Both the position numbers and the translations under genes were made by a program. DNA of 64,000 bases. Origin: Vicinamibacterales bacterium (GTDB lineage: Bacteria > Acidobacteriota > Vicinamibacteria > Vicinamibacterales > UBA8438). Shown piece by piece: positions 1 to 64,000 of the stretch. Where the stretch lies: assembly GCA_965208535.1 (NCBI GenBank), contig CBDBOU010000003.1, positions 282,623-346,622 of the forward strand. Direction: 5' to 3'. Numbering within the stretch: the stretch's first letter is position 1; each line of letters begins with the position of its first letter. Below the pieces are notes generated by a model. That model had not been told where the DNA came from. It saw only the letters and a program-made list of their open reading frames with translations, and ran no database searches.

Positions 1-93
1 GCGCTCCTGATCGCGGCGTTCTCGCGCACGGAGGCGTTCGCGGCCTTGCCGCCGCGCCAGGAGTTGAGCGAGCGAATCCGCGGTGTGCGCGCG

Positions 94-783
94 ATGACCT
101 TCGACGTTTTCGGTACCGTCGTCGACTGGCGGACCAGCATCACCCGCGAGGGCGAGGCCGTCGGCCGGGCCAAGGGCATCGACGCGGACTGGGCCGCCTT
201 CGCCGACGAGTGGCGGGGGGGGTACGGGCCCGCGATGGGGCGAGTGCGCCGCGGTGAGCTGGGGTGGACGAAGATCGACGACCTGCACCGCATGATCCTC
301 GACGAGCTGGTCCCGAAGTACGGTCTCGAAAGCCTCACAGAGGAGGAGCTCGACCACCTGAACCGGGCCTGGCACCGGCTCACGCCGTGGCCGGACACCG
401 TGGAGGGGCTGACCCGGCTGCGGACGCGCTACGTGCTGGCGTCGCTGTCGAACGGGAACGTGGCGCTGCTCGTCAACATGGCCAAGAACGCCGGGATCCC
501 ATGGGACGCCGTGCTGTCGGCCGAACTGGCGCGCCACTACAAGCCCGATCCGGAGGCCTACCTGACGGCGGCCGACCTGCTGGGGCTCGACCCCGAGCAG
601 GTGATGATGGTTGCGGCGCACAAGGGAGACCTCCGGGCGTCCGCGCGCCTCGGCTTCCGAACCGGCTACGTGCCGCGTCCGACGGAGTTCGGGCCGAACG
701 TCGAGCGGGATCTGACGCCGGATCCCGATTTCGACCTGGTCGCCACCGACTTCAACGACATGGCGAGCCAGCTCGGTCTCTGA
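94..783 (+). CDS. HAD-superfamily hydrolase, L-2-haloacid dehalogenase (type II)-like
   Basis: ORF 46..783. FDVFGTVVDW matches HAD motif I, and SNGN and KPD motifs are present. ATG at 94 gives a typical ~229 aa product; TTG at 46 is the alternative start. Confidence 0.8.
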   Translation: MTFDVFGTVVDWRTSITREGEAVGRAKGIDADWAAFADEWRGGYGPAMGRVRRGELGWTKIDDLHRMILDELVPKYGLESLTEEELDHLNRAWHRLTPWPDTVEGLTRLRTRYVLASLSNGNVALLVNMAKNAGIPWDAVLSAELARHYKPDPEAYLTAADLLGLDPEQVMMVAAHKGDLRASARLGFRTGYVPRPTEFGPNVERDLTPDPDFDLVATDFNDMASQLGL

Positions 784-830
784 ACCGTTCACCCGGTTCG
801 TCCGATCGGCGGGGTCGGCAAACGGCCCGA

Positions 831-2186
831 TCAGTATTGCGTCGTGCGCTCGACCCACGCGCGCACGTCGTCGAGCGCATCGGCGAGCGCCTTCCGCCGC
901 CGACGCAGGGCGCTGCGGGCTCGAAGCGGCATCTGGCGCAGGGCAAAGAACGCGCGTGCCGTGCGCCAGACGGCCGCTTCCCGCTCGACCGCCAGCGTGC
1001 CGAGGACAGCCAGCGCCACCAGCCCGAGCCCGGTCGCAATACCGGTCGTCGTGCCGAGCTGGTTGCCGACAAGGTAGGTGAGCGTCGCAATCCAGGCGCC
1101 GTGAAGCAGCCCGCCGCCGATGATCTGCCATACCGCGCGGCTCTGCAGGTTGGGCGCCCGCCGGCCGATCCAGTCGGTCAGCCGGTAGGGCGCGGCGAAG
1201 ACGACGACGCTGGCCAGGGCCACGGGACCGAGGAGCAGCGCCAGGAGGCCCTCCCGCAGCGCGAAGCGAACGACGTCGGCCGCCGGAATGCGCTGCTCCA
1301 GGTCGCGCTCGCGGAGTCCGAAGCGGGCCAGGCTTGTCAGGTACTCCTCGACGTGCGCTGTGAGCTCGGCCAGCCGTGCCGGATCCTGTTCCCGCAATCT
1401 GGCCATGCCCGCTGCTATCAGGCGGCGGCGGCCGAGCCTCTCTCGCGCGTCCCGCGAGGCGCCGCGGGCGGCCGCGTAGAGTCGGTCGATGCGCTCGACG
1501 ATGGGCAGATCGTGCCGCGGCTCCGCCTCGACCATCAGATGCTTCAACCTCTGCTCGATGCGGTCGGTGAGTTCCCGGACCGCGGCCACTTCGTCCTCGG
1601 CATAGCTCTCTGCCAGGTCTCGGTACTCCACCGGGCGTCCGAAGACCGTCGTCACGCGGGAGCGGAACCGCGCGAGTGCGTCGAAGTTGAGCCCGACCGG
1701 CACGATGGTCACCGGGTGCCCCGCGGCGCAACTGTTGAGCACCATGCGAGCGGCGCCCGTACGCAGCGGCTCGAGCCGGCCGCGGGCGTGGCTGGTGCCC
1801 TCCGGAAAGAGGCAGATGGCCTCGCGCGCAGCGAGCGACGCGGCGACCGCCGCGAACATCTCCACGTTGCGCGAGGTGTCCACGCCCGGATCCATCTTCC
1901 GGTACACGGGGATCGCCCCCGAGCGGCGGATCAGCGGGCTGAGCGGATGCCACGCGAAGAGGGTGGACTTGGCCAGGAACCGGATGCGCCGTCCCGCGGT
2001 GGTCTGAATGATCGCCGGGTCGATGAGCGTGTTGGGATGGTTGGCGACCAGCAGCAGGGCGCCCTCGGGCAACTTGCCGCCCACGCGGTCGACCTTGTAG
2101 TAGGCGTGCACGGCGATCCGGCCGAACCCCCAGACCCACCTGCTCGGCGGCCTGGTTCCGGCGGGCGCGGTCGTTGCGGTGGTCAT
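831..2186 (-). CDS. Phospholipid/glycerol acyltransferase (PlsC family) with C-terminal multi-TM extension
   Basis: 451 aa ORF. Acyltransferase motifs NHPNTLID and FPEGTSH are present. The hydrophobic C-terminal third predicts TM helices. Confidence 0.8.
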   Translation of the reverse strand: MTTATTAPAGTRPPSRWVWGFGRIAVHAYYKVDRVGGKLPEGALLLVANHPNTLIDPAIIQTTAGRRIRFLAKSTLFAWHPLSPLIRRSGAIPVYRKMDPGVDTSRNVEMFAAVAASLAAREAICLFPEGTSHARGRLEPLRTGAARMVLNSCAAGHPVTIVPVGLNFDALARFRSRVTTVFGRPVEYRDLAESYAEDEVAAVRELTDRIEQRLKHLMVEAEPRHDLPIVERIDRLYAAARGASRDARERLGRRRLIAAGMARLREQDPARLAELTAHVEEYLTSLARFGLRERDLEQRIPAADVVRFALREGLLALLLGPVALASVVVFAAPYRLTDWIGRRAPNLQSRAVWQIIGGGLLHGAWIATLTYLVGNQLGTTTGIATGLGLVALAVLGTLAVEREAAVWRTARAFFALRQMPLRARSALRRRRKALADALDDVRAWVERTTQY

Positions 2187-2191
2187 GGGCT

Positions 2192-2941
2192 TCAGTAGCG
2201 TCGGGTGGCCGCGAAGCGAAGCCGGACGTAGTCGGCGACCCAGCCGCCGTCGGGCGCCCTCAGCACCGGATCGAGCCGCTCGCGCATCTCCGAGAGGACG
2301 GTCGGCCGCTCGCTGTCCAAGACACCCGCCAGGTAGGGCTGGGCGAAGATCCGCAGCCAGTCGGTCAGGTCGGACGGCAGCGGCGTCGGGCGCGGAAACA
2401 GCCGGATCGAGTCGACGTCGAAGCCGTTCGCGTCGAGCCGCTCGGTGTACGCCTCGGCGGTCGGGAAGTACCAGGGATTGAGCCGCTCCGCGTCGATGCC
2501 GCGCCGGGCCAGGACCTCACCGAGGGCGGCGCGGATCGATGCGACGCAGCCGTGGCCGCCCAGCTCCGCCACCAGTCGGCCGCCGGGGGCCAGCGCCCGA
2601 TGTACGGATCGCAGCGCCGCGTCCGGATCGCGGACCCAGTGCAGCACGGCGTTACTGAACACCGCGTCGAACTCGCCGCAGAAACCGAGAGCCGTCACGT
2701 CCGCAACGCGCGCGTCGAGCCCGCGCTCCCGCGCCGCTTGCACCTGTTCCGGACTGGCGTCGATGGCCACGACGCGGCAACCGGCCGCTACCAGCTTCTC
2801 GGTCAGCGCGCCGTCGCCGCAGCCGACGTCGAGCACCCGTTCGCCCGGCCGCGGGTCGAGCAGCTCGACCACGGGCGCGCCGAGATCGGACACGAACCGG
2901 GCGTGCGTGGCGTACTGTTCCGGGTTCCAGACCTGCATCAC
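2192..2941 (-). CDS. Class I SAM-dependent methyltransferase (trans-aconitate methyltransferase-like)
   Basis: 249 aa. The N-terminus WNPEQY..F resembles Tam, and VLDVGCGDG is the SAM-binding motif I. Confidence 0.8.
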   Translation of the reverse strand: MMQVWNPEQYATHARFVSDLGAPVVELLDPRPGERVLDVGCGDGALTEKLVAAGCRVVAIDASPEQVQAARERGLDARVADVTALGFCGEFDAVFSNAVLHWVRDPDAALRSVHRALAPGGRLVAELGGHGCVASIRAALGEVLARRGIDAERLNPWYFPTAEAYTERLDANGFDVDSIRLFPRPTPLPSDLTDWLRIFAQPYLAGVLDSERPTVLSEMRERLDPVLRAPDGGWVADYVRLRFAATRRY

Positions 2942-2954
2942 ATGCCTCGGCGAT

Positions 2955-3653
2955 TCATCCCTCGTCCGCGCCCGGCGGGGTGGCGTGGAGGCGGCCGGTG
3001 TAGATGGCCATGCCGACGACGGCGTCGATACCGGCCGCGTCGAGCCGGTCGATCTCCTCCTGCGCGGTGATTCCTCCGGCGGCGGTCAGGCGGCGCGAAG
3101 TCGCGTTGCGGACGGCCAGGATGGCCTCCATGTCGGTCCCCTGCATCAGCCCTTCCTTGTCGACGTGCGTGTAGAGGAACTCGCCACACCACGGTTCTAG
3201 CGCGCGCACCGCTTCGACCGCGGTCAGCGGCGTCGCTTCGCGCCAGCCCTTGACGACGACCCGGCCGCCCTTGCTGTCGACGGCGGCGATCACGCGCTCG
3301 GCGCCGATCGCCTCGGCGAGCGCCGCGGCGAAGTCCACGTCGGGCCGGCCCGCCCGGAACAGCGACGAGCCGACGATGACCGCCGTGGCGCCCTGGTCGA
3401 GCACGGTGCGGGCGCGCTCGATGGTGCGGATACCGCCACCGACCCGGCAGGACAGCCGCGGGGCGATGGACCGCACCAGTGCATCGTTGTCGCCGGAGCC
3501 CATGGCGGCATCGAGGTCGATCACCTGCACGCGCGGGAAGGCCTGGAACTTCCGCACCCAACCGTCGATGTCGTCCGAGGCGATGGCAGGCCGCTCCCCC
3601 TGAATGAGCTGCACCACCTGTCCGCCCTTCAGATCGATGGAAGGAATCAGCAC
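2955..3653 (-). CDS. hisA: ProFAR isomerase HisA
   Basis: C-terminal part of ORF 2955..4205. The N-terminus VLIPSIDLKGGQVVQL and the (beta/alpha)8 GGGIR motif are present. GTG start at 3653 overlaps the hisF stop (3647). Confidence 0.9.
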   Translation of the reverse strand: MLIPSIDLKGGQVVQLIQGERPAIASDDIDGWVRKFQAFPRVQVIDLDAAMGSGDNDALVRSIAPRLSCRVGGGIRTIERARTVLDQGATAVIVGSSLFRAGRPDVDFAAALAEAIGAERVIAAVDSKGGRVVVKGWREATPLTAVEAVRALEPWCGEFLYTHVDKEGLMQGTDMEAILAVRNATSRRLTAAGGITAQEEIDRLDAAGIDAVVGMAIYTGRLHATPPGADEG

Positions 3654-4435
3654 GAGTCGTCCCCGGTCCGCGCCCAGTGGCCCATGCGCACCGGGATCCC
3701 GCGGTGGTGGAGGTGCTGCTTCAGGTCGGCCACCGCGTGCTCGGCGTAGTGGAAGATCGACGCCGCGAGCGCCGCATCGGCCCTGCCGGCAGTGAACACG
3801 TCGACGAAGTGATCGAAGGTGCCCGCGCCGCCCGACGCGATGACCGGGATGGAGACCGCCTCGGAGACCGCCGCGGTCAGCTCGCAGTCGAACCCGCTCT
3901 TGGTCCCGTCGCGGTCGATGGACGTCAGCAGGATCTCGCCCGCGCCGCGGTCGGCCGCCTCCCGCGCCCACTCGACGGCGTCGCGCTCGGTCGCCTGCTG
4001 CCCGCTCCGCACGTAGATCCGGAACCCGCCGCCCTCCCGCTTGGCGTCGATCGCGACGATGACCGCCTGGCTGCCGTAGCGCCGCGCGAGAGCGGTCAGC
4101 AGCTCCGGGCGCGCGATGGCGGCGGTGTTCAGGCTCACCTTGTCGGCGCCCGCCTCGATGGCGGCGTCGGCGTGCGCCTCGTCCTTGATGCCGCCGCCGA
4201 CGCACAGCGGCAGGAAGATCTCCTGCGCCACGGCGTGAATCGTCCGCGCCATCGCCTTGCGCTTCTCGATGGTGGCGGTGACGTCCAGGATCACCACTTC
4301 GTCGATGCCCTCGCGGTTGTAGCGCCGGGAGAGCGCGGCCGGATCGCCGGCCGAGCGCAGCCCTTCGAAGTTGATGCCCTTGACGACCTGCCCGTCGCGG
4401 ACATCGAGGCAGGCGATGATGCGCTTGGACAGCAT
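3647..4435 (-). CDS. hisF: Imidazole glycerol phosphate synthase cyclase subunit HisF
   Basis: C-terminal 262 aa of ORF 3647..5140: MLSKRIIACLDVRDGQVVKG.. and CVGGGI. ATG at 4435 forms an ATGA overlap with the hisH stop. Confidence 0.93.
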   Translation of the reverse strand: MLSKRIIACLDVRDGQVVKGINFEGLRSAGDPAALSRRYNREGIDEVVILDVTATIEKRKAMARTIHAVAQEIFLPLCVGGGIKDEAHADAAIEAGADKVSLNTAAIARPELLTALARRYGSQAVIVAIDAKREGGGFRIYVRSGQQATERDAVEWAREAADRGAGEILLTSIDRDGTKSGFDCELTAAVSEAVSIPVIASGGAGTFDHFVDVFTAGRADAALAASIFHYAEHAVADLKQHLHHRGIPVRMGHWARTGDDSC

Positions 4436-5064
4436 CAGGCGGCCATCCGATCCAGGACGTTCTTGAACAGACGCAGCCCGACGTCGCCCGACTTCTCCGG
4501 ATGGAACTGCATGCCGACCAGCCGCTCGCGCTCGACGACGCTGGCGAACTCGATGCCGTAGGTGGTCGAGCCGATGCAGTCGGGTCCCACGGGGGCGGCG
4601 TACGAGTGCGTGAAGTAGACCTGGTCGCCTTCTTCCACGCCGTCGAGCACCCAGGAGTCGCGTGTCCGGTGCAGGCTGTTCCAGCCGACGTGCGGCACCT
4701 TGAACAGCGCGCCGTCGGCCGGGCCGGCCGGGTCGGGACGCTCGATGAGCCGGCAGCGCCCCGGTAGTGTGCCGAAACCGGGTACGCCGGGTGCCTCCTC
4801 GCTGCCTTCGAAGAGCCACTGCAGCCCGACGCAGATGCCGAGCAGCAAGCCGCCGCGCTCGAGCACGCCCGCGATGGCGCGCCGCCAATCGGCGTCGAGC
4901 GCGGCCGTTACCTCGAAGTTGCCGACGCCGGGGACGATCACGGCGCGCGCGCCGGCGAGGGCAGCCGGTCCCGCCGGCGTATCGAAGCGAGCGCCGAGGT
5001 GAGTCAGCGCCTTGCGCACCGAAGTGAGGTTGCCGGCGTCGTAGTCGATCAGCGCGATGCTCAC
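4435..5064 (-). CDS. hisH: Imidazole glycerol phosphate synthase glutamine amidotransferase subunit HisH
   Basis: 209 aa. GATase class I motifs are present: GICVGLQ (nucleophile Cys) and FHPEKS. Confidence 0.93.
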   Translation of the reverse strand: MSIALIDYDAGNLTSVRKALTHLGARFDTPAGPAALAGARAVIVPGVGNFEVTAALDADWRRAIAGVLERGGLLLGICVGLQWLFEGSEEAPGVPGFGTLPGRCRLIERPDPAGPADGALFKVPHVGWNSLHRTRDSWVLDGVEEGDQVYFTHSYAAPVGPDCIGSTTYGIEFASVVERERLVGMQFHPEKSGDVGLRLFKNVLDRMAA

Positions 5065-5066
5065 GG

Positions 5067-5681
5067 CTAGAGCAGCTCCTTCGTGCTCGGCAGCATTTCG
5101 CCGAGCTGCCGGTCGCGCGAGCAGGCCACCCGCAGCGCACGCGCGAACGCCTTGAACAGCGCCTCGATCTGGTGATGGCTCGACCGGCCGTAGAGCACCT
5201 TCACGTGCACGTTGGCGCGCGCGCCCTGGGCGAATCCGTCGAAGAAGTCGTGGACCAGCTCCGTCTGCAGATCGCCGACGCGCTCGACGGCCAGGTTCAG
5301 GTCTGTGACGGCATGCACGCGGCCGCTCAGGTCGACCGCGGCCACGCCGAGCGTTTCGTCCATCGGCATGACGAAGTACCCGGCCCGGTTGATGCCCCGC
5401 TTCGACCCGAGCGCCTGCGTCACCGCCTGCCCGAGCGCGATGCCGACGTCCTCGACCGTGTGGTGCTGGTCGACGTCGAGGTCGCCGGTCGCCCGGATCG
5501 TCAGATCGAACGCGCCGTGCCGGGCCAGCAGCTCCAGCATGTGGTCGAAGAAGCGGATGCCGGTGCTTACCGTGTAGCGCCCGCTGCCGTCGAGGGCAAT
5601 CCGCATCGCAATCTGCGTCTCGGTCGTCTCGCGGGTGATCGACGCCTGCCGCGGGTCGGCCGTCGTTTCGTTCGCGCTCAA
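5067..5681 (-). CDS. hisB: Imidazoleglycerol-phosphate dehydratase HisB
   Basis: C-terminal ~204 aa of ORF 5067..6512: [10 protein letters not shown].., DxHHxxE motifs and SSHHQIEA. The TTG start at 5681 overlaps the hisD TGA stop (TTGA). Confidence 0.88.
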
Positions 5682-6970
5682 CTGCCCGCTCCCTTGTCGC
5701 TGCGCCCCGGCGCCGAGCTCCTGGCCCGCGGCACGTGCAGCACCCGCCTCGCCACCGATCCGGCGTGCGCGCGGAGCCCCTCGGCGTTGGCCAGCGAGAT
5801 CACGCTCGGCGCCAGTCCCTGCAGGCCCCGCCGCGTCAGTCGTTGCACGCTGTTCACGCGCACGAAGTCGGCCGCGCTCAGTCCGCCACGGACGCGCGCC
5901 ACGCCATCGGTCGGCAGGACGTGGTTCGACCCGGTGGCATAGTCGCCTGCCGCCTGGGCCCCGTACGGACCGGCAAAGACGGTGCCGGCCCGGATCACCC
6001 GGCGGGCGACGTCGAGCGTGTCGGTGACCGCGTGCTCCGGCGCGATTGCGTTGGCCAGCTCCACCGCCTCGTCGAGGGTGGTCGTCACGACGGCCACGCC
6101 GTGCGTCGCGATCGACGGCGCGGCGTCCGGATGATCCTCGATCTGTGCCGCCACGGCGCGCGCCACGGCGCGGGCCAGGGGCCGTTCCGGGGTCAGCAGG
6201 ATCGCGCGCGCATCCGGATCGTGCTCGGCCTGGGCCACCAGGTCCGCCGCGATCCATTCGGGATTGCCGTCGCTGGAGACGACGACGATCTCGGTCGGTC
6301 CGGCGTAGAAGTCGATGGGGCAGTCGCGCGCCACCAGCGCCTTGGCCGCGGCGACGTAGGCGTTGCCCGGTCCGACGATCTTGTCGACGCGCGGGATGGT
6401 CGCCGTGCCGTAGGCGAACGCGGCGACGGCGTGCGCCCCGCCGATCCGGAAGAGGCGCGTCACCCTGGCTTCGACCGCCGCCGCGAGCACCGCCGGGGCC
6501 GGGTTCGGGCACGTCGCGACAACCTCCGGCACGCCCGCGGCACGTGCCGGTATGGCCGTCATCAGGAGCGACGACGGCAACGGGTGTCTGCCGCCCGGAA
6601 CGTAGCAGCCGACGCGGTCGAGCGGCGTCACCCGCTGCTCGATCACGACGCCCGGCGCGACCGTGGTCCGCCAGCCCTTCGGGACCTGCTTCACCGATAC
6701 CCGGCGAATGTTGCGCGCCGCGGTTCTGATCGCCGCCCGCACCACGGGCGGCGCCTCCTGCGCGCCGCGCCGGATCTCTTCCGCGTCGAGCTCGACCGGC
6801 CCCTGCAAGCGGTCGAGCGCCCGAGCGTACTTCAGGACCGCCCGGTCGCCCCGCCGCCGCACGTCGTCGACGATCTCCGCCACCCGGGCACTGACCTCCG
6901 CGTCGGGCACCCGCCCGCGCTCCACCAGGGCCCGCACCGCCCGCGCCTGCGACGACGCGATGATCCTCAT
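5678..6970 (-). CDS. hisD: Histidinol dehydrogenase HisD
   Basis: 430 aa portion of ORF 5678..7948, starting MRIIASS. Motifs include [17 protein letters not shown] and [17 protein letters not shown] overlap with the hisG stop. Confidence 0.93.
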
Positions 6971-7848
6971 AGGACGATCTTGTTCAACGGATACTCGACG
7001 ATCCCATGCCCGCCCGCCGCCCGCAGCCGTGGCATGAGCTCGCGGACGTCGCGTTCCTCGAGCACGGTGGACACCGCGACCCAGTCGGCGTCGCTCAACG
7101 GCGCCACCGTCGGGCGCTGCAACGCGGGCAGCAGCGCAAGGATCGCGTCCAGGTCGGTGCGCAGCACGTTCAGCATCAGGCCCACGCGGCCCTGCGCCTC
7201 CATCGCCGCCCGCAGCAGCAGCGCGATGTTCTCGATCTTCGTCCGCTTGGCGTCGTTCCCCAGGGCCCGCCGGTTGGCGATGAGCTGCGGGTTCGATTCG
7301 AGCACGGTGTCGATGATGCGCAGGTGGTTGGCGCGCAGCGTCGACCCGGTCTCGGTCGCTTCGACGATTGCGTCGGCCAGATCGGGCGGTTTCACCTCGG
7401 TCGCGCCCCACGAGAACTCGACGTTGACCTTGACGCCGAGCCGCGCGAAGTACCGCTCGGTCACCCGCACGAGCTCGGTCGAGATGCGCGCGCCTTCCAG
7501 ATCCCGGGGCGAACGGTACTTCGATTCCTCCGGCACGGCCAGGACCCAGCGCACCTTCCGGAAGCTCTGCTTGGAGTAGACCAGGTCGGTGACGCTCACG
7601 ACCTCCTCGCCGGTGGCCGCGTGGTGCTCCTCGATCCAGTCGATGCCGGTCAGCCCCGCGTCGACCGCCTCGTCGGCGACGTAGCGCGCCATCTCCTGCG
7701 CCCGAATCAGCGTGCACTCGATCCCGGGGTCGTCGATCGTCGGGTAGTAGGAGCGGGCGCCGACGTAGATGTTGAAGCCGGCGCGCGCGAACAACTGCAC
7801 CGTCGACTCCTGCAGCGAGCCCTTCGGGATGCCCAGGCGCAGCATCAT
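6967..7848 (-). CDS. hisG: ATP phosphoribosyltransferase, long form (HisG with C-terminal regulatory domain)
   Basis: 293 aa. [19 protein letters not shown] is present, and the length includes a regulatory domain. Confidence 0.92.
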
Positions 7849-8207
7849 CCCGCCTGTTCTGCGGCCTGCCGCTCCGCGTCCACGGCGCCGCCGTCGAGCG
7901 TCTTGAAGAAACAGGTGCGCTGGCCGGTGTGGCAGACGTTGCCGTCACCCTGCCGCTCGACCCGGAGGAGCACGGTGTCGTCGTCGCAGTCGATCAGCAG
8001 CCGCCGCACCTTCAGCCGGTTGCCCGACGTCTCGCCCTTCATCCAGAGCGTGTTACGGGTTCGGCTGAAAAAAGTGGCGAATCCCGACGAGCGGGTGCGC
8101 GCCAGCGCTTCCTCGTTCATGAAGCCGACCATCAGCACCTCGTCGCTGTCGTCGTCCTGTACCACGGCCGGGATCAACCCGTCGAGCTTCGAAAAGTCCA
8201 TCTCCAT
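7845..8207 (-). CDS. hisI: Phosphoribosyl-AMP cyclohydrolase HisI (monofunctional, no HisE domain)
   Basis: 120 aa starting at [18 protein letters not shown]. Motifs WMKGETSGN and CHTGxxxCF are present. ATGA overlap with the hisG start. Confidence 0.9.
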
Positions 8208-8298
8208 CCCTGTCGCACTCCCACGTCGCGCGGCTGCTTCCCGCGCCGCGCTCCAAGCGTCGCGCAGCCGGCTCGGCCCCCGGCCGCGCTCCAAACAC

Positions 8299-8330
8299 AA
8301 AAAAAGCCTCGCCGCGTGCTCGGCGAGGCC
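8299..8330 (-). terminator. Intrinsic terminator of the his attenuator
   Basis: Minus strand reads GCCTCGCCG-AGCACG-CGGCGAGGC followed by TTTTTTT. That is a 9 bp GC stem, a 6 nt loop and a U7 tract. It lies between the leader ORF and hisI. Confidence 0.75.
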
Positions 8331-8388
8331 TCGTGGTGCGTGGGCGTCTCCGGTCCGGTTACGTCACGCGCAAGTCCACAGGCCCGCC
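8322..8388 (-). promoter_or_regulatory. Candidate antiterminator pairing of the his attenuator
   Basis: GGCGGGCCTGTGG (8388..8376) is complementary to CCACGAGGCCTCGCC (8336..8322), giving 13 bp with 2 bulges. The second segment covers 8 of 9 nt of the terminator 5' arm. Confidence 0.55.
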
Positions 8389-8435
8389 CCGTTGCGGGTA
8401 TGACGATGATGCGCGTGATGGACGCTCCGCCGCAT
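8364..8435 (-). CDS. his operon leader peptide (hisL-like), MRRSVHHAHHRHTRNGAGLWTCA
   Basis: Hand translation of the minus strand gives ATG at 8435 and TGA at 8366..8364. Five His codons fall within 7 codons. The ORF is too short for the ORF track. Confidence 0.6.
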   Translation of the reverse strand: MRRSVHHAHHRHTRNGAGLWTCA

Positions 8436-8626
8436 GATCCGCTAACGGTATCCCAGCCGTGTGAACTCCGTCAACCGGCTCCATCTTTTTGCGGAGAGCT
8501 TAACGTCGCGGGAACATCTGTGAGACTATTCGAGCATGAGCTGGACGCATCCCGAGGTGCGGGAGGTGAGACGGCAGCCGCATCGTCCTTGCGCGGCGAT
8601 TTTCGACCGTCGGTGACCGGGGGCAG

Positions 8627-10195
8627 GTGATGACCAATAGCATCCGTTTCGATTCGTTGCTCCAGCGTCGGTTGGACCGCCGCGATCTGTTGACCGGCGG
8701 TCTGGCCCTGCTTGGCCTCGGCGCCGCCCGCCGCGCCTCGGGCCGCTCTCTCTTGCAACCGTCCGCGTTTCCGCTCGGCGTGGCCTCCGGCGATCCGACG
8801 CCGGACGGCGTCGTGTTGTGGACGCGCCTGGCCCTCGATCCGCTCAACGGTGGCGGGATGCCGCCGGAGGACGTGGAGGTGGTCTGGGAGGTGGCGCGGG
8901 ACGAGCGGATGGCCGACGTGGTGCAGCGCGGCACGACCCTCGCCGCCGCGGCGCTCGGGCACAGCGTCCACGTGGAGGTGGACGGGCTGGAGCCGGGGAG
9001 CTGGTACTGGTACCGATTCCGCAGCGGGGCCGACGAGAGCACGGTCGGACGGACCCGCACGCTGCCGGCTGCCGGTTCGCCCGTGGACAGGCTGCGGTTC
9101 GCCTTCGCCTCGTGCCAGCACTACGAGCAGGGCTACTACACGGCCTACCAGCACATGGCCGAGGATGATCTGGACCTCGTGTTCCACCTCGGCGACTACA
9201 TCTACGAGTACGAGGGACGTGAAGGGCGCGTCCGAATGCACACCGGCGACGAGATCGAGCTGCTGGACGACTACCGCAATCGGTACGCGCTCTACCGGAG
9301 CGACCCCGACCTGCAGGCGGCGCACGCGGCGTTCCCCTGGGTGGTGACGTGGGACGACCACGAGGTGGACAACAATTACGCGAACGACGTCTCCGAGGAA
9401 GAGGGTCTGCCCGCCGAGCTGCTCCTCCGGCGTCGCGCCGCGGCCTATCAGGCCTATTACGAGCACATGCCGCTGCGTCGTGCGTCGTTGCCGAACGGTC
9501 CCGACCTGCAGCTCTACCGGGCCTTCGCCTGGGGCGATCTCGCGTCGTTCCACGTGCTCGACACGCGCCAGTACCGCACCGATCAGCCCTGCGGCGACCG
9601 CCGGGGAGTCGTTTGCGACGGCATCTTCGACCCGGCGGCCACCCTGCTCGGCGAAACGCAGGAGCGCTGGCTGATGGACGGACTCGACCGGTCGGCGGCG
9701 CGCTGGAACGTCATCCCCCAGCAGATCATGATGGCGCGGGTCGACTTCACGCCCGGCGCCGGCGAGTCGTACGCGATGGACGTCTGGTCGGGATACGAGG
9801 CGGCACGCCGCCGCCTGATGGAGTTCCTTGCCACCCGACAGCCGGCGAACCCGGTCGTCCTGACCGGCGACATCCACAGCAACTGGGTCACCGACCTCAA
9901 GGTGGACTACGGCGACGCGGCTGCTCCCGTGGTCGGCACCGAGTTCGTGGGCACGTCCATCAGCTCCAGCGGCGACGGTGCCGATACGGGCGATACCACC
10001 GCCGCACTGCTCGCCGAGAACCCGTGGATACGCTTCTACAACGGCCAGCGCGGCTACGTGCGCTGCGAGCTGACGCCGGAGCGGTGCCGCGCCGACTACC
10101 AGGTGCTCGAGTACGTCACGCGGCCCGGCAGCCCCATCGCGACGCGTGCGTCGTTCGTCGTCGAGGACGGGAGGCCCGGCGCGCAGCGGCTGTGA
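8627..10195 (+). CDS. phoD: PhoD-family alkaline phosphatase/phosphodiesterase with Tat signal
   Basis: 522 aa. Twin-arginine signal RRDLLTGG, then [17 protein letters not shown] and the metallophosphatase core [20 protein letters not shown]. Confidence 0.9.
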
Positions 10196-10213
10196 TCTGG
10201 ACGGGCACGGCTC

Positions 10214-10561
10214 TTGCGGATGGTTCGGACCATGGCAACCTCCGGATCGGCTCCAGGTAGTGACGCTCGCGCACAGTCGTCGCAATCGGACGGCGAACTC
10301 CAGTCGATTGCGTCCGGGCCGGCACAGTTCCTGCTTCAGTCGATAGGCGGCATGCGCGAATCGATAGGAGGGCTGAAGCAGGCCGTCGAGACTCTCAAGG
10401 CGCAATACGAGGACCAGGCCAAGAAGCTCGACACGTTGAGCCACAGGATGTACGCGGCTGGCGCCGTTCTCGCGGTCCTCACCGCTGTGCTCGCCTGGAT
10501 AGTGAACAATCTCGCGAGCGTGGTGCGCGCCCTCGAGACGTTGGCCGGCACGCCTCGATGA
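10214..10561 (+). CDS. Hypothetical small protein with a coiled-coil segment and C-terminal TM helix
   Basis: 115 aa ORF with acceptable GC3. KQAVETLKAQYEDQAKKLDTL is followed by the hydrophobic AAGAVLAVLTAVLAWIV. The start is uncertain (TTG 10214, ATG 10220 or ATG 10232). Confidence 0.45.
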   Translation: MRMVRTMATSGSAPGSDARAQSSQSDGELQSIASGPAQFLLQSIGGMRESIGGLKQAVETLKAQYEDQAKKLDTLSHRMYAAGAVLAVLTAVLAWIVNNLASVVRALETLAGTPR

Positions 10562-10739
10562 GTTTCCACCCCGTTCCCGCGACAGGAGCGGGCATCGTCG
10601 ATGCTGCGGACTGAAGCGTGAAGGCGCGGACCGTGCGTCGGCCGCCGCGACAACCCTGGTTGACTTCGAGCCGCAGGTTCCGCTTGCGGCCCGCGGATCG
10701 GCGCTGGGCAATCGCTGCGTTCCGGGCGGGGCTCGGCGC

Positions 10740-11996
10740 TCAGTCGACCGGCTCTATGCGCAGCAGGGCGGCGGCCCCGCGCTCGGGATCGCGACCGAGG
10801 AAACTGCCCCCCGTGAGCACGTACAACAGGCCGTCGGGGCCCTGATCCACATCGCGGATGCGTCGCCGGAGGTCGGCGAGCAGCCATTCCCGCCGCTCCT
10901 CCATACCCTGCCGGTTGAACTCGATCCGCTCGACGTGGCCGGTCCGATCGATGCGGCCGGTCATCAGCGAGCCGGCGAAGAGGTCGCCGCGCCAGGCGGG
11001 AAACCGGTCGCCGCTGTAGAACACCAGGCCCGAGGGGGCGATGGAGGGGATCCAGACGATTTCCGGCTGCTCCATGTTCTCCTGCCAGGGCCGCTCCGAC
11101 ACGCGCGGGCCGTAGTACTCCCGCGAGTAGGAGACCACCGGCCAGCCGTAGTTGCGGCCGGGCAGGATGAGGTTGACCTCGTCGCCGCCCATCGGCGCGT
11201 GCTCGCTCGCCCATACCGCGCCGGTCTCCGGGTGAATCGCGATTCCCATCGGGTTGCGGTGGCCGATGGAGAACACCTCGGGTTGCGCCCCGTTCCGGCC
11301 GACGAACGGATTGTCGTCCGGCGCGGCGCCGTCGTCCCGCAGCCGCAGGATCTTGCCGACGTGGCTCGCCGGATCCTGCGCCAGCGGCCTTCGCCCGCCG
11401 AAGGCGCCGCCCACCGACATGTAGAGCATGCCGTCGGGTCCGAATGCCAACCGTGAAGCGCCGCCGTTCATCTCCGCGTCGGCGACGAAGACGTCCCGGA
11501 CCTCGGACAGCGCCGCGCCCTCGAAGCGGCCGCGGGCGAGCGCGACCGTCGACCCGTCCGCGGCCGGCTTGGAGTAGGTGAGATACACCAGCCGGTTCTG
11601 CGCGAAGTCCGGGTGCACGGCCACGTCCATCAGGCCCTCGAGCTGCCCCTGGAGCGAGACCTCGGGGACGCCGGCGATGGGAGTCGGGTCGAGCACGCCG
11701 TCGCGGACCCGCCGCAGCGTACCCAGGCGCTCGGTGACGAGCACGTTGCCGTCCGGCAGGAATGCGAAGCCCCACGGGTAGGTCAGCTCGTCCGTGACGA
11801 CCGAGACGCGGATCCGCTGGTGCTGGGCCGTGTTATAGACGACGGGTTCGTCCGGCAAGGGTACCGGGGGGATCCCGTCCGCGGCGAACGGCTCCGGCTC
11901 GGGCTGCTGTTCCGCGGGTTCCTGTGCGTCGGAGGCGGCCGTCGGGAGCATCACGCACGCCGTCGAGAACAGGAGCACGGCGACAGGTCGATTCAT
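10740..11996 (-). CDS. PQQ-dependent sugar (glucose/sorbosone) dehydrogenase, soluble beta-propeller type
   Basis: 418 aa with a signal peptide. Motifs PWGFAFLPDG, GHRNPMGIA and NYGWP are typical of the YliI/sGDH family. Confidence 0.85.
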   Translation of the reverse strand: MNRPVAVLLFSTACVMLPTAASDAQEPAEQQPEPEPFAADGIPPVPLPDEPVVYNTAQHQRIRVSVVTDELTYPWGFAFLPDGNVLVTERLGTLRRVRDGVLDPTPIAGVPEVSLQGQLEGLMDVAVHPDFAQNRLVYLTYSKPAADGSTVALARGRFEGAALSEVRDVFVADAEMNGGASRLAFGPDGMLYMSVGGAFGGRRPLAQDPASHVGKILRLRDDGAAPDDNPFVGRNGAQPEVFSIGHRNPMGIAIHPETGAVWASEHAPMGGDEVNLILPGRNYGWPVVSYSREYYGPRVSERPWQENMEQPEIVWIPSIAPSGLVFYSGDRFPAWRGDLFAGSLMTGRIDRTGHVERIEFNRQGMEERREWLLADLRRRIRDVDQGPDGLLYVLTGGSFLGRDPERGAAALLRIEPVD

Positions 11997-12014
11997 GGTC
12001 GTTCTCCCGCCGGC

Positions 12015-12443
12015 TCAGCCGGCCGGCGCAATGTCGAATCCGAGCGCCACCGCGTTGTCGCGGATGCGTTCGTCCAGCGACAGGACCTGCAGCTCCGTAA
12101 CCAGGTTGCGGGCCACCAGCGCCGTGGACAGGTGAACGGCATCGAGCGACCGGACCGGCTCTCGCGGGAACGCCTGCCGCGACCGTGTCACGACATCGCT
12201 GTCGACGGCGAGCACGACCCAATGCTCGGATGCCGCGCCGAGCGTCGCTCGGCGCCTGGCGACGTCGGCGTGACTGCGTTCACCGAGAGCCGCCGCGCGG
12301 CCGAGAACGCGGTCACATTCGATCAGCGTCAGGTCGGACGTGACCACGAGGTCGGCGTCGCCCAGCGCCTGTTTCGCCCCGCGTCCGGAACGCTCGCCGA
12401 GCAACCAGGCCAGGACGGCGCTCGACTCGGCGTAGACGTTCAC
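12015..12443 (-). CDS. vapC: PIN-domain toxin VapC (TA module 1)
   Basis: 142 aa. The size, acidic residues (D..E..D) and the LDAVHL motif fit a PIN domain. The gene overlaps the upstream antitoxin by 4 nt. Confidence 0.75.
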   Translation of the reverse strand: MNVYAESSAVLAWLLGERSGRGAKQALGDADLVVTSDLTLIECDRVLGRAAALGERSHADVARRRATLGAASEHWVVLAVDSDVVTRSRQAFPREPVRSLDAVHLSTALVARNLVTELQVLSLDERIRDNAVALGFDIAPAG

Positions 12444-12730
12444 CGATCGCCCCGTTCCTCAGCGAGCAGTCGCCGCGCGGATCCGGAGGGCAGGAACGGT
12501 TCCTGGGAGGGATACAGATCGCGCCGGTTCGGACCGCCGATGCGCGCCTTGCCGGCGCGGGCGTGGCGTGCGAGCCCGGGGTACGCGGCGGCCGCCGGCA
12601 CGCGGGACGGCTGACGCAACTCGGCCACGACTTCGCCGCGATGCGTGATCAGTATCTCCTCGCCGCGGCGCACCATCCGCAGATGCTCGCTGAGGCGGTT
12701 CTTCAACTCCCGAACGCCGACCGTGATCAT
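12440..12730 (-). CDS. Phd/YefM-family antitoxin (TA module 1)
   Basis: 96 aa. The N-terminus MITVGVRELKNRLSEHLRMVRRGEEILITHRGEVVAEL is typical of Phd/YefM. Confidence 0.8.
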   Translation of the reverse strand: MITVGVRELKNRLSEHLRMVRRGEEILITHRGEVVAELRQPSRVPAAAAYPGLARHARAGKARIGGPNRRDLYPSQEPFLPSGSARRLLAEERGDR

Positions 12731-12736
12731 GCGCCT

Positions 12737-12760
12737 ATTGTAGTCTCTTGTGGCTACAAT
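12737..12760 (-). promoter_or_regulatory. Inverted repeat ATTGTAG-N10-CTACAAT with embedded TACAAT -10 box; probable promoter/operator of TA module 1
   Basis: Minus strand reads ATTGTAGCCACAAGAGACTACAAT-AGGCGC-ATG. The -10 hexamer ends 6 nt before the ATG and there is no SD, which suggests a leaderless mRNA. Confidence 0.5.
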
Positions 12761-12769
12761 AGGTGGAGT

Positions 12770-13192
12770 CTACTTCGGGTTCTCCCGGCCGATCATCACC
12801 TCGGTCGCCTTGACGATGGCGGTCGCCTCGTCGCCCCGCCGCAGGCCCAGCTCGTCGACCGCGTCACGGGTGATGACCGCGGTGAGCTGCTGGTCGCCGA
12901 TCCGGATCCGAACCTGCGCGAGCAGGCCTTCGCGGCGCACCTCCTCGACGATGCCGCGCAGGCGATTGCGGCCGCTGAGCGAGACCAGGACGCCGCCCGG
13001 ACCCCGCCGCCGGTCCCGGCGGGGAAGCGTGCCGCGGGCGGCCAGCAGCCGCGCGACCTCCTGCTCCGAGATGCGGTAGTGTCCACCCTCGGTCCGGGAC
13101 GTGCGTACGCTTCCCTTGTAGATCCACTGCTTCAGAGTGGAGTAGCCCACGCCGAGCCGTCCGGCCGCTTCCCGCACCGTCAGGAATCCCAT
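12770..13192 (-). CDS. MerR/excisionase-type HTH fused to a TOBE (molybdate-binding, Mop-like) domain; putative molybdate-responsive regulator
   Basis: C-terminal 140 aa of ORF 12770..13981. MGFLTVREAAGRLGVGYSTLKQWIYKG is the HTH. NRLRGIV..V.I..G...L.AVITR.A..ELGL..GDEA.A.VKA is the TOBE signature. Confidence 0.75.
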   Translation of the reverse strand: MGFLTVREAAGRLGVGYSTLKQWIYKGSVRTSRTEGGHYRISEQEVARLLAARGTLPRRDRRRGPGGVLVSLSGRNRLRGIVEEVRREGLLAQVRIRIGDQQLTAVITRDAVDELGLRRGDEATAIVKATEVMIGRENPK

Positions 13193-13263
13193 GCTTGCAT
13201 GCGAACCGCTCGGGCGAGTGTAGCCTCCACGCGGAGGGCTGCTCCACGTTGGCGGGTCGTGCG

Positions 13264-13773
13264 TCACGAAGCCACCCGCACGATCTCGCGGATGTCCTGC
13301 CGGTCGACCTCGCGGTCGAGTCGGCGCTTCTGGTCCAGGAGTTGCGCATGCGGCATCACCGGCGCGTCGACCTCCATGACCCGCAGAAGCACGGACGACG
13401 TGACGTCGATGCCCGCGTCGCGCCACGCCCCCGTTGCCGCCTCCTTGAAGCGCGCGGTCTCGATGACGCACACGTCGATCGTCGTCCCGTCGCGCGACAG
13501 CGACAGGGCTACGCGATCCCAGGCATCGTCCATCCGGCGCCAGGGGTAGTCGACGACGTGCTCCTCGGCGGCCCGCAAGAGTGCGGGCACGTGCTCGGCC
13601 GCCACGAAGAGCTCCACGCTGCGGATCGGACGTGTGGCGCCGTGCGCGGCCGCAGCGACATCCCCGGTCAACTGAAACGGAATGCCGGAGGCGTCGAGCA
13701 GGCCGCACACCCAGCGCAGCGCCGCGGTCGGTGGCTCGCCGGTCGCCTCGGCTCCATCCGGCGCCGTGGTCAT
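13264..13773 (-). CDS. Lnu/ANT(2'')-like nucleotidyltransferase-fold protein with a non-canonical catalytic motif
   Basis: C-terminal 169 aa of ORF 13264..14574. [28 protein letters not shown] aligns to the G-G..G..R.H.DIDI pattern, but SVEL stands in place of DIDI. ATGA overlap with the macro gene. Confidence 0.55.
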
Positions 13774-14303
13774 TCGGATGTTCCGTCCCCGTGCGCCCGG
13801 AGCGCACGTTCGAACGCAGCCCGCACCCGCGGCTCGAAGCAAACGAAGTCGACACGCTCGACCGAGGCCGCGCCGGCCAGTGCCTGCGCCACGGTCCTGA
13901 CCGCAACCGCCGCCGCCTGCTCCGGCGGATACCCGTAGACGCCGCAACCGATCGCCGCGAAGGCGATGGTGCGCAGCCCATGCTCGTGGGCCAGCTCGAT
14001 CGCCCGTCGATAGCAGCCGGCGAGCTGCTTCGGCTCGCCCCTCGATCCGCCGCGCCAGACCGGGCCGGCGGCGTGGATCACGTGGCGTGCCGGCAGGTCG
14101 TACGCGGCGGTCATCTTCGCGTCGCCGGTTGCGCATCCGCCAAGCGTGCGGCACTCGGCCAGGAGCCCGGGTCCGGCGGCGCGGTGAATCGCGCCGTCCA
14201 CGCCGCCGCCGCCGAGCAGGCTCGTGTTGGCGGCATTGACTATCGCGTCGACGTCGAGCTTCGTGATGTCGGCGGTGGTGACGCGCAGGCGCTCGCGGGA
14301 CAT
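13770..14303 (-). CDS. Macro domain protein (O-acetyl-ADP-ribose deacetylase / ADP-ribose hydrolase, YmdB-like)
   Basis: 177 aa. Motifs [34 protein letters not shown] and [14 protein letters not shown] are present. Confidence 0.9.
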
Positions 14304-14395
14304 CGGATCGGACGGGGTTCACGCGGATCGACGCAACGAGTAGTATACGGAGGTGAGGAGTCGCGCCGAATGAAAGACTCCTCGTGAGGATGGGT

Positions 14396-14433
14396 TGGGC
14401 GGAAAGCGGAGCCGCGAGGCGACGGTTTCCGGG
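14396..14433 (+). repeat. Copy of a short GC-rich dispersed repeat (GGGCGG..AAnCGGAGCC..AGGCGACG..TTCCGGGG)
   Basis: GGGCGGAAAGCGGAGCCGCGAGGCGACGGTTTCCGGGC resembles the sequences at 56528, 56633 and 57420. Confidence 0.5.
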
Positions 14434-14484
14434 CTGCGTCTCGGCGGCGTCCGGTTCGGTCGTTCGTCTCACGGGGGAGGGCCC

Positions 14485-15690
14485 ATGCCGAGAAAAGTCA
14501 CCCGTCGGGATCTTCTGGCCGGGGCAGCCGGCGCCATCGGTGCTGCCACGCTCGCACCCGAAAGCCGCGTCCACGCGCAGGACACGACGAAGTCGCAGGG
14601 TGCGCCGTCGAGCGAGCTGGGCGCGCGGTCATCCCACGAGCCTTTGGTGCGGGGGGCGGTGACCGGCACCTCGTCGCGCACGCCGCTACAGGACCTGCAC
14701 GGCATGATCACGCCGTCGGATGTCCACTTCGAGCGGCACCACGGCGGCATTCCGACGATCGATCCCGACGACTACCGCCTCCTGATCCACGGCATGGTCG
14801 AGCGGCCGACGATCCTGACGCTCGCCGACCTGAAGCGCTTCCCGGCCACGTCGCGGATTTGTTTCCTCGAATGCTCCGGCAACTACCCGCAGGCGGCGGG
14901 GCCGGAGACGAAGCCGGAGAACGTCTGCGGCATGACCGCCACCACCGAGTGGACCGGCGTCACGCTCTCGACCCTGTTCCGTGAGGTGGGTGCGAGCCCG
15001 GACGCGACGTGGTTCCTGGCCGAGGGGCAGGACGCCGCGGTAATGACGCGCAGCGTTCCGATGGAGAAGGCCTGGGACGACGCCATGGTGGCCTACGCGC
15101 AGAACGGCGAGGCGCTCCGGCCGCCGCAGGGCTACCCCGCGCGGCTCCTCCTGCCGGGGTGGGAGGGCAACTCGAACGTCAAGTGGCTGCGCCGCATCGA
15201 GTTGGCCGACCAGCCGTTCATGACGCGCGAGGAGACCTCGAAGTACACCGATCCGATGGCGGACGGCACGGCCCGGCAGTTCAGCTTCGTCTTCGACGCC
15301 CGCTCGGTCATCACGTCGCCCGCCTACCCCGACGTGGTCGAGCCGGGCTGGATAGAGCTCCGCGGCATCGCCTGGTCGGGGCGGGGCACCATCGCGAGGG
15401 TGGACGTCAGCACCGACGGCGGCCGGACGTGGGAGGAGGCGCGCCTTCAGGAACCCGTCCTGCGGCAGGCGCACACCCGCTTCCGGCACCTGTGGCGTTG
15501 GGACGGCTCGGAAACCGAGATCATGAGCCGGGCGACCGACGACACCGGCTACGTGCAGCCGACCCGCGCCGCGTTGCGCGCCGCCCGCGGGCGCCGGGCG
15601 CGCCGGTATCACCTCAATCCGATCACCGCCTGGCGCATCCAGCCGAACGGGCAGGTCTACTACCGGGAGGAGCCGCCGTGGGACGCCTGA
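14485..15690 (+). CDS. sorA: Sulfite dehydrogenase molybdopterin subunit (SorA / sulfite oxidase family), Tat-exported
   Basis: ATG at 14485 is preceded by GGGGGAGG. Tat signal RRDLLAGAAG and Mo-ligand context FLECSGNY are present. A cytochrome c gene follows. Confidence 0.85.
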   Translation: MPRKVTRRDLLAGAAGAIGAATLAPESRVHAQDTTKSQGAPSSELGARSSHEPLVRGAVTGTSSRTPLQDLHGMITPSDVHFERHHGGIPTIDPDDYRLLIHGMVERPTILTLADLKRFPATSRICFLECSGNYPQAAGPETKPENVCGMTATTEWTGVTLSTLFREVGASPDATWFLAEGQDAAVMTRSVPMEKAWDDAMVAYAQNGEALRPPQGYPARLLLPGWEGNSNVKWLRRIELADQPFMTREETSKYTDPMADGTARQFSFVFDARSVITSPAYPDVVEPGWIELRGIAWSGRGTIARVDVSTDGGRTWEEARLQEPVLRQAHTRFRHLWRWDGSETEIMSRATDDTGYVQPTRAALRAARGRRARRYHLNPITAWRIQPNGQVYYREEPPWDA

Positions 15691-15701
15691 CATCGAAGGA
15701 G

Positions 15702-16304
15702 ATGTTCACCACGCCGTTGCTGGCCGCCGCGCTTGCGCTTGGCGGCGCCGGGCTCCTGCTCGCGGGGCCGGCCGCGGCACAGAACGGCGGCGGGGCGGCG
15801 CAGGGCGCGCAGGAGCAGTTCGGCTTTGGACGCGCGGCCACCGCGGAGGAGATTGCCGCCTGGGACATCGACGTCATGCCCGACGGTACAGGCCTCCCCG
15901 AGGGCGAAGGAACGGCCGCGAGCGGCGCGCCGATCTATGCGCAGCAATGCGCCGTGTGCCACGGGCAGACCGGCGAGGGGGGCATCGCGGACCGGCTGGT
16001 GGGGTATACGCCGGAGACCACGCCGCCGTTCGGGCCGCGCTACGAGGAGTGGCGCGGCGACGGCCCCGACGTGACGTACTCGGTCGGCAACTACTGGCCC
16101 TACGCCACGACCCTGTTCGACTACATCCGCCGCGCGATGCCGTCGAACGCGCCCGGCACGCTGGAAGCCGACCAGGTCTACGGTCTCGTCGCCTGGATAC
16201 TGGCCGAGAACGGCCTCATCGGCACCGACGAGGCGATGAACGCCACGACGCTGCCGGCCGTGGAGATGCCGGCCCGCGACATCTTCGTCCCGCAGGAGCG
16301 CTGA
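15702..16304 (+). CDS. sorB: Monoheme cytochrome c, SorB-like electron acceptor
   Basis: ATG at 15702 is preceded by AAGGAG. A signal peptide and the heme motif CAVCH are present. Confidence 0.8.
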   Translation: MFTTPLLAAALALGGAGLLLAGPAAAQNGGGAAQGAQEQFGFGRAATAEEIAAWDIDVMPDGTGLPEGEGTAASGAPIYAQQCAVCHGQTGEGGIADRLVGYTPETTPPFGPRYEEWRGDGPDVTYSVGNYWPYATTLFDYIRRAMPSNAPGTLEADQVYGLVAWILAENGLIGTDEAMNATTLPAVEMPARDIFVPQER

Positions 16305-16430
16305 CCGAAGGCCAATCGCGGTCATGCGCCAGGAACGCCGGTCAGGACTGCCCGGGCGGCGGACCGCCACGTGGACAGCGGATTCACCTGTCTGACCGTA
16401 GCGCTGGTCTGTACTCGCGGATTCGCGTAG

Positions 16431-16452
16431 AATGGCTATATATATAGCCATT
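16431..16452 (+). promoter_or_regulatory. Perfect 22 bp palindrome AATGGCTATATATATAGCCATT; probable operator/-10 region of TA module 2
   Basis: The sequence is exactly self-complementary. It lies 17 nt upstream of the antitoxin ATG (16469), with GGAGG in between. Confidence 0.6.
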
Positions 16453-16468
16453 TGGAGGCGAAGCGATC

Positions 16469-16756
16469 ATGTCCGCGGTGCCCATTGCCGAAGCGCGCAA
16501 CACCTTGACCCGGCTGATCCGCAAGGCCGAGGACGGAGAACCGGTGCACATCACCCGGCGTGGAGAACCGGTCGCCGTTCTGATCTCGAGCGAAGAGTAC
16601 GAGCGACTCCAGTCGGGCGAACCAAGGAAAGACTTCTGGCAAGCGATAGAGGATTGGCGCGCGCAGGCAGGTTTCGACTGGCCGGAGTTGACGCCGGCAG
16701 AAGTGGACGGGTGGCGAGATCGCCGCCCTCCCCGGGAGTTCTCATGGCCGGACTGA
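16469..16756 (+). CDS. Phd/YefM-family antitoxin (TA module 2)
   Basis: 95 aa. The N-terminus MSAVPIAEARNTLTRLIRKAEDGEPVHITRRGEPVAVLIS.EEYERL is typical of the family. Confidence 0.85.
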   Translation: MSAVPIAEARNTLTRLIRKAEDGEPVHITRRGEPVAVLISSEEYERLQSGEPRKDFWQAIEDWRAQAGFDWPELTPAEVDGWRDRRPPREFSWPD

Positions 16757-17193
16757 GGTACCTGCTCGACACGAACGTGCTTTCCGAGCCCTCGCGGCCC
16801 AGCCCCGATGCCGGTGTCCAATTCCGCCTCCGCGCTCATCGGCACGAAGTGTGTGCAGGGGCTCCGATTCTGTACGAGATGCGGTACGGGTTGGCGCGGA
16901 TGCCGGACGGAGCGCGCAAGCGGCAACTGGTCCGCTACCTGCAGGACGTCTTGCGACAACCGCTGACGATCCTGCCGTACGATCGCGATGCCGCGCTTTG
17001 GCACGCCGAGGAACGCGCTCGGCTGACCGCCAGCGGGCACACGCCGCCCTACGTCGATGGCCAGATCGCTGCCATTGCAGCGACGAACGACTTGACGCTG
17101 GTCACGCGCAACACCGACGATTTCGCCAACTTCGCCAACCTGAAAGTGGCGAACTGGTTCGGCCGACCACCAACACGAGTGCACGACGCCTGA
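16744..17193 (+). CDS. vapC: PIN-domain toxin VapC/FitB-like (TA module 2)
   Basis: Starts MAGLRYLLDTNVLSE, inside ORF 16432..17193. IAAIAATNDLTLVTRNTDDF is the C-terminal PIN motif. The gene overlaps the antitoxin by 13 nt. Confidence 0.85.
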   Translation: MAGLRYLLDTNVLSEPSRPSPDAGVQFRLRAHRHEVCAGAPILYEMRYGLARMPDGARKRQLVRYLQDVLRQPLTILPYDRDAALWHAEERARLTASGHTPPYVDGQIAAIAATNDLTLVTRNTDDFANFANLKVANWFGRPPTRVHDA

Positions 17194-17248
17194 CTCCGCA
17201 CGACTTGCGGAGTCTCGTTTACGTAATTGTGTGTATCATGAGGCGACT

Positions 17249-17500
17249 ATGACCTTGGATGCACAGCGCGCCAGACTCAGCATCGACGTGACGCGGGAAA
17301 CACGGCGGCGTATCCGCCTCGCTGCAGCGCAGCGAGACCAGTCCATTCGGCAGTACGTGTCGGAAGCTATCGAAGCACGACTGCAAGACGACCTGCCTGA
17401 TGAGACGGCGGCCGATCTGGTCGCGCTGAGAGCCTCTGCGGACCCAGTGCTCGCCGAGTTGTGGGACAACCCTGCCGATGCCGCGTACGACGACCTCTGA
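17249..17500 (+). CDS. Ribbon-helix-helix (CopG-like) antitoxin (TA module 3)
   Basis: MTLDAQRARLSIDVTRETRRRIRLAAAQRDQSIRQYVSEAIEARL is a typical RHH N-terminus. ATG at 17249 is preceded by GAGG; ATG at 17231 is the alternative start. Confidence 0.75.
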   Translation: MTLDAQRARLSIDVTRETRRRIRLAAAQRDQSIRQYVSEAIEARLQDDLPDETAADLVALRASADPVLAELWDNPADAAYDDL

Positions 17501-17825
17501 CCGGGGCGCGATCGTCCTCGTCAGATTCGTCTTCGCGGACGAAAAGGGTGCGAAGCGACGCCCAGCCCTGATTCTGAGCACGGATGCGTACCACGCAGGC
17601 CGGCGAGAAGTCCTCGTGGCAGCCATCACGAGCAATGTCGAACGGTTGCTCGTCGGCGACTACCAGATTGCGCAGTGGCGCGAGGCAGGCCTTCTCTCTC
17701 CATCCGTCGTGACCGGCATCATCAGGACCATCAAGCGCGACATGATCGAAGAGATTCTGGGCATGCTGCGCGCTCCCGATCTTGTCGCTGTCGAGCGGCA
17801 CGTGAGGGCGTCGTTGGGACTGTGA
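17478..17825 (+). CDS. mazF: MazF/PemK-family endoribonuclease toxin (TA module 3)
   Basis: 115 aa. GAIVLVRF.F.D..G.KRRPALILS and VAAITSN are present. The gene overlaps the antitoxin by 23 nt. Confidence 0.8.
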   Translation: MPRTTTSDRGAIVLVRFVFADEKGAKRRPALILSTDAYHAGRREVLVAAITSNVERLLVGDYQIAQWREAGLLSPSVVTGIIRTIKRDMIEEILGMLRAPDLVAVERHVRASLGL

Positions 17826-17941
17826 CGCTCCTCGCGCTGCCGGTCAGAGCAAGTACGCTCCACTAACGGATTCCTTGCGCAGTTCCGGACGAACAACCGT
17901 CCCGGTGACCTTCCGGGAGATCTGAGTCACGCCGGCGCGGC

Positions 17942-19702
<1,761 letters not shown>

Positions 19703-19883
19703 GACTCCTGCCTCAACGCTTCCGCAACAGGCCGCCGTTGCCCTTGAACGCGCATCATGACCGGGATCGACGGTCGCACGCAACGTCGATGCGCGATAGG
19801 GCGCGGTCACCATTCGATGGCCGGTCTGCCCCCTGGCACGCGGGACACTTGCGTTGGAATCTGAATTCGCCTTCCATCGAGCT

Positions 19884-21779
19884 TCACCGGTCCGACCCAT
19901 GCACGAACTGCCGCCCGCCGACCTGCCGGCGCACGGCGGCGGCGATGCAGGACGCCGAGATCCCGAATCGCTGGAGCAGCTCGTCGGGCCGCCCGCTGCG
20001 CGGGATCTCGCGCACGGCGAGGCGCTCCACCACGATGCCGTCGGCCGCCACCGCCTCGCTGACCGCGTCGCCGAGACCTCCCGCTGCATAGTGGTCCTCG
20101 ACGGTGATGAGCCGGTTGCCGGTCCGGCGTGCGGCGTCGACCAGGGTACGCCGGTCGACCGGCTGCACCGAATAGGCGTCGATGACGCGGATCGGGATGC
20201 CCTCGACAGCCAGCAGGTCGTGTGCGCGCAGCGCCTCGAACAGGGTTACGCCAGCCGCCACCACCGTCGCCGCGTCGTCCGCCGATTCGCGCACCACCTT
20301 CGACCCGCCGATCGGGAACTCGTCGTCCGGTTCGTAGATGACCGGCGTCTTGGGGCGAGAGGTCCGGATGTAGACCATCCCGTCGCAGCCGGCCGCCGCC
20401 TCGACCAGGCGCGCGGTGCTGACGGCGTCGCACGGGTAGAGGACGGCGCAGCCCGGGGCGGCGCGCATCATCGCGAGATCCTCCAGCGCCATCTGGGAGG
20501 GCCCGTCCTCGCCAATCGAAATCCCCGCGTGCGAGCCGGCGAGCTTGACGTTCATCCCGCCGATGCCGGCCATCCGTACGAAATCCGATGCCCGCGTCAG
20601 GAAGGCGGCGAAGGTCGACGGGAAGGGGATGGCGCCGCGGCTGGCCAGCCCCATCGCCGCGCCGATCATCGCCTGCTCGGCGATGTAGGTCTCGAAGAAC
20701 CTGTCGGGATGTGCGCGCTCGAACGTCTGGCTGAACGTGGAGTTTCCCACGTCCGCGTCGAGCGCCACGATGCGCGGATCGGCGGCGCCCAGCGCGGCGA
20801 GCGCGTCGCCGTACGCCGTCCGTGTCGCCACTTGGGTCCCCGGTTCGTACGCTGGCGGGGAAGGGAGCCGCGGGGGGACGGATGGGACCGGAACCGCTTC
20901 CGGACGCGGGGGCGGCGGAAGGATGACCAGGGGTGCTGTCTCTGCGCCGAGCCGGGCACGCAACTCGCCGAGCGCGCCGTCCAGGTCCGCCCCGGCCGGG
21001 ATGGGCTTGCCGTGCCAGCCGTCCGTGCCCTCGATCAGCGACACGTCCTTGCCCTTCACCGTGCGGGCGAGAATCATCGTCGGCCGTCCGCTGGTTCCGC
21101 GTGCTTCCTCCAGCGCCGTCACGATCGCGCCGACGTCGTGGCCGTCGACGACGATCGCGTGCCAGCCGAAGGCCTGCCACCGGTCCCGGTAGGCGGCCAT
21201 GTCGTGACCCCACTGCGTGGCCCGGCTCTGGCCGAAGCCGTTGACGTCGGTGACGGCGCACAGGTTGTCGAGTCGATAGTGGTCCGCGACCTGCGCCGCC
21301 TCCCACACCGAGCCCTCCGCCGACTCGCCGTCGCCGATCAGCACGTAGGTGCGGTAGTCCGAGCGGATGCGGCGGGCGTTGAGCGCGATGCCCACCGCCG
21401 CGCAGATGCCCTGCCCGAGCGATCCGGTCGCCACGTCGACGAACGGCAACCGCGGCGTCGGGTGCCCTTCGAGATCGCAGTCGGTCCGCCGGAGCTTCAG
21501 CAGGTCTTCCGGCGGCACGAACCCCGCCTCGGCCCAGGCGGCGTACAGCAGAGGGGCCGCATGCCCCTTCGACAGCACGAAGCGGTCGTTGTCGTCGTTC
21601 TGCGGATCCCGCGGGTCGAACCGCATGTGGCCGAAGAAGAGTGCCGCGACGATGTCCGCCGCCGAGCAGCAGCTCGACGGATGGCCGCTGCCCGCTGCAC
21701 TGGTGGCGCGTACGGAGGCGATGCGCAGACGAGTCGCGACCCGCTCCAGGCCGGGAATATCGGTGGAATTGGAAGGCAC
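19884..21779 (-). CDS. tkt: Transketolase (fused N- and C-terminal halves)
   Basis: 631 aa. The TPP-binding region GSGHPSS..LSKGHA..GSLGQG..GDGE is followed by pyrimidine-binding and C-terminal domains. Confidence 0.9.
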   Translation of the reverse strand: MPSNSTDIPGLERVATRLRIASVRATSAAGSGHPSSCCSAADIVAALFFGHMRFDPRDPQNDDNDRFVLSKGHAAPLLYAAWAEAGFVPPEDLLKLRRTDCDLEGHPTPRLPFVDVATGSLGQGICAAVGIALNARRIRSDYRTYVLIGDGESAEGSVWEAAQVADHYRLDNLCAVTDVNGFGQSRATQWGHDMAAYRDRWQAFGWHAIVVDGHDVGAIVTALEEARGTSGRPTMILARTVKGKDVSLIEGTDGWHGKPIPAGADLDGALGELRARLGAETAPLVILPPPPRPEAVPVPSVPPRLPSPPAYEPGTQVATRTAYGDALAALGAADPRIVALDADVGNSTFSQTFERAHPDRFFETYIAEQAMIGAAMGLASRGAIPFPSTFAAFLTRASDFVRMAGIGGMNVKLAGSHAGISIGEDGPSQMALEDLAMMRAAPGCAVLYPCDAVSTARLVEAAAGCDGMVYIRTSRPKTPVIYEPDDEFPIGGSKVVRESADDAATVVAAGVTLFEALRAHDLLAVEGIPIRVIDAYSVQPVDRRTLVDAARRTGNRLITVEDHYAAGGLGDAVSEAVAADGIVVERLAVREIPRSGRPDELLQRFGISASCIAAAVRRQVGGRQFVHGSDR

Positions 21780-21856
21780 GGGCTGCTCGGCGCGGGAAGT
21801 CTAGCACGCCGGCCGGCGTCCGCTCGGACGCGAATGCGCGTCCCGGTTGGCCAGTC

Positions 21857-23335
21857 TCAGGCCTCCCCTTCCCGCAGGTCCCGCACCGCCAGGGCATAGG
21901 GCGCCGCGTCGACCCCGTAGGCGCGGGCGGCCGCCGTCTGCGCGGCGAGCGTGGCGGTGGCGCGGTCCCGAAACGCGGGATCGCTCGTCAGGTCCGCCAG
22001 TCTCAGGAGCACGCGCGCGGCCTCGCAGTTGGCGGCGAACGGACGTACCCGTTCGCGCAGCAGGCCGATGTCGTCCGGACCGTGGACGCGGTCCAGGAAT
22101 CCGCCCCCCGCCGTGTCCCACAGGTGGTGGAGCGCGAAGTGCATCAGCTCCTGGGCCATGTCCAGGTAGACCTCGCGGCCGGTGAGCTCGTGCAGGTCCA
22201 GCAGCGCTGCGCCGGCCCGGACCTGGTCGGCGAGCAGACCGCGCACCCCCGTGCGTTCGCCGGCCCGGTGGGCGATTCCGCCGCCGCGTTCGTAGGTGCC
22301 CGCCACCACGTGCTCCATCGCGTCGACGGCGAGCTCCAGCAGCGACGAGTCGCCGAGCGACTCTGCCGCCGCGGCGAACGACTGCGCCATGAGCGCCGTG
22401 CCGTCGGCATAGATCGCGCGGTCGACCGGAGGAGGCCCGGCCGCGGGTGCGTCCGCCGCCGCCCGCGGCCGGTAGTTGTCCGGGTAGCGTTGCTGGCTGG
22501 CGAAGAACCCCGCGCGGTCCGGGGTCAGGTTGGCGAGCGTCCGACGCACATAGCCGACGACGCCGATTGCTCGGTCGAGACAGTCATCGTCTTCGGACAG
22601 CAGAAAGAGGCGGAGCGCCTCCGCGTTCACATGGAGCAGCTTTTCCGTCGCCGGCTCGGTCCAGTCGCGGCGCGCACAGTAGCGGAAGATGCCGCCCTCG
22701 AGCTCGTCGTACAGCCCGCCCCGGGCCATGGCGCGCAGCGTTCGCTCGACCACCGTCGCAAACGCCTCATCGCCGGTTTGGGCACGACGCCACGCCAGTT
22801 CCAGAGCGGCCGCGTGCACCCGCTTCGTCCCGGTACCGAAGCCCGCGTGCTGCTCGTCGAACTGGGAAAGAAGATGCTCGCCGAGCCAGGCATCGATTTC
22901 CGACGCGGGGCCTTCGTCCCAAGCGATGGGTGGATGCGGTTCGCCCGTTGCACGCTGCTCGGCTATCGCGTCCCGCTGCTCCTCGAACGCGTCGGCGACC
23001 CGCGGCAACAGGTTGCGCATCCGCTCCGTCGTCGCGAAGGTCTCCCCGCCGAGCACCCGGCCGTCCGGGGTCAGGAAAGCGGTGGTCGGCCACGCGCCGA
23101 GGTTGTAGCGCTCGGCGATGTCCGGGCGCGCGTCCACATCGACGCGGATCGGGACGAACCGATCGTCGAGCAGCTCGGCCACGCGCCGATCGGCGTACGC
23201 GCCGCGCATCATCGCCGCGGTCGCGGGGCACCAGTGCGCGCCGATCGCCAGCAGCACCGGCACCTGCTCGGCGCGCGCCTCGTCGAAGGCGGTTCTTCCC
23301 CACGAACGCCACTCGACGAGCGAGGTCGTCGCCAC
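21857..23335 (-). CDS. Thioredoxin-domain protein, DUF255/YyaL (SSP411-like) family
   Basis: 492 aa. The N-terminal thioredoxin-like region (WRSWGRTAFDEARAEQVPVLLAIGAHWC) is followed by an alpha/alpha-toroid-like C-terminal region. Confidence 0.8.
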   Translation of the reverse strand: MATTSLVEWRSWGRTAFDEARAEQVPVLLAIGAHWCPATAAMMRGAYADRRVAELLDDRFVPIRVDVDARPDIAERYNLGAWPTTAFLTPDGRVLGGETFATTERMRNLLPRVADAFEEQRDAIAEQRATGEPHPPIAWDEGPASEIDAWLGEHLLSQFDEQHAGFGTGTKRVHAAALELAWRRAQTGDEAFATVVERTLRAMARGGLYDELEGGIFRYCARRDWTEPATEKLLHVNAEALRLFLLSEDDDCLDRAIGVVGYVRRTLANLTPDRAGFFASQQRYPDNYRPRAAADAPAAGPPPVDRAIYADGTALMAQSFAAAAESLGDSSLLELAVDAMEHVVAGTYERGGGIAHRAGERTGVRGLLADQVRAGAALLDLHELTGREVYLDMAQELMHFALHHLWDTAGGGFLDRVHGPDDIGLLRERVRPFAANCEAARVLLRLADLTSDPAFRDRATATLAAQTAAARAYGVDAAPYALAVRDLREGEA

Positions 23336-23433
23336 GGGAATCTCCTCACCGGCCGGTGCGGGCGCACGCCGAGGCGCGCGTCGGGAGTTCCCCGCTCATC
23401 CCGTCGCGTGCCGAATGCCAGCCGTCGGCGGGC

Positions 23434-23898
23434 CTACTCCTCGGTGATGTTCGCCTCGATGTCGAGGTCGATGCAGCCGGCCACGCTGTTGGCGGCGGGA
23501 CACCCGGTCGGATGCCGTTCCACGGCGCGCTCGGCCGCCTCGCGCTTCCCCTTCGGGACCTTGAGGTCGTAGCGGACGCGGATGCGCGTGATGCGCAGCA
23601 CCTTGTCGATTGCTTCGATGTCGCCTTCGACGGCGGCGGTGATCTTGTCGGGCGGCGCCGGAATCTCGCGCACCTCCAGTGCGCGTGCAAGGGTGCCGAG
23701 CAGTCAACCGCCGACGGCGCCGACCATGTAGTCGAGCGTCGCGGGCACGTCCTCGTCCGGCTCCACCCCGTAGAACTTCTTGATGCCCCCGTGCACGCCG
23801 AACCGGATCGGCGTGTCGAATCCCTCCAGGAACATCTCGCGGATCGGGCCCTTGACCCGATCGATCCGCATGCGGCTGGTATGTACGACGTCTGGCAC
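23434..23898 (-). CDS. OsmC/Ohr-family peroxiredoxin-like protein with one in-frame TGA at the peroxidatic-Cys position (candidate selenocysteine; otherwise a pseudogene)
   Basis: Track ORFs 23704..23976 and 23434..23673 share a frame and are separated only by TGA (23706..23704). The junction reads DYMVGAVGG-TGA-LLGTLARALEV. A second Cys sits in HPTGCPAANSV. GTG at 23898 is preceded by GGAAGGAG. Confidence 0.6.
23653..23698 (-). promoter_or_regulatory. SECIS-like hairpin immediately downstream of the in-frame UGA
   Basis: Lower stem CGGCACC/GGCGCCG has 6 of 7 pairs. Upper stem CGCGCAC/GUGCGCG is a perfect 7 bp. The apical loop is UGGAG and starts 25 nt after the UGA. Confidence 0.45.
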
Positions 23899-23974
23899 TA
23901 CCGGCTCCTTCCGCCTCCGGCCGCGGTCGCGCGGCGCCGGGCATTCCTCGTCCCCGATGCTACAATCGGGGACC

Positions 23975-24529
23975 ATGCAAGAGTCAAGAATCGGTGTCGT
24001 TTTCGTCCTGTTCGCAGCCGCGCTTCTGCTCGCCGGAAGTGCGCTCCCGGCCGGCGCGCAGGCGCCGAGCTTTCAGGCGGAAGAGGGTCCGGAAGGGGTC
24101 CGCAACTACACCCGCGTAGACGCCACCGTGGCCTGCGCCGGGGCCACCCCGGTCGAGGCGTTGGCCGTGCTGCGGGAGCGGGGCTTCAACACCATCGTCA
24201 ACTTCCGCACCCCGGGCGAGCAGGGGGCCAATATCGACGAGAGCCGCGCGGCGGCCGAGGCGGCCGGGCTCAACTACGTCCACCTGCCGTTCCGCACGCC
24301 GACGGCCGAGATCGCCGAGGCGTTCCTGGAGACGGTGGCCGAGCCGTCGAACCAGCCGGTCTACATCCACTGCGGCTCCGCCAACCGGGTCGGCGCCATG
24401 TGGCTGATCAAGCGGGTCAAGCAGGACGGCTACTCCGTCGAGGACGCGACCGCCGAGGCCGAGGCGATCGGGCTGCGCAGCGTCCCGCTGCGGAACTTCG
24501 CGCTCGAGTACGTCGGCGCGGGCAACTGA
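23975..24529 (+). CDS. Secreted PTP-like phosphatase / DUF442 (Cys-based HCX5R) protein
   Basis: 184 aa within ORF 23780..24529. A signal peptide and the active-site motif IHCGSANRVG are present. TACAAT lies at 23961..23966, 8 nt before the ATG. Confidence 0.75.
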   Translation: MQESRIGVVFVLFAAALLLAGSALPAGAQAPSFQAEEGPEGVRNYTRVDATVACAGATPVEALAVLRERGFNTIVNFRTPGEQGANIDESRAAAEAAGLNYVHLPFRTPTAEIAEAFLETVAEPSNQPVYIHCGSANRVGAMWLIKRVKQDGYSVEDATAEAEAIGLRSVPLRNFALEYVGAGN

Positions 24530-24554
24530 CGGACCTCGGGCCGACCGCGACACG

Positions 24555-26141
24555 GTGGCCGACGATACGGCAGCCAGCGGCACCGTGGCCAGCAACGATC
24601 CGGCGCGCCTCGGCGACATGGACGCCGAGGCGTTCCGCCGGCACGGCCACGCCCTCGTCGACTGGATCGCCGACTACCTGAACGACACCGAGCGCTACCC
24701 GGTCCTGTCCCGGAACGCGCCGGGCGCCGTCCGCGACGCGCTGCCGCCGTCACCGCCCGCCAAGGGCGTCCCTTTCGACGCGATCCTCCGCGACTTCGAG
24801 CGGGTGATCCTGCCCGGGATCACCCACTGGAACCACCCGGGCTTCTTCGCCTACTTCGCCATCTCGGGCGCCGCGCCGGGGGTGCTCGCCGAATTCCTCT
24901 CGGCCGCCCTGAACGTGCAGGCGATGTTGTGGCGCACATCGCCCGCCGCCACCGAGCTCGAAGAGGTGACGCTGGGTTGGCTGCGGCAGCTTCTCGGCCT
25001 GCCCGACGCGTTCGAGGGGGTCATCTACGACACCGCGTCCATTTCGAGCCTGCACGCGCTGGCCGCGGCCCGGCACCGGACGGTGGCCGACGTCCGCACG
25101 CGCGGGCTGGCCGGGCGGCCGGATCTCGGCCCGCTGCGCGTGTACGCCTCCGAGCAGGCCCATTCCTCGATAGACAAGGCGATCATGACGCTCGGGCTGG
25201 GCCACGACGCGCTGGCCCGCGTCCCGGCCGACGCCGAGTTCCGGATGCGGCCCGACGCGCTGCGGGAGGCCATTGCCGCCGACCGTGCGCGCGGCGTGAC
25301 GCCGCTGGCGGTGGTCGCCACCGTCGGCACCACCTCGACCACCAGCGTCGACCCGGTGGGTTCCATCGCGCGCATCTGCGCCGACGAGGGGCTCTGGCTG
25401 CACGTCGACGCGGCCTACGCCGGGGTCGCGGCCCTCGTGCCGGAGACGCGGGACGTGCTTGCCGGCTGCGAGCAGGCGGACTCCTTCGTGGTCAACCCGC
25501 ACAAGTGGCTCTTCACCCCGTTCGACCTCAGCGCGTTCTACTGCCGCCACATGGACACCGTCCGCGACGCCTTCTCGCTGACCCCCGACTACCTGCAGAC
25601 GCTCGAGGCGGTGGAGGTCCGCAACCTGATGGACACCGGTGTCCAGCTCGGCCGCCGTTTCCGCTCGCTGAAGCTCTGGGCCATCCTGCGGCACTTCGGA
25701 TCGGAGGGCATCCGCGGCCGGCTCGCCGAGCACATGCGGCTGGCTCGGCTGTTCGCGGCGTGGGTCGACGAGAGCCCGGACTTCGAGCGGCTTGCGCCGG
25801 TGCCGTTCAGCGTCGTCTGCTTCCGGGCAAGAGGCAGAGGTGCGGCGGCCCCAGCGGATGGCGCCGGCACCGACGGAGGCCCCTCGGCCACCGCCGGCGC
25901 CGACGACACCGGGTCCGAGGAGGCGATTCCGATCGCGGGCGACGTCACTGATGCCGAGACAGATGCCCTCAACGAGCGGCTGATCGAGGCGGTGAACGCC
26001 ACGGGCGAGGTCTTCCTGTCCCATACGCGTCTCAACGGGCGCTTCACCATCCGCCTGGCCATCGGGCACGTACGCACGGAGGAGCGCCACGTGCGGCGCG
26101 CGTGGGACCTGCTGAACGAGAAGCTGCGCACCCTGCGCTGA
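24555..26141 (+). CDS. Group II PLP-dependent decarboxylase (aromatic-L-amino-acid decarboxylase-like)
   Basis: 528 aa. Motifs HWNHPGFFAYF and NPHKW (PLP lysine) are present. The likely true start is ATG 24618 (MDAEAFRRHG). There is a low-complexity Gly/Ala/Asp insertion near residue 440. Confidence 0.88.
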   Translation: MADDTAASGTVASNDPARLGDMDAEAFRRHGHALVDWIADYLNDTERYPVLSRNAPGAVRDALPPSPPAKGVPFDAILRDFERVILPGITHWNHPGFFAYFAISGAAPGVLAEFLSAALNVQAMLWRTSPAATELEEVTLGWLRQLLGLPDAFEGVIYDTASISSLHALAAARHRTVADVRTRGLAGRPDLGPLRVYASEQAHSSIDKAIMTLGLGHDALARVPADAEFRMRPDALREAIAADRARGVTPLAVVATVGTTSTTSVDPVGSIARICADEGLWLHVDAAYAGVAALVPETRDVLAGCEQADSFVVNPHKWLFTPFDLSAFYCRHMDTVRDAFSLTPDYLQTLEAVEVRNLMDTGVQLGRRFRSLKLWAILRHFGSEGIRGRLAEHMRLARLFAAWVDESPDFERLAPVPFSVVCFRARGRGAAAPADGAGTDGGPSATAGADDTGSEEAIPIAGDVTDAETDALNERLIEAVNATGEVFLSHTRLNGRFTIRLAIGHVRTEERHVRRAWDLLNEKLRTLR

Positions 26142-27220
26142 CCGCTCGAACCGTCGGAGACACACCATTGCCCGGACCCCTCGCCGCCGTCGACAGGTTC
26201 CCGCGGGTACGGCTCGGCCACGCGCCGACGCCGCTCGATCCGGCGCCGAGGCTCGGGGCGGCCCTCGGGATCGAGCTGTGGATCAAGCGCGACGACTGCA
26301 CCGGGCTCGCCTTCGGGGGCAACAAGGTGCGCCAGTTGGAGTTCTACCTCGGCGAGGCGCGCGCGCACGGCGCGGACACGCTGGTTACCTCCGGAGCCGT
26401 GCAGTCGAACTTCGTCCGTGTCGCGGCCGGGGCGGCGCGGCAGCTCGGCATGGACGTCCACGTGCAGCTCGAGGATCGCGTGGAAGGAGGCGACGACCTC
26501 TACCGCAGCTCCGGCAACGTGCTGCTCGACCGGCTGCTGGGGGCGACGCTGCATCCGTTTCCGGCGGAAGGGGACGAGGCGGCCGCGGATGCGGCCCTCG
26601 ACCGCCTCGCGGAGTCGCTCGCGGGCGCGGGCCGCAGGCCCTACGTCGTGCACAATGGCATCGACCGCCCGCCGCTCGGCGCGCTGGGCTATGTCGTGGC
26701 GGCGAGCGAGGTGCTGGAGCAGGCCCAAGCGCGCGGCTTCGGGTTCGACGCGGTGGTCTGCGCCTCGGGCGGCGCCCTGACCCACGCGGGGCTTCTGGTG
26801 GGCATGCGGGCGCTCGGCGAGCGGATGCCGGTGCACGGCATCTGCGTGCGGCGCGACGCGCGGGAACAGCGCCTCCGAGTGGCGCGGCGCGCGACGGAGC
26901 TCGCCGCCCTGATCGGGTTTCCGAAGACGTTCGCCGCGGATGACGTCCACGCAAGCGACGAGGTGCACCCGCCGGGCTACGGCCTGCTCAACGAGGCCAT
27001 AGGCGAGGCGATCTCGATGGCGGCGCGGCTCGAGGCGCTGCTGCTCGACCCTGTGTACACGGGTAAGGCCATGGCGGGCCTGATCGCCCTGGTGCGGGCG
27101 GGACGCATCGCCGCTGGCAGCCGTGTGCTCTTCGTGCACACCGGCGGACTGCCGGCGATTTTCTCCTACGCGAACCGGCTCGAACCCTGGCTCGCCAAGG
27201 CGCCGCCCGCCACGCCGTAG
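26102..27220 (+). CDS. ACC deaminase / D-cysteine desulfhydrase family PLP enzyme
   Basis: Motifs TPL..WIKRDDCTGLAFGGNKVRQLEF (PLP Lys) and HTGG are present. The start is uncertain: GTG 26102 overlaps the upstream gene, and TTG 26168 is the alternative. Confidence 0.85.
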   Translation: MGPAEREAAHPALTARTVGDTPLPGPLAAVDRFPRVRLGHAPTPLDPAPRLGAALGIELWIKRDDCTGLAFGGNKVRQLEFYLGEARAHGADTLVTSGAVQSNFVRVAAGAARQLGMDVHVQLEDRVEGGDDLYRSSGNVLLDRLLGATLHPFPAEGDEAAADAALDRLAESLAGAGRRPYVVHNGIDRPPLGALGYVVAASEVLEQAQARGFGFDAVVCASGGALTHAGLLVGMRALGERMPVHGICVRRDAREQRLRVARRATELAALIGFPKTFAADDVHASDEVHPPGYGLLNEAIGEAISMAARLEALLLDPVYTGKAMAGLIALVRAGRIAAGSRVLFVHTGGLPAIFSYANRLEPWLAKAPPATP

Positions 27221-27329
27221 CACGCTCGCGCCGCCAAACCCGGTCGCGAGACTCCGTGTTCGGCCCATCGCTGGACACCCTGTTCGTGGCGAGCCGCCGG
27301 TGCTCGCCTGTTCCGACGGAACGGCGCCG

Positions 27330-27794
27330 TCAGCCGCCGGCGTCCGGCTCGCGCCGCCACGCCTCCCGCCAGCGCGTCGGGTCGCCACCCGGATCCGGCT
27401 CCAGGGCCACCACGCCGTGCGGCGGGAATTCCACATCCTCGCCGACGCGGCCGAGCAGGCGCCGCAGCAGGCGGGCGATGTGCGGCATGTGGCCGACCAG
27501 CAGCAGGTCGCGGGTCTCGCCCGCGAGCCGGTCCGCGAGGATGTCCGATGGGTCGGCCGGCTGCAGGCCGCGGACCATCGTGAAGGCGGCCAGCGGATTG
27601 CACGCCAGCCGGAACGCCTCGCCGGTCTGACGGGCGCGCAGCTTGCCGCTGTGCCAGATCTCGACCGGCGCGACGCCGCGCCCGGCCGCCTCCCGCGCGA
27701 GCCGTTCGACCGCCGCGCGGCCGATGTCCGTCAACGGCCGTTGCGCGTCGATGCTGGAGGGTACCGCCTCACCGTGGTGGACCAGGTAGATCAC
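27330..27794 (-). CDS. sixA: Phosphohistidine phosphatase SixA-like (histidine phosphatase superfamily)
   Basis: 154 aa. The N-terminus (M)IYLVHHGEA matches the RHG-type motif, and LLVGHMP is present. The start is GTG at 27794. Confidence 0.8.
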   Translation of the reverse strand: MIYLVHHGEAVPSSIDAQRPLTDIGRAAVERLAREAAGRGVAPVEIWHSGKLRARQTGEAFRLACNPLAAFTMVRGLQPADPSDILADRLAGETRDLLLVGHMPHIARLLRRLLGRVGEDVEFPPHGVVALEPDPGGDPTRWREAWRREPDAGG

Positions 27795-27894
27795 CGGGGC
27801 TCCTGACCCTCGATCCCGTGCGCGTCGACGCTGGAGGGTACCGCCTCACCGTGGTGGACCAGGCAGATCACCGGGGCTCCTAACCCTCGATCCC
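27742..27894. repeat. 77 bp-period tandem duplication spanning the trkH 3' end and sixA 5' end
   Basis: 27742..27817 and 27819..27894 are 73/76 identical. The upstream copy keeps GTG (27871) and opens a 26-codon mini-ORF (27871..27791). Confidence 0.9.
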
Positions 27895-29340
27895 CCGCCA
27901 GTGCGCGCCCGTCCAGACCTCGGGCCGCAGCAGGGCGAGCACGGTCACCACCTCGAGGCGCCCGATCCACATGGCCGCGGTCAGCGTCAGCTTGCTCGCC
28001 GGGTGCAGCCCGGCGTAGTTGGACATGGGGCCGACCTCGCCGAAGCCGGGACCGATGTTGCCCAGCGTGCCGGTCGTCGCGGTCACCGCGGTCTCGAGGT
28101 CCGCCCCCAGCCCGATGACCACCGCCGTGCAGACCGCGAACACGAGGACGTAGAACAGGAAGAACACCAGGACCGATCGGATGACCTCGTCGGGCACGAC
28201 CTTCCCGCCGAGCTTCACCGGCAGGACGCCGCGGGGATGGAGCGTCCGTCGCAGCTCCAGCAGCGTGAAGCGCCCGACCAGCATGTGCCGCAGGACCTTC
28301 GGCCCGCCGGCCGCGGAGCCGGCGCAGCCCCCGATGAACATCACGGCCAGCAGCACCAGTTTGGTCCGGTCGTTCCACAGCTCGAAGTCGGCCGTGGCGT
28401 ACCCGGTGGTGGTCAGGATCGACAGCACCTGGAACGTCGCGCGGCGCAGCGGCGCGCCGTCGCTTTCGACGGTCCACAGCAGCAGGGCCAGCGAAGCCGC
28501 CGCCAGCGCCACGATGCCCGCGTAGGCGCGGAACTCGTCGTCCCGGAACAGGGCGCCGGGACGGCCGAGCAGCGCCCGGTACTGGAGCGCGAAATTGGCG
28601 CCGGCGAGGAACATGAACAGGCAGATGATCCACTCGATCAGGGCGTTGTCGTAGCCCATGATCGACTGCGCGTTGGGCGAGAATCCGCCCGCCGCGAGCG
28701 TGGTCATGGCGTGGCAGACCGCATCGAACCACGGCATGCCGGCCAGGCCGAGCGCAATCACCTCGGCCGCGGTCAAGCCCGCGTACAGCCGCCAGAGCGA
28801 AGCCGCGGTCTTGCGGATCTGTGGCGCCAGCTTCTCCTCCGTCGGACCCGGCGCCTCGGCGAAGAAGAGCTGGCGGACCTCGCCGGCGAGCCGCGGCAGG
28901 ACGGCGACCACCAGCGCGATCACGCCCATGCCGCCGATCCACTGCGTCATCGCCCGCCAGAAGAAGAGGCCCCGGCCCGGCGCCTCGAAATCGGTCAGGA
29001 TCGTCGCGCCGGTCGCCGTGATTCCCGACATCGCCTCGAACAGCGCGTCGATGACCCCGAAGCCCACCCACAGGTAGGGGATGGAACAGAGCATGGCGAA
29101 GAGCAGCCAGACGCCGGAGACGACCGACAGGCTCTCTATCCGGCGCAGCTCGTCGTCGGCGCCGCGCGAGACATGCAGGAGCGTCTGCCCGATGGCGCCG
29201 GCAAGGAGGCCGCCGATGACGAAACCGGGAATGTCGGCCCATTCGCCGTAGAAGGCGGCCACGAGCGCGGGCGCCGCGAACGCGGCGCCGAACAGCCGGC
29301 AGATGCGGCCGGCGACCTGGGCGATGTTGGTGAATCGCAT
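27880..29340 (-). CDS. trkH: Trk-type K+ uptake membrane subunit TrkH
   Basis: 486 aa polytopic protein. Repeated selectivity-filter-like motifs are present: TATGATI, TLAAGGFS, TTTGYAT and TLGNIGPG. Confidence 0.92.
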   Translation of the reverse strand: MRFTNIAQVAGRICRLFGAAFAAPALVAAFYGEWADIPGFVIGGLLAGAIGQTLLHVSRGADDELRRIESLSVVSGVWLLFAMLCSIPYLWVGFGVIDALFEAMSGITATGATILTDFEAPGRGLFFWRAMTQWIGGMGVIALVVAVLPRLAGEVRQLFFAEAPGPTEEKLAPQIRKTAASLWRLYAGLTAAEVIALGLAGMPWFDAVCHAMTTLAAGGFSPNAQSIMGYDNALIEWIICLFMFLAGANFALQYRALLGRPGALFRDDEFRAYAGIVALAAASLALLLWTVESDGAPLRRATFQVLSILTTTGYATADFELWNDRTKLVLLAVMFIGGCAGSAAGGPKVLRHMLVGRFTLLELRRTLHPRGVLPVKLGGKVVPDEVIRSVLVFFLFYVLVFAVCTAVVIGLGADLETAVTATTGTLGNIGPGFGEVGPMSNYAGLHPASKLTLTAAMWIGRLEVVTVLALLRPEVWTGAHWRGIEG

Positions 29341-29350
29341 GGACGGCCGT

Positions 29351-30688
29351 TCAGCCCCGTACGAACAGGTCGCGCACGCCCCGCACGGCGGCGTCCTTGC
29401 AGCAGACGAGCAACGTGTCGCCTTCCCGAATCACGTGGTCGCCGCGCGGCACGATGACCTCGCCGGCGCGCAGCACGGTGCCGATGATGGAGTCCCGCGG
29501 GAGGCGCAGGTCCTTCACCGCGGTAGGCGCGAGCCCTGCCGGCGCGGTCAGCTCCACGACGCGGGCCTGTCCCTCCTGCAGGATGGCGAGCAGGCTGGCC
29601 CGCCCCCCGTCGATCTGGTGGACCACGGACGTCACCGCCGCGCCGCGGGCGGACAACGCGACGTCGATGCCGACGCGCTCGAACAAGCGATGGTTGGCCC
29701 GCTTGCTCACGCGGGTGATCACCTTCCCGACGCCGAGCTGGTGTCCGAGCAGGGAGGCGAGCAGGTTGCGCTCGTCGTTGTCGATGACCGACACAAGGAC
29801 GTCGCTGCGGCCGATGTCCTCGTTCTCCAGCAACTCCAGGTCCGTGCCGTCCCCGTGGAGGACCAGGGCGCGCGACAGCGCCGCCGCCAGCATCTCCCCC
29901 CGCGCGCGGTCCCGTTCGATGACGCGGAGTTGAATGCCGTCGGCGCGTTCGAGGTGTTGCGCCAGGCGGTAGCCGACGTCCCCGCCGCCGATGATCGTCA
30001 CGAGTTGCGTCCCGGCATCGCCGGCGGCCGGCGCCATCAGCGCGCGCAGTTGCGCCATGCCGTCGCGGTTGCCCATCAGGACCACCCTGTCGCCCGCCTC
30101 GATGCGCGTCTCGCCGCGGGGGATGGAGGTCGAGTGCTCGTGCTTCACCGCGATGACGACCACCCCCGCCGGCAGGTCGAGCGACGCCAGCGGCGGTCCG
30201 ACCAGCGGCGAGGCGGGGTCGAGCCGGTACTCCAGCATCTCGATGCGGCCGCCCGCGAACACCTCGGCATCGGTGGCGCCCGGGGCCATGATGATCCGCT
30301 CGATGTCGGCGGCCAGCTCCCCCTCGGGCCAGATGATCTCGTCTATGCCGAAGTGGCCGTGCAGTCCGTCCGCGCCCCCGACCAGCAGGTCCTCGCGCGT
30401 GGCGAAGCAGATTGTTCTCCGGGCGCCCAGCCTGCTGCCGAGCGCGCAGGCGACGATGTTCACCTCGTCGAGCTGCGCCGCGGCGATGAACAGCTCGCAG
30501 CGCCCGACCCCGGCGCGCCGCAGCACGTCGGGATTGGCGCCGCTGCCCGCCACGAACTCCACGTCGGCGTCCGCGAAACGCTCGCCGACCAGCGGATCCG
30601 AATCGACCACGAAGACGTCGTGCGCCGGGCCGAGGGCTTTCGCCAGCGGGTACCCGATAGCCCCGCCGCCGATGATGATGATGTGCAT
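29351..30688 (-). CDS. trkA: Trk system NAD-binding subunit TrkA (two RCK/KTN domains)
   Basis: 445 aa. It has two Rossmann motifs (IIIIGGGAIG and VTIIGGGDVG), each followed by an RCK_C domain. Confidence 0.92.
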   Translation of the reverse strand: MHIIIIGGGAIGYPLAKALGPAHDVFVVDSDPLVGERFADADVEFVAGSGANPDVLRRAGVGRCELFIAAAQLDEVNIVACALGSRLGARRTICFATREDLLVGGADGLHGHFGIDEIIWPEGELAADIERIIMAPGATDAEVFAGGRIEMLEYRLDPASPLVGPPLASLDLPAGVVVIAVKHEHSTSIPRGETRIEAGDRVVLMGNRDGMAQLRALMAPAAGDAGTQLVTIIGGGDVGYRLAQHLERADGIQLRVIERDRARGEMLAAALSRALVLHGDGTDLELLENEDIGRSDVLVSVIDNDERNLLASLLGHQLGVGKVITRVSKRANHRLFERVGIDVALSARGAAVTSVVHQIDGGRASLLAILQEGQARVVELTAPAGLAPTAVKDLRLPRDSIIGTVLRAGEVIVPRGDHVIREGDTLLVCCKDAAVRGVRDLFVRG

Positions 30689-30905
30689 CCGATCGCCGCC
30701 GCTGGCGGCCGTCTTCGGCCGCCGTCCGCCGCTTCTTCAATCCTACTCCCGCCGCAACGCCCACGCGTGCGCGGCCGCGACCGCCGGCCGCGCACAAACC
30801 GGTGCGCGCGGCGCGGCGGGAGGACCGACGTCGTGACGATGCACGTCCGCATCGCCGTCTCCGGTAGAGAGCCACGCCGCCCCGAACCGGATATACTGCC
30901 GGCCC

Positions 30906-32201
30906 ATGGATGCCGCCACCCTGTCTCTCGGCGCGCTGGCGATCGCCATCGTGGTCAGTTGCACGATCCGGCTGCACGTCGGGTTCCTGGCGATCTCGCT
31001 CGCCTGGGTCGTCGGCGTCTACATCGCCGACATGAGCGCCGCCGAGGTGATGAGCGGCTTCCCGACGCGGCTGTTCCTGACCCTGGCCGGCGTCACCCTG
31101 CTCTTCTCGCAGGCGCAGGCCAACGGCACGCTCGATCTCATCGCCCACAAGGCGGTGCTGCTGTGCCGCGGCAACGTCGGCGTCATGCCGATGATGTTCT
31201 TCGCGCTGTCGTTCGTGCTCGCCTCGATCGGGCCGGGCAACATTGCCTCGGTCGCCCTGATGGCGCCCATGGGCATGGCCGTGGCCGGGCAGGTCGGCAT
31301 CCCCGCGTTCCTGATGGCGATCATGATCGGTAACGGCGCCAACGCCGGCTCGCTCTCGCCGATCGCTCCGACCGGCGTCATCGTCAACGGCGTGATGGAC
31401 GAGATCGGGCTCAGCGGCTATGCGCTGTCCACCTACCTGAACAACATGATGGCGCACGCCGTCGTCGTCTTCGCCGCCTACTTCCTGCTCGGCGGCTGGC
31501 GGCTGCTCGGCCGGTATCACGAGGGCGCGCTCGTCGTTCCGGGGCGGGGGAGCGGCGACGGCGCCGAGGGCGAGGCCGGGGCGGAGGACTTCGGGCGCGA
31601 GCACTGGATCACGATCGGCGTCATCGGCGCGCTGCTGGTCGGCGTCATCCTGCTCGGCGTGGACGTTGGGCTCGGCGCCTTCGGCTGCGCCATCGTGCTG
31701 GCCCTGCTCAAGGCGGGCGACGAATCCGAGGCGGTCAAGATCATGCCCTGGCGCGTGATCATGATGGTCTGCGGCGTCACTGTGCTCATCTCGGTCCTGG
31801 ACGAGACCGGCGGCCTGGAGCTGTTCACCCGCGTGCTGGCCGGCGTGTCGACCGCCAACACCGTGACCGCCGTCATGGCGTTCACCACCGGTTTCATCTC
31901 CATCTACAGCAGCACGTCCGGCGTCGTCCTGCCGGCGTTCCTGCCCACCGTGCCGGGCCTGGCCGCGCAGGTCGGCGGCGTCGAGCCGCTGGCCATCGCC
32001 TCGTCGATGAACGTCGGCGCCCACCTGGTCGACGTCTCCGCGCTCTCGACCCTCGGGGCGCTGTGCATGGCCGCCGCGCCGAAGTCCGAGGACCCGCGGA
32101 AGCTGTTCAACAAGCTGATGGCGTGGGGCCTGTCGATGACCATCGTCGGCGGGTTCACCTGCTGGCTGCTGTTCACCGTGCTGCGCATCGGGATCGGGTA
32201 G
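30906..32201 (+). CDS. Anion permease of the ArsB/NhaD (SLC13/DASS-like) superfamily
   Basis: 431 aa with about 11-12 predicted TM helices, an internal acidic loop, and repeated halves. Confidence 0.75.
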   Translation: MDAATLSLGALAIAIVVSCTIRLHVGFLAISLAWVVGVYIADMSAAEVMSGFPTRLFLTLAGVTLLFSQAQANGTLDLIAHKAVLLCRGNVGVMPMMFFALSFVLASIGPGNIASVALMAPMGMAVAGQVGIPAFLMAIMIGNGANAGSLSPIAPTGVIVNGVMDEIGLSGYALSTYLNNMMAHAVVVFAAYFLLGGWRLLGRYHEGALVVPGRGSGDGAEGEAGAEDFGREHWITIGVIGALLVGVILLGVDVGLGAFGCAIVLALLKAGDESEAVKIMPWRVIMMVCGVTVLISVLDETGGLELFTRVLAGVSTANTVTAVMAFTTGFISIYSSTSGVVLPAFLPTVPGLAAQVGGVEPLAIASSMNVGAHLVDVSALSTLGALCMAAAPKSEDPRKLFNKLMAWGLSMTIVGGFTCWLLFTVLRIGIG

Positions 32202-32251
32202 CATTCGCCAACCCCGGAGCGATACGCCGCGCATCCCGCGCGGCAAGTCCC

Positions 32252-32917
32252 ATGATTCAAGATCTCAAGATCTCGAACTTCAAGTGCTTCCACGACGTGC
32301 ATCTCCGCGACCTCGGCCGGTTCAACGTCATCGTCGGCCGCAACGGCGGCGGCAAGACGGCCTTCCTGGAGGCGCTCTTCCTGCTTGCCAGTGTCGGACC
32401 GGAACTGGTGCTCAAGATACGACGTATGCGCGGCCTTGGAGACAGCGTCGCCATTTCTGCGGAACGCGGGTCCTTCGAGTCGCTTTGGCGCGACCTGTTC
32501 TTCGATTTCGATCAGACATCGACTATCGCGCTGCGTTCCGTCGGGACCGACGAGAACACGAGGTCGCTGACCGTGTCTTACGGTCCCCCGGCGGGCACCA
32601 CCCTGCCGTTCGGGAAGGGATCGGTCGAAGAACGTATGCGGCACGCTACAATCGACTTTGAATATGGGCTCGCCAACGGTAACGCAGTCAAGTGCCAATC
32701 AGCGCTCACCAGTCAGGGTGTGTCCTTCGGAGCGGTCGTTGAGACGTTCCCTGCGATCCTCCTGTCTCCCGTGGTCCGCGAGGGTCCGGAGCACAGGGCT
32801 GCCTGCTCCCGACAATCCGGTAACGATCGTCGACGGCACGCACGACAGCCCGTCCACGGGCATCTACATGATGCCGAGGGCCAACGCGATCGGAGCGCTC
32901 GAGACGCTTCTTGTTGA
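32252..32917 (+). pseudogene. N-terminal fragment (~180 aa) of an AAA/ABC-like ATPase (OLD/AAA_15-21 type); reading frame decays after ~32800
   Basis: MIQDLKISNFKCF...NVIVGRNGGGKTAFLEALFLL carries the Walker A motif. No Walker B, signature or H-loop follows. GC3 drops after ~32800 and the tail is Arg/His-rich junk. Confidence 0.6.
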
Positions 32918-33173
32918 GGCCATCCTTCAGGAGCACGAGGGCCTTACAGAGTGCCTGCAGCAATTGGACGCGTGCGCTGCGACGGACTGCGGCGGATGGG
33001 ACGCAGTGAAGCGCGCCAAGATGCAGTTCCAGACCGTAGTGGCCATCACATGGCGGGACGATCCGAGTGCCGGAGCTGCACACATCTGGTCGAAGACGCA
33101 CAATCCGGTTCCGGCTGCGAGTCCCGTGTTCGATGAACTGGCTGAGTTCCTGCGACGCGCGGCGGAAATCTGA
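32800..33173 (+). pseudogene. C-terminal fragment of a second gene (DUF3226-like by recollection), read in another frame
   Basis: High GC3 appears only from ~32800 in the frame of ORF 32658..33173. The peptide is NPVTIVDGTHDSPSTGIYMMPRANAIGALETLLVEAI...FDELAEFLRRAAEI. No credible start or N-terminal half is present. Confidence 0.45.
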
Positions 33174-34923
33174 GATCCGACAACAGAGATACGCATTGGC
33201 TGACGCGATTTCCTGGTACGACGCGCGCGCCGAACAGCTCGCAGATCGCTACGAGAGCGTACCCGCCGAACGGATTCATCACTGGCTCGAGGACCTGCTT
33301 CCCTCGAAGACGGGGACCGTCCTCGACGTCGGTGCGGGCAGTGGTCGTGACGCCGCGTGGCTTGCGTCGCAGGGTTACGACGTTGTCGCGGTCGAACCGT
33401 CAGGCAACATGCGGACGGCCGCACGACAGCGGTACGAAGATCGACCGATCCAGTGGCTTGCCGACTCCCTGCCGAGCCTCGAACGGACGTTCAGGAGCGG
33501 TCTCTCGTTCGACGTCATTCTGCTCAGCGCCGTCTGGATGCACGTCGCGCCTTCCGACCGGGCAAGAGCGTTCCGGAAACTCATTACCCTGCTCAAGCCG
33601 GGCGGGTTGCTCGCGATCACACTGCGGCATGGTCCGGCCGAACCGGAACGGGGATTCCATCCTGTCTCGGAAGATGAAATCCGTAGACTGGCCCAGGACC
33701 ACGGCGCCTTCATCGAGAGGCACGGTGCCGCGGACGACCACCTGGGCCGGACCGATGTCCAATGGACGCACTTGGCAATCCGGCTGCCGGACGACGGGAC
33801 GGGCGCCTTGCCACTCTTACGGCACATCATCCTCAACGACGACAAGAGCTCCACCTACAAGCTGGGCCTCTTGCGGACGCTGTGCCGGATCGCCGACGGC
33901 GCCGGCGGCGTCGCAGGGTCGGCCGATGACGATCATGTCTCCATCCCAATGGGCCTGGTCGCCCTGACCTGGATTCGCCTGTACAAGCCATTGCTCGCCG
34001 CGGATCTGCCGCAGAATCCCTCGAATCGCGGCTGCGAACGGCTCGGATTCGCAAAGACCGCCTTCAGGAGGCTCAGCGAGGTCTCACATCACGATCTGCG
34101 GGTGGGCATGCCGTTCACCGGGCACACCGGCGCGGCGCTTCACCAGGCCATCAAGGATGCGGTGCGGACCATCGTCCAGATGCCCGTGCGCTACATGACC
34201 TATCCCAACGGAACACGTTCCATCCTCCCGGTGCGCGGCCCGGTCACGGCTTCGCGTGCGCCGGCCGGGTTACGGCTGGACGGGCCCTATCTCGCCAGCT
34301 TTGGAACGATGCGCGTGCCGGTTCACCTGTGGGCGGCCATACAGCGCTTCAGTGCCTGGATCGAGCCCGCCATCATCGCCGAGTGGATACGCGTGACCCA
34401 GCGTTACGGAGCCACACAGGGACGATCACTCGACGAAGCCCGGCTGGCCGCGGCCATGACATGGTCCGATCCGTGCCGGGACGTGAGGGTTCCGCGGGAG
34501 CGTGCCGAGCAATTGCTCGCGGCACGACGTCTCTACTGCGTCTGGAGCGGCAAGCGGCTGACCGCCGCCAACCTCGACATCGACCATTGCTTTCCCTGGA
34601 CCGTCTGGCCCTGCGGCGATCTCTGGAATCTGATGCCCGCCCACAGAACGGTCAATCAGCGCGAGAAACGTGATCGGCTGCCGGCCGACCCGTTGCTGCG
34701 AACCGCGCAGGAACGGATCCTCTGCTGGTGGGACGCTGCGTATCGCGAGAATCCGGACCACCCGCTGGCGCAGCGCTTCGCACTGGAAGCGTCGGCGAGC
34801 CTGCCCGGTGTCGTCGCGGCGGACGCGGATCTCGACAGCTACTACTCCGCGCTGAACCTGCAGCGCCTGCGGCTGAAGCAGAACCAGCAGGTTCCGGAAT
34901 GGAGCGGCACGCCCTACCTGTGA
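33133..34923 (+). CDS. Fusion protein: class I SAM-dependent methyltransferase + uncharacterised helical/wHTH-like middle region + C-terminal HNH nuclease
   Basis: Part of ORF 33067..34923. VLDVGAGSGRDAAWLA..VVAVEPS is SAM motif I/II. KSSTYKLGLLRTLCRIA lies in the middle region. The C-terminus LDIDHCFPWTVWPCGDLWNLMPAHRTVNQREKRDRLP is an HNH His-Me finger. The start is uncertain (ATG 33133 or TTG 33196). Confidence 0.75.
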   Translation: MNWLSSCDARRKSEIRQQRYALADAISWYDARAEQLADRYESVPAERIHHWLEDLLPSKTGTVLDVGAGSGRDAAWLASQGYDVVAVEPSGNMRTAARQRYEDRPIQWLADSLPSLERTFRSGLSFDVILLSAVWMHVAPSDRARAFRKLITLLKPGGLLAITLRHGPAEPERGFHPVSEDEIRRLAQDHGAFIERHGAADDHLGRTDVQWTHLAIRLPDDGTGALPLLRHIILNDDKSSTYKLGLLRTLCRIADGAGGVAGSADDDHVSIPMGLVALTWIRLYKPLLAADLPQNPSNRGCERLGFAKTAFRRLSEVSHHDLRVGMPFTGHTGAALHQAIKDAVRTIVQMPVRYMTYPNGTRSILPVRGPVTASRAPAGLRLDGPYLASFGTMRVPVHLWAAIQRFSAWIEPAIIAEWIRVTQRYGATQGRSLDEARLAAAMTWSDPCRDVRVPRERAEQLLAARRLYCVWSGKRLTAANLDIDHCFPWTVWPCGDLWNLMPAHRTVNQREKRDRLPADPLLRTAQERILCWWDAAYRENPDHPLAQRFALEASASLPGVVAADADLDSYYSALNLQRLRLKQNQQVPEWSGTPYL

Positions 34924-35132
34924 CGCGGCTGGCGGAGCGTCGCCCCCGCGTTCGTCCCCCGCGCCCGCGGTCTGGAAACCCTGCGGCTCCGTTCATTCGA
35001 TTCGGGGCGTTGGCGGGATCGCCGGCGGCCGGTACCCGCCGGCGCGCTGGTCTTGATCTTGCTTGCCGATCGTGGCGACGGATTCGTCTACGAATCGACG
35101 AGCGGACGGGGCTACAATCGAGGGGACAGGCC

Positions 35133-35549
35133 ATGACGCCGGAAATCATCACGATCCTGACCATCGGAGTCACGCTCGGCAGCGGTCAGCTCGCGACCGT
35201 ACTGTGGATCACCGGTCGCTTCGAGCGGCTGGAGAAGAGCATCGCGGAGCGGTTCGAGCGCGCGGAGCAGCGTAGTGTCGAACGGTTCGAGCGCGTCGAG
35301 CAGCGCAGTGTCGAGCGGTTCGAGCGCAGTGTCGAACGGTTCGAACTGTACGAGCAACGCAGCAGCGCACGCTTCGAGCAGGCCGAGCGGAACAGCGTGC
35401 GGCGCTTCGAGCAGTTGCTGCAGATTACAGCCGAGCTCCGGGAGCGGCTGGCGAGAATCGAGGGTCTTGTCGAAGGCGGCGTCATGCGCAGGGCGTCCGG
35501 GACATCGCGAGACCCGAAACTCACGGAGCAGCACGCGCCCTCCGGCTGA
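35133..35549 (+). CDS. Small membrane-anchored protein with 11-residue (hendecad) RFExxEQRSVx repeats
   Basis: 138 aa within ORF 34728..35549. ATG at 35133 is preceded by TACAAT (35113..35118) and GAGGGGA. An N-terminal TM helix is followed by 6-7 tandem RFE repeats. Confidence 0.65.
   Translation: MTPEIITILTIGVTLGSGQLATVLWITGRFERLEKSIAERFERAEQRSVERFERVEQRSVERFERSVERFELYEQRSSARFEQAERNSVRRFEQLLQITAELRERLARIEGLVEGGVMRRASGTSRDPKLTEQHAPSG
35214..35414 (+). repeat. Tandem 33 bp (11-codon) coding repeats
   Basis: Units at 35247..35279 and 35280..35312 are near-identical (GARCGGTTCGAGCGCGYSGAGCAGCGYAGTGTC). Degenerate or shortened units flank them. Confidence 0.85.
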
Positions 35550-35652
35550 GCGCGCCACGTGACGTGAACGTCGCCGCGGAGGCAGGTCGGCATAGTCGAG
35601 TCGCTGGCCCAACGGCTCTGCCGCAGCACGGGGCAGCACCGGATTCCGGTGT

Positions 35653-37044
35653 TTACCGCAGCACCTCGAACACCGTCAGCGCGTCGATCACGTGCACACC
35701 GGTGTCCACGGTGGGATCTGTCGCGCCCAACGGCGCGAACACAACCGGCACGGTCTCCAGCTCGCCGGCGCCCGGAATCGCCGGCGCGCCCGGACGGAAC
35801 CGGAACGCCGCCGCCGACAGCGGCCGCGAAGCCGATTTCGCCTCGCCGATGAGCAGGCGTTGCCCATCCACCGACCGCGCCACCACGTCGTACTCCGGCT
35901 CGTTGCCCCGCCAGTAGCGTTGCGCCGGTTCCCAGGGACCGAGATCGGCGAGCGGCGACGCGGACTGGTGCAGGAATGGCACCGCCGTGCGGCACAGCTC
36001 CTCCCAGGCCTGCGCTTCGAGCCCGGCGCGGTGACGGCGCCAGTACTCCAGCCGCGTCTCGCGCGGCGCTTGCGCGAGCGCCGTCCGCCCGGGGACGACG
36101 ACCCGGAACCACAGCCGCAGGAACGGGTCGTCTATTCGATACAGGCTCCGCTTGCCGGCGCGGGGCTCGCTGCCGAACGGCGTCTCGCGGCGCACGAGGC
36201 CCATCTCGGTGAGCGCCGCCAGTGGCCGCGACAGGCTGGAGGCGGGCCAGCCGAGGCGGCCCGCTATCTCGCTGGCGCGGTGCGCGCCGCCGCCGATCAC
36301 GTCCAGCAGGGGACGGAGCGCCGTGGCCGGCGGGACCTCCTCCAGAAGCAACCGATCCGGCTCCAGGTGCAACGGGCCGGCCGGGTCGAGCACGAGGGTG
36401 TCGACGGCGCGCTCGAGGTCGAGTCCGAACGGCTCGGCGAGCTCCCAATAGCGCGGCATCCCGCCCCACGCCGCGTAGAGCGACAGCAGGTCGCGGCCTC
36501 CGGCACGGGGGAAGAGGTCCGCGAGGTATCCCGGTCTCAGTGGGCGCACGGCGAAGGCCTCGCGTGCGCGGCCGTAGAGCGGGGCACCGGCCGAGAGAAT
36601 CGCGCCGTGCATCATCCGCTGGCTCGAACCGCTGACCACCAGGGTCGGGCGCCCCGGCGTCGTGTCGATCCACGCCTGGAGGGCACCGGTCAGGGTCGGG
36701 TCTGCGGCGACGAGGTAGGGCAGCTCGTCCAGCACGAACGGCCCGGGCCAGCCGTTGCCGGCCGCCTCGCCGGCGAGCCGCGACAGGAAGGAGCGCCAGT
36801 CCGGATACTCCACGTCGGCGAATCCGGGAAACCGTTGCTGGACCGCGGCGGCCAGGTAGCGCCGCTGTACCGGGGGCGCCGAGGGTTCCGCCGCCGCGTA
36901 CAGGCCGTCGTGGAGCTGCGACCACTCGATGAGCAGGCGCGTCTTGCCCACCCGGCGCCGGCCCCAGATGACGGCGAGGGCGCCCGGATCGGTCAGCGCG
37001 GCGTCGAGCCGCCGCATTTCGTCGGCACGGTCGATGAAGCGCAC
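35653..37044 (-). CDS. AAA+ ATPase (archaeal-ATPase family) with wHTH and C-terminal DUF234 (PD-(D/E)xK-like) domain
   Basis: Walker A GRRRVGKT, Walker B FVLDELP, a wHTH around ASEIAGRLGWPASSLSRPLAALTEMGLV, and DUF234 EYDVVA..LLIGEAK are present. I prefer GTG 37044, because the codons up to 37110 are AT3-rich. Confidence 0.8.
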   Translation of the reverse strand: MRFIDRADEMRRLDAALTDPGALAVIWGRRRVGKTRLLIEWSQLHDGLYAAAEPSAPPVQRRYLAAAVQQRFPGFADVEYPDWRSFLSRLAGEAAGNGWPGPFVLDELPYLVAADPTLTGALQAWIDTTPGRPTLVVSGSSQRMMHGAILSAGAPLYGRAREAFAVRPLRPGYLADLFPRAGGRDLLSLYAAWGGMPRYWELAEPFGLDLERAVDTLVLDPAGPLHLEPDRLLLEEVPPATALRPLLDVIGGGAHRASEIAGRLGWPASSLSRPLAALTEMGLVRRETPFGSEPRAGKRSLYRIDDPFLRLWFRVVVPGRTALAQAPRETRLEYWRRHRAGLEAQAWEELCRTAVPFLHQSASPLADLGPWEPAQRYWRGNEPEYDVVARSVDGQRLLIGEAKSASRPLSAAAFRFRPGAPAIPGAGELETVPVVFAPLGATDPTVDTGVHVIDALTVFEVLR

Positions 37045-37101
37045 GCATATATTATGCAGAACAGCATTATGTGGATGTGAATAAACTGGAGGATGCTCCG
37101 C

Positions 37102-37272
37102 TCGACGCACGCCTCCGGCGGCGGCGCTCTATCCTGTCGGCGGCGCGAGCCGAAGAGCGGGCAGCGGCCGAAGCTGCGTCGGCGTTTCGACGCACGCCTC
37201 CGGCGGCCGGCGCTCTATCCTGTCGGCGGCGCGAGCCGAAGAGCGGGCAGCGGCCGAAGTTGCGTGGGCGTT
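37102..37272. repeat. Intergenic 85/86 bp tandem repeat, two copies
   Basis: 37102..37186 and 37187..37272 differ by 1 indel and 2 substitutions. Each unit is bounded by CGACGCA...TGCGTCG (7 bp inverted ends in copy A). Confidence 0.9.
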
Positions 37273-37354
37273 GTAGCGGTCGGTGGGCAAAACGCTGCAT
37301 GTAAGGCCACAGGCATCCTTCCCTGAACCGCTCGTCGAAATGTGGAATACCAGG

Positions 37355-37377
37355 GTATGTGCATACTCTGGTAAGAT
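37355..37377 (+). promoter_or_regulatory. Putative promoter/operator of TA module 4 (GTATG-TG-CATAC inverted repeat plus TAAGAT -10 box)
   Basis: TAAGAT (37372..37377) ends 6 nt before ATG 37384 and there is no SD. The inverted repeat at 37355..37366 lies just upstream. Confidence 0.45.
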
Positions 37378-37383
37378 AGCGGC

Positions 37384-37629
37384 ATGAAGGTGGACAAGAT
37401 GAGCGTCTCGTTCGAGGCCACGCTCGGAGACGAGATTCGGCAGGCTGCTCGGGAGGGCGGCGTCGGGCTGTCGTCGTGGCTGTCGGAGGCGGCGGCCCGG
37501 AAGCTCCGCGCCGACGCGCTGCGTGAGTTCCTCGACGAATGGGAGGCCGAATTCGGCGCGCCGACTCCCGAAGAGCTGGCCAAGGCAGAAGCAGATCTCG
37601 GCTTCGGCACCGGAGAACCGGAGGCGTGA
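37384..37629 (+). CDS. RHH-type antitoxin VapB-like (TA module 4)
   Basis: 81 aa. MSVSFEATLGDEIRQAAREGGVGLSSWLSEAAARKL is a typical RHH N-terminus. Confidence 0.75.
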   Translation: MKVDKMSVSFEATLGDEIRQAAREGGVGLSSWLSEAAARKLRADALREFLDEWEAEFGAPTPEELAKAEADLGFGTGEPEA

Positions 37630-38009
37630 GCGCGCTGGTGCTCGACGCCGGTGCGTTTCTCGCCGTGGAACGCGGCGACCCAGCGGTGGGGACTCGGTTG
37701 CGGTCGGCCCTGCAGCGGAATGTCGACTTGCGGACGAGTGCCATCGTGCTGGGCCAGGTTTGGCGGGACCCCCGGGGACGCCAGGCCCGCCTCGCGCGCC
37801 TGCTGCGCGCCGTGGAAGTCCGTCCCGTGGACGAGCAGATGGGGCGTCGCGCTGGCGTTCTGCTGGCCCGAGCGGGAACCAGCGACCCGATCGACGCGAC
37901 CGTCGTGCTGGTCGCGGAGAGCGGCGATCGAATCCTCACGAACGATCCGGTCGACGTCCGACGTCTCGTGACCGCGGCCGGCACGCTGGCTGCCGTCATC
38001 CCCTGCTGA
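37626..38009 (+). CDS. vapC: PIN-domain toxin VapC (TA module 4)
   Basis: GTG at 37626 overlaps the antitoxin stop (GTGA). VSALVLDAGAFLAVERGD and SGDRILTNDPVD are PIN acidic motifs. Confidence 0.75.
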   Translation: MSALVLDAGAFLAVERGDPAVGTRLRSALQRNVDLRTSAIVLGQVWRDPRGRQARLARLLRAVEVRPVDEQMGRRAGVLLARAGTSDPIDATVVLVAESGDRILTNDPVDVRRLVTAAGTLAAVIPC

Positions 38010-38089
38010 TACCGCCTCGTCTCGCTTCACGTGCCCGCCGCCACCCCCAACCGGGCGTCCGGCGCGAACGGCGGGGCGGCAGTCGCCGC

Positions 38090-38839
38090 TCAAGGTGTGT
38101 CCTGAAGCACCTTGGCGGGCACTCCGGAGCGCACCGCACGGCCGGCGTCCAGCACGATCGCCCAGTCGGCGACCCGGCGCACCTCGTCGGCCACGTGCGA
38201 CACGTAGATCATCGGCGTGCCGAGCTCGTCGCGCACCCGCTCCAGGTAGGGCAGGATTCGGTCGCGCAGGCCGAGGTCGAGCGCCGCGAGCGGTTCGTCG
38301 AGCAGCAGCAGGTCGGGCTCGGTCATCAGGGCGCGGGCGAGGGCGACGCGCTGGCGCTCCCCGCCGGAGAGGCCGTCCACCGAACGTGACAGGAGCGTGT
38401 CGATCTCCAGCAGCTCGAGCACCGACGCGTGCGTGCCGTGCGTCTCCGGCGTCCCGCCGCCGGCGCCGCTCTCGCGGGCATCTCGCCCGCCCGCACCTTG
38501 GTCCGCCGTCCTGCCGCCGGCGCCGTACAGCACGTTGCGCCGGACGTCGAGGTGGGGAAACAGCGCCAGGTCCTGCGGCACGTAGCCGACGCGGCGGTCG
38601 TGCACCGGCACGTCCACGCCGCGCCGGGAATCGAACAGCACGTGGCGGCCGATCCGAATCACGCCTTCGTCCGGCCGGCGCAGGCCGGCGACGGCATCCA
38701 GGGTGGTGGTCTTGCCGGACCCGGACGGTCCGAACAGCGCCACGGTGCGCGTGGCGATGGTCTCGCGCAGATCGAGCGTGAACGCGCCGGCTCGAAGGCG
38801 GACGTCGATGACGACCGACGCCTCGTCGCCGGTGCTCAC
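38090..38839 (-). CDS. modC: Molybdate ABC transporter ATP-binding protein ModC (short form without C-terminal TOBE domain)
   Basis: Walker A GPSGSGKT, signature LSGGERQR and Walker B LLLLDEP are present. A Gly-rich ~35 aa insertion is present. Operon context is with modAB. Confidence 0.85.
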   Translation of the reverse strand: MSTGDEASVVIDVRLRAGAFTLDLRETIATRTVALFGPSGSGKTTTLDAVAGLRRPDEGVIRIGRHVLFDSRRGVDVPVHDRRVGYVPQDLALFPHLDVRRNVLYGAGGRTADQGAGGRDARESGAGGGTPETHGTHASVLELLEIDTLLSRSVDGLSGGERQRVALARALMTEPDLLLLDEPLAALDLGLRDRILPYLERVRDELGTPMIYVSHVADEVRRVADWAIVLDAGRAVRSGVPAKVLQDTP

Positions 38840-39492
38840 GACGCGGTCCCGAGACGGTTCGAGAGGTAGACGGCCGCGAAGCCGATGGCTACCGCGGCGG
38901 CAATCAGCGTCATGGCCGCCGCGTCGCGGCCCAGCTCGGCGTTACGGTAGATGGCGACCGAGAGCGTGCGGGCGCCGGGGAGCGCGCCGGCCAGCATGAT
39001 GGTGGCGCCGAACTCCCCGATGGCGCGGGAGAAGCCGAGCACCGTCCCGGCCAGCAGCCCGCGCCGGGCGAGCGGCAGGCTCACGGTCCAGAAGACGCGC
39101 CAGGGCCGCGCCCCCAGGGTGGCGGCAATCGCCTCGTAGCGCCGATCCGCCTGCTCGAACCCGGCCCGCGTCGCCCGGACGAGCAGCGGCAGCCCCATGA
39201 CCGCCATGGCCACCACCACCGCCTTCCAGGTGAAGACGATGTCGATGCCGAGCGGCTCGAGCAGCGTCCCGAGCGGCCCGCGGCGTCCGAAGAGCTTCAG
39301 CAGGATCAGGCCGGTGGCCACCGGCGGCACGACCAGCGGCAGCGAGACGAGGGTCTCCATGATGGTCCGACCCGGAAACTCACGCCGGGCCAACAGCCAT
39401 GCGATGGCGACGCCGGGCGGCAGCATGACGAGGGTGGCGACCGCCGCCATCAGCACGGTGAACCCGGTGACCTGGACGAGCTCCCCGGTCAC
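38836..39492 (-). CDS. modB: Molybdate ABC transporter permease ModB
   Basis: 218 aa starting at GTG 39492, preceded by AAGGAGGGGG. The EAA-type loop RAIGEFGATIM is present. The ORF track extends the frame spuriously to 39636. Confidence 0.88.
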   Translation of the reverse strand: MTGELVQVTGFTVLMAAVATLVMLPPGVAIAWLLARREFPGRTIMETLVSLPLVVPPVATGLILLKLFGRRGPLGTLLEPLGIDIVFTWKAVVVAMAVMGLPLLVRATRAGFEQADRRYEAIAATLGARPWRVFWTVSLPLARRGLLAGTVLGFSRAIGEFGATIMLAGALPGARTLSVAIYRNAELGRDAAAMTLIAAAVAIGFAAVYLSNRLGTAS

Positions 39493-39560
39493 TGTGCCCC
39501 CTCCTTGACGGTGAACCCGGTGACCTGGACGAGCTCCCCGGTCACCGCGCCTCCTCCCTG
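39455..39560. repeat. 53 bp tandem duplication of the modB ribosome-binding site and first 13 codons
   Basis: 39455..39507 and 39508..39560 are 49/53 identical. The upstream copy opens an 18-codon mini-ORF (39545..39489). Confidence 0.9.
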
Positions 39561-39639
39561 GGAGAGCCGGTCTCCGCAAGCCTGACGGAAATCGCGTGCG
39601 CTGTTCGCGTGGGCCGTGTACGTCCGGGGATCGCACCGC

Positions 39640-40458
39640 TCACGGAGCCGCCTCCGTGGCCGCCTCGTTGCCGGGCGGCAGGCCGATGAAACCCGCCGCG
39701 TCGAACCGGCGCCGCGCGCCGTCGCTCTGCAGGTAGTCGAGGAAGCGGGCCGCGCCGCCGGGATTCGGCGCATCGCGGACGACGGCGGCCGGGTACACGA
39801 TGGCCGGGCCGTCCTCGACCGGCACGGCGAACGCGATGACGGCGCCCGTCGAGGTCCGCACGTCCGTCCGGTACACGACCCCGGCGTCGACGGTGCCCGC
39901 CTCCACCGCGCGCAGGGCCGCCCGCACGGAGCTGGCCGGGACCACACGGTCCGCGATCGATTCCCACAGTCCCTGCGATTCCAGGTAGCGGTGGGCGTAG
40001 ACCCCGGCGGGAACGGCCTCGGGATCGCCGACGGCGATCCGCTCGATCGACGCGTTCGCGAGATCCCGCGGCCGGGTCACCGTGCCCGCCCGGTCGGACG
40101 GCACGACGATCACGAGCTGATTCGAGAGCAGGTCGATCCGCCGCGCCGGATCGATGCGCCCCGCCCCCGCCGCGCGCTCCATCTGCAGCACGTCGGCGCT
40201 GATGAAGACGTCGGCCGGGGCGCCCTCGATGATCTGCGACGCGAGCATCTGCGATCCGCCGACGTTCAACAGGATGCGGAGGCCGTGCTCCGCCTCGAAC
40301 CCGTCGGCGACCGCGTCGATCGCTTCGGAAAGGCTGGCCGCGGCGGACACCAGCAGCGCCGGCGGCTCGGCGCCGCCAGGGTCCCGCCCGCCCGTTCCAC
40401 ACGCGGCGGCGGCCGCGAGGGTGAGCGCCAGGAGCATGGGCAAACGGTCTCTCTTCAC
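39640..40458 (-). CDS. modA: Molybdate-binding periplasmic lipoprotein ModA
   Basis: 272 aa. A lipobox-like LAAAAACG is present, with VSAAASL, GAPADVFISAD and AVGDPEAVPAGVYA motifs. Confidence 0.88.
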   Translation of the reverse strand: MKRDRLPMLLALTLAAAAACGTGGRDPGGAEPPALLVSAAASLSEAIDAVADGFEAEHGLRILLNVGGSQMLASQIIEGAPADVFISADVLQMERAAGAGRIDPARRIDLLSNQLVIVVPSDRAGTVTRPRDLANASIERIAVGDPEAVPAGVYAHRYLESQGLWESIADRVVPASSVRAALRAVEAGTVDAGVVYRTDVRTSTGAVIAFAVPVEDGPAIVYPAAVVRDAPNPGGAARFLDYLQSDGARRRFDAAGFIGLPPGNEAATEAAP

Positions 40459-40760
40459 GACGCGAACTTCCTGGAGAAAGGTGATTCAATAGCATTTCAA
40501 GCGATTTTGCAAACGGTTCGAAGCGGTAACGAGACGTGACCGGTCCGGTTGACCGATGCTGCCGCGGGTGGAGCGCACGACTTGCGGCGTCTTCCTTCAC
40601 TCGTGCCGGGTTCGGGCCGCGACCGGGATCTCCGGCCCGGGCCGGCGCGACGGTCGCTCTGCGGCCCGCCGTTCGTTATGCTGTACAGGCGTGGGTTGGG
40701 GGGCTGCGCCGCAGGGAGGCGTAGGCGCAGACGACGCTGGCCCGCGTCGAGGAGGGGACG

Positions 40761-41420
40761 ATGCTGTTCGCCAATCCAGCCAGTCTGCGGATGCCCACCG
40801 CGGCGGAGGCGCTGCCGGGCCGCGGCGAGCCGCTGCCGGTGCCGCCGGGGCATTTCGTGCACGGTCGTCCGATAGCCCCGCCGTTTCCGGAGGGCACGCG
40901 GAGCGCGGTTTTCGGCCTCGGCTGCTTCTGGGGCGCCGAGCGCACCTTCTGGAAGCTCGAGGGCGTCTATTCGACGGCCGTCGGTTACGCCGGGGGGTTC
41001 ACGGAGAATCCGACCTACGAAGAGGTCTGCAGCGGGGGGACGGGACACTCCGAGGTGGTGCTCGTCGTCCACGACCCGCGGGTCATCGACTTCGAGGGGC
41101 TCCTGAGGGTCTTCTGGGAGAGTCACGATCCGACGCAGGGCATGCGCCAGGGCAACGACGTGGGGACACAGTACCGCTCGGTGATCTTCGTCGACGACGA
41201 CGAGCGGTTGCGTGTGGCGGAGGCATCTCGGGATGCGTACCAGCCGGGTCTGACGGCGGCGGGCTACGGCGCGATCACCACCGAGATCCGTACGGCGCCT
41301 CCGTTCTACCACGCCGAGGAGTACCACCAGCAGTACCTGGCGAAGAACCCCGGCGGCTACTGCGGTCTCGGCGGCACCGGCGTTGCCTGTCCGCGGCCGG
41401 CTGAAGCCCAGCACGCCTGA
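40761..41420 (+). CDS. msrA: Peptide methionine (S)-sulfoxide reductase MsrA
   Basis: 219 aa. The active site GLGCFWGAE and the motifs GYAGG and HSEVV are present. Confidence 0.93.
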
Positions 41421-41508
41421 GAGGAGCAGCGCCGCCCGTGCCGCTTCCAGCCTCCGGCGGGACGGCCGTCGAGCCGATAGATCGGGTACGGCAGCCGGAC
41501 TGCGGCTC

Positions 41509-42276
41509 ATGATCGACTGGACCGCGTACGAGGCGGTGCTCTTCGACCTCGACGGTGTGCTCACCGCCACCGCCAGGCTTCACGCCGCGTCGTGGAAGCG
41601 GATGTTCGACGACTATCTGCGCCGCCGGGCGTCCGTGCGCCGCGAGCCGTTCCGGCCATTCGAGATGCCCGGCGACTACGCGCGGTTCGTGGACGGCCGG
41701 CCCCGGTACGACGGGGTCCGGACCTTCCTCGCCTCGCGCGGCATCACGCTGGACGACGGCGATCCCGACGACCTGCCGGGCGGGGAGACCGTCTGCGGCC
41801 TCGGCAACCGGAAGAACGCGATGTTCGGCGACCTGCTGGCCAGCGAAGGCGTCGAGGTCTACGACGGGTCGCTGGCGGTGGTGCGGCACCTGCTGCGCCA
41901 CGGGGTGCGCGCCGCCGTCGTCTCCTCGAGCCGGAGCTGCGAGGCCATCCTGCGCGGCGCGAACATCGCCGATCTGTTCGAGCTGCGCGTCGACGGACAG
42001 GTGGCCGCGCAAGAGGGGTTGGCCGGCAAGCCCGCGCCCGACACCTTCCTCTATGCGGCACGGGTGCTCGGCGTGGCGCCGTCGCGGGCGGTCGTCGTCG
42101 AGGATGCGATTGCCGGCGTCGAAGCCGGACGGGCGGGGGGATTCGGCCTGGTCGTCGCGATCGATCGCACTGGCGTGACGGAGGCGCTCGCGCGGGCCGG
42201 CGCGGACCACGTGGTGACCGACCTGGGCGACACGCTGTGGGACGGGGCAGAAGCCGGACGCACGGAGGCGCCGTGA
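41509..42276 (+). CDS. pgmB: Beta-phosphoglucomutase (HAD family)
   Basis: Starts MIDWTAYEAVLFDLDGVLT, inside ORF 41383..42276. GKPAPD and VEDAIAGVEAG are present. It sits immediately upstream of the GH65 phosphorylase. Confidence 0.85.
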   Translation: MIDWTAYEAVLFDLDGVLTATARLHAASWKRMFDDYLRRRASVRREPFRPFEMPGDYARFVDGRPRYDGVRTFLASRGITLDDGDPDDLPGGETVCGLGNRKNAMFGDLLASEGVEVYDGSLAVVRHLLRHGVRAAVVSSSRSCEAILRGANIADLFELRVDGQVAAQEGLAGKPAPDTFLYAARVLGVAPSRAVVVEDAIAGVEAGRAGGFGLVVAIDRTGVTEALARAGADHVVTDLGDTLWDGAEAGRTEAP

Positions 42277-42279
42277 CCA

Positions 42280-44694
42280 ATGGGTGACAGCCAGCGACAT
42301 CATCCGCCCCAGAACATCTATCCCCCCGAGCCGTGGCGTCTCGTCGAGACACGCTTCGACGAGCGCTACCTGGCCGCCGCCGAGTCGCTGTTCGCCAGCG
42401 CAAACGGCTACCTCGGGATGCGGGGTACCTGCGATGAGGGGCAGCCGGTCGTGCACAGCGGCACCTACGTCAATGGCTTTCACGAGACGTGGCCGATCGT
42501 CTACGGCGAGGAAGCCTACGGCTTCGCCAAGCTGGGGCAGACCATCGTCGACGTGCCGGACGCCAAGATCATCCGCCTGTACGTCGACGACGAGCCGTTC
42601 TTTCTGCCGACCGCGACCCTGGAGGGATTCGAGCGGGCGCTCGACATGCGGGCCGGCACGCTCGACAGGGAGCTCGTCTGGGCGCATTCTTCGGGGCAGC
42701 GCGTCGCCATTCGGTCGCGCCGCCTGGTCTCTCTCGAGCACCGGCATCTGGCCGCAATCGAGTACGAGGTCACGCTCCTGGCGAACGACGCGCCCGTCGT
42801 CATCGTGTCGGAAGTCGTCGACAGCGAGCGTTCCGCGCATGCCAACGGCGACCCCCGCACCCGGCAGTTCGGCTGCGAGGTGCTCGACGCGGAGGTGAGC
42901 CGCACTGGGGACGCGCGCGTGGTGCGCGGCTACGCGACCCAATCGAGCGGGATGACGCTGTCGTGCGCCATCGATCACGAGGTGCGGACCGACTGCTCGT
43001 TCCGTGTCAAGGCAGCGGCCGACGAGTCCGCCGGGCGCGTGGTCTATTCCATCGACGGCACGGTCGGAACCCGCATCCGGCTCATCAAGTACATCACGTA
43101 CCACTCGTCGCGGCGCCGCCAGGTCGAGGAGCTCTGCCAACGTGCCGAGCGGGTTCTCGACCGCGCCGTGGAGAAGGGGTTCGAGGATCTTCTCGCCAGC
43201 CAGAAGCGCTTTCTCGACGACTTCTGGGATTGCAGCGACGTGGAGGTGCGCGACAACCCGGAGTGGCAGCAGACCATCCGGTTCAACCTGTTCCACATGT
43301 GCCAGGCGACGGCGCGGGCCGAGGGCGTCGGCGTGCCGGCCAAGGGCCTGACCGGGCCGGGGTACGAGGGGCACTACTTCTGGGACACCGAGATTTACGT
43401 GCTGCCCTTCCTCACGTACACCAAGCCGCGGGTCGCGCAGAACCTGCTGCGTCAGCGGCACGCCTTCCTGGACGAGGCGCGGCAGCGCGCGCAGGAGGTC
43501 AACCAGCGCGGCGCGCTCTTCCCCTGGCGCACCATCAACGGCAACGAGGCGTCCGCCTACTACGCGGCCGGAACGGCGCAGTACCACATCAACGCGGACA
43601 TCGTGTATGCGCTTCGCAAGTATGTGGACGCCACCGGCGACAGGGACTTCCTGAAGGAGGTCGGCGCGGAGATCCTGGTCGAGACCGCGCGTCTGTGGGT
43701 CGACCTCGGCTTCTTCGGCCGCCACGACGGCAAGTTCCGGATCAACGGCGTGACCGGGCCGGACGAGTACAACACCGTCGTCAACAACAACCTGTACACG
43801 AACCTGATGGCGCGCGAGAACCTCTGGTACGCCGTGGAGACCATCCGCGCGCTGGCGGAGAGCGATCCGCAGCGATTCGCGTCGCTGGTGCGCGACACCG
43901 GACTCCGCCCGGACGAAATCGATGACTGGCGGCAAGCGGCCGATCGGATGTACCTGCCGTACGACGAGCGGGACGGCGTGCATCTGCAGGACGACTCCTT
44001 CAAGGACAAGCAGGACTGGGACTTCGCCAGCACGCCCGCCGAGAAGTACCCGCTGTTGCTGCACTACCACCCGCTCGTGATCTACCGCTATCGCGTCGTC
44101 AAGCAGGCGGACGTCGTGCTGGCGATGTTCCTCCTCGGGCACGAGTTCTCGCACGACCAGAAGCGGCGCAACTTCGTGTACTACGACCGGCTGACGACGC
44201 GCGATTCGTCGCTGTCGTGCTCCATCGAGAGCATCATCGCGGCCGAGGTGGGAGAGATGGACAAGGCGTTCAGCTACTCCATCGACGCGGGACTGATGGA
44301 CCTGGCCGACGTGGCCGGCAACGTGCAGGACGGATGCCACGTCGCTTCGATGGGCGGGTTCTGGATGACCCTCATCTACGGCTTCGCGGGGATGCGCGAC
44401 ACCGGCGGCCGCATCAGCTTCGCGCCCAAGGTGCCCGAGCGCCTCGGCGGCCTGCGGTTCCCGCTGCAGATCCGGGGGCAGCGCCTGGAGGTCGATCTGA
44501 CCCCGACGTCCGCCACGTACACCCTGAAAGGGGCGGCGCCGCTGACCATCGTCCACGAGGACGAGATGGTCGAGCTGGCGCCCGACGTCCCGAGCACTTG
44601 CGAGGTGCGGCGGCGTCCGCAGGCTGCGGGCGATGCGTCGTCCGCGACCGCCTCCTCCGGTGCAGAGACTGCCGCGTCGGTCGGCGAACCGTAG
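42280..44694 (+). CDS. Glycoside hydrolase family 65 disaccharide phosphorylase (kojibiose/trehalose/maltose phosphorylase type)
   Basis: 804 aa. Motifs SANGYLGMRG and GYEGHYFWDTE (catalytic Glu region) are present. It is paired with pgmB. Confidence 0.9.
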   Translation: MGDSQRHHPPQNIYPPEPWRLVETRFDERYLAAAESLFASANGYLGMRGTCDEGQPVVHSGTYVNGFHETWPIVYGEEAYGFAKLGQTIVDVPDAKIIRLYVDDEPFFLPTATLEGFERALDMRAGTLDRELVWAHSSGQRVAIRSRRLVSLEHRHLAAIEYEVTLLANDAPVVIVSEVVDSERSAHANGDPRTRQFGCEVLDAEVSRTGDARVVRGYATQSSGMTLSCAIDHEVRTDCSFRVKAAADESAGRVVYSIDGTVGTRIRLIKYITYHSSRRRQVEELCQRAERVLDRAVEKGFEDLLASQKRFLDDFWDCSDVEVRDNPEWQQTIRFNLFHMCQATARAEGVGVPAKGLTGPGYEGHYFWDTEIYVLPFLTYTKPRVAQNLLRQRHAFLDEARQRAQEVNQRGALFPWRTINGNEASAYYAAGTAQYHINADIVYALRKYVDATGDRDFLKEVGAEILVETARLWVDLGFFGRHDGKFRINGVTGPDEYNTVVNNNLYTNLMARENLWYAVETIRALAESDPQRFASLVRDTGLRPDEIDDWRQAADRMYLPYDERDGVHLQDDSFKDKQDWDFASTPAEKYPLLLHYHPLVIYRYRVVKQADVVLAMFLLGHEFSHDQKRRNFVYYDRLTTRDSSLSCSIESIIAAEVGEMDKAFSYSIDAGLMDLADVAGNVQDGCHVASMGGFWMTLIYGFAGMRDTGGRISFAPKVPERLGGLRFPLQIRGQRLEVDLTPTSATYTLKGAAPLTIVHEDEMVELAPDVPSTCEVRRRPQAAGDASSATASSGAETAASVGEP

Positions 44695-44763
44695 TCGCCG
44701 GTGCCGACCCGACGCGGACCTCGCGCGCCTGCCGCCTGACAGGAGCGGAAGCTCCGAAAGGGG

Positions 44764-45510
44764 CTACCGAATGGTCTGCAACTGGTTGTCGACCCGCAGG
44801 ACGCCCTGCGTCTGGGCGACGATGCGCTGCATCTCGATGTACTCGATCCGGCTCTGCACGTAGCCGATGAGAGTGACCACGCTGTTGTTCACGATGATGT
44901 GGAACGGCGGATTGGGCATCGATACGAACCGCTGGAAGTGCTCGCTCCTGGCGAGCTGGCGGCCGATCGCGTTCCGGAGCCGGTTGTCCGAGCTGCTGGG
45001 AGAGAGCGGGGTGAGGTTCACCTGGACGTCCTGGACGCCGCGCACCTTGGCGATGCGCTCGAACAGCTCGCCCGCCTTGTCACGCTCCGGCGTCACCTGC
45101 CCGAAGATGCTGACGACGCCGTTGTCTATGCGCCCGTCGATGTAGTCCCAGACTCGGTAGTGCGGATAGCGCTGGATGGCGCGGCTCACGTCCTCGACCA
45201 GCTCTTCCTGGTCCTCCTGGACCGGCACCTCGATCTCGCTGACCACGGTGCCGACGCCGCGCACGCCGAACGTGCGGCGGAGCGCCTCGTTCTTGTCCCA
45301 GAAGTGGCGCACCCGCCCGCGCAGCGTGACCTCGTCGCCGGCCGCCGACACGTCGATCCGGCGCAGCGCGCGGTCCCGGCGCAGCTCCCGCTCGACGGCC
45401 TGCTCGAGCTGCTCCGGCGACTGGCCGGCTGCTTCGGCGCCGGCGGCAATCCCGACAAGGACCGACAGAGCGATGCCGGCGCTCACGAAGTGTCTCTGAA
45501 TCGCGTGCAT
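44764..45510 (-). CDS. Periplasmic BON-domain protein (OsmY-like, three BON-like repeats)
   Basis: 248 aa starting at MHAIQRH, inside ORF 44764..46647. A signal peptide is followed by repeated V.V....G.VTL.G.V patterns. Confidence 0.75.
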   Translation of the reverse strand: MHAIQRHFVSAGIALSVLVGIAAGAEAAGQSPEQLEQAVERELRRDRALRRIDVSAAGDEVTLRGRVRHFWDKNEALRRTFGVRGVGTVVSEIEVPVQEDQEELVEDVSRAIQRYPHYRVWDYIDGRIDNGVVSIFGQVTPERDKAGELFERIAKVRGVQDVQVNLTPLSPSSSDNRLRNAIGRQLARSEHFQRFVSMPNPPFHIIVNNSVVTLIGYVQSRIEYIEMQRIVAQTQGVLRVDNQLQTIR

Positions 45511-45566
45511 GCTTGATCTCCCGGGCAGGCGGGCCCTCTCACTCACTTGTACCACACTCGGTGGAT

Positions 45567-46514
45567 TCAGGGCGCGCCGGCGGGCGGCGCAGGCCGTGCG
45601 GCGTCGGCGACACGGGCTCGCGCGACGTAGGTGGGATGCGCGAGCTGGTCCTGGAAGTACGCGGTCTGCGACGCCCAGGCCACGAGCATCGCCAGGAGAT
45701 GCGCAGCCGGATAGAGCTGTTCGACGAAAAACGGTCCCATCCGGCCAAGGTTCATCGCGGCCGTTGCCACGAGCGAGCAGCCCGCCAGCAGCAGCACGAG
45801 CAGGAGCGCGTTCAGCAGCCAGAGAGCGGCGACCGCGGCGGGGCGGCGGACCATGAAGCGGAGCGCGGCCAGGAGGGCGCCGATCGCGCTCCGGCGGTCC
45901 TCGACCACGGCGCGGACCCGTGCGTAGTCGACGACGAGGCCGATACCCGCACGCCCGGCGGCGAACAGCCCGTTGAGCGCGAGCCAGGCCGCATCGGCGT
46001 TGGCCGCGCTGGCCGGCCCCGTCGCGGATGCGCCGGGAGCGCCGCTGGAGAGCCAGGGTCGGAGCAAGCCGAACAAGAGCCAGTACAGTGCACCGGCCAG
46101 CAGGGCGAGCCGTGTCAGCGGCCACACATGATGACGGCACGCCGCGAGAAACCCGGCGCCTCCCATCCACCGCTGCCGGGCCAGCCGATCCAGGGCGCCG
46201 CCGGCCAGGAACGTCCAGAAGACCATGCCGGCCAGGGCCAGCGCGGCAGCGCCGGGCTGTGGCACGCCCCTGGCCAGGCTGCCGAGGGCGGCGACGACCG
46301 CGAAACCCGAAGGGTCGGACCCGACGGCGTGGGTGATGCCGACGGGCGCGCCGTCGCCGCTGGTTCTGACGGATTCGACGCCGGCGCCGCCTCCCTCGGG
46401 TGTGACGGATCCCAGCGCCAGCGCGGCGGCGAGAGCCAGGCTGTACAGAAGAAGGAACAGCAGCGGAGCGGCTGCGACCCGACGCATGCCGTCGACGAAA
46501 GCGCGGAGAGCCAT
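45567..46514 (-). CDS. Hypothetical polytopic membrane protein
   Basis: 315 aa with several long hydrophobic segments. I recognise no family motif. Confidence 0.5.
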   Translation of the reverse strand: MALRAFVDGMRRVAAAPLLFLLLYSLALAAALALGSVTPEGGGAGVESVRTSGDGAPVGITHAVGSDPSGFAVVAALGSLARGVPQPGAAALALAGMVFWTFLAGGALDRLARQRWMGGAGFLAACRHHVWPLTRLALLAGALYWLLFGLLRPWLSSGAPGASATGPASAANADAAWLALNGLFAAGRAGIGLVVDYARVRAVVEDRRSAIGALLAALRFMVRRPAAVAALWLLNALLLVLLLAGCSLVATAAMNLGRMGPFFVEQLYPAAHLLAMLVAWASQTAYFQDQLAHPTYVARARVADAARPAPPAGAP

Positions 46515-46710
46515 CGGGAGATCGTAGAACGCGAACGCGTGCTTTGGCGCCAGGGGAGGGCCCCGGCAGGCTCGCCCGGCGGCATTGGGGCCGCCGGCTA
46601 CGAGCGTCGGACGGCGTGAGACCGACCGGATTGGGAAGGCCGGGCACCGGAACCGGACGCGCTCGCCGATGCGCCCGGTTCCGGTCCGTGTCCGTAACGG
46701 CAGGTCCCGC

Positions 46711-48336
46711 CTAATCGGCGAGGCCGAACGTGAAGACGACGTTGCCGGCCGCGATCGAGACGTACTGCTGCCCGTCGACCGCGTAGCTGATGGGCGCCGA
46801 GTGGACGCGGGCGCCCACCGTCATGTGCCAGAGCTCCTCGCCGCTGACCGCGTCGATGGCGAAGAAGTAGCCGTCCACGGTGCCGCCGAAGACGAGGTCG
46901 CCGGCCGTGGACATCAGTCCGGAGGTCGACCGCGGGGCGATCGGGTACTCCCAGCGGATGTCGCCCGTCGCCGGATCGATGGCGCGGACCGCGCTGTGGT
47001 AGTTGTCGATCGGGCCGGCGCTCTCGCCGCCGCCCCCGAGGTACTGCTCGCCCTCGACGTACTCCTCCTCGCGGATGAAGTAGATCTGTTCGCCGTCGAA
47101 CGCGTTGACGTAGTACAGGCCGGTGCGCGGGCTGAAGGTGGGCGACCACCAGTTGGTGCCGCCGCCGATGGTCGGCGAGACGAGCGTGCCTTCGACCGAC
47201 GGCTCCATGTTGGGCACGCGGATCGGACGGCCGTTCTCGTCGAGCCCTTCCGCCCAGGTCTGCAGGGCGTAGGGCTTGCCGACGAGGAACTCGCCGGTCT
47301 CACGGTCGAGCGTGTAGTAGAAGGCGTTGCGGTTGGCCCACATCATGACCCTCCGCATCTCGCCCTCGTACATGATGTCGCCGATGACCGGCACCTGGAT
47401 GGCGTCCCAGTCGTGGATGTCGTGCGGCGTGAACTGGAAGTACCACTCCAGGTTGCCGTCCTCGCCGTTCAGGGCGAGCACCGAGTCGGAGTAGAGGTTG
47501 TCGCCCAGGCGCACCTCGCCGTTCCAGTCGGGTCCGGGATTGCCGGTGCCCCAGTAGACGAGGTCGAGGTCGGGATCGTAGGTGCCGGTGATCCAGGTCG
47601 GCGATCCGCCGGTCCGCCACGACTCGCCGAGCCAGGTCTGGTTCCCCGGCTCGTCCGGACCGGGGATGGTGTAGGTGCGCCAGTTGCGCGCTCCGCTCGC
47701 CGGGTCGTAGGAATCGAGGAAGCCGCGGATGCCGTACTCGCCGCCCGCGATCCCCGTGATGACCTGATCCTTGACCACCAGCGGCGCCGCCGTCTTGCTG
47801 TAGCCGCTGTCGTGCGGGGCGGTCTCGGTGTCCCAGACCAGGTTGCCGGTGCGCGCGTCGATGGCGACGATGTGCGCGTCGAGCGTGCTCATGAAGAGCG
47901 TCTCGCCGAGGATGGCCACGCCCCGGTTGTTGCGCCCGCAGCAGATGCGCAGGTCGTCCGGCAGCTCATGGTCGTAGCGCCAGTACTGGCGGCCGGTCGC
48001 CGCGTCGAGGGCCACGACGTTGCTCGGCGCCTCGGTGACGAACATCACCCCGTCGACGACGAGCGGCGTGGTCTCCGCCCGATCGATCTCCGGGATCTGG
48101 TAGGCCCACTTCAACACGAGGTTGCCGACGTTGCGGTTGTGGATCCGATCGAGTCGGCTGTACCGCTGGCTGTCGAGCGTGCCCGAGTACATCAGCCAGT
48201 TCTCCGGCTCGTCCGCCGCGTTCAGCAGCCGCTCCCAGGTAACCGGACGCAGCGAGGGGCCCTCGTCGTCCTGAGCCACGGCCGCCGCCGGCAACGCCAG
48301 CGCAATCGACACGAGTATCGTCGCAAATCGTTTCAT
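46711..48336 (-). CDS. PQQ-dependent alcohol dehydrogenase (methanol/ethanol family quinoprotein)
   Basis: 541 aa starting at MKRFATIL, inside ORF 46711..48990. The vicinal disulfide RICCGRNN and W-rich 8-blade propeller motifs are present, with the active-site region PHDIHDWDA. Confidence 0.9.
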   Translation of the reverse strand: MKRFATILVSIALALPAAAVAQDDEGPSLRPVTWERLLNAADEPENWLMYSGTLDSQRYSRLDRIHNRNVGNLVLKWAYQIPEIDRAETTPLVVDGVMFVTEAPSNVVALDAATGRQYWRYDHELPDDLRICCGRNNRGVAILGETLFMSTLDAHIVAIDARTGNLVWDTETAPHDSGYSKTAAPLVVKDQVITGIAGGEYGIRGFLDSYDPASGARNWRTYTIPGPDEPGNQTWLGESWRTGGSPTWITGTYDPDLDLVYWGTGNPGPDWNGEVRLGDNLYSDSVLALNGEDGNLEWYFQFTPHDIHDWDAIQVPVIGDIMYEGEMRRVMMWANRNAFYYTLDRETGEFLVGKPYALQTWAEGLDENGRPIRVPNMEPSVEGTLVSPTIGGGTNWWSPTFSPRTGLYYVNAFDGEQIYFIREEEYVEGEQYLGGGGESAGPIDNYHSAVRAIDPATGDIRWEYPIAPRSTSGLMSTAGDLVFGGTVDGYFFAIDAVSGEELWHMTVGARVHSAPISYAVDGQQYVSIAAGNVVFTFGLAD

Positions 48337-48338
48337 CT

Positions 48339-49142
48339 TCAGCTCTCCCTGCGCAGCGAGAAGAGGTAGGCGACCAGGTCGTCCAGGTCGCTCGCGCTCA
48401 CATCCTCGGCGGCCGGCATGGTGGAGGTCTTGACCTGCTCGACCGAGCGGACCTCGCTCTTGATGAAGCTCCAGAGGTTCTCGTCGGCATCCATGATGCG
48501 GACCGTGAACGTGTCCTCGTTCATCCGCAGCCCTTCTATCGTCGAGCCGTCGGCCCGGTTGATGCGCATCGTCCACCAGCGCGGAGCCACCTCGGCGTCC
48601 GGATCGCTGAGGGAGGTCGCCAGCTCGTCCGGGTCGAGCCGGCTGCCGACGGTCGACAGGTCGGGGCCGGTCCGGCCGCCCTCGCCGCCGATCATGTGGC
48701 AGGTCGCGCAATTCGCGCCGGCGTAGACCTGCTCGCCGCGCGCGGCATCGCCGGGCAGGTCGTAGTCGCCCGGATCGAGATTCAGCGAGTTGATGTAGGA
48801 GACGATCTGCCAGACCGACTGATCGGACGCGCGGGGGCTGATGCCGATCATCGCCGTGCCGTCGATGCCCTCGCGGATCACGTCGAACATGCCGGCGTCG
48901 GAGCTCACCCGGGAGAACTGGCCGGTCGTCAGATCCGGCGCGCCGGTCTCGTCGTTGCCGCGGGCGTCGCGGCCGTGGCAGCGCCCGCACTGGGCGCGGA
49001 ATACCCGCTCGCCCATGCGGACGTCGATCGGCGTGACGTACTCGTTTTCCTGGGCCTCGGCCGGCGCGGCGGGCCCGGTGGCGACGACCAGGGCGGCGGC
49101 CAGCGCGGCCTGGATCAGCGCGACGAAGAGTGCTTTGCGCAT
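48339..49142 (-). CDS. Di-heme c-type cytochrome
   Basis: 267 aa starting at MRKALFVAL, with GGAGG upstream. Two CXXCH motifs are present (CGRCH and CATCH). It ends 3 nt before the PQQ-ADH start. Confidence 0.85.
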   Translation of the reverse strand: MRKALFVALIQAALAAALVVATGPAAPAEAQENEYVTPIDVRMGERVFRAQCGRCHGRDARGNDETGAPDLTTGQFSRVSSDAGMFDVIREGIDGTAMIGISPRASDQSVWQIVSYINSLNLDPGDYDLPGDAARGEQVYAGANCATCHMIGGEGGRTGPDLSTVGSRLDPDELATSLSDPDAEVAPRWWTMRINRADGSTIEGLRMNEDTFTVRIMDADENLWSFIKSEVRSVEQVKTSTMPAAEDVSASDLDDLVAYLFSLRRES

Positions 49143-49181
49143 CCTGCTACCTCCGAGGAACAAAGTGCAGGGAATGATAAT

Positions 49182-49424
49182 TCAGAAACCCGCCGCCGCC
49201 GACAGCAGGACGCCGCGCAGCATCCGCAAGGCGAACAGCAGCACGAGCGGCGAGAAGTCGAGCCCGCCCATGTCGGGGAGCACCGAGCGGATCGGGCCGA
49301 GCAGGGGCTCGGTCATGGAGTACAGGAAGTTGCCGATGGGGTTGTCGGGCGGAATCTGGACCCAGGAGGCGATTACCGCGCCGAGGACGATCATCGAGTA
49401 GACGTCGAGAAGAACTATGAGCAT
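49182..49424 (-). CDS. yggT: YggT-family small membrane protein
   Basis: 80 aa. The pattern ...VIASWV...NP....L...TEPLL.PIR..LP..GG.DFSPLV is present. Confidence 0.8.
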   Translation of the reverse strand: MLIVLLDVYSMIVLGAVIASWVQIPPDNPIGNFLYSMTEPLLGPIRSVLPDMGGLDFSPLVLLFALRMLRGVLLSAAAGF

Positions 49425-49497
49425 GGCGATTCAGGACTGGACGAGGATCCGAGCTTGCTGAATCCGAATCCATCACGGATCATACAAGGCTTAAGCG

Positions 49498-49998
49498 ATG
49501 AAGACGCTGCTGGTTCTGCGGCACGCGAAGTCGAGCTGGAAGCATCCGGAGACGTCCGACCACGACCGGCCTCTGAACAAGCGCGGCAAGCGGGACGCGC
49601 CGCGGATGGGGCGGCTGGTGGCCTCGCAGGGACTGCGTCCGGACGTCATCGTCAGCTCCACCGCCAAGCGCGCGCGCAGGACCGCCGACGAGGTGGCCCA
49701 GCACGCCGGCTACGAGGGGGCCGTGCAGCTCGATCGCCGACTGTATCTCGCCAGCCCGGACGAGATCGTCGACGTCGTACGCGGCACGGCCGGCGGCGCG
49801 CGGCGCGTCATGGTCGTTGGTCACAACCCCGGCCTCGAGGATCTGGTCGCGCGCCTGGCGAAACGCTCGGAGACGCTTCCGACCGCCGCCCTGGCCGAGA
49901 TTCGCCTGTCGATCCGGTCCTGGAAGGAACTGAAGACGTCGAGCTCGGGCACCCTGGCCGGGCTGTGGCGTCCCCGCGAGCTGCCCGACGAAACCTGA
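49498..49998 (+). CDS. Histidine phosphatase family protein (SixA-like, second copy)
   Basis: 166 aa. LLVLRHAKS is the RHG-type motif, and VVGHNPG is present. Confidence 0.8.
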   Translation: MKTLLVLRHAKSSWKHPETSDHDRPLNKRGKRDAPRMGRLVASQGLRPDVIVSSTAKRARRTADEVAQHAGYEGAVQLDRRLYLASPDEIVDVVRGTAGGARRVMVVGHNPGLEDLVARLAKRSETLPTAALAEIRLSIRSWKELKTSSSGTLAGLWRPRELPDET

Positions 49999-50008
49999 TT
50001 GCGCTAGC

Positions 50009-50164
50009 AGCCCGTGGCAAAAGCCCCGCTGCATTCGAGCGGCGATGCATCCCGCGTGGACTGCGTTGCTCCTCGGTCGAATATGCCCAATATGGTCCCT
50101 CGTCGCGCCTTGCCACGCGGGCGCCTCGCCGCTCTCGATGCGACGCGGGGTTTCGCCACGGACT
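50009..50164 (+). mobile_element. ~155 bp foldback (MITE/REP-like) element, copy 1
   Basis: Terminal inverted repeats are CCGTGGCAAAAGCCCCGC and GCGGGGTTTCGCCACGG. Inner arms are also complementary, totalling about 40 bp. It is 151/153 identical to 63848..64000. Confidence 0.75.
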
Positions 50165-50165
50165 C

Positions 50166-51293
50166 CTAGGGTCCGCTTGGCCGAGTCCCTGTCTCATCGA
50201 CTTCGTCTTCAGCTTCGGCCGCGGCCGCTTCGCGAGCCTCTTCCCGTTCCACCGCCAGCTCGTCGTACAGGTCGGCAAAGCTCTGCGATGCGAATGGACC
50301 CTCGGGCACGAACGGCCAGTCGAGGTCCGCGGTTTGCAGCAGGGGCAGCGCCGCCTCCCGCGCCACGTTGCGATACAGGAGCTGCATCGCGCGCATCCGC
50401 AGCGTGACGAGACGATCGCGGAATACCTGCACGTCGCGTCTGGTCAGGGGCGGCCCGGCTCCCGGAATGGCGATCTCGAACTCGAGAGCGAGAATGCCGT
50501 CCAGCGATTCGACCCATCCGCGGCTGCTTCCTCCTGCCGCGTAGTCGATGAAGGGCATGCCCCGGACGACGAGATCGCCGGCGTAGAGCACACCCAGATC
50601 GGGGAACAGGACCGCGGCGTCGCCGGCGGTGTGCGCCGGGGCGAAGTGATGGAGCTGAACCTCGGCCTCGCCCGGGAACAGCGCCAGCCCGCGGGTGAAC
50701 GTCAGGTCCGGGGGCTCCGCCAGCGTTCGGACGCCGGCCGCGGGGGGAAGGGACTCTGCCAGCTCGGGAGCGACGATCTGCGCATTCCGCCAGGGTGCGG
50801 GCAGGGCCACCGGCTCTTCGACGTGCCGGTGCGTCCGGAGCACGTAGCGGACCGGCCGGTCGGTGACGCCCGCGATCCGGGCGGCGATCGTGTCGGCCGC
50901 GTCCGTCAACTCGCCCGCGATGACGACGCCTTCCGCGGTGACTCGCGCCACCAGGTTGCCGCCGTACCCGGTGGCGAGGTACAGGCCTTCCACCAGCTCT
51001 TCGACTCCCGGCGCAGGTGGCCCGACCAGCCACGGCGGCTCCGGCGGACCGACGAACAGCATGGGGTCGAACCTGTCGCCGGCGTCTCCATCGTCCGGCT
51101 GCGCAGACGCACCGGGCGCGGCGGTGACGGAAACCGGCGGCTGCGGCCGCGGGGCGGGGCCCGCTCCGGCGGCCGGGAGGTCCGTGCCCGAGGCGGCCAG
51201 CACAACGCCGATCGCGCAAGCCAGCCGGTGCACAACCGGTGCGCGGACTACGCCGCCCGCGCTGGAGCGGCCGTCAGTTCGCGGTCTTGACAT
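50166..51293 (-). CDS. Metallo-beta-lactamase-fold protein with divergent metal motif, secreted
   Basis: THRHVEE stands in place of HxHxDH, followed by HHFAPAHTAGD. The tail is acidic. The start is uncertain: 51293 overlaps the upstream gene by 20 nt, and GTG near 51250 is the alternative. Confidence 0.65.
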   Translation of the reverse strand: MSRPRTDGRSSAGGVVRAPVVHRLACAIGVVLAASGTDLPAAGAGPAPRPQPPVSVTAAPGASAQPDDGDAGDRFDPMLFVGPPEPPWLVGPPAPGVEELVEGLYLATGYGGNLVARVTAEGVVIAGELTDAADTIAARIAGVTDRPVRYVLRTHRHVEEPVALPAPWRNAQIVAPELAESLPPAAGVRTLAEPPDLTFTRGLALFPGEAEVQLHHFAPAHTAGDAAVLFPDLGVLYAGDLVVRGMPFIDYAAGGSSRGWVESLDGILALEFEIAIPGAGPPLTRRDVQVFRDRLVTLRMRAMQLLYRNVAREAALPLLQTADLDWPFVPEGPFASQSFADLYDELAVEREEAREAAAAEAEDEVDETGTRPSGP

Positions 51294-52746
51294 CCTCGTA
51301 CATCAGCTCGCCCTGCTCGTCGAAGAAACGGAACGCGGCCGTTGCCGGGTCGCCGGGCGTGATCACGACGTTCAGGAAGCCGCCGGTCGGCTCGTCGTAG
51401 GTGTAGTACTGCATCACGAGCGCGTCCGGATCGTTCGAGTCCGGGTCCCCCGGGGCGCGCCCGACGCGCGAGTTGGCGTCGACGAGGGCGCCGGTCGAGA
51501 ACTCCTCGAAACCGGTCGGGTCGAGCGAGTGGTACTGCCAGTGGCGGTCGCCGGTCACGATGTAGAAGTTCTTTTCGAGGAAGCCGTTCTCGATGAGCCA
51601 GGCGAACAGCTCGTCCCGCTCATGCCGGAAGCCGCCCGGATTCGAGTGGTTGTCGCGCTTGACCGGATCGTGGTTCTCCGCCGCCCGGCCGGCCTGGTCG
51701 GCGTCGTCCGGGCCGACCATCGGCGTCGGCGAGATCAGGATCTTGAACGTCGCGTCGCTCTCCAGCAGGGTCCGCTGGAACCAGGCGACCTGCTCTTCGC
51801 CCCACAGCGTCTTGCCGGGGCCCGGCTCCATCATGTTGGGGCTGCGGTAGTCGCGCCCCTCGACCAGCCAGATCTGCAGGTCGCGGCTGACCCGGTGCGT
51901 GCGATAGGTCACCGGGTCCGGATCGTTCGGATCCACGACCGGCACCTGCTCCAGGAACATGCGCCGGCCGAGGTCGGGCAGCGGCGCCGCGTCGCTCGTG
52001 TTATCGCAGTCGTTGTAGCGGTAGTCGTGGTCGTCCTTCTCCCAGTAGGTCGGCGTGTCGGTGAAGAAGTCGATGAAGCGCTGCTTCGAAAGCTGCTGGT
52101 GCCACTTCCGGCGCATCGTGGGCGCGGTGTCGGCCCGCCCCTCGTAAGGCGCGTCGTAGTAGACGTTGTCGCCGGTCGCCACGAAGAAGTCCGGCTCGAG
52201 GGCGAGCATGGACGCCAGCCCCGGGAAGCCGAGATCCCGGTCCGGTCCGGTGTAGGCGCGGTTCGGGTTGTCGTAGAACTGGTAGTAGTTCATGCCGGTG
52301 ACGACGGTGAAGCTGGTGCGCGCTTCGCCGTCCGCCCCCGGATGCGTCGCGAACGACCGCGTCGCCCCGCTCTCGGTGTGTTCCGGGTCGGGGCCGTAGA
52401 CCACGCGGTAGAGATAGTCCGTACCCGGCGTGAGCCCTTCCACTTTCACCTTGACGATGTGGTCGGTGTCGGCGGTGGCGGCGAGCCACTCGGTCGTGAT
52501 CGGATCGGCGAAGTCGGGGTCCGTCGTCACCTCGAACCGCGCGACCCCGTCCACCCCGGGAAGATCGCCGTCGACCCAGCCCGCCTTCGAGGTGAGCCGC
52601 GACTGCAGGATGACCGACGTGGAGGTCACCTCGCCGGCTATCTCGCCCTGGCCGTTGGTCATCAGGATCTCGACCGGCTCGGCGCCGCCGCAGGCAGCCG
52701 CGGCCGCCGCGACGAGTGCGAAACCAAAAAGGCGCAAGCGTGTCAT
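51274..52746 (-). CDS. PhoD-like phosphatase lipoprotein (second PhoD-family gene)
   Basis: 490 aa. The lipobox AAAAACG and metallophosphatase motifs ATGDNVYYD, EKDDHDY and VTGDRHW are present. Confidence 0.85.
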   Translation of the reverse strand: MTRLRLFGFALVAAAAAACGGAEPVEILMTNGQGEIAGEVTSTSVILQSRLTSKAGWVDGDLPGVDGVARFEVTTDPDFADPITTEWLAATADTDHIVKVKVEGLTPGTDYLYRVVYGPDPEHTESGATRSFATHPGADGEARTSFTVVTGMNYYQFYDNPNRAYTGPDRDLGFPGLASMLALEPDFFVATGDNVYYDAPYEGRADTAPTMRRKWHQQLSKQRFIDFFTDTPTYWEKDDHDYRYNDCDNTSDAAPLPDLGRRMFLEQVPVVDPNDPDPVTYRTHRVSRDLQIWLVEGRDYRSPNMMEPGPGKTLWGEEQVAWFQRTLLESDATFKILISPTPMVGPDDADQAGRAAENHDPVKRDNHSNPGGFRHERDELFAWLIENGFLEKNFYIVTGDRHWQYHSLDPTGFEEFSTGALVDANSRVGRAPGDPDSNDPDALVMQYYTYDEPTGGFLNVVITPGDPATAAFRFFDEQGELMYEDVKTAN

Positions 52747-52755
52747 CTGTCTCTC

Positions 52756-54408
52756 CTACAGGCGCGTGGACCGCAACTCCTCCGCGAGGTAGTCGGCGGC
52801 CCGCCAGGCGAGGGCGAGAATCGTCAGCGTCGGGTTCTTCTCCGACGCGGTGGTGAACGACGAGCCGTCGACGACGAAGACGTTGTCGACCTCGTGCATC
52901 CGGTTGAAGCGGTTCAGCACCGAGCGCGCGGGATCCGCTCCCATGCGGACCGTGCCGTGCTCGTGGATGGCCGCGCCGGGCGGATCGTGCTCGTCCGGGC
53001 CCGCGGGGACCATCTCGGCCCCGGCGGTATGCAGAATCTCGTCGGCCACCCGGTGCATGTGGCGCACCATCTTCATCTCGTTGTCGCTGAACCGGACGTC
53101 GATGTGCATCAGCGGCACGCCGTAACGGTCGGTGCGGTCCGGATCGACGGTCACCCGGTTCTCGGGCCGCGGCAGCATCTCGCCGTAGGGATGGAGCGAG
53201 GCGAGCGCGGGGTAGCGTTCTCTGACGCGCCGCTTGAAGCCCGCCCCGAACTCCAGCCCCGGCATGCGCTCGGCGACGTTGACGCCGGTCGTCTGGCAGC
53301 CGTTCATCCACATCTGGATGCCGAAGCCGCGCAGGTAGTCGAGGCCGCCGATGCGATGGTTGAAGCGCGGGATGTAGGTGTGGCCGCCGCCGATGCCGTC
53401 GTCGTTCGTGTAGCCGCGGCCGAAGAGCTGGGGCAGGAAGCCGTGGCGGTGGAAGCGGACCTGCTCGCAGTAGTTCCGTCCCAACTGGTCGTTGCCGTTG
53501 CCGAGGCCGTTCGGGTGCCGACTCGACTTCGAGTTGAGCAGGATACGGGTGGAGTCCATCGCCGAGGCGGCCACCACCACGGTGCGCGCCCGGACGTGGC
53601 GCTCGGCGCCGCTCCGGCGCTCGAAGTACTGCACGCCCGAGGCCCGGCCCTCGGCGTCGGTCGTCACCCGCGCCGCGACCGCGCCCGAGACGATCTCCAG
53701 GCGCCCGGTCTCGATGGCCGGCAGCAGCAGGTAGTCGGTGGCGTTGAAGTAGGAGGCGGTCCGGCAGCCGGCGCCGCACGAGCCGCAGTAGTGGCATGCC
53801 GCGCGGCCGTTGTGCGGGCGCGTCAGCACCGCGCGGCGGATCGGCACGCTCGGGATGCCGAGGCGCTCGGCCGCGCGGGTGAGGATCACCTCCGTGCAGC
53901 GCGGCCGGACCGGCGGTAGGTGATAGCGGCTGCCGGGCAGCGAGTCCGAGTCGTCGTCGCCGCCGGTGACGCCGATGAGCTGCTCCACCCGGTCGTAGTA
54001 CGGCGCGATGTCGGCGTAGCGGATTGGCCACGGGATGTCCCAGCCGTCCCGCTCCGGGCCGGCGAAGTCGAGGTCGGCCATCCGCAGGCTGACCCGCCCC
54101 CAGACATTGGTCTTGCCGCCCCATCCCCAGGTGCGGTAGAGCTCGAACGGCCGGCCTTCCGGCGTCAGGTACGGCTGCTCGCGCGTGTCGAGCCGGAACT
54201 GCTGCGGCCGGTCGCCCTGCTGCAGACGCCGGTCCGCCTCGAAGGGCAGCACGTGCGCCCACGACAGGCTGCGGTCGAACTTCCAGCCGGCGTCGAGCAT
54301 CAGCACGCGGACGCCGTGCTCGACCAGGGCGTGGGCCGCCATCGCGCCGGAAGCGCCGCTGCCGATGACGACGACGTCGTGAACCTCGCCGCGCTGCAGG
54401 ACTTCCAT
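52756..54408 (-). CDS. GMC-family FAD-dependent oxidoreductase
   Basis: 550 aa starting at MEVLQRGEVHDVVVIGSGASGA, inside ORF 52756..54966. The C-terminal motif HEHGTVRMG...VVDGS is present. Confidence 0.88.
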   Translation of the reverse strand: MEVLQRGEVHDVVVIGSGASGAMAAHALVEHGVRVLMLDAGWKFDRSLSWAHVLPFEADRRLQQGDRPQQFRLDTREQPYLTPEGRPFELYRTWGWGGKTNVWGRVSLRMADLDFAGPERDGWDIPWPIRYADIAPYYDRVEQLIGVTGGDDDSDSLPGSRYHLPPVRPRCTEVILTRAAERLGIPSVPIRRAVLTRPHNGRAACHYCGSCGAGCRTASYFNATDYLLLPAIETGRLEIVSGAVAARVTTDAEGRASGVQYFERRSGAERHVRARTVVVAASAMDSTRILLNSKSSRHPNGLGNGNDQLGRNYCEQVRFHRHGFLPQLFGRGYTNDDGIGGGHTYIPRFNHRIGGLDYLRGFGIQMWMNGCQTTGVNVAERMPGLEFGAGFKRRVRERYPALASLHPYGEMLPRPENRVTVDPDRTDRYGVPLMHIDVRFSDNEMKMVRHMHRVADEILHTAGAEMVPAGPDEHDPPGAAIHEHGTVRMGADPARSVLNRFNRMHEVDNVFVVDGSSFTTASEKNPTLTILALAWRAADYLAEELRSTRL

Positions 54409-54413
54409 GGCGG

Positions 54414-55052
54414 TCACCGGCCTCCGGCGGGCGGATTGGCCGTGCGCTCCGGCTCCCACGACAGGTGCTCGTCGTGGGTGCAGCCTTCGAACGACGTCAG
54501 GTATTGCTTGCCGTCGTAGCCGAGCTCCTCGCGCATGCCGATCTCCGAGCGGTAGTAGCCGTGGATGGTGAGCCGCCGCGTCTGGCGGAAGAACTCGACG
54601 CCCGCGGTTTCCTCGACTGCCGGATCGGCGGCCAGCCGTTCGAGCAGCGCGGTCTGGTTTGCGCTCGGCTCGTCGAGGAAGCGCCCGCCGTAGAGCGCGG
54701 CGCTGCGCCGGTCGAGCCAGACGAGCCCGTCGCGCATGACGGTCGGTAGCGCGGCATCGTCCGCGCCGTCGTTGCCGTCGGCGGCGCGGCTGACGATCCA
54801 GTCGATGTACTGGTGCACGTTGGCCGCCCGCGCGCCCGGCGTGTCGGTCTCCGGGATGATCAGCTCGGCCAGCGTTTCGACGGCGGCGCTCTCGTCCGCG
54901 GTGAAGAAGCGGGGCCGCCACGGGCCGCCGTCTTCCTGCGGCGGGACGAGGGGATGAAACATCCACGCTCCCTCGGCAACCGCCGGCGCGACGGTCGCCG
55001 CGCCCAGGACCTTCAGCGCTTGCCGCCGGGGAACCGCTGGGGACTTCGACAT
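54414..55052 (-). CDS. Gluconate 2-dehydrogenase subunit 3-family protein (small Tat-exported partner of the GMC enzyme)
   Basis: Starts MSKSPAVPRRQALKVLG (Tat signal). It is adjacent to the GMC oxidoreductase with a 5 nt gap. Confidence 0.75.
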   Translation of the reverse strand: MSKSPAVPRRQALKVLGAATVAPAVAEGAWMFHPLVPPQEDGGPWRPRFFTADESAAVETLAELIIPETDTPGARAANVHQYIDWIVSRAADGNDGADDAALPTVMRDGLVWLDRRSAALYGGRFLDEPSANQTALLERLAADPAVEETAGVEFFRQTRRLTIHGYYRSEIGMREELGYDGKQYLTSFEGCTHDEHLSWEPERTANPPAGGR

Positions 55053-55172
55053 GCGCGACTCCAATCTCCTACTGCGCAGACGGTATCACGGCGCGCCGTG
55101 CCGCCGGCAGAAGGGGTGCAATCCGGGTGGGAGCGCCCGCTCGACGCGGCGGCGGCGCCGCGGGAACGCAGG

Positions 55173-56354
55173 TCAGCGCACGAGCTGCCCGTCGCGCACC
55201 CAGACCTCGTCCCCCACGGTCACTGTCGTGTCGGTGAAGAAGTTCCAGCGGACGTAGCCGCCGGTGACCGTTCCACCCAGCTCGGAGTTGTCGCCCAGCG
55301 AGAGGCGCACGATGCCCGCACCGTAGCCGTAGTACGCGATCCAGGGGTTGCGCTCGGGCACGGCGAGCAACGGGTTGAACCCCAGCGCGAACTCGCGGAA
55401 CGCGCGTGCCTCCTCGGGGACCCCGGCCAGCTCTGCCTCGGCGGCCTCCTGCCCGGACTCGGCCGTCATGCCGGCCACGCGGCCGTTCTCGATGCGCACG
55501 GCGAGGCCCGTGACCGGGCGGCCGTCCCACTGAGACGGAGGAAAGACGATGACGCCGTTGACGCTCTCCTCGATGGGGGCCACCCGGACGGCGCCGGACG
55601 GTAGCTCGATCTCGCGGTCGATCAGGATCACCCCCCGGTCGGTCCGTTCCTTCGCGGCGTTGCCGTCGCCGAAGTGCACCGGCCGGTCGCCGATGCGGAA
55701 GCGGATGTCGGTGCCGAGCGGCGAGGTGACCCGCACCTCGGCCCCGCGCATCGCGTCGACGAAGCGCTGCTGCGCCGCGGTCAGCCCGGCGTAGTCGGTC
55801 TCGAGCAGCGCCCGCTGGTAGGTGGCGTCGATGACCGCCTGACCCGGCAGCGGCTGTCCAGGGAGCGGGAACGCGCTGCCGTTCTGGGTCCAGTGGAAGT
55901 GGATGGTGCGGCCGATGCCCTCGTGCAGCAGGTCCTGCAGCGCCGCGTAGACGGCGTGGTCGGGTCGTGTCCCCGGCAGCATGATTGCCCCGTCGAAGTC
56001 GCGCAGCATCTCGCGATACAGGGCGCGCGCCGCGTCGTTGTTGCGCGCCAGCCGGTCGGCGTCCCAGCCGGTCGGGTACGGCTCCTCGATGACGTCGATC
56101 ACCCCGAGGTCGATGGCCCCGGCCCGCATCAGCGCGTAGCGCAACGGCGGGATCAGCTCGTCGAACTGCCCGGGACGCGCGACCAGCAGGATCTTCTCGC
56201 CGGGTTCGGGCGCGAGCCGCGTCACGAGCTGCTCGGCCATGGCCTCCCAGTCCATGGTCAGGCGGGGTTGGGCGCCCGCCGTCGCAGCGCACAGGATTAC
56301 CCCAGCGACGGTGGCGAGGATGGCGGTGGCGGTCCTTGCGATGGTCTGCATCAT
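55173..56354 (-). CDS. Aminopeptidase, M29 (thermophilic metalloprotease/AmpS)-like, secreted
   Basis: Starts MMQTIARTATAILA, a signal peptide, inside ORF 55173..56414. The family call rests on overall composition and length only. Confidence 0.55.
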   Translation of the reverse strand: MMQTIARTATAILATVAGVILCAATAGAQPRLTMDWEAMAEQLVTRLAPEPGEKILLVARPGQFDELIPPLRYALMRAGAIDLGVIDVIEEPYPTGWDADRLARNNDAARALYREMLRDFDGAIMLPGTRPDHAVYAALQDLLHEGIGRTIHFHWTQNGSAFPLPGQPLPGQAVIDATYQRALLETDYAGLTAAQQRFVDAMRGAEVRVTSPLGTDIRFRIGDRPVHFGDGNAAKERTDRGVILIDREIELPSGAVRVAPIEESVNGVIVFPPSQWDGRPVTGLAVRIENGRVAGMTAESGQEAAEAELAGVPEEARAFREFALGFNPLLAVPERNPWIAYYGYGAGIVRLSLGDNSELGGTVTGGYVRWNFFTDTTVTVGDEVWVRDGQLVR

Positions 56355-56527
56355 GAAGCTCCGGAACCGAACGAGATCCCTCGAACGACGCGGCCGCAAG
56401 CGGCCGGGCGTCACGCTCCCATGTTACAGATACCGGGACTGCCGCGATGTCACGGGATACCGTGTGGGACGCGTGCCACTAAAGTCTGCGCCGAGAATAC
56501 GGCGTAGACTTCTGGTCAGGCCCGGTT

Positions 56528-56672
56528 GGGCGGCAATCGGAGCCGCAGGCGACGATTCTCGAGCCAGGAGTCTGCGCCGCAGAACGCAGCGTAGCGGAGT
56601 GCTGCGGCGCAGGGTCATGGAGCGGGGGGGATGGGCCGAAACGCCGAGCCAGCGAGGCGTTTCGGGGCGCTA
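56528..56672 (+). repeat. Two copies of the short GC-rich dispersed repeat plus two hairpins upstream of gene 56683
   Basis: Repeat copies lie at 56528..56560 and 56633..56672. One hairpin is CTGCGCCGCAG (56572..56582) with CTGCGGCGCAG (56602..56612). The other is CCGAAACGCC (56636..56645) with GGCGTTTCGG (56656..56665). Confidence 0.6.
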
Positions 56673-56682
56673 GCCTGCCGGC

Positions 56683-57393
56683 ATGACGGAAGGCGATGGA
56701 GGCGACATGAACGTGCCCGCGACGATGGCGGCGCTCACCGGTGAGAAGGTGCGCTGGAGGTTCGCGGAGCTCGCGACCGAGGCGTTGATGGTCGTGTTTG
56801 CCGTCCTGGTGGCGCTCGGCGTCGAGGAATGGCGGGAGGAACGGCAGCTCCGCGAGTTCGCGGATCGCGTCCGGGCTGCGGTCGACCTGGAGATCCGACA
56901 GAATCTGGACGAGTTTCGCAGCGCCGGCCCGGACCTGATCGCCGGGCGGGACGATTTGGGAAGCACGTTGCAGAAGCTGCGGGCAGCACAGGAAATGAGT
57001 GACCGCGACGAAGAACGCAGCGTCAACTCCAGTTTCAGCGTCGATTTTCCGGACATCTCCACCGCCGCCTGGCGCGTGGCGCAGTCGAGCCAGGCCGCGC
57101 CCTACTTCGACTACGCCTGGGTGATCGAGCGCGCCAGGCAGTACGACGGGTTCGAAACGTACCTGGACATTAGAGACCAGGTGCTCGATGCGATGAGCGC
57201 GTTGTTCATGGGCGAGATGGAGTTCACGGGAGAGAGAGGGCTGGATCAGGCTGTGGTCGCACTTCAGCGTCTCTACGGTCGGCTGGAGATCCTGGTCCAA
57301 CTTCACGAAGGCCTGCAGGAGGACATGGAGGCCTACCTCGGCGAGACGGAGACCGAACAGGAGACCGAGGCGGAACGGGAGTCCGCGCCGTAG
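56683..57393 (+). CDS. Hypothetical membrane-anchored protein with acidic C-terminal tail
   Basis: 236 aa. One TM helix (ALMVVFAVLVALGV) is followed by a helical domain and an ETETEQETEAERE tail. Confidence 0.55.
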   Translation: MTEGDGGDMNVPATMAALTGEKVRWRFAELATEALMVVFAVLVALGVEEWREERQLREFADRVRAAVDLEIRQNLDEFRSAGPDLIAGRDDLGSTLQKLRAAQEMSDRDEERSVNSSFSVDFPDISTAAWRVAQSSQAAPYFDYAWVIERARQYDGFETYLDIRDQVLDAMSALFMGEMEFTGERGLDQAVVALQRLYGRLEILVQLHEGLQEDMEAYLGETETEQETEAERESAP

Positions 57394-57419
57394 ACGTCGT
57401 GGACTCCCGGAGGGTTTTC

Positions 57420-57459
57420 GGGCGGCAAGCGGAGCCAGGCGACGCTCTCCGGGGCGCTA
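57420..57459 (+). repeat. Copy of the short GC-rich dispersed repeat downstream of gene 56683
   Basis: GGGCGGCAAGCGGAGCCAGGCGACGCTCTCCGGGGCGCTA. It looks like the two upstream copies joined without the ~95 nt between them. Confidence 0.55.
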
Positions 57460-57849
57460 CGCAAGCTCGACCCTGGCGCGATGTCCCGCCACTGAAGCCA
57501 GCCCCGAGTCCCGCGTCAGCAGCGGTACGTCGAGCCCCTCGGCGAGCGCCAGATACGCCGCATCGTAGGCTGTCAGGTTGTGCCGAAACCGCCAGATGCG
57601 TTCCAGCAGCGGCTGATGGGGATGTCGCTCGATCTGCACGTATCCGAGGGTCACCAGCGCGGCCTCGCCGCCACGGTCGTCGACGTCGCCGCGGGCGAGG
57701 CAGCGTCGGAGCGCATTCGCGACCTCGAGATCGATAACGTGCGGAGCGTGCAGTGTCTCGCTCCTGTGTAGAAGCCGTGTCCGCATCCTGTTGCCGGTTT
57801 CGGAACGGAGCACGATCTCGACGATGACCGACGCGTCGACAACGATCAC
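57457..57849 (-). CDS. vapC: PIN-domain toxin VapC (TA module 5)
   Basis: Starts VIVVDASVIVEIVL at GTG 57849, which overlaps the antitoxin stop (GTGA). AYDAAYLALAEGLDVPLLTRD is a PIN motif. Confidence 0.8.
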   Translation of the reverse strand: MIVVDASVIVEIVLRSETGNRMRTRLLHRSETLHAPHVIDLEVANALRRCLARGDVDDRGGEAALVTLGYVQIERHPHQPLLERIWRFRHNLTAYDAAYLALAEGLDVPLLTRDSGLASVAGHRARVELA

Positions 57850-58265
57850 CGATTGTCTCGATCCTGCCGGATCAGCTCGGCAGCCGAGACGCTGAGCTTC
57901 ACAGGAGGCTGCTTTTCGATGCGCTCGAACGCGTACCACTGGCGGAGCATCGTCACGATGTAGGCGGGCACCGACAGCCGCTCGCGGGCAGCGCGGGTCT
58001 CGAGCTCCCGGTAGAGCTCGACCGGCACACCACGGAGCAGGACGTCCCGCTCCGCTTCCGGGCTGTCGGATTCGCCCCACGCCGGCGCTGCGTTGCCTTC
58101 CCGCGCGCGGTCCGGCCTGCTTGGCCCGCCGCTCTCGGACTCCTGCAGGTACGCCTGCAACGCCAGGCGCACGATGTCGGACGGCCGCCGCGCGTCGCGC
58201 TTCGCCCGCTCCGCCACGGCGGCGTTCAGCTCCTGAGGCAACCTGACGCTCAACTGGTCGCGCAC
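57846..58265 (-). CDS. Antitoxin with two ribbon-helix-helix-like segments (TA module 5)
   Basis: LSVRLPQELNAAVAERAKRDARRPSDIVRLALQAYL is followed by a second LLRGVPVELYRELETRAARERLSVPAYIVTML segment. GTG 58265 follows GAAGGAGGGAGG, and TACAAT lies at 58296..58291. Confidence 0.75.
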   Translation of the reverse strand: MRDQLSVRLPQELNAAVAERAKRDARRPSDIVRLALQAYLQESESGGPSRPDRAREGNAAPAWGESDSPEAERDVLLRGVPVELYRELETRAARERLSVPAYIVTMLRQWYAFERIEKQPPVKLSVSAAELIRQDRDNR

Positions 58266-58405
58266 CCTGACCCCTCCCTCCTTCAGTCCATTGTAATGCA
58301 ATGTCGTGCAACCGGGGGCGTCATGCCGGACGCCAGGGCTACCCCGCGCCAGCGGCTTCTTCGGTGGCTGTCGGATCCCGCACCTCCGGAGCGCACACGC
58401 GTTCC

Positions 58406-60658
58406 TCAGAAGCGGAACGTGTACTGGAGCTTCGTGGCCAGCCTCGAGTCCTGTCTCCTGAACTGCCTCCTGAAGTTGGAGCCTCGCTCGAGGTCCTGCA
58501 CCCAGCCCTGACCGAATACGAAGAAGACCTCGTTTCCCGGCTCGATGGTCCAGTGCACGCGGCTCTGGAGGCCGAGATTTCCTGACCGGTTGTCGAACTG
58601 GATCAGGTTGGAGAACGAGAGGAAGGGCGAAACCGCGTAGTTGACCTGCGAGCTGTAGATGCGGGCGACGAAGTCGCCTTCCGGCAGGCTGGCGAACGTC
58701 TGGTTGGTATTGAAGCTGATGAGGAAGTTGGGAGGGAGCTTGTAGCTGAGGCCTGTCTGGACCTCCTGCGCGGCGCCCGACCAGTAGCTGCCGAACCGCA
58801 GGCCGATGCTGCCCTGAAGCCGCCGCTTCTGCGCCGAGGTGAAAAAGATCCGCATGGGCATGAAGCGGTACTCGCCCACCGGAAGCACGACTCCCGGGGA
58901 AATCTCGAACGGCTCGAACAGGCGCTCGTAGGTCGGGTTCAGGTCGAACAGGCTGTGCAGCGAGTCCCCGGAGTTGAAGTGCCAGTCGACCAGCGTGGCG
59001 TAGATGTCCCAGCTCTCGACCAGTCCGTTGTCGAGCCGGGTGAAGCGTGTGTAGAAGACGTCGTGAAACATCTGCTGAATGCCGGTCGACGGACTCGGGC
59101 GGGGGTTGAAGCTGCCGGCGACCCGCAGCATCCGGACGTTGCTGCGCTGCACGAAACCGATCGCCGGATCGAAATTCTCCTGAATCTCCCGCCAGAGCAT
59201 CTGGGCCTCGAACCGGTCGTTGGGATAGTGCGCCCCGAAGCCATAGGACGAGTTGTTGTCGGTGACGCCTTCGTTATTGCTCGTCAGGCCGTAGGCGTTG
59301 AACAGCAGGTTCTGGTTGCGGCCCAGGAAGTCGGAAGTGGCCAGGCGCACGTCGACTCCCGCGGTGCTGCTCGAGAGCGCGGAAGCGGGATTACCGCTCG
59401 TGAGAATGGCGCCGACGTACGACTGCTCCAGGAAGTTCTGCTTGACGCGCCCGACCAGCAGGTTGTTGGCGTCCACGTTCGGGATATCGCGGGTGCGCAC
59501 GTCGAGCATGCCGACTTCGGTCCGGCCGACTCTGCCGGTCAGCTTGGCGCCGTAGTCGATCGGCACTTCCTGCCCGCCGAGCAGGCCGATCTTCCGGCTG
59601 AAGAACGGAAAGATCTCGGCGCCGGTACCGGGAATGCCGCCCGGCGGATCGATGCCGGTGGTGGCGAAGTTGAAGACCCCGGCGTCCTGCAGGAAGAACG
59701 TCCGCTTCTCGGGAAAGAAAATGGAGAAGCGCGTGAGATTGATCTGGCGCGCATCGACTTCCGTCTCGCCGAAGTCCGTGTTCGCGGTGACGGACAGCTT
59801 GAGACTCGGCGTGATGTTGTAGAAGACGTCCAGCCCCGGCTTCCCGGCGACCGTGTCGCCGCCGGTGCCCGGACGCGGCCAGAGCCGCGCGATGAAGGGG
59901 CGGACATCGAGGCCGGCGCCTTGCGCCAGGCCTTCGAGATTCGTGATCTCGCCCGCTTCGGAGATCTGGAAGAACTGTGTCTGAAAGCGCGCCCCGGTCC
60001 AGCGGTTCTCCTCCAGCTTGCGTTGAATGGTGCGAGCGATGTTGAAGCCCCATACGGTCTCGCCCGCCGGGAAGCTCAGGGTCTTGAAGGGGATGGCGAA
60101 CTCCGCGCTCCACCCTTCGTCCGTGCGCGCGGTACGCACGATCCAGATGCCGTTCCAGTCGTCGTTCGTCTCGCCGTTCGCGAACACCAGGCCGTCGACC
60201 ATGGCGCCGGCCGGATTGGTCGCGAAGTGGAAGGCGTTGCTCTGGTCGCGGAACGTGTCGAGCACGATGGCCAGCCGGTCGTCGGCGTTCAGGCGCGCGT
60301 CCCGCGCCATCTGCGACGCGAGCACCTGGCCGGGCTCCGAGTCGTGGCACATGACGCCGATGTAGAGGTTCTCCTCGTCGTAGAGCAGCGTGACCTCGGT
60401 CCTCTCCGTGGGCGCGGCGCCGGCCACCGGGATTCGCTGGACCAGATCGCCGATCTTCGGCGCCTGCCGCCACGGCGCCTCGTCGAGCGACCCGTCGATG
60501 ACGATCTCGGAGGCGATCGCCGTTACCACGGCGGATCGGACGGGGTCCGCCGGAGCCGGTTGTGAAGCGGCGGCGCACAAGGCGGGCGCAACGATACCGT
60601 ACGAGGCGCAGATTATCGCCAGCGGACCCACGAGCCGGTGGCGGAATCCTCGCTGCAT
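58406..60658 (-). CDS. Outer-membrane-type protein: CBM9-like N-terminal domain plus DUF5916 beta-barrel
   Basis: Part of ORF 58406..61093. A signal peptide starts at MQRGFRHRLVGPLAIIC. IDGSLDEAPW, WSAEFAIPF and the C-terminal aromatic KLQYTFRF are present. GTG 60631 is the alternative start. Confidence 0.75.
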   Translation of the reverse strand: MQRGFRHRLVGPLAIICASYGIVAPALCAAASQPAPADPVRSAVVTAIASEIVIDGSLDEAPWRQAPKIGDLVQRIPVAGAAPTERTEVTLLYDEENLYIGVMCHDSEPGQVLASQMARDARLNADDRLAIVLDTFRDQSNAFHFATNPAGAMVDGLVFANGETNDDWNGIWIVRTARTDEGWSAEFAIPFKTLSFPAGETVWGFNIARTIQRKLEENRWTGARFQTQFFQISEAGEITNLEGLAQGAGLDVRPFIARLWPRPGTGGDTVAGKPGLDVFYNITPSLKLSVTANTDFGETEVDARQINLTRFSIFFPEKRTFFLQDAGVFNFATTGIDPPGGIPGTGAEIFPFFSRKIGLLGGQEVPIDYGAKLTGRVGRTEVGMLDVRTRDIPNVDANNLLVGRVKQNFLEQSYVGAILTSGNPASALSSSTAGVDVRLATSDFLGRNQNLLFNAYGLTSNNEGVTDNNSSYGFGAHYPNDRFEAQMLWREIQENFDPAIGFVQRSNVRMLRVAGSFNPRPSPSTGIQQMFHDVFYTRFTRLDNGLVESWDIYATLVDWHFNSGDSLHSLFDLNPTYERLFEPFEISPGVVLPVGEYRFMPMRIFFTSAQKRRLQGSIGLRFGSYWSGAAQEVQTGLSYKLPPNFLISFNTNQTFASLPEGDFVARIYSSQVNYAVSPFLSFSNLIQFDNRSGNLGLQSRVHWTIEPGNEVFFVFGQGWVQDLERGSNFRRQFRRQDSRLATKLQYTFRF

Positions 60659-60790
60659 CCGAGCGGCAATGCATCCCGCGTGGACGCCTGCGCTCCCCGG
60701 TCGACCATGCCCGATATGCTTCCGCGTAGCGCCTTGCCACGCGGGCGCCTCGCCGCTCGCGGTGCTACGCGCGGCTTCGCCGCGGACGCT
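60634..60790 (+). mobile_element. Diverged copy (copy 2) of the ~155 bp foldback element
   Basis: GCTGCATCCGAGCGGCAATGCATCCCGCGTGGAC...GCCTTGCCACGCGGGCGCCTCGCCGCTC aligns with copy 1 and contains many substitutions. Confidence 0.6.
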
Positions 60791-60849
60791 TGGTTTCTTC
60801 ATGTCGTGCAATCGGATCGATGGACCGGGTCGCGGCGGAGCATCCGCGG

Positions 60850-62061
60850 CTACCGCCCCGGCGCGGCTTCCATCAGGCGCTCCCAGAAGGCGTCGTTGAA
60901 CGAGGAGCCATCGAGAGAGCCGTCGTCGCCGAGGCGGCTGACGACCAGGTCGAGGCTGGGCACGACGTAGAGCTTGCGATCGCGCGCCCCCTGCGCCGCC
61001 ACCAGGTCGTCCGGTGCGGCCGGAATCAACGTGCCGGCCGTCGTCACCGGCGGAATCGCCCACGACATCGACGATGTCTGTCCGTTGGTCCACCAGAGAA
61101 GGCCGTACGACGGGTTCAGCCCCTGCGAGGGCCGGAGCATCTCGGCGGGGTACTCCGCATCCTCGATGACGGTCTCACCGTCCCAGGTCCCGCCGGCGAG
61201 GACGAGCAGGCCGAAGCGCGCCAGGTCGCGCGCGGTGGTGGCGAAGCCGGTGGCGATGGCGGAGTTGGCCCAGGGGCGCGGCTCCCAGCGCGAGTTGCGC
61301 ATGCCGAGGCGCCCGGTCAGCCACTCCCGCGTCGCCTCGTTGCGGTCGAGGCCGGCCGCCGCCGCCACGATTCGCAGCAGGTGGTGGTACGCGGGCGTGT
61401 TGTAGAGCCACTTCGAGCCCGGCGGCGCGTCGTACTCCAGCGCCGGCGTCAGCCCGGTGGTCATGGCCATCAGGTGCCGGATGGTGACCGCGCGTTCCTG
61501 CGCTTCGGTCGCCTCGGTCCAGCGGCCGGCGTGATCGGTGACCGGATCGTCCAGCGTTAGGAGCCCACGCTCCTGCGCCAGGCCGACCAGGACGGCGACC
61601 ACGCTCTTCTGCACCGACGCGACGTCCTCGACGGCGTGCCCGGCCGCGTTCCGACCGTGGCTGCCGTTGACGTGACCGCGCGACGGCGATTCCAGCGTCC
61701 AGTGCCGCTCGGCCAGGATGCGGCCCCGGTGAAGGATCACCACGCCGGTCGAGTCCCGTTCACCGGCGAGTACGAGGGCGGCATCCAGCCGCTCGGCGTC
61801 CCAGCCGGCGTCCGCCGGGTCGACGGTCTCCCAGGGCTCGTCGACGGGTGGGAAATACAATCGCCGGTCGCTCGCCGGCGGTGAGGCGGACGCGATCTCG
61901 CCGGGCTGCTCCAACGCCGCGGGCTGCTCCAACGCCGCGGGCTGCTCCAACGCCGCGCGCTGCTCCGCCGCCGCGCGTCCCGATCCCGCCTCGGCCCATG
62001 CCGGCAGCAGAGACGCGCAGGTCGCCGCGCCGATCGCGAACACCACTCGTGCTATCGACAT
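60850..62061 (-). CDS. Serine hydrolase of the beta-lactamase/transpeptidase-like family, secreted
   Basis: Starts MSIARVVFAIGAA. The SxxK motif is SVQK. An (AALEQP)3 linker follows the signal peptide. Confidence 0.8.
   Translation of the reverse strand: MSIARVVFAIGAATCASLLPAWAEAGSGRAAAEQRAALEQPAALEQPAALEQPGEIASASPPASDRRLYFPPVDEPWETVDPADAGWDAERLDAALVLAGERDSTGVVILHRGRILAERHWTLESPSRGHVNGSHGRNAAGHAVEDVASVQKSVVAVLVGLAQERGLLTLDDPVTDHAGRWTEATEAQERAVTIRHLMAMTTGLTPALEYDAPPGSKWLYNTPAYHHLLRIVAAAAGLDRNEATREWLTGRLGMRNSRWEPRPWANSAIATGFATTARDLARFGLLVLAGGTWDGETVIEDAEYPAEMLRPSQGLNPSYGLLWWTNGQTSSMSWAIPPVTTAGTLIPAAPDDLVAAQGARDRKLYVVPSLDLVVSRLGDDGSLDGSSFNDAFWERLMEAAPGR
61903..61974 (-). repeat. 18 bp coding tandem repeat (3 perfect units plus 1 degenerate)
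   Basis: GGGCTGCTCCAACGCCGC occurs three times (61903..61956). A degenerate unit, GCGCTGCTCCGCCGCCGC, follows. Confidence 0.9.
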
Positions 62062-62415
62062 GCATTGCCTCCCGTGCACCGCTCACGGTACCACTCGATG
62101 CAGTCGAAGGGCAGGCAAGCGCTGGGGCTGACAGGTTATTCATGATGTGAATGACCATCATTCACGCCGACCACCCGACCGCGTAACGGAGACGCCAGAC
62201 ACCTGCGCGACCTTCGCGCCGAGTACGGGAGAAGGCTCGGGCCGGCCTGCTGCTGCACGGCGGACCGATGCTCGAACGGCTCGGACCGCGGGTGTTGGCG
62301 GCGCGGTAGTGGACGGTGCTGGGACGACCGGGATCTGTCCGCCGAGTGCGGAGCGGCCGAAACAACACGCGGGAACCGACGGAACGGCCGAGACAAACGG
62401 GACACCCGGACCTGA

Positions 62416-63252
62416 ATGCGGCACCACGAGCGGCCGGCCGAGCCGGGCTGGCGTTTCCGCCTGCACACCATCGTCTTCGAAGCCGACACGCCCGGCGGCA
62501 AGCGGTTCGACGTCCTGCTGCTGACCGCCATCGTGACCAGCGTGGCGGCGGTGATGCTCGAGAGCGTGCCGTCGATCCGGGCGCGCCACGGCGCCGTGCT
62601 GCTCGGTGTCGAGTGGGGCTTCACGCTCCTGTTCACGGCCGAGTACGTCGTCCGGCTGGCGAGTGTGCGGTATCCGTCCCGATACGCACTGAGCTTCTTC
62701 GGCGTGGTGGACCTGCTGGCCATCGTGCCGACGTATCTCAGTCTCTTCCTGCCCGGCGGCCAGGCGCTGCTCGTCGTCCGGGTGCTGCGGATGATCCGGG
62801 TCTTCCGGGTGCTCAAGCTCGGCCACTATCTGGCCGGTGGCGAGGAGATCGCGCAGGCGCTGCGCGCGAGCCGCCCGAAGATTGTCGTCTTCCTCGCGTC
62901 GGTCGTCTCGATCGCGGTGGTGATGGGAGCGTTGCTCTATCTGATCGAGGGAGAGGCCAACGGCTTCACGAGCATCCCGCGCGGCGTCTACTGGGCGATC
63001 GTGACGATGACGACGGTCGGCTACGGCGACATCTCGCCCGGCACGGTTCCGGGGCAACTCGTGGCGGCAGTGCTGATGATCGCCGGCTACGCCATCATCG
63101 CCGTGCCGACCGGCATCGTGTCCGTCGCCATTGCCCAGCGTGCGGCCCATCCAGTGTCGACGCAGGCGTGCCTGGCCTGCAGCGCCGAGGGGCACGACGT
63201 CGACGCGGCGTTCTGCAAGTACTGCGGCGAAAGCCTGCATGCTCGACGATAG
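62416..63252 (+). CDS. Voltage-gated-type K+ channel (6TM, S4 sensor, TVGYGD filter) with C-terminal CxxC..CxxC zinc-ribbon tail
   Basis: The S4 segment is RVLRMIRVFRVLK and the filter is TMTTVGYGD. The tail reads CLACSAEGHDVDAAFCKYCGESL. Confidence 0.88.
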   Translation: MRHHERPAEPGWRFRLHTIVFEADTPGGKRFDVLLLTAIVTSVAAVMLESVPSIRARHGAVLLGVEWGFTLLFTAEYVVRLASVRYPSRYALSFFGVVDLLAIVPTYLSLFLPGGQALLVVRVLRMIRVFRVLKLGHYLAGGEEIAQALRASRPKIVVFLASVVSIAVVMGALLYLIEGEANGFTSIPRGVYWAIVTMTTVGYGDISPGTVPGQLVAAVLMIAGYAIIAVPTGIVSVAIAQRAAHPVSTQACLACSAEGHDVDAAFCKYCGESLHARR

Positions 63253-63847
63253 CCGCTGGCCGGGCACCTCGGCCGTCATCGACGAGGCCTGCGGGCTGAC
63301 GGGCGGGTAGCGGCAAGACCAGGAGGGACTCGGCGGCCACTTGCAAAGGGATCCCCTGAGCACTCACGAAACCTTACGCGATCGCAGGCGAGCACTTGTC
63401 GCATCAGGCGATGGTGTCTGTCAATCGTTGCCGGCCGGGCCTTCTTGGCTCCTTGCTGGCAGTTCCATTGCAAAGCAGATGGACAGCGCCAGGCAGCGGC
63501 ACTTCTTGGTCCCATTCGCTACTTGTTGTCATTCCTGATAGTGACAAGAAAGGGCGCAAGGCGGTGTCACGAACACTGTACGGATACCCTGGACCGTTGC
63601 TCTCCCTGAGGGCGGGACGGGTGGGGGCGGGAGCGAGGCTGGAAACCGACGCCGAGGGGCGGGCATCGCGCGCCGCGAGCGTCCCGTGCGATCGAGAAGC
63701 GCCCTCACCTCTGAAGAGTTTCTGAAGACGCCCTGAAGCGACAGGGAACGCGGTTACGTAATGCCCTTGTAGCCTGGTTGCCTCCCCATGGTTGACTCCG
63801 CCTGTCGATACGTTGCCACAAGCGGATCGCACGGCGTGCACCTTAAG

Positions 63848-64000
63848 AGCCCGTGGCAAAAGCCCCGCTGCATTCGAGCGGCGATGCATCCCGCGTGGAC
63901 TGCGTTGCTCCTCGGTCGAATATGCCCAATATGGTCCCTCGTCGCGCCTTGCCACGCGGGCGCCTCGCCGCTCTCGGTGCGACGCGGGGTTTCACCACGG
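63848..64000 (+). mobile_element. ~155 bp foldback element, copy 3 (runs to the window edge)
   Basis: It is 151/153 identical to 50009..50161. Confidence 0.75.

Follow-up and report, generated by a model that had tools for sequence, protein, structure and literature searches.

The DNA analyzed here (the window) is a 64,000-nucleotide stretch of the genome of a Vicinamibacterales bacterium (GCA_965208535.1; CBDBOU010000003.1:282623-346622). Its minus strand carries a histidine biosynthesis operon with the gene order hisI-hisG-hisD-hisB-hisH-hisF, and the genes downstream of the leader described below are all involved in histidine biosynthesis (Table 1). The hisA, hisC, and hisE genes were not identified in positions 2938..7848 of this strand. 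Downstream of hisF come an ORF of 207 aa (2938..3561) that matches nothing in NCBIfam and then a gene for a class I methyltransferase. On the other side of hisI is a gene for a divergent PhoD phosphatase, which is encoded on the plus strand. The spacer between the PhoD gene and hisI contains a short ORF rich in His codons, a GC-rich hairpin followed by a T tract, and several complementary segments that link the two.

Table 1. Features of the hisI leader and the operon downstream (window coordinates)
Feature	Position	Strand	Description
-35-like hexamer TTGACG	8469..8474	-	Putative leader promoter, function suggested by conservation
-10-like hexamer TACCGT	8445..8450	-	Ends 9 nt before the leader ATG
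Leader ORF	8364..8435	-	23 codons plus stop; ATG 8435 to TGA 8366..8364; reads MRRSVHHAHHRHTRNGAGLWTCA*
Regulatory His codons CAU CAC GCG CAU CAU CGU CAU	8400..8420	-	Region 1; proposed ribosome stall site
Protector (anti-antiterminator, possible pause) hairpin	8364..8418	-	8418..8410 x 8372..8364 enclosing 8406..8394 x 8387..8376
Antiterminator 5' strand GGCGGGCCUGUGG	8376..8388	-	Region 2; within the last 8 leader codons
Antiterminator 3' strand CCACGAGGCCUCGCC	8322..8336	-	Region 3; overlaps the terminator 5' arm
Intrinsic terminator (predicted)	8299..8332	-	12-pair stem (9 G-C/A-U core pairs), 6-nt loop, T7
hisI (phosphoribosyl-AMP cyclohydrolase)	7845..8207	-	NCBIfam NF000768, E = 9.6e-42
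hisG	7848..6967	-	NCBIfam match
hisD	6970..5678	-	NCBIfam match
hisB	5699..5067	-	NCBIfam match
hisH	5064..4435	-	NCBIfam match
hisF	4438..3647	-	NCBIfam match

A preliminary description of this region, made from the sequence alone, had reported an unannotated, His-rich ORF of 23 codons on the minus strand; its coordinates and its translation (MRRSVHHAHHRHTRNGAGLWTCA) were both reproduced. Five of the seven codons at 8420..8400 specify His, in the pattern HHAHHRH. When all six frames of the 64-kb window were searched for at least five His in seven codons, this run was the sole instance, and no second His-run leader was found elsewhere in the window. Mini-ORFs with runs of other amino acids were rejected as off-frame reads inside genes, and a W-rich frame at 41332 was rejected because it lies inside long ORFs called on both strands. 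The element is indeed unannotated: it has no Rfam match at an E value of 10 or below, the ORF was not called by gene callers, and the spacer is left empty, with no gene call, in four public contigs that carry an identical hisI.

The hairpin between the leader ORF and hisI (GAGGCCUCGCCG-AGCACG-CGGCGAGGCUUU, 8332..8303) starts 31 nt past the leader stop. Its core pairs GCCUCGCCG with CGGCGAGGC and is followed by seven T residues (8305..8299), and the stem reaches 12 pairs when G-U pairs and the A-U pairs that extend into the T run are counted, its 3' end thus running into T7. The energy of this predicted terminator is -22.1 kcal/mol. Its stop point lies 95 nt from hisI (8302..8208), and the spacer after T7 occupies 8208..8298. 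Only one perfect stem of at least 9 bp followed by at least six T residues exists on either strand of the window, and it is the leader terminator. The leader as a whole (8445..8290, 156 nt) has a minimum free energy (MFE) with a z score of -3.3 relative to dinucleotide shuffles. In a scan with a simple terminator pattern, one site was found and 1.0 was expected in shuffled sequences, i.e., such sites are no rarer in the window than in the shuffles; the case for a terminator would therefore be carried by the strength of the hairpin and its conservation in relatives, not by the pattern scan. The strong terminator of the preliminary description, with a 9-bp GC stem and T7, proved accurate in its coordinates and is retained in 78 of 79 related loci, as detailed below.

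A HisI protein search with one genome per GTDB species provided 80 loci (L001 to L080), among at least 237 hisI loci detected, and 79 of the 80 were usable (i.e., upstream sequence was present). These relatives belong to the Vicinamibacterales (the clade of the window), the Bryobacterales, and other Terriglobia, with the best match being 90% identical. Alignment of their hisI upstream regions, which the preliminary description had put forward as a check, revealed a His-run mini-ORF upstream of hisI in 79 of 79 usable loci, spanning two classes of Acidobacteriota, as well as a terminator with compensatory changes (90.6% of cells paired; six pairs changed on both sides). The runs contain a median of six His (range, 4 to 8). 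A GC-rich hairpin accompanied by a T-rich tract is present in 78 of the 79 loci. Outside the His run, the leader peptides vary freely in length, N terminus, and C terminus. The upstream neighbor also varies, with PhoD being common to just 4 of the 80 loci, and the element therefore appears to travel with hisI. The block from the promoter to the T tract is 87% identical to that of the closest relative (L001), versus 64% for the spacer after the terminator.

Three of these loci have peculiarities of their own. L009 has kept the His-run ORF and the hairpin and has no T tract (about 2880..2960), and L063 has a weakened His run, RRHPHPHR (about 2890..2965). Both may be decaying copies of the element; a covariance model still matches them, with E values of about 1e-4. 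Despite its title, "uncultured Bifidobacteriaceae bacterium," L025 (CAYNUO010000015.1) has a hisI of the Vicinamibacterales type (72% identity) and shares the leader, terminator, and promoter architecture. The other 79 loci carry acidobacterial labels, and L025 is probably a mis-binned or mislabeled MAG.

The 5' arm of the terminator has an alternative partner. The preliminary description had proposed an antiterminator in which the end of the leader ORF pairs with a segment overlapping this arm, and the pairing of 8388..8376 with 8336..8322 (CCAC.GAGGCC.UCGCC) exists at these positions, with a duplex energy of -22.5 kcal/mol that equals that of the terminator. It is the MFE structure of the nascent transcript before the 3' arm of the terminator is made. 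For 78 loci, we compared the best duplex between the segment after the His run and the terminator 5' arm with those obtained from dinucleotide shuffles. In 75 of the 78 loci, the native duplex has a lower energy than the shuffle mean (median z = -1.8; p <= 0.05 in 37), and its stability also exceeds that of a decoy with the arm reversed (Wilcoxon p = 4e-9), the significance of the Wilcoxon values being inflated by kinship among the loci. The 5' strand invariably lies within the final leader codons, at a median position of -19..-5 relative to the leader stop. In an alignment-free test in which arms were swapped among loci, the strand of each locus fitted its own arm better than the arms of other loci (mean residual, -2.1 kcal/mol; z = -7.2; 0 of 5,000 permutations).

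Alignments led to a similar picture once differences in register were accommodated. In fixed-register MAFFT columns, 61.5% of antiterminator cells are paired, versus 33 to 40% in slid controls, and covariation in the window's register of this alignment is not above that of shuffles (100/500). Because the register of the antiterminator differs between loci, the sequences were realigned with a covariance model. This realignment, which is fitted to the structure and takes in about 10 reverse-strand matches, resulted in 61.6% paired cells (<=46% in slid controls) and a covariation score of 0.131, versus 0.081 +/- 0.007 for shuffles (0/500), with 10 of the 13 pairs changing on both sides. The proposed antiterminator thus withstood the shuffle controls, the swap test, and the structure-aware alignment. 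A C-terminal peptide motif that recurs among the leaders ("GPAGL," "GAG," or "G(A/R)G") is best read as the coding shadow of the antiterminator strand. The reverse-strand matches of the covariance model are located at the terminators of L010, L028 to L033, L039, and L043, and they arise because A-rich and T-rich tracts flank the palindromic stem. The terminator of L010 (GAAAAGCCCCGCCGG...CCGGCGGGGCTTTTT) could support bidirectional termination.

Two further complementarities had been reported in the preliminary description, and each was only partly upheld. The first, between the His-codon run (8417..8410) and the segment across the leader stop (8372..8365), is present in the window with a duplex energy of -13.4 kcal/mol, and the hairpin that it closes is the MFE structure of the free RNA (z = -1.9 for the window segment). 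The two strands of this outer stem, CACGCGCA and UGCGCGUG, are consensus sequences in the Vicinamibacterales, where 69.6% of cells are paired across 54 rows versus about 40% in slid controls, but they are a consensus in that clade alone. The MFE of the protector segment is below the shuffle mean in most Vicinamibacterales (median z for all loci, -0.97), and the hairpin is unsupported in the Bryobacterales (median z of about 0). The second, CCCGC (8398..8394) with GCGGG (8387..8383), pairs as described but is not clearly conserved and is not a general feature. Across the loci, direct pairing of the His codons with region 2 is not stronger than expected from shuffles (median z = -0.07; window, +1.5). 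Judging from these comparisons, the predicted protector hairpin appears to be specific to the Vicinamibacterales clade.

A simple promoter scan of the window returned nothing, because the -10 element is TACCGT; promoter-like elements were recovered by comparing relatives. The layout in the window is TTGACG-18-TACCGT, followed by 9 nt and the ATG. A TAnnnT hexamer ends 8 to 10 nt before the leader start in 63 of 75 loci (mode, 9 nt) and reads TATACT in the Bryobacterales. A TTGACA-like hexamer 17 to 19 nt upstream of the -10 element, with at least five of six matches, occurs in 37 of the 75, and a perfect TTGACA at 18 nt is common in the Vicinamibacterales. A Shine-Dalgarno (SD) tetramer precedes the leader in just 2 of the 75 loci, and the leader of the window has no SD sequence. 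Because the promoter-like elements end 9 nt before the ATG and no SD sequence is present, we infer a 5' untranslated region (UTR) of approximately 0 to 3 nt, which would make the sensory ORF leaderless or nearly leaderless. The four public contigs with an identical HisI (L081 to L084) all have the substitution C8448T, which changes TACCGT to TATCGT, nearer to the consensus; they otherwise show one or two differences from the window in 294 nt.

When the complete leader is folded at equilibrium, every ribosome mask yields the terminator. Because it always wins at equilibrium, the switch would have to be kinetic, as in classical attenuators. The equilibrium folds, being uninformative in this respect, were replaced by folds of the nascent transcript and by the energies of forced conformers, from which ddG was calculated as the energy of the antiterminated conformer minus that of the terminated conformer, each being forced. 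In the window, ddG is +14.3 kcal/mol with the ribosome absent; +2.9, +4.4, and +7.3 kcal/mol with a ribosome stalled with its A site on His3, His4, and His5, respectively; and, for a ribosome that has reached the stop codon, +18.8 kcal/mol. The medians for 78 loci are 11.3 (no ribosome), 6.0 (stalled), and about 11 to 12.7 kcal/mol (at the stop). Stalling lowers ddG below the value without a ribosome in 68 of the 78 loci, and in 60 of the 78 both ribosome states shift it in the direction expected of an attenuator. Thus, when folded with a ribosome at the His codons or at the stop, as the preliminary description had proposed, the three states behave in an attenuator-like manner in terms of forced-conformer energies. 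A ribosome at the stop codon masks a median of 73% of the antiterminator pairs in the relatives. It masks none in 11 of them, and therefore the protector or some other feature would be needed there. In the window, 7 of the 13 antiterminator pairs are still formally possible in this state.

The locus accordingly has the following features of a classical attenuator: (i) clustered His codons upstream of hisIGDBHF, so that the amino acid matches the pathway; (ii) a predicted intrinsic terminator hairpin between the leader ORF and hisI; (iii) an antiterminator helix as an alternative structure involving the terminator 5' arm; and (iv) a geometry in which a stalled ribosome would free the antiterminator strand and a ribosome at the stop would mask it. 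With the leader, the terminator, and their order conserved, and with the antiterminator tests and the energetics of the three states in agreement, the attenuator reading of the preliminary description is supported. Very probably, the element is a ribosome-mediated transcription attenuator that sets the expression of hisI-hisG-hisD-hisB-hisH-hisF according to the supply of charged tRNA-His.

From the observed sequence elements, their conservation, and the in silico energetics, we infer the following course of transcription start, leader translation, stalling, and termination or readthrough. Transcription would start a few nucleotides upstream of the leader ATG, and a ribosome would load onto the 23-codon leader at once. 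When His-tRNA is scarce, the ribosome would stall on the five His codons (8420..8400), breaking the protector hairpin and freeing GGCGGGCCUGUGG (8388..8376) to pair with 8336..8322 once that strand is made. The antiterminator would then hold the 5' arm of the terminator, and RNA polymerase would read through into hisI. When His-tRNA is plentiful, the ribosome would reach the UGA (8366..8364) and cover the antiterminator strand over its 3' half; formation of the 12-pair terminator with U7 would follow, and transcription would stop 95 nt before hisI. If the leader is untranslated, the protector hairpin would sequester the antiterminator strand, and termination would be favored in this case as well.

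The rival reading that retains most of this scheme is one in which the leader senses His by stalling, but the output is not, or not exclusively, intrinsic termination; it could be hisI translation (through access to the ribosome-binding site, as with the mycobacterial Cys short ORFs), Rho access, or mRNA stability, the hairpin being mainly structural. In many relatives, the T tract ends 3 to 20 nt before the estimated hisI start, so that the hairpin could affect initiation; the terminator always forms at equilibrium; and translation-level attenuation by leaderless short ORFs is known (10.1101/834739). We consider such an output unlikely, given that strong-terminator features (a GC stem of 9 to 12 pairs and U7) are kept in 78 of 79 loci, including the T tract, that the terminator of the window, at 95 nt from hisI, cannot occlude the ribosome-binding site, and that just 26 of 79 loci show an SD tetramer close to where hisI is estimated to start.

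Much less probable is that the mini-ORF encodes a functional His-rich micropeptide (e.g., a metal-binding one) with its own promoter and terminator, its adjacency to hisI being incidental. His-rich peptides can bind Ni or Zn, and the ORF does have conserved promoter-like elements and a terminator of its own. However, conservation at the peptide level is limited to the His run, and the C-terminal "GPAGL" or "G(A/R)G" motif falls on the RNA strand that can pair with the terminator arm. The ORF is, moreover, always located upstream of hisI, whichever gene is the upstream neighbor, and the alternative pairing to which the terminator is coupled begins within the ORF. The last and least credible reading, a plain terminator or insulator in the PhoD-hisI spacer together with a chance His-rich frame, draws on the many spurious ORFs and hairpins of GC-rich genomes and on the simple terminator pattern being no rarer than in shuffles, but it appears effectively refuted already by the comparative data, since the window has no other His run in six frames of 64 kb and no other strong terminator, both elements are conserved in 78 to 79 loci of two classes, nothing upstream on the minus strand needs terminating because PhoD is divergent, and an essential biosynthetic operon would be silenced if a constitutive terminator stood directly between it and its conserved promoter.

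Among known systems, the element most closely resembles enterobacterial hisL, in which His-tRNA-dependent ribosome stalling controls the his operon (PMC9413887). Both have His codons clustered in a short leader ORF, and in both a terminator and an antiterminator draw on a common strand; an upstream protector or pause hairpin is predicted in the window and its clade as well. However, there is no detectable sequence or structure similarity to hisL (RF00514). The His_leader scan suggested in the preliminary description was carried out with RF00514, together with the T-box model RF00230, and neither matched the window at the gathering score, positions 8150..8650 at E <= 10, or 20 related loci. A mir-1538 match at E = 8 in the permissive Rfam scan was rejected as noise. 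E. coli hisL has seven consecutive His codons, whereas those of the present leader are interrupted (HHAHHRH). In addition, the first structural gene here is hisI rather than hisG, the leader is SD-less and starts 9 nt after the -10 element, and the host phylum is Acidobacteriota.

Outside Proteobacteria, predictions of His-leader attenuators are limited to some Firmicutes, namely, for the his operon of the Bacillus cereus group, Peptostreptococcaceae, and Erysipelotrichales and for hisS/hisZ in bacilli (PMC9413887 and PMC2965389). Like the present element, these are lineage specific, lack a match to RF00514, and were found by comparative genomics, as a His-rich leader accompanied by a terminator and an antiterminator (PMC9413887 and PMC2965389); unlike it, they are low in GC, contain three to five consecutive His codons, and belong to another phylum. 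We found no evidence of common ancestry between the Firmicutes His leaders and the element described here. In Actinobacteria, leaderless short ORFs include the mycobacterial polycysteine ORFs (10.1101/834739), and leader peptides of trp, leu, ilv, and aro are described in Corynebacterium (PMC3890552). These resemble our element in being unannotated sensors at or near the 5' end of the transcript (a position suggested here by promoter geometry) that respond to one amino acid through stalling. The mycobacterial Cys ORFs, however, unmask a downstream ribosome-binding site and thus act at the level of translation, not on an intrinsic terminator, and both the amino acid and the phylum differ. Histidine T-boxes (Corynebacterium glutamicum, Lactococcus, and many Firmicutes) likewise precede his genes and let tRNA-His charging decide whether a terminator or an antiterminator forms, but they sense uncharged tRNA directly, without translation, whereas the present element has a predicted translated ORF with His codons.

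The predicted attenuators of Acidobacteria are almost all unassigned (PMC2965389), and a search of Actinobacteria for His-leader attenuators is the subject of a conference paper as cited in PMC4833913. In the full-text literature, we found no description of a His-leader attenuator in Acidobacteria; an earlier prediction in older comparative surveys is possible. The sequence comparisons most likely point to a His attenuator of the classical type in a new lineage; it is conserved across the Acidobacteriota, unannotated, and outside Rfam. We advance more tentatively, at slightly less than an even chance, the broader proposal that the Acidobacteriota as a phylum share an ancestral His attenuator that evolved independently of proteobacterial hisL, with its ORF on a leaderless or near-leaderless transcript (5' UTR of <=3 nt). 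If so, ribosome loading at the nascent 5' end would start the attenuation clock, and the element would be the first leader-peptide transcription attenuator for Acidobacteriota, as far as the literature shows, as well as a candidate new Rfam family. It would also point indirectly to a tight coupling of transcription with translation and to initiation that does not depend on SD sequences in this phylum.

The mechanism itself is a textbook solution and leaves concepts unchanged. The Acidobacteriota, however, are among the most abundant soil bacteria, and their gene regulation is almost unstudied. The element represents a test case for transcription-translation coupling, intrinsic termination, and SD-less initiation in these bacteria, and it can seed a covariance model with which MAG annotation would no longer leave such leaders blank. 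It further bears on the frequency with which his operons outside Proteobacteria acquired or retained leader-peptide attenuation.

Two minor observations concern the sequence flanking and composing the element. An imperfect direct duplication with a period of about 38 nt (8245..8294, minus strand) lies in the terminator-hisI spacer; TTGGAGCGCGGC occurs at 8294..8283 and at 8256..8245, each copy being followed by a GC hairpin; the 12-mer is present nowhere else in the window, and Tandem Repeats Finder reported nothing in this spacer. Most relatives have a spacer of 3 to 80 nt, and a comparable length is found in L001 alone, at 64% identity. Finally, CAU accounts for 52% of the His-run codons, versus 38% in neighboring long ORFs (a greedily picked set, some of whose frames may be spurious), and its share is higher in the leader in 63 of 74 loci. 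This excess could reflect slower decoding or constraints from RNA pairing.

Follow-up and report, generated by a model that had tools for sequence, protein, structure and literature searches.

In the 64,000-nucleotide stretch of DNA analysed here (below, the window), two minus-strand open reading frames (ORFs), 23704..23976 and 23434..23673, lie in a common frame with one TGA (23706..23704) between them. This arrangement was noted in a preliminary description of the locus and is confirmed by reading the sequence. Are we looking at a gene broken by a mutation, at a gene split into two pieces, or at a single gene in which the UGA is translated?

An OsmC-like reading frame with an in-frame UGA

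Joined across the TGA, the two ORFs encode an OsmC-like product of 154 amino acids, as had been proposed. With Cys placed at the TGA, this product matches the Pfam OsmC domain (PF02566) with 44 bits (cut-off 27.5), over profile positions 6-100 of 100. The complete coding sequence of the putative OsmC-like selenoprotein (23434..23898, minus strand) comprises 154 codons followed by a TAG stop (23436..23434). It begins with GTG (23898..23896), a start that agrees with the N-termini of the homologues (M-x-[DE]-V-V-H-T-S-R). A Shine-Dalgarno-like sequence, GGAAGGAG (23905..23912, minus strand), can be read 6 nt upstream of this GTG. Full-length, colinear homologues of the gene are found in 80 species. 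On the comparisons described below, 23898..23434 is one intact gene, encoding a predicted OsmC-type peroxide-detoxifying enzyme in which the catalytic Cys is very probably replaced by selenocysteine (Sec).

The in-frame UGA, which is the proposed Sec codon, is codon 65 (23704..23706, minus strand) and sits in a near-invariant GGU-UGA-CUG context. Of 89 related sequences, 88 have TGA in the corresponding column and one, a Cys homologue, has TGC; where there is a stop at this column, it is always TGA (88/88 relatives). The flanking codons are almost fixed (GGT 98%, CTG 98%). The 88 TGA sequences include 80 species-level genomes (Vicinamibacterales, Vicinamibacteria and other Acidobacteriota) with 66-99% protein identity, a divergence that excludes the 80 loci being one contaminating sequence, and 84 of the 88 are distinct across the compared 120-codon stretch. 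Among near-identical strains, the TGA is present in six independent assemblies. In JGI gene calls the column reads “W”, and the underlying DNA is again TGA.

Is the region beyond the TGA still under selection? The pN/pS ratio is 0.30 downstream of the TGA versus 0.13 upstream, with pS about 0.5-0.6. Because the downstream ratio stays at 0.30 while pS there is 0.52-0.59, we take the downstream half of the gene to be translated. This bears on the possibility that the gene is inactivated, either by a TGC-to-TGA nonsense mutation or by a sequencing or assembly error, so that only a pseudogene or a 64-residue product is left. Gene callers do treat the gene in this way, and C-terminal fragments of 79-89 amino acids are found in ENA, Logan and NCBI. 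However, the TGA occupies the identical column in all 80 species and in the six strain assemblies, and the sequence after it is under purifying selection. Together, the 80-species conservation and the downstream selection effectively refute a nonsense mutation or base-call error as the origin of the TGA, and we assign next to no probability to an inactivated gene.

In more distant, full-length homologues (P0002, P0012, P0026, P0042 and P0061) the codon-65 column holds Cys, as it does in approximately 35 further representative clusters, which carry a CxxGT motif. The Cys codon is TGC in all three homologues read as DNA (L008, L091 and L092). The TGA had been placed at the catalytic Cys position from the residue context, and the alignment agrees, matching the column to the first of the two conserved Cys, nearer the N-terminus, in Thermus OsmC (1ukk). 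The second redox residue, the proposed resolving Cys, had been described as intact within a C-P motif. This is Cys133 (TGT codon, 23500..23502, minus strand) in a G-C-P-A motif, which aligns with the second Cys of 1ukk and with the GCPV motifs of both 1ukk and E. coli OsmC (1qwi); the C-P is invariant among close relatives. The two redox positions that characterize the OsmC superfamily are thus both represented, position 65 and Cys133 aligning with the two Cys of 1ukk, and the family profile matches OsmC structures at 1.9e-7 (1ukk).

Published work on bacterial selenoproteins looks for a TGA conserved in at least two homologous sequences, for coding conservation past the TGA, and for at least two homologues with Cys aligned to it (PMC1088965, PMC12013277); all of these are seen at this locus. 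The preliminary description had left a choice between Sec recoding and a TGC-to-TGA nonsense mutation. The comparative data, i.e., a TGA in 88 of 88 sequences, purifying selection downstream, a Cys aligned in the same column and the conserved hairpin discussed below, decide the question for recoding.

It had also been pointed out that TGA is a normal stop elsewhere in the window, and indeed it ends 26 of 39 coding-like ORFs. A codon-position G+C scan of the window for in-frame TGAs with a coding signal on both sides returned, besides codon 65, only adjacent genes in the same frame (42274, plus strand; 49184 and 12017, minus strand). Codon 65 is the only such TGA when these adjacent-gene cases are set aside.

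The hairpin downstream of the UGA

Shortly after the UGA lies a SECIS-like hairpin (23667..23685, minus strand) with a 5' arm CGCGCAC (23685..23679), a loop UGGAG (23678..23674) and a 3' arm GUGCGCG (23673..23667). The stem is 7 bp long and the spacer after the UGA 18 nt, which puts the loop at a distance of 25 nt (23703..23679), a spacing in which no homologue has a single indel. This distance had been described as lying within the range of bacterial SECIS elements; the published range is 16-37 nt. The bSECISearch consensus (quoted in PMC13188914) describes a loop of 3-9 nt, an upper stem of 4-16 bp, a UGA-to-loop distance of 16-37 nt, a G at loop position 1 or 2 with the pattern N1-G-[G|U]-N-N2, and a minimum free energy of -7.5 kcal/mol or lower. 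The hairpin agrees with every one of these constraints (5-nt loop, 7-bp stem, U-G-G pattern, 25 nt, -13.2 kcal/mol).

Folded alone, the hairpin at its -13.2 kcal/mol has z = -4.2, and none of 200 shuffles folds as well; across 72 homologues its energy ranges from -11.2 to -15.1 kcal/mol. In 72 distinct sequences the upper stem pairs in 99% of cells, and compensatory changes are found in the stem: C-G to G-C in six sequences and A-U to G-C in one. Some of these compensatory changes alter amino acids (R to G together with E to Q; V to A). The covariation score of the hairpin is reached by 0 of 500 shuffles. Synonymous sites are frozen in the hairpin codons, where the majority-codon fraction is 0.95 compared with 0.64 elsewhere (Mann-Whitney p = 8e-5), and pS across the 13 codons after the UGA is 0.215. 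The loop reads U-G-G-(A/U)-(G/A/C) with both Gs invariant in 72 sequences, and its ends N1 and N2 can form a base pair, which is U-G in 41 sequences and U-A in 30. Covariation and synonymous constraint lend indirect support to the hairpin as a candidate bacterial SECIS. As such it would illustrate cleanly, through comparison of species, a minimal bacterial SECIS of 7 bp with a UGG loop.

The stability of the wider region has also been weighed with respect to inactivation of the gene. In this 70% G+C DNA the fold of the whole 73-nt region is not unusual (z = -0.83). Taken from this window by itself, the hairpin region is no more stable than shuffled G+C-rich sequence, as would suit a dead gene. 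Against this, both the hairpin and the nucleotide context of the UGA stay frozen among the homologues, with compensatory changes, and neither a decaying pseudogene nor a base-call error would be expected to look like this.

The preliminary description had drawn the hairpin as two-tiered. Its upper tier stands as the conserved and covarying stem just described. The lower stem, CGGCACC/GGCGCCG (span 23653..23698, minus strand; arms 23698..23692 and 23659..23653; one A-C mismatch), is present here but finds no comparative support. Only 74% of its cells are paired, several of its pairs fail to form in 20-32 of the 72 sequences, and it is also missing from the RNAalifold prediction; we have rejected it as a conserved element.

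Like bacterial SECIS elements (E. coli fdhF type; bSECISearch consensus), the hairpin lies within the coding sequence, a short way behind the UGA, and it has a 7-bp upper stem and a 5-nt loop of the form N1-G-[G|U]-N-N2. It differs from them in that neither a bulged U nor an extended lower helix is conserved. Among the three TGC forms that were read as DNA, none has this hairpin, and one of them (L092) has a stable local hairpin of an unrelated kind. An Rfam search of the 64-kb window gave zero matches at gathering score, and only chance-level matches in the hairpin region.

The hairpin also bears on a second way of explaining the two ORFs, in which the gene is split into a 64-residue N-terminal piece and an approximately 79-residue C-terminal piece restarted at the GTG at 23673, the two giving an OsmC-like fold without recoding. 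There is indeed a GTG in frame 10 codons after the TGA, and callers begin ORFs there or nearby. Nevertheless, the internal start is unconserved, and the C-terminal fragments are called from differing codons depending on the species (positions 66-77). The spacer has no conserved motif resembling a ribosome-binding site; its conserved nucleotides are those of the hairpin. The TGA and the supposed restart are separated by 10-12 residues (LLGTLARALEV) whose conservation ranks with the highest in the protein, and a split would lose the catalytic residue that the Cys homologues keep. We regard a split gene as very improbable.

Proposed decoding and redox chemistry

Judging from these sequence comparisons, it is highly likely that one functional gene occupies 23898..23434 (minus strand), that it encodes a thiol/selenol peroxidase of the OsmC superfamily, and that its UGA codon 65 is read as Sec. 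We infer Sec as the inserted residue, the binding of SelB, the peroxidase chemistry and the reductant, and the following scheme is modelled on the bacterial Sec pathway and on the OsmC/Ohr enzymes. As the ribosome nears the UGA, SelB-GTP-Sec-tRNA(Sec) would bind the G+C-rich 7-bp hairpin with its U-G-G-N-N loop, bringing Sec-tRNA(Sec) to the A site, where it would compete with RF2. A C directly after UGA makes a weak termination context, so the fixed C at this position should aid Sec insertion. In the protein, Sec65 would take the place of the peroxidatic Cys of OsmC/Ohr enzymes. A hydroperoxide would oxidise it to a selenenic acid, which would react with Cys133 of the G-C-P motif to form a selenenylsulfide, and the selenenylsulfide would in turn be reduced by an external dithiol.

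It is tempting to look for this reductant next to the gene. Downstream, in most species, there is a gene for a thioredoxin-domain protein, which may serve as the reductant. In the window this is a Thioredox_DsbH/DUF255 gene (21857..23335, minus strand; Pfam PF03190 and PF13899), and in 71 of 80 species such a DUF255 gene lies on the same strand at most 4 kb downstream of the OsmC-like gene. Its product is a candidate redox partner of the putative selenoprotein, as its position suggests. No promoter or terminator was found by a scan of the stretches that separate the OsmC-like gene from its neighbours.

Could the UGA be decoded as something other than Sec? A tRNA with a UCA anticodon, either a suppressor or one resembling tRNA-Sec, might insert Cys, Ser or Trp, possibly aided by the hairpin; candidate decoders would be the acidobacterial allo-tRNAs or a tRNA-Cys of the selC* type. 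The allo-tRNAs of Acidobacteria, which have 8/4 or 9/3 structures, are reported as possible nonsense suppressors, and in other phyla UGA is reported to be possibly read by a tRNA-Cys that mimics tRNA-Sec (PMC5389517). Sequence does not identify the inserted residue. The sel machinery, moreover, was found neither in the window nor in the flanks of 80 related genomes (each flank at most 10 kb, approximately 1.6 Mb in total): ARAGORN detected tRNA-Sec neither in the 64-kb window nor in these flanks, and tblastn with E. coli SelA, SelB and SelD matched nothing in the window or in any of the loci. On the other hand, the UGA falls exactly on the catalytic Cys column and alternates there with Cys, the classic signature of Sec/Cys exchange, and both the loop sequence of the hairpin and its spacing match the consensus for SelB-type bSECIS elements. 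Furthermore, general suppression would be costly, since TGA ends most genes in the window, and ARAGORN found no such suppressor tRNA gene in the window or flanks. Decoding as Cys, Ser or Trp therefore seems improbable to us, and we retain Sec as the predicted residue.

Acidobacteriota include documented Sec users (PMC1794560, PMC12013277). Counting against Sec, a second selenoprotein gene was seen neither in the window nor in the 80 loci; the apparent cases in the loci, with translations judged by eye, were wrong-frame or adjacent-gene ones.

Known families and public annotation

The preliminary description had stated that OsmC-like selenoproteins are listed in bacterial surveys, and the literature bears this out. 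The family was reported from the Sargasso Sea by Zhang, Fomenko and Gladyshev in 2005 (PMC1088965) and again from the GOS data in 2008 (PMC2398784), and it appears in later reviews (PMC9312934, PMC13188914). OsmC-like selenoproteins have thus been known as a kind since 2005, and the gene described here is a further member. What is known of Sec decoding and of OsmC enzyme function is unchanged by it.

How close is the gene to the published members? The published family is assigned to COG1765 (YhfA), has the motif UxxT and is represented by 3-5 marine sequences (PMC1088965, PMC2398784). Both groups have the OsmC fold (PF02566), an in-frame UGA for Sec, Cys homologues at the same position and, immediately after the UGA, a SECIS-like hairpin whose small apical loop contains a G. 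By contrast, going by the published description, the marine motif is UxxT, whereas the motif here is U-x-x-G-T (U-L-L-G-T), with T at +4. The COG1765 archetype, E. coli YhfA, is matched with an hhalign probability of 69%, and the nearest solved relatives here are OsmC proper. In addition, the present clade occurs in at least 80 species, mostly of an acidobacterial order of soil and sediment.

A second point of comparison is the NCBIfam model NF041052, “OsmC-related (seleno)protein,” an OsmC-superfamily model that likewise covers Sec and Cys forms and is the best-scoring NCBIfam model for our protein. The window protein nevertheless scores only 21.5 bits (21.3 in a second figure) against its cut-off of 95, and among 47 full-length relatives the best E-value is 1.7e-8; these values place the clade outside NF041052. 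The curated subfamily models score below their cut-offs as well: OsmC (TIGR03562) 17.7 bits versus 85.8, Ohr (TIGR03561) 12.9 versus 88.85, and SACOL1771 18.4 versus 166. With the two-Cys OsmC/Ohr proteins (1qwi, 1ukk and Pseudomonas Ohr 1n2f) the protein shares the fold family, by Pfam and PDB sequence matches, and equivalent redox residues, position 65 corresponding to the first Cys and Cys133 (G-C-P) to the second. It differs from them in the putative Sec that replaces the first Cys and in an additional conserved N-terminal segment of approximately 45 residues (VVHTSR...GVHGGIKKFYG).

These genes might form a distinct, uncatalogued clade of OsmC-superfamily selenoproteins, separate from both COG1765/UxxT and NF041052, with the Sec form fixed across Vicinamibacterales. 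The Sec form in 80 of 80 retrieved species genomes, and the presence of the gene as split calls in numerous lineages that diverge further, speak for such a clade, which we propose tentatively, rating its chances as slightly less than even. If it is real, a dominant acidobacterial order of soil and sediment would need selenium for a conserved peroxide-defence enzyme, one that usually adjoins a thioredoxin-domain (DUF255) gene whose product may reduce it. Sec decoding at this locus would in itself imply that Vicinamibacterales, which are abundant in soil and sediment and known almost only from metagenome-assembled genomes, use Sec and keep a Sec-dependent peroxidase (the activity being predicted) under strong selection.

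Public annotation of the clade is split or truncated. ENA and Logan hold fragments of 79-80 amino acids. The GenBank entries are of 85-89 amino acids and are named “OsmC family protein” or “hypothetical protein”; that GenBank holds only such fragments is consistent with the clade falling outside NF041052, NCBI's OsmC selenoprotein model, which misses it. In a library of 1.84 billion representatives, approximately 40 clusters are N-terminal fragments, and all six that were read end exactly before the codon-65 column; approximately 15 clusters are C-terminal fragments, and all five that were read start just after it. At least 80 species, together with dozens of clusters that diverge further, are affected by the split or truncated annotation or by the spurious Trp in JGI.

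The OsmC-like frame and its TGA codon

Positions 23976..23434 of the minus strand form a single frame, broken by one TGA at 23706..23704. Homologue N-termini (M-x-[DE]-V-V-H-T-S-R) set the start of the OsmC-like gene at GTG 23898, and a putative ribosome-binding-site-like GGAAGGAG (23912..23905, minus strand) lies six bases before it. The gene (23898..23434, minus strand) has 154 codons, and its product, with Cys put at the TGA (codon 65), matches Pfam OsmC (44 bits versus a cut-off of 27.5). The two ORFs of the preliminary description are thus one OsmC-like protein. In the window, which has a G+C content of 70%, TGA is a normal stop, as first described, because it ends 26 of the 39 coding-like ORFs and the other in-frame cases are adjacent genes; the OsmC-like gene is the sole exception there. 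Those other cases, three TGAs with coding signal on both sides (42274, plus strand; 49184 and 12017, minus strand), were rejected as recoding sites: they are ordinary junctions, with a ribosome-binding site and the ATG of the next gene in frame after the stop.

Among 5.8 billion proteins searched, 358 relatives of the OsmC-like protein were found. Most are C-terminal fragments (79–85 amino acids, 70–96% identity), which shows that gene calling breaks off at this position in many genomes. The exact 79 amino acid C-terminal ORF occurs on 14 contigs, and all six occurrences examined, from six different assemblies, carry the TGA, which excludes the base-call error that had been raised as a point to check. 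A scan with one genome per species gave 80 loci, every one from a metagenome-assembled genome of Vicinamibacterales, Vicinamibacteria or unclassified Acidobacteriota (66–99% protein identity; top match OZ219745.1, 99%). At all 80, the codon at the Sec column is TGA and the frame runs without indels past it to the same C-terminus. By the Nei-Gojobori method over all pairs, pN/pS is 0.13 upstream of the TGA (pS 0.54) and 0.30 downstream (pS 0.52); the latter value argues that the downstream half is translated and under selection. Together, TGA conservation, the intact frame and downstream selection show that the gene is not a pseudogene and that the TGA is neither a recent nonsense mutation nor an assembly error. 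Between Sec recoding and a TGC-to-TGA mutation, the two readings initially weighed, the evidence thus favors recoding. Might the gene instead be split, with a second polypeptide restarting at an internal start after the UGA? This reading fails on two counts: conservation is lacking at the supposed restart and is among the highest in the protein for the residues that separate it from the UGA.

The putative Cys/Sec column

Among the 358 relatives, five full-length proteins have Cys at the TGA column and five others have "W." The sole "W" case checked, the homologous protein P0001, evidently owes its residue to the calling of short contigs with genetic code 4 (TGA = Trp), since in the DNA (locus L007, gene at 251..715) the codon called as Trp is TGA. 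Such calling yields spurious full-length "W" proteins. Trp stands at this column in JGI and other gene calls (P0001, P0003, P0004, P0005, P0014, P0122).

In a second search, the Cys form P0002 was compared with 1.84 billion representatives clustered at 50% identity and gave 612 matches. The best 150 of these include approximately 45 full-length proteins, approximately 40 N-terminal fragments and approximately 15 C-terminal fragments. Most of the 43 full-length proteins examined have C-x-x-G-T at the Sec column, a few have no Cys there, and one more has W. The six N-terminal fragments examined all terminate in ...VGG, ...VAG or ...LAG, directly ahead of the column, and the five C-terminal fragments examined all begin M-[LMT]-G-[TL]-L, directly past it. 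The codon is TGC in all three Cys homologues read as DNA.

The family profile finds OsmC structures among solved structures at 1.9e-7. In an alignment with Thermus OsmC 1ukk, position 65 falls on the first conserved Cys (HAGCF) and Cys133 (GCPA) on the second (GCPV); in OsmC/Ohr enzymes these two cysteines are established as the peroxidatic and the resolving one. The TGA therefore falls on the catalytic Cys column and the C-P cysteine is intact, both as proposed from the sequence. In the wider family, some full-length proteins (P0144, P0194, P0202, P0214, P0227, P0229, P0232, P0250) carry Asp, Gly, Ser, Ala or a different residue where Cys or Sec would stand, and in a few of them the C-P cysteine is missing too; peroxidase chemistry has presumably been lost in these lineages.

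A hairpin after the TGA

An alignment of the 72 nt around the TGA, with 72 distinct sequences, is gap-free. The upper stem CGCGCAC/GUGCGCG (23685..23679 and 23673..23667, minus strand) forms standard pairs in 99% of cells. Compensatory changes occur at two pairs: C-G becomes G-C in six sequences, where Arg-to-Gly is coupled with Glu-to-Gln, and A-U is replaced by G-C in one, which turns Val into Ala. Another two pairs differ between sequences through G-U wobble only. The observed covariation score was reached by none of 500 shuffles, and pairing drops to 19–56% when the 3' partner is shifted by one, two or three columns. RNAalifold finds the upper helix unaided, with a closing U-G or U-A pair within the loop. 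Of the two-tier hairpin first described, the upper stem stands; the lower stem is paired in just 74% of cells, is not recovered by RNAalifold from this alignment, and is treated as incidental.

Codon usage is frozen across the hairpin. At codons +6 to +12, 87–100% of sequences share the most common codon, against a mean of 64% over 42 other conserved four- and sixfold codons (Mann-Whitney, p = 8e-5). The frozen codons include GCA, expected to be disfavored at 70% G+C, and a sixfold-degenerate Leu that is CUG in every sequence. pS drops to 0.215 in the 13 codons following the UGA, and the GGU-UGA-CUG context is nearly invariant. The hairpin folded alone gives -13.2 kcal/mol (z = -4.2); the surrounding 73-nt region folds unremarkably for its composition, so the comparative evidence, not folding energy, carries the weight. 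The hairpin agrees with the published bacterial SECIS consensus as far as it is quoted in PMC13188914: a loop of 3–9 nt (here 5 nt), an upper stem of 4–16 bp (7 bp), a G at loop position 1 or 2, in the pattern N1-G-[G/U]-N-N2 where N1 can pair with N2 (U-G-G-A-G), a UGA-to-loop distance of 16–37 nt (25 nt) and a minimum free energy of at most -7.5 kcal/mol (-13.2 kcal/mol). All three Cys-form genes read as DNA lack it at the equivalent place; one of them forms a stable local fold of another kind.

The evidence best supports a reading in which Sec is inserted at codon 65 with the help of SelB and the SECIS element; the product would be an OsmC-type hydroperoxide reductase with two redox residues, Sec65 as the peroxidatic and Cys133 as the resolving one. 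The main alternative left is that the UGA is read by a decoder other than Sec-tRNA. Allo-tRNAs of Acidobacteria have been suggested to act as nonsense suppressors (PMC5389517), but such decoding leaves unexplained both the exact Cys/UGA alternation at the redox site and the SelB-type loop.

Probable selenium use and gene neighborhood

Neither a tRNA-Sec nor a second selenoprotein candidate was found in the window or the 80 loci. E. coli SelA, SelB and SelD queries had no tblastn match in the window and approximately 1.6 Mb of related flanks, and Rfam gave nothing relevant in the window or hairpin region. Three selenoprotein families are listed for Acidobacteria (PMC1794560), and Occallatibacter riparius is listed as a Sec user (PMC12013277); we found no paper tying Vicinamibacter to selenocysteine.

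OsmC-like selenoproteins, mentioned in the preliminary description as listed in surveys, were indeed first reported in 2005 from the Sargasso Sea (three sequences, COG1765, motif UxxT; PMC1088965), again in GOS data (PMC2398784), and are listed in current reviews (PMC9312934, PMC13188914). The motif here is U-x-x-G-T instead. The NCBI model NF041052, "OsmC-related (seleno)protein," has a cut-off of 95 bits; the window protein reaches 21.5, and 47 full-length relatives give E-values of 1.7e-8 at best. The window protein also stays below the cut-offs of the OsmC, Ohr and SACOL1771 subfamily models, and its similarity to YhfA, the COG1765 archetype, is weak (hhalign probability 69%). This clade, whose GenBank entries are 85–89 amino acid fragments, may be the published family or its sister. 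Either way, the gene is a Sec form of a fold with Sec forms already known, which will not surprise a specialist. The original observation and interpretation were essentially right: judged by its sequence, this is very probably a real selenoprotein gene, mis-annotated in public databases, of relevance to annotation and to selenium biology in Acidobacteriota.

The neighborhood is stable across the order. Directly downstream is a thioredoxin-domain (Thioredox_DsbH/DUF255) gene (21857..23335, minus strand), which shares the strand of the OsmC-like gene and lies no more than 4 kb away in 71 of the 80 species. Divergently upstream are a PTP/BLH-phosphatase-like gene with an apparent signal peptide (23975..24529, plus strand; 55/80 species) and a PLP-dependent decarboxylase gene (24555..26141, plus strand; 73/80). 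The OsmC-like and thioredoxin-domain genes are separated in some species by an ORF on the opposite strand that resembles an isocitrate or isopropylmalate dehydrogenase (locus L046, 10399..11463, minus strand, starting MAHHITLIPGDGIGPEV; similar spacing in L043 and L047–L053). The two genes are therefore not always co-transcribed, and the linkage is synteny, not a strict operon. It is tempting to hypothesize that the thioredoxin-domain protein is the reductant of the OsmC-like protein. Canonical DUF255 members have C-H-W-C-H; the N-terminal motif is A-H-W-C-P-A-T-A-A-M in the window and A-A-W-C-P-W-S-A-R-M-C in L046, with a single Cys in its place. In the closely related strains L001–L006, toxin-antitoxin, Fic and AAA-ATPase/PDDEXK genes vary downstream of the conserved block (PemK, PIN/PhdYeFM, ParD, Fic/DUF4172), which suggests a variable island approximately 6–9 kb from the OsmC-like gene.
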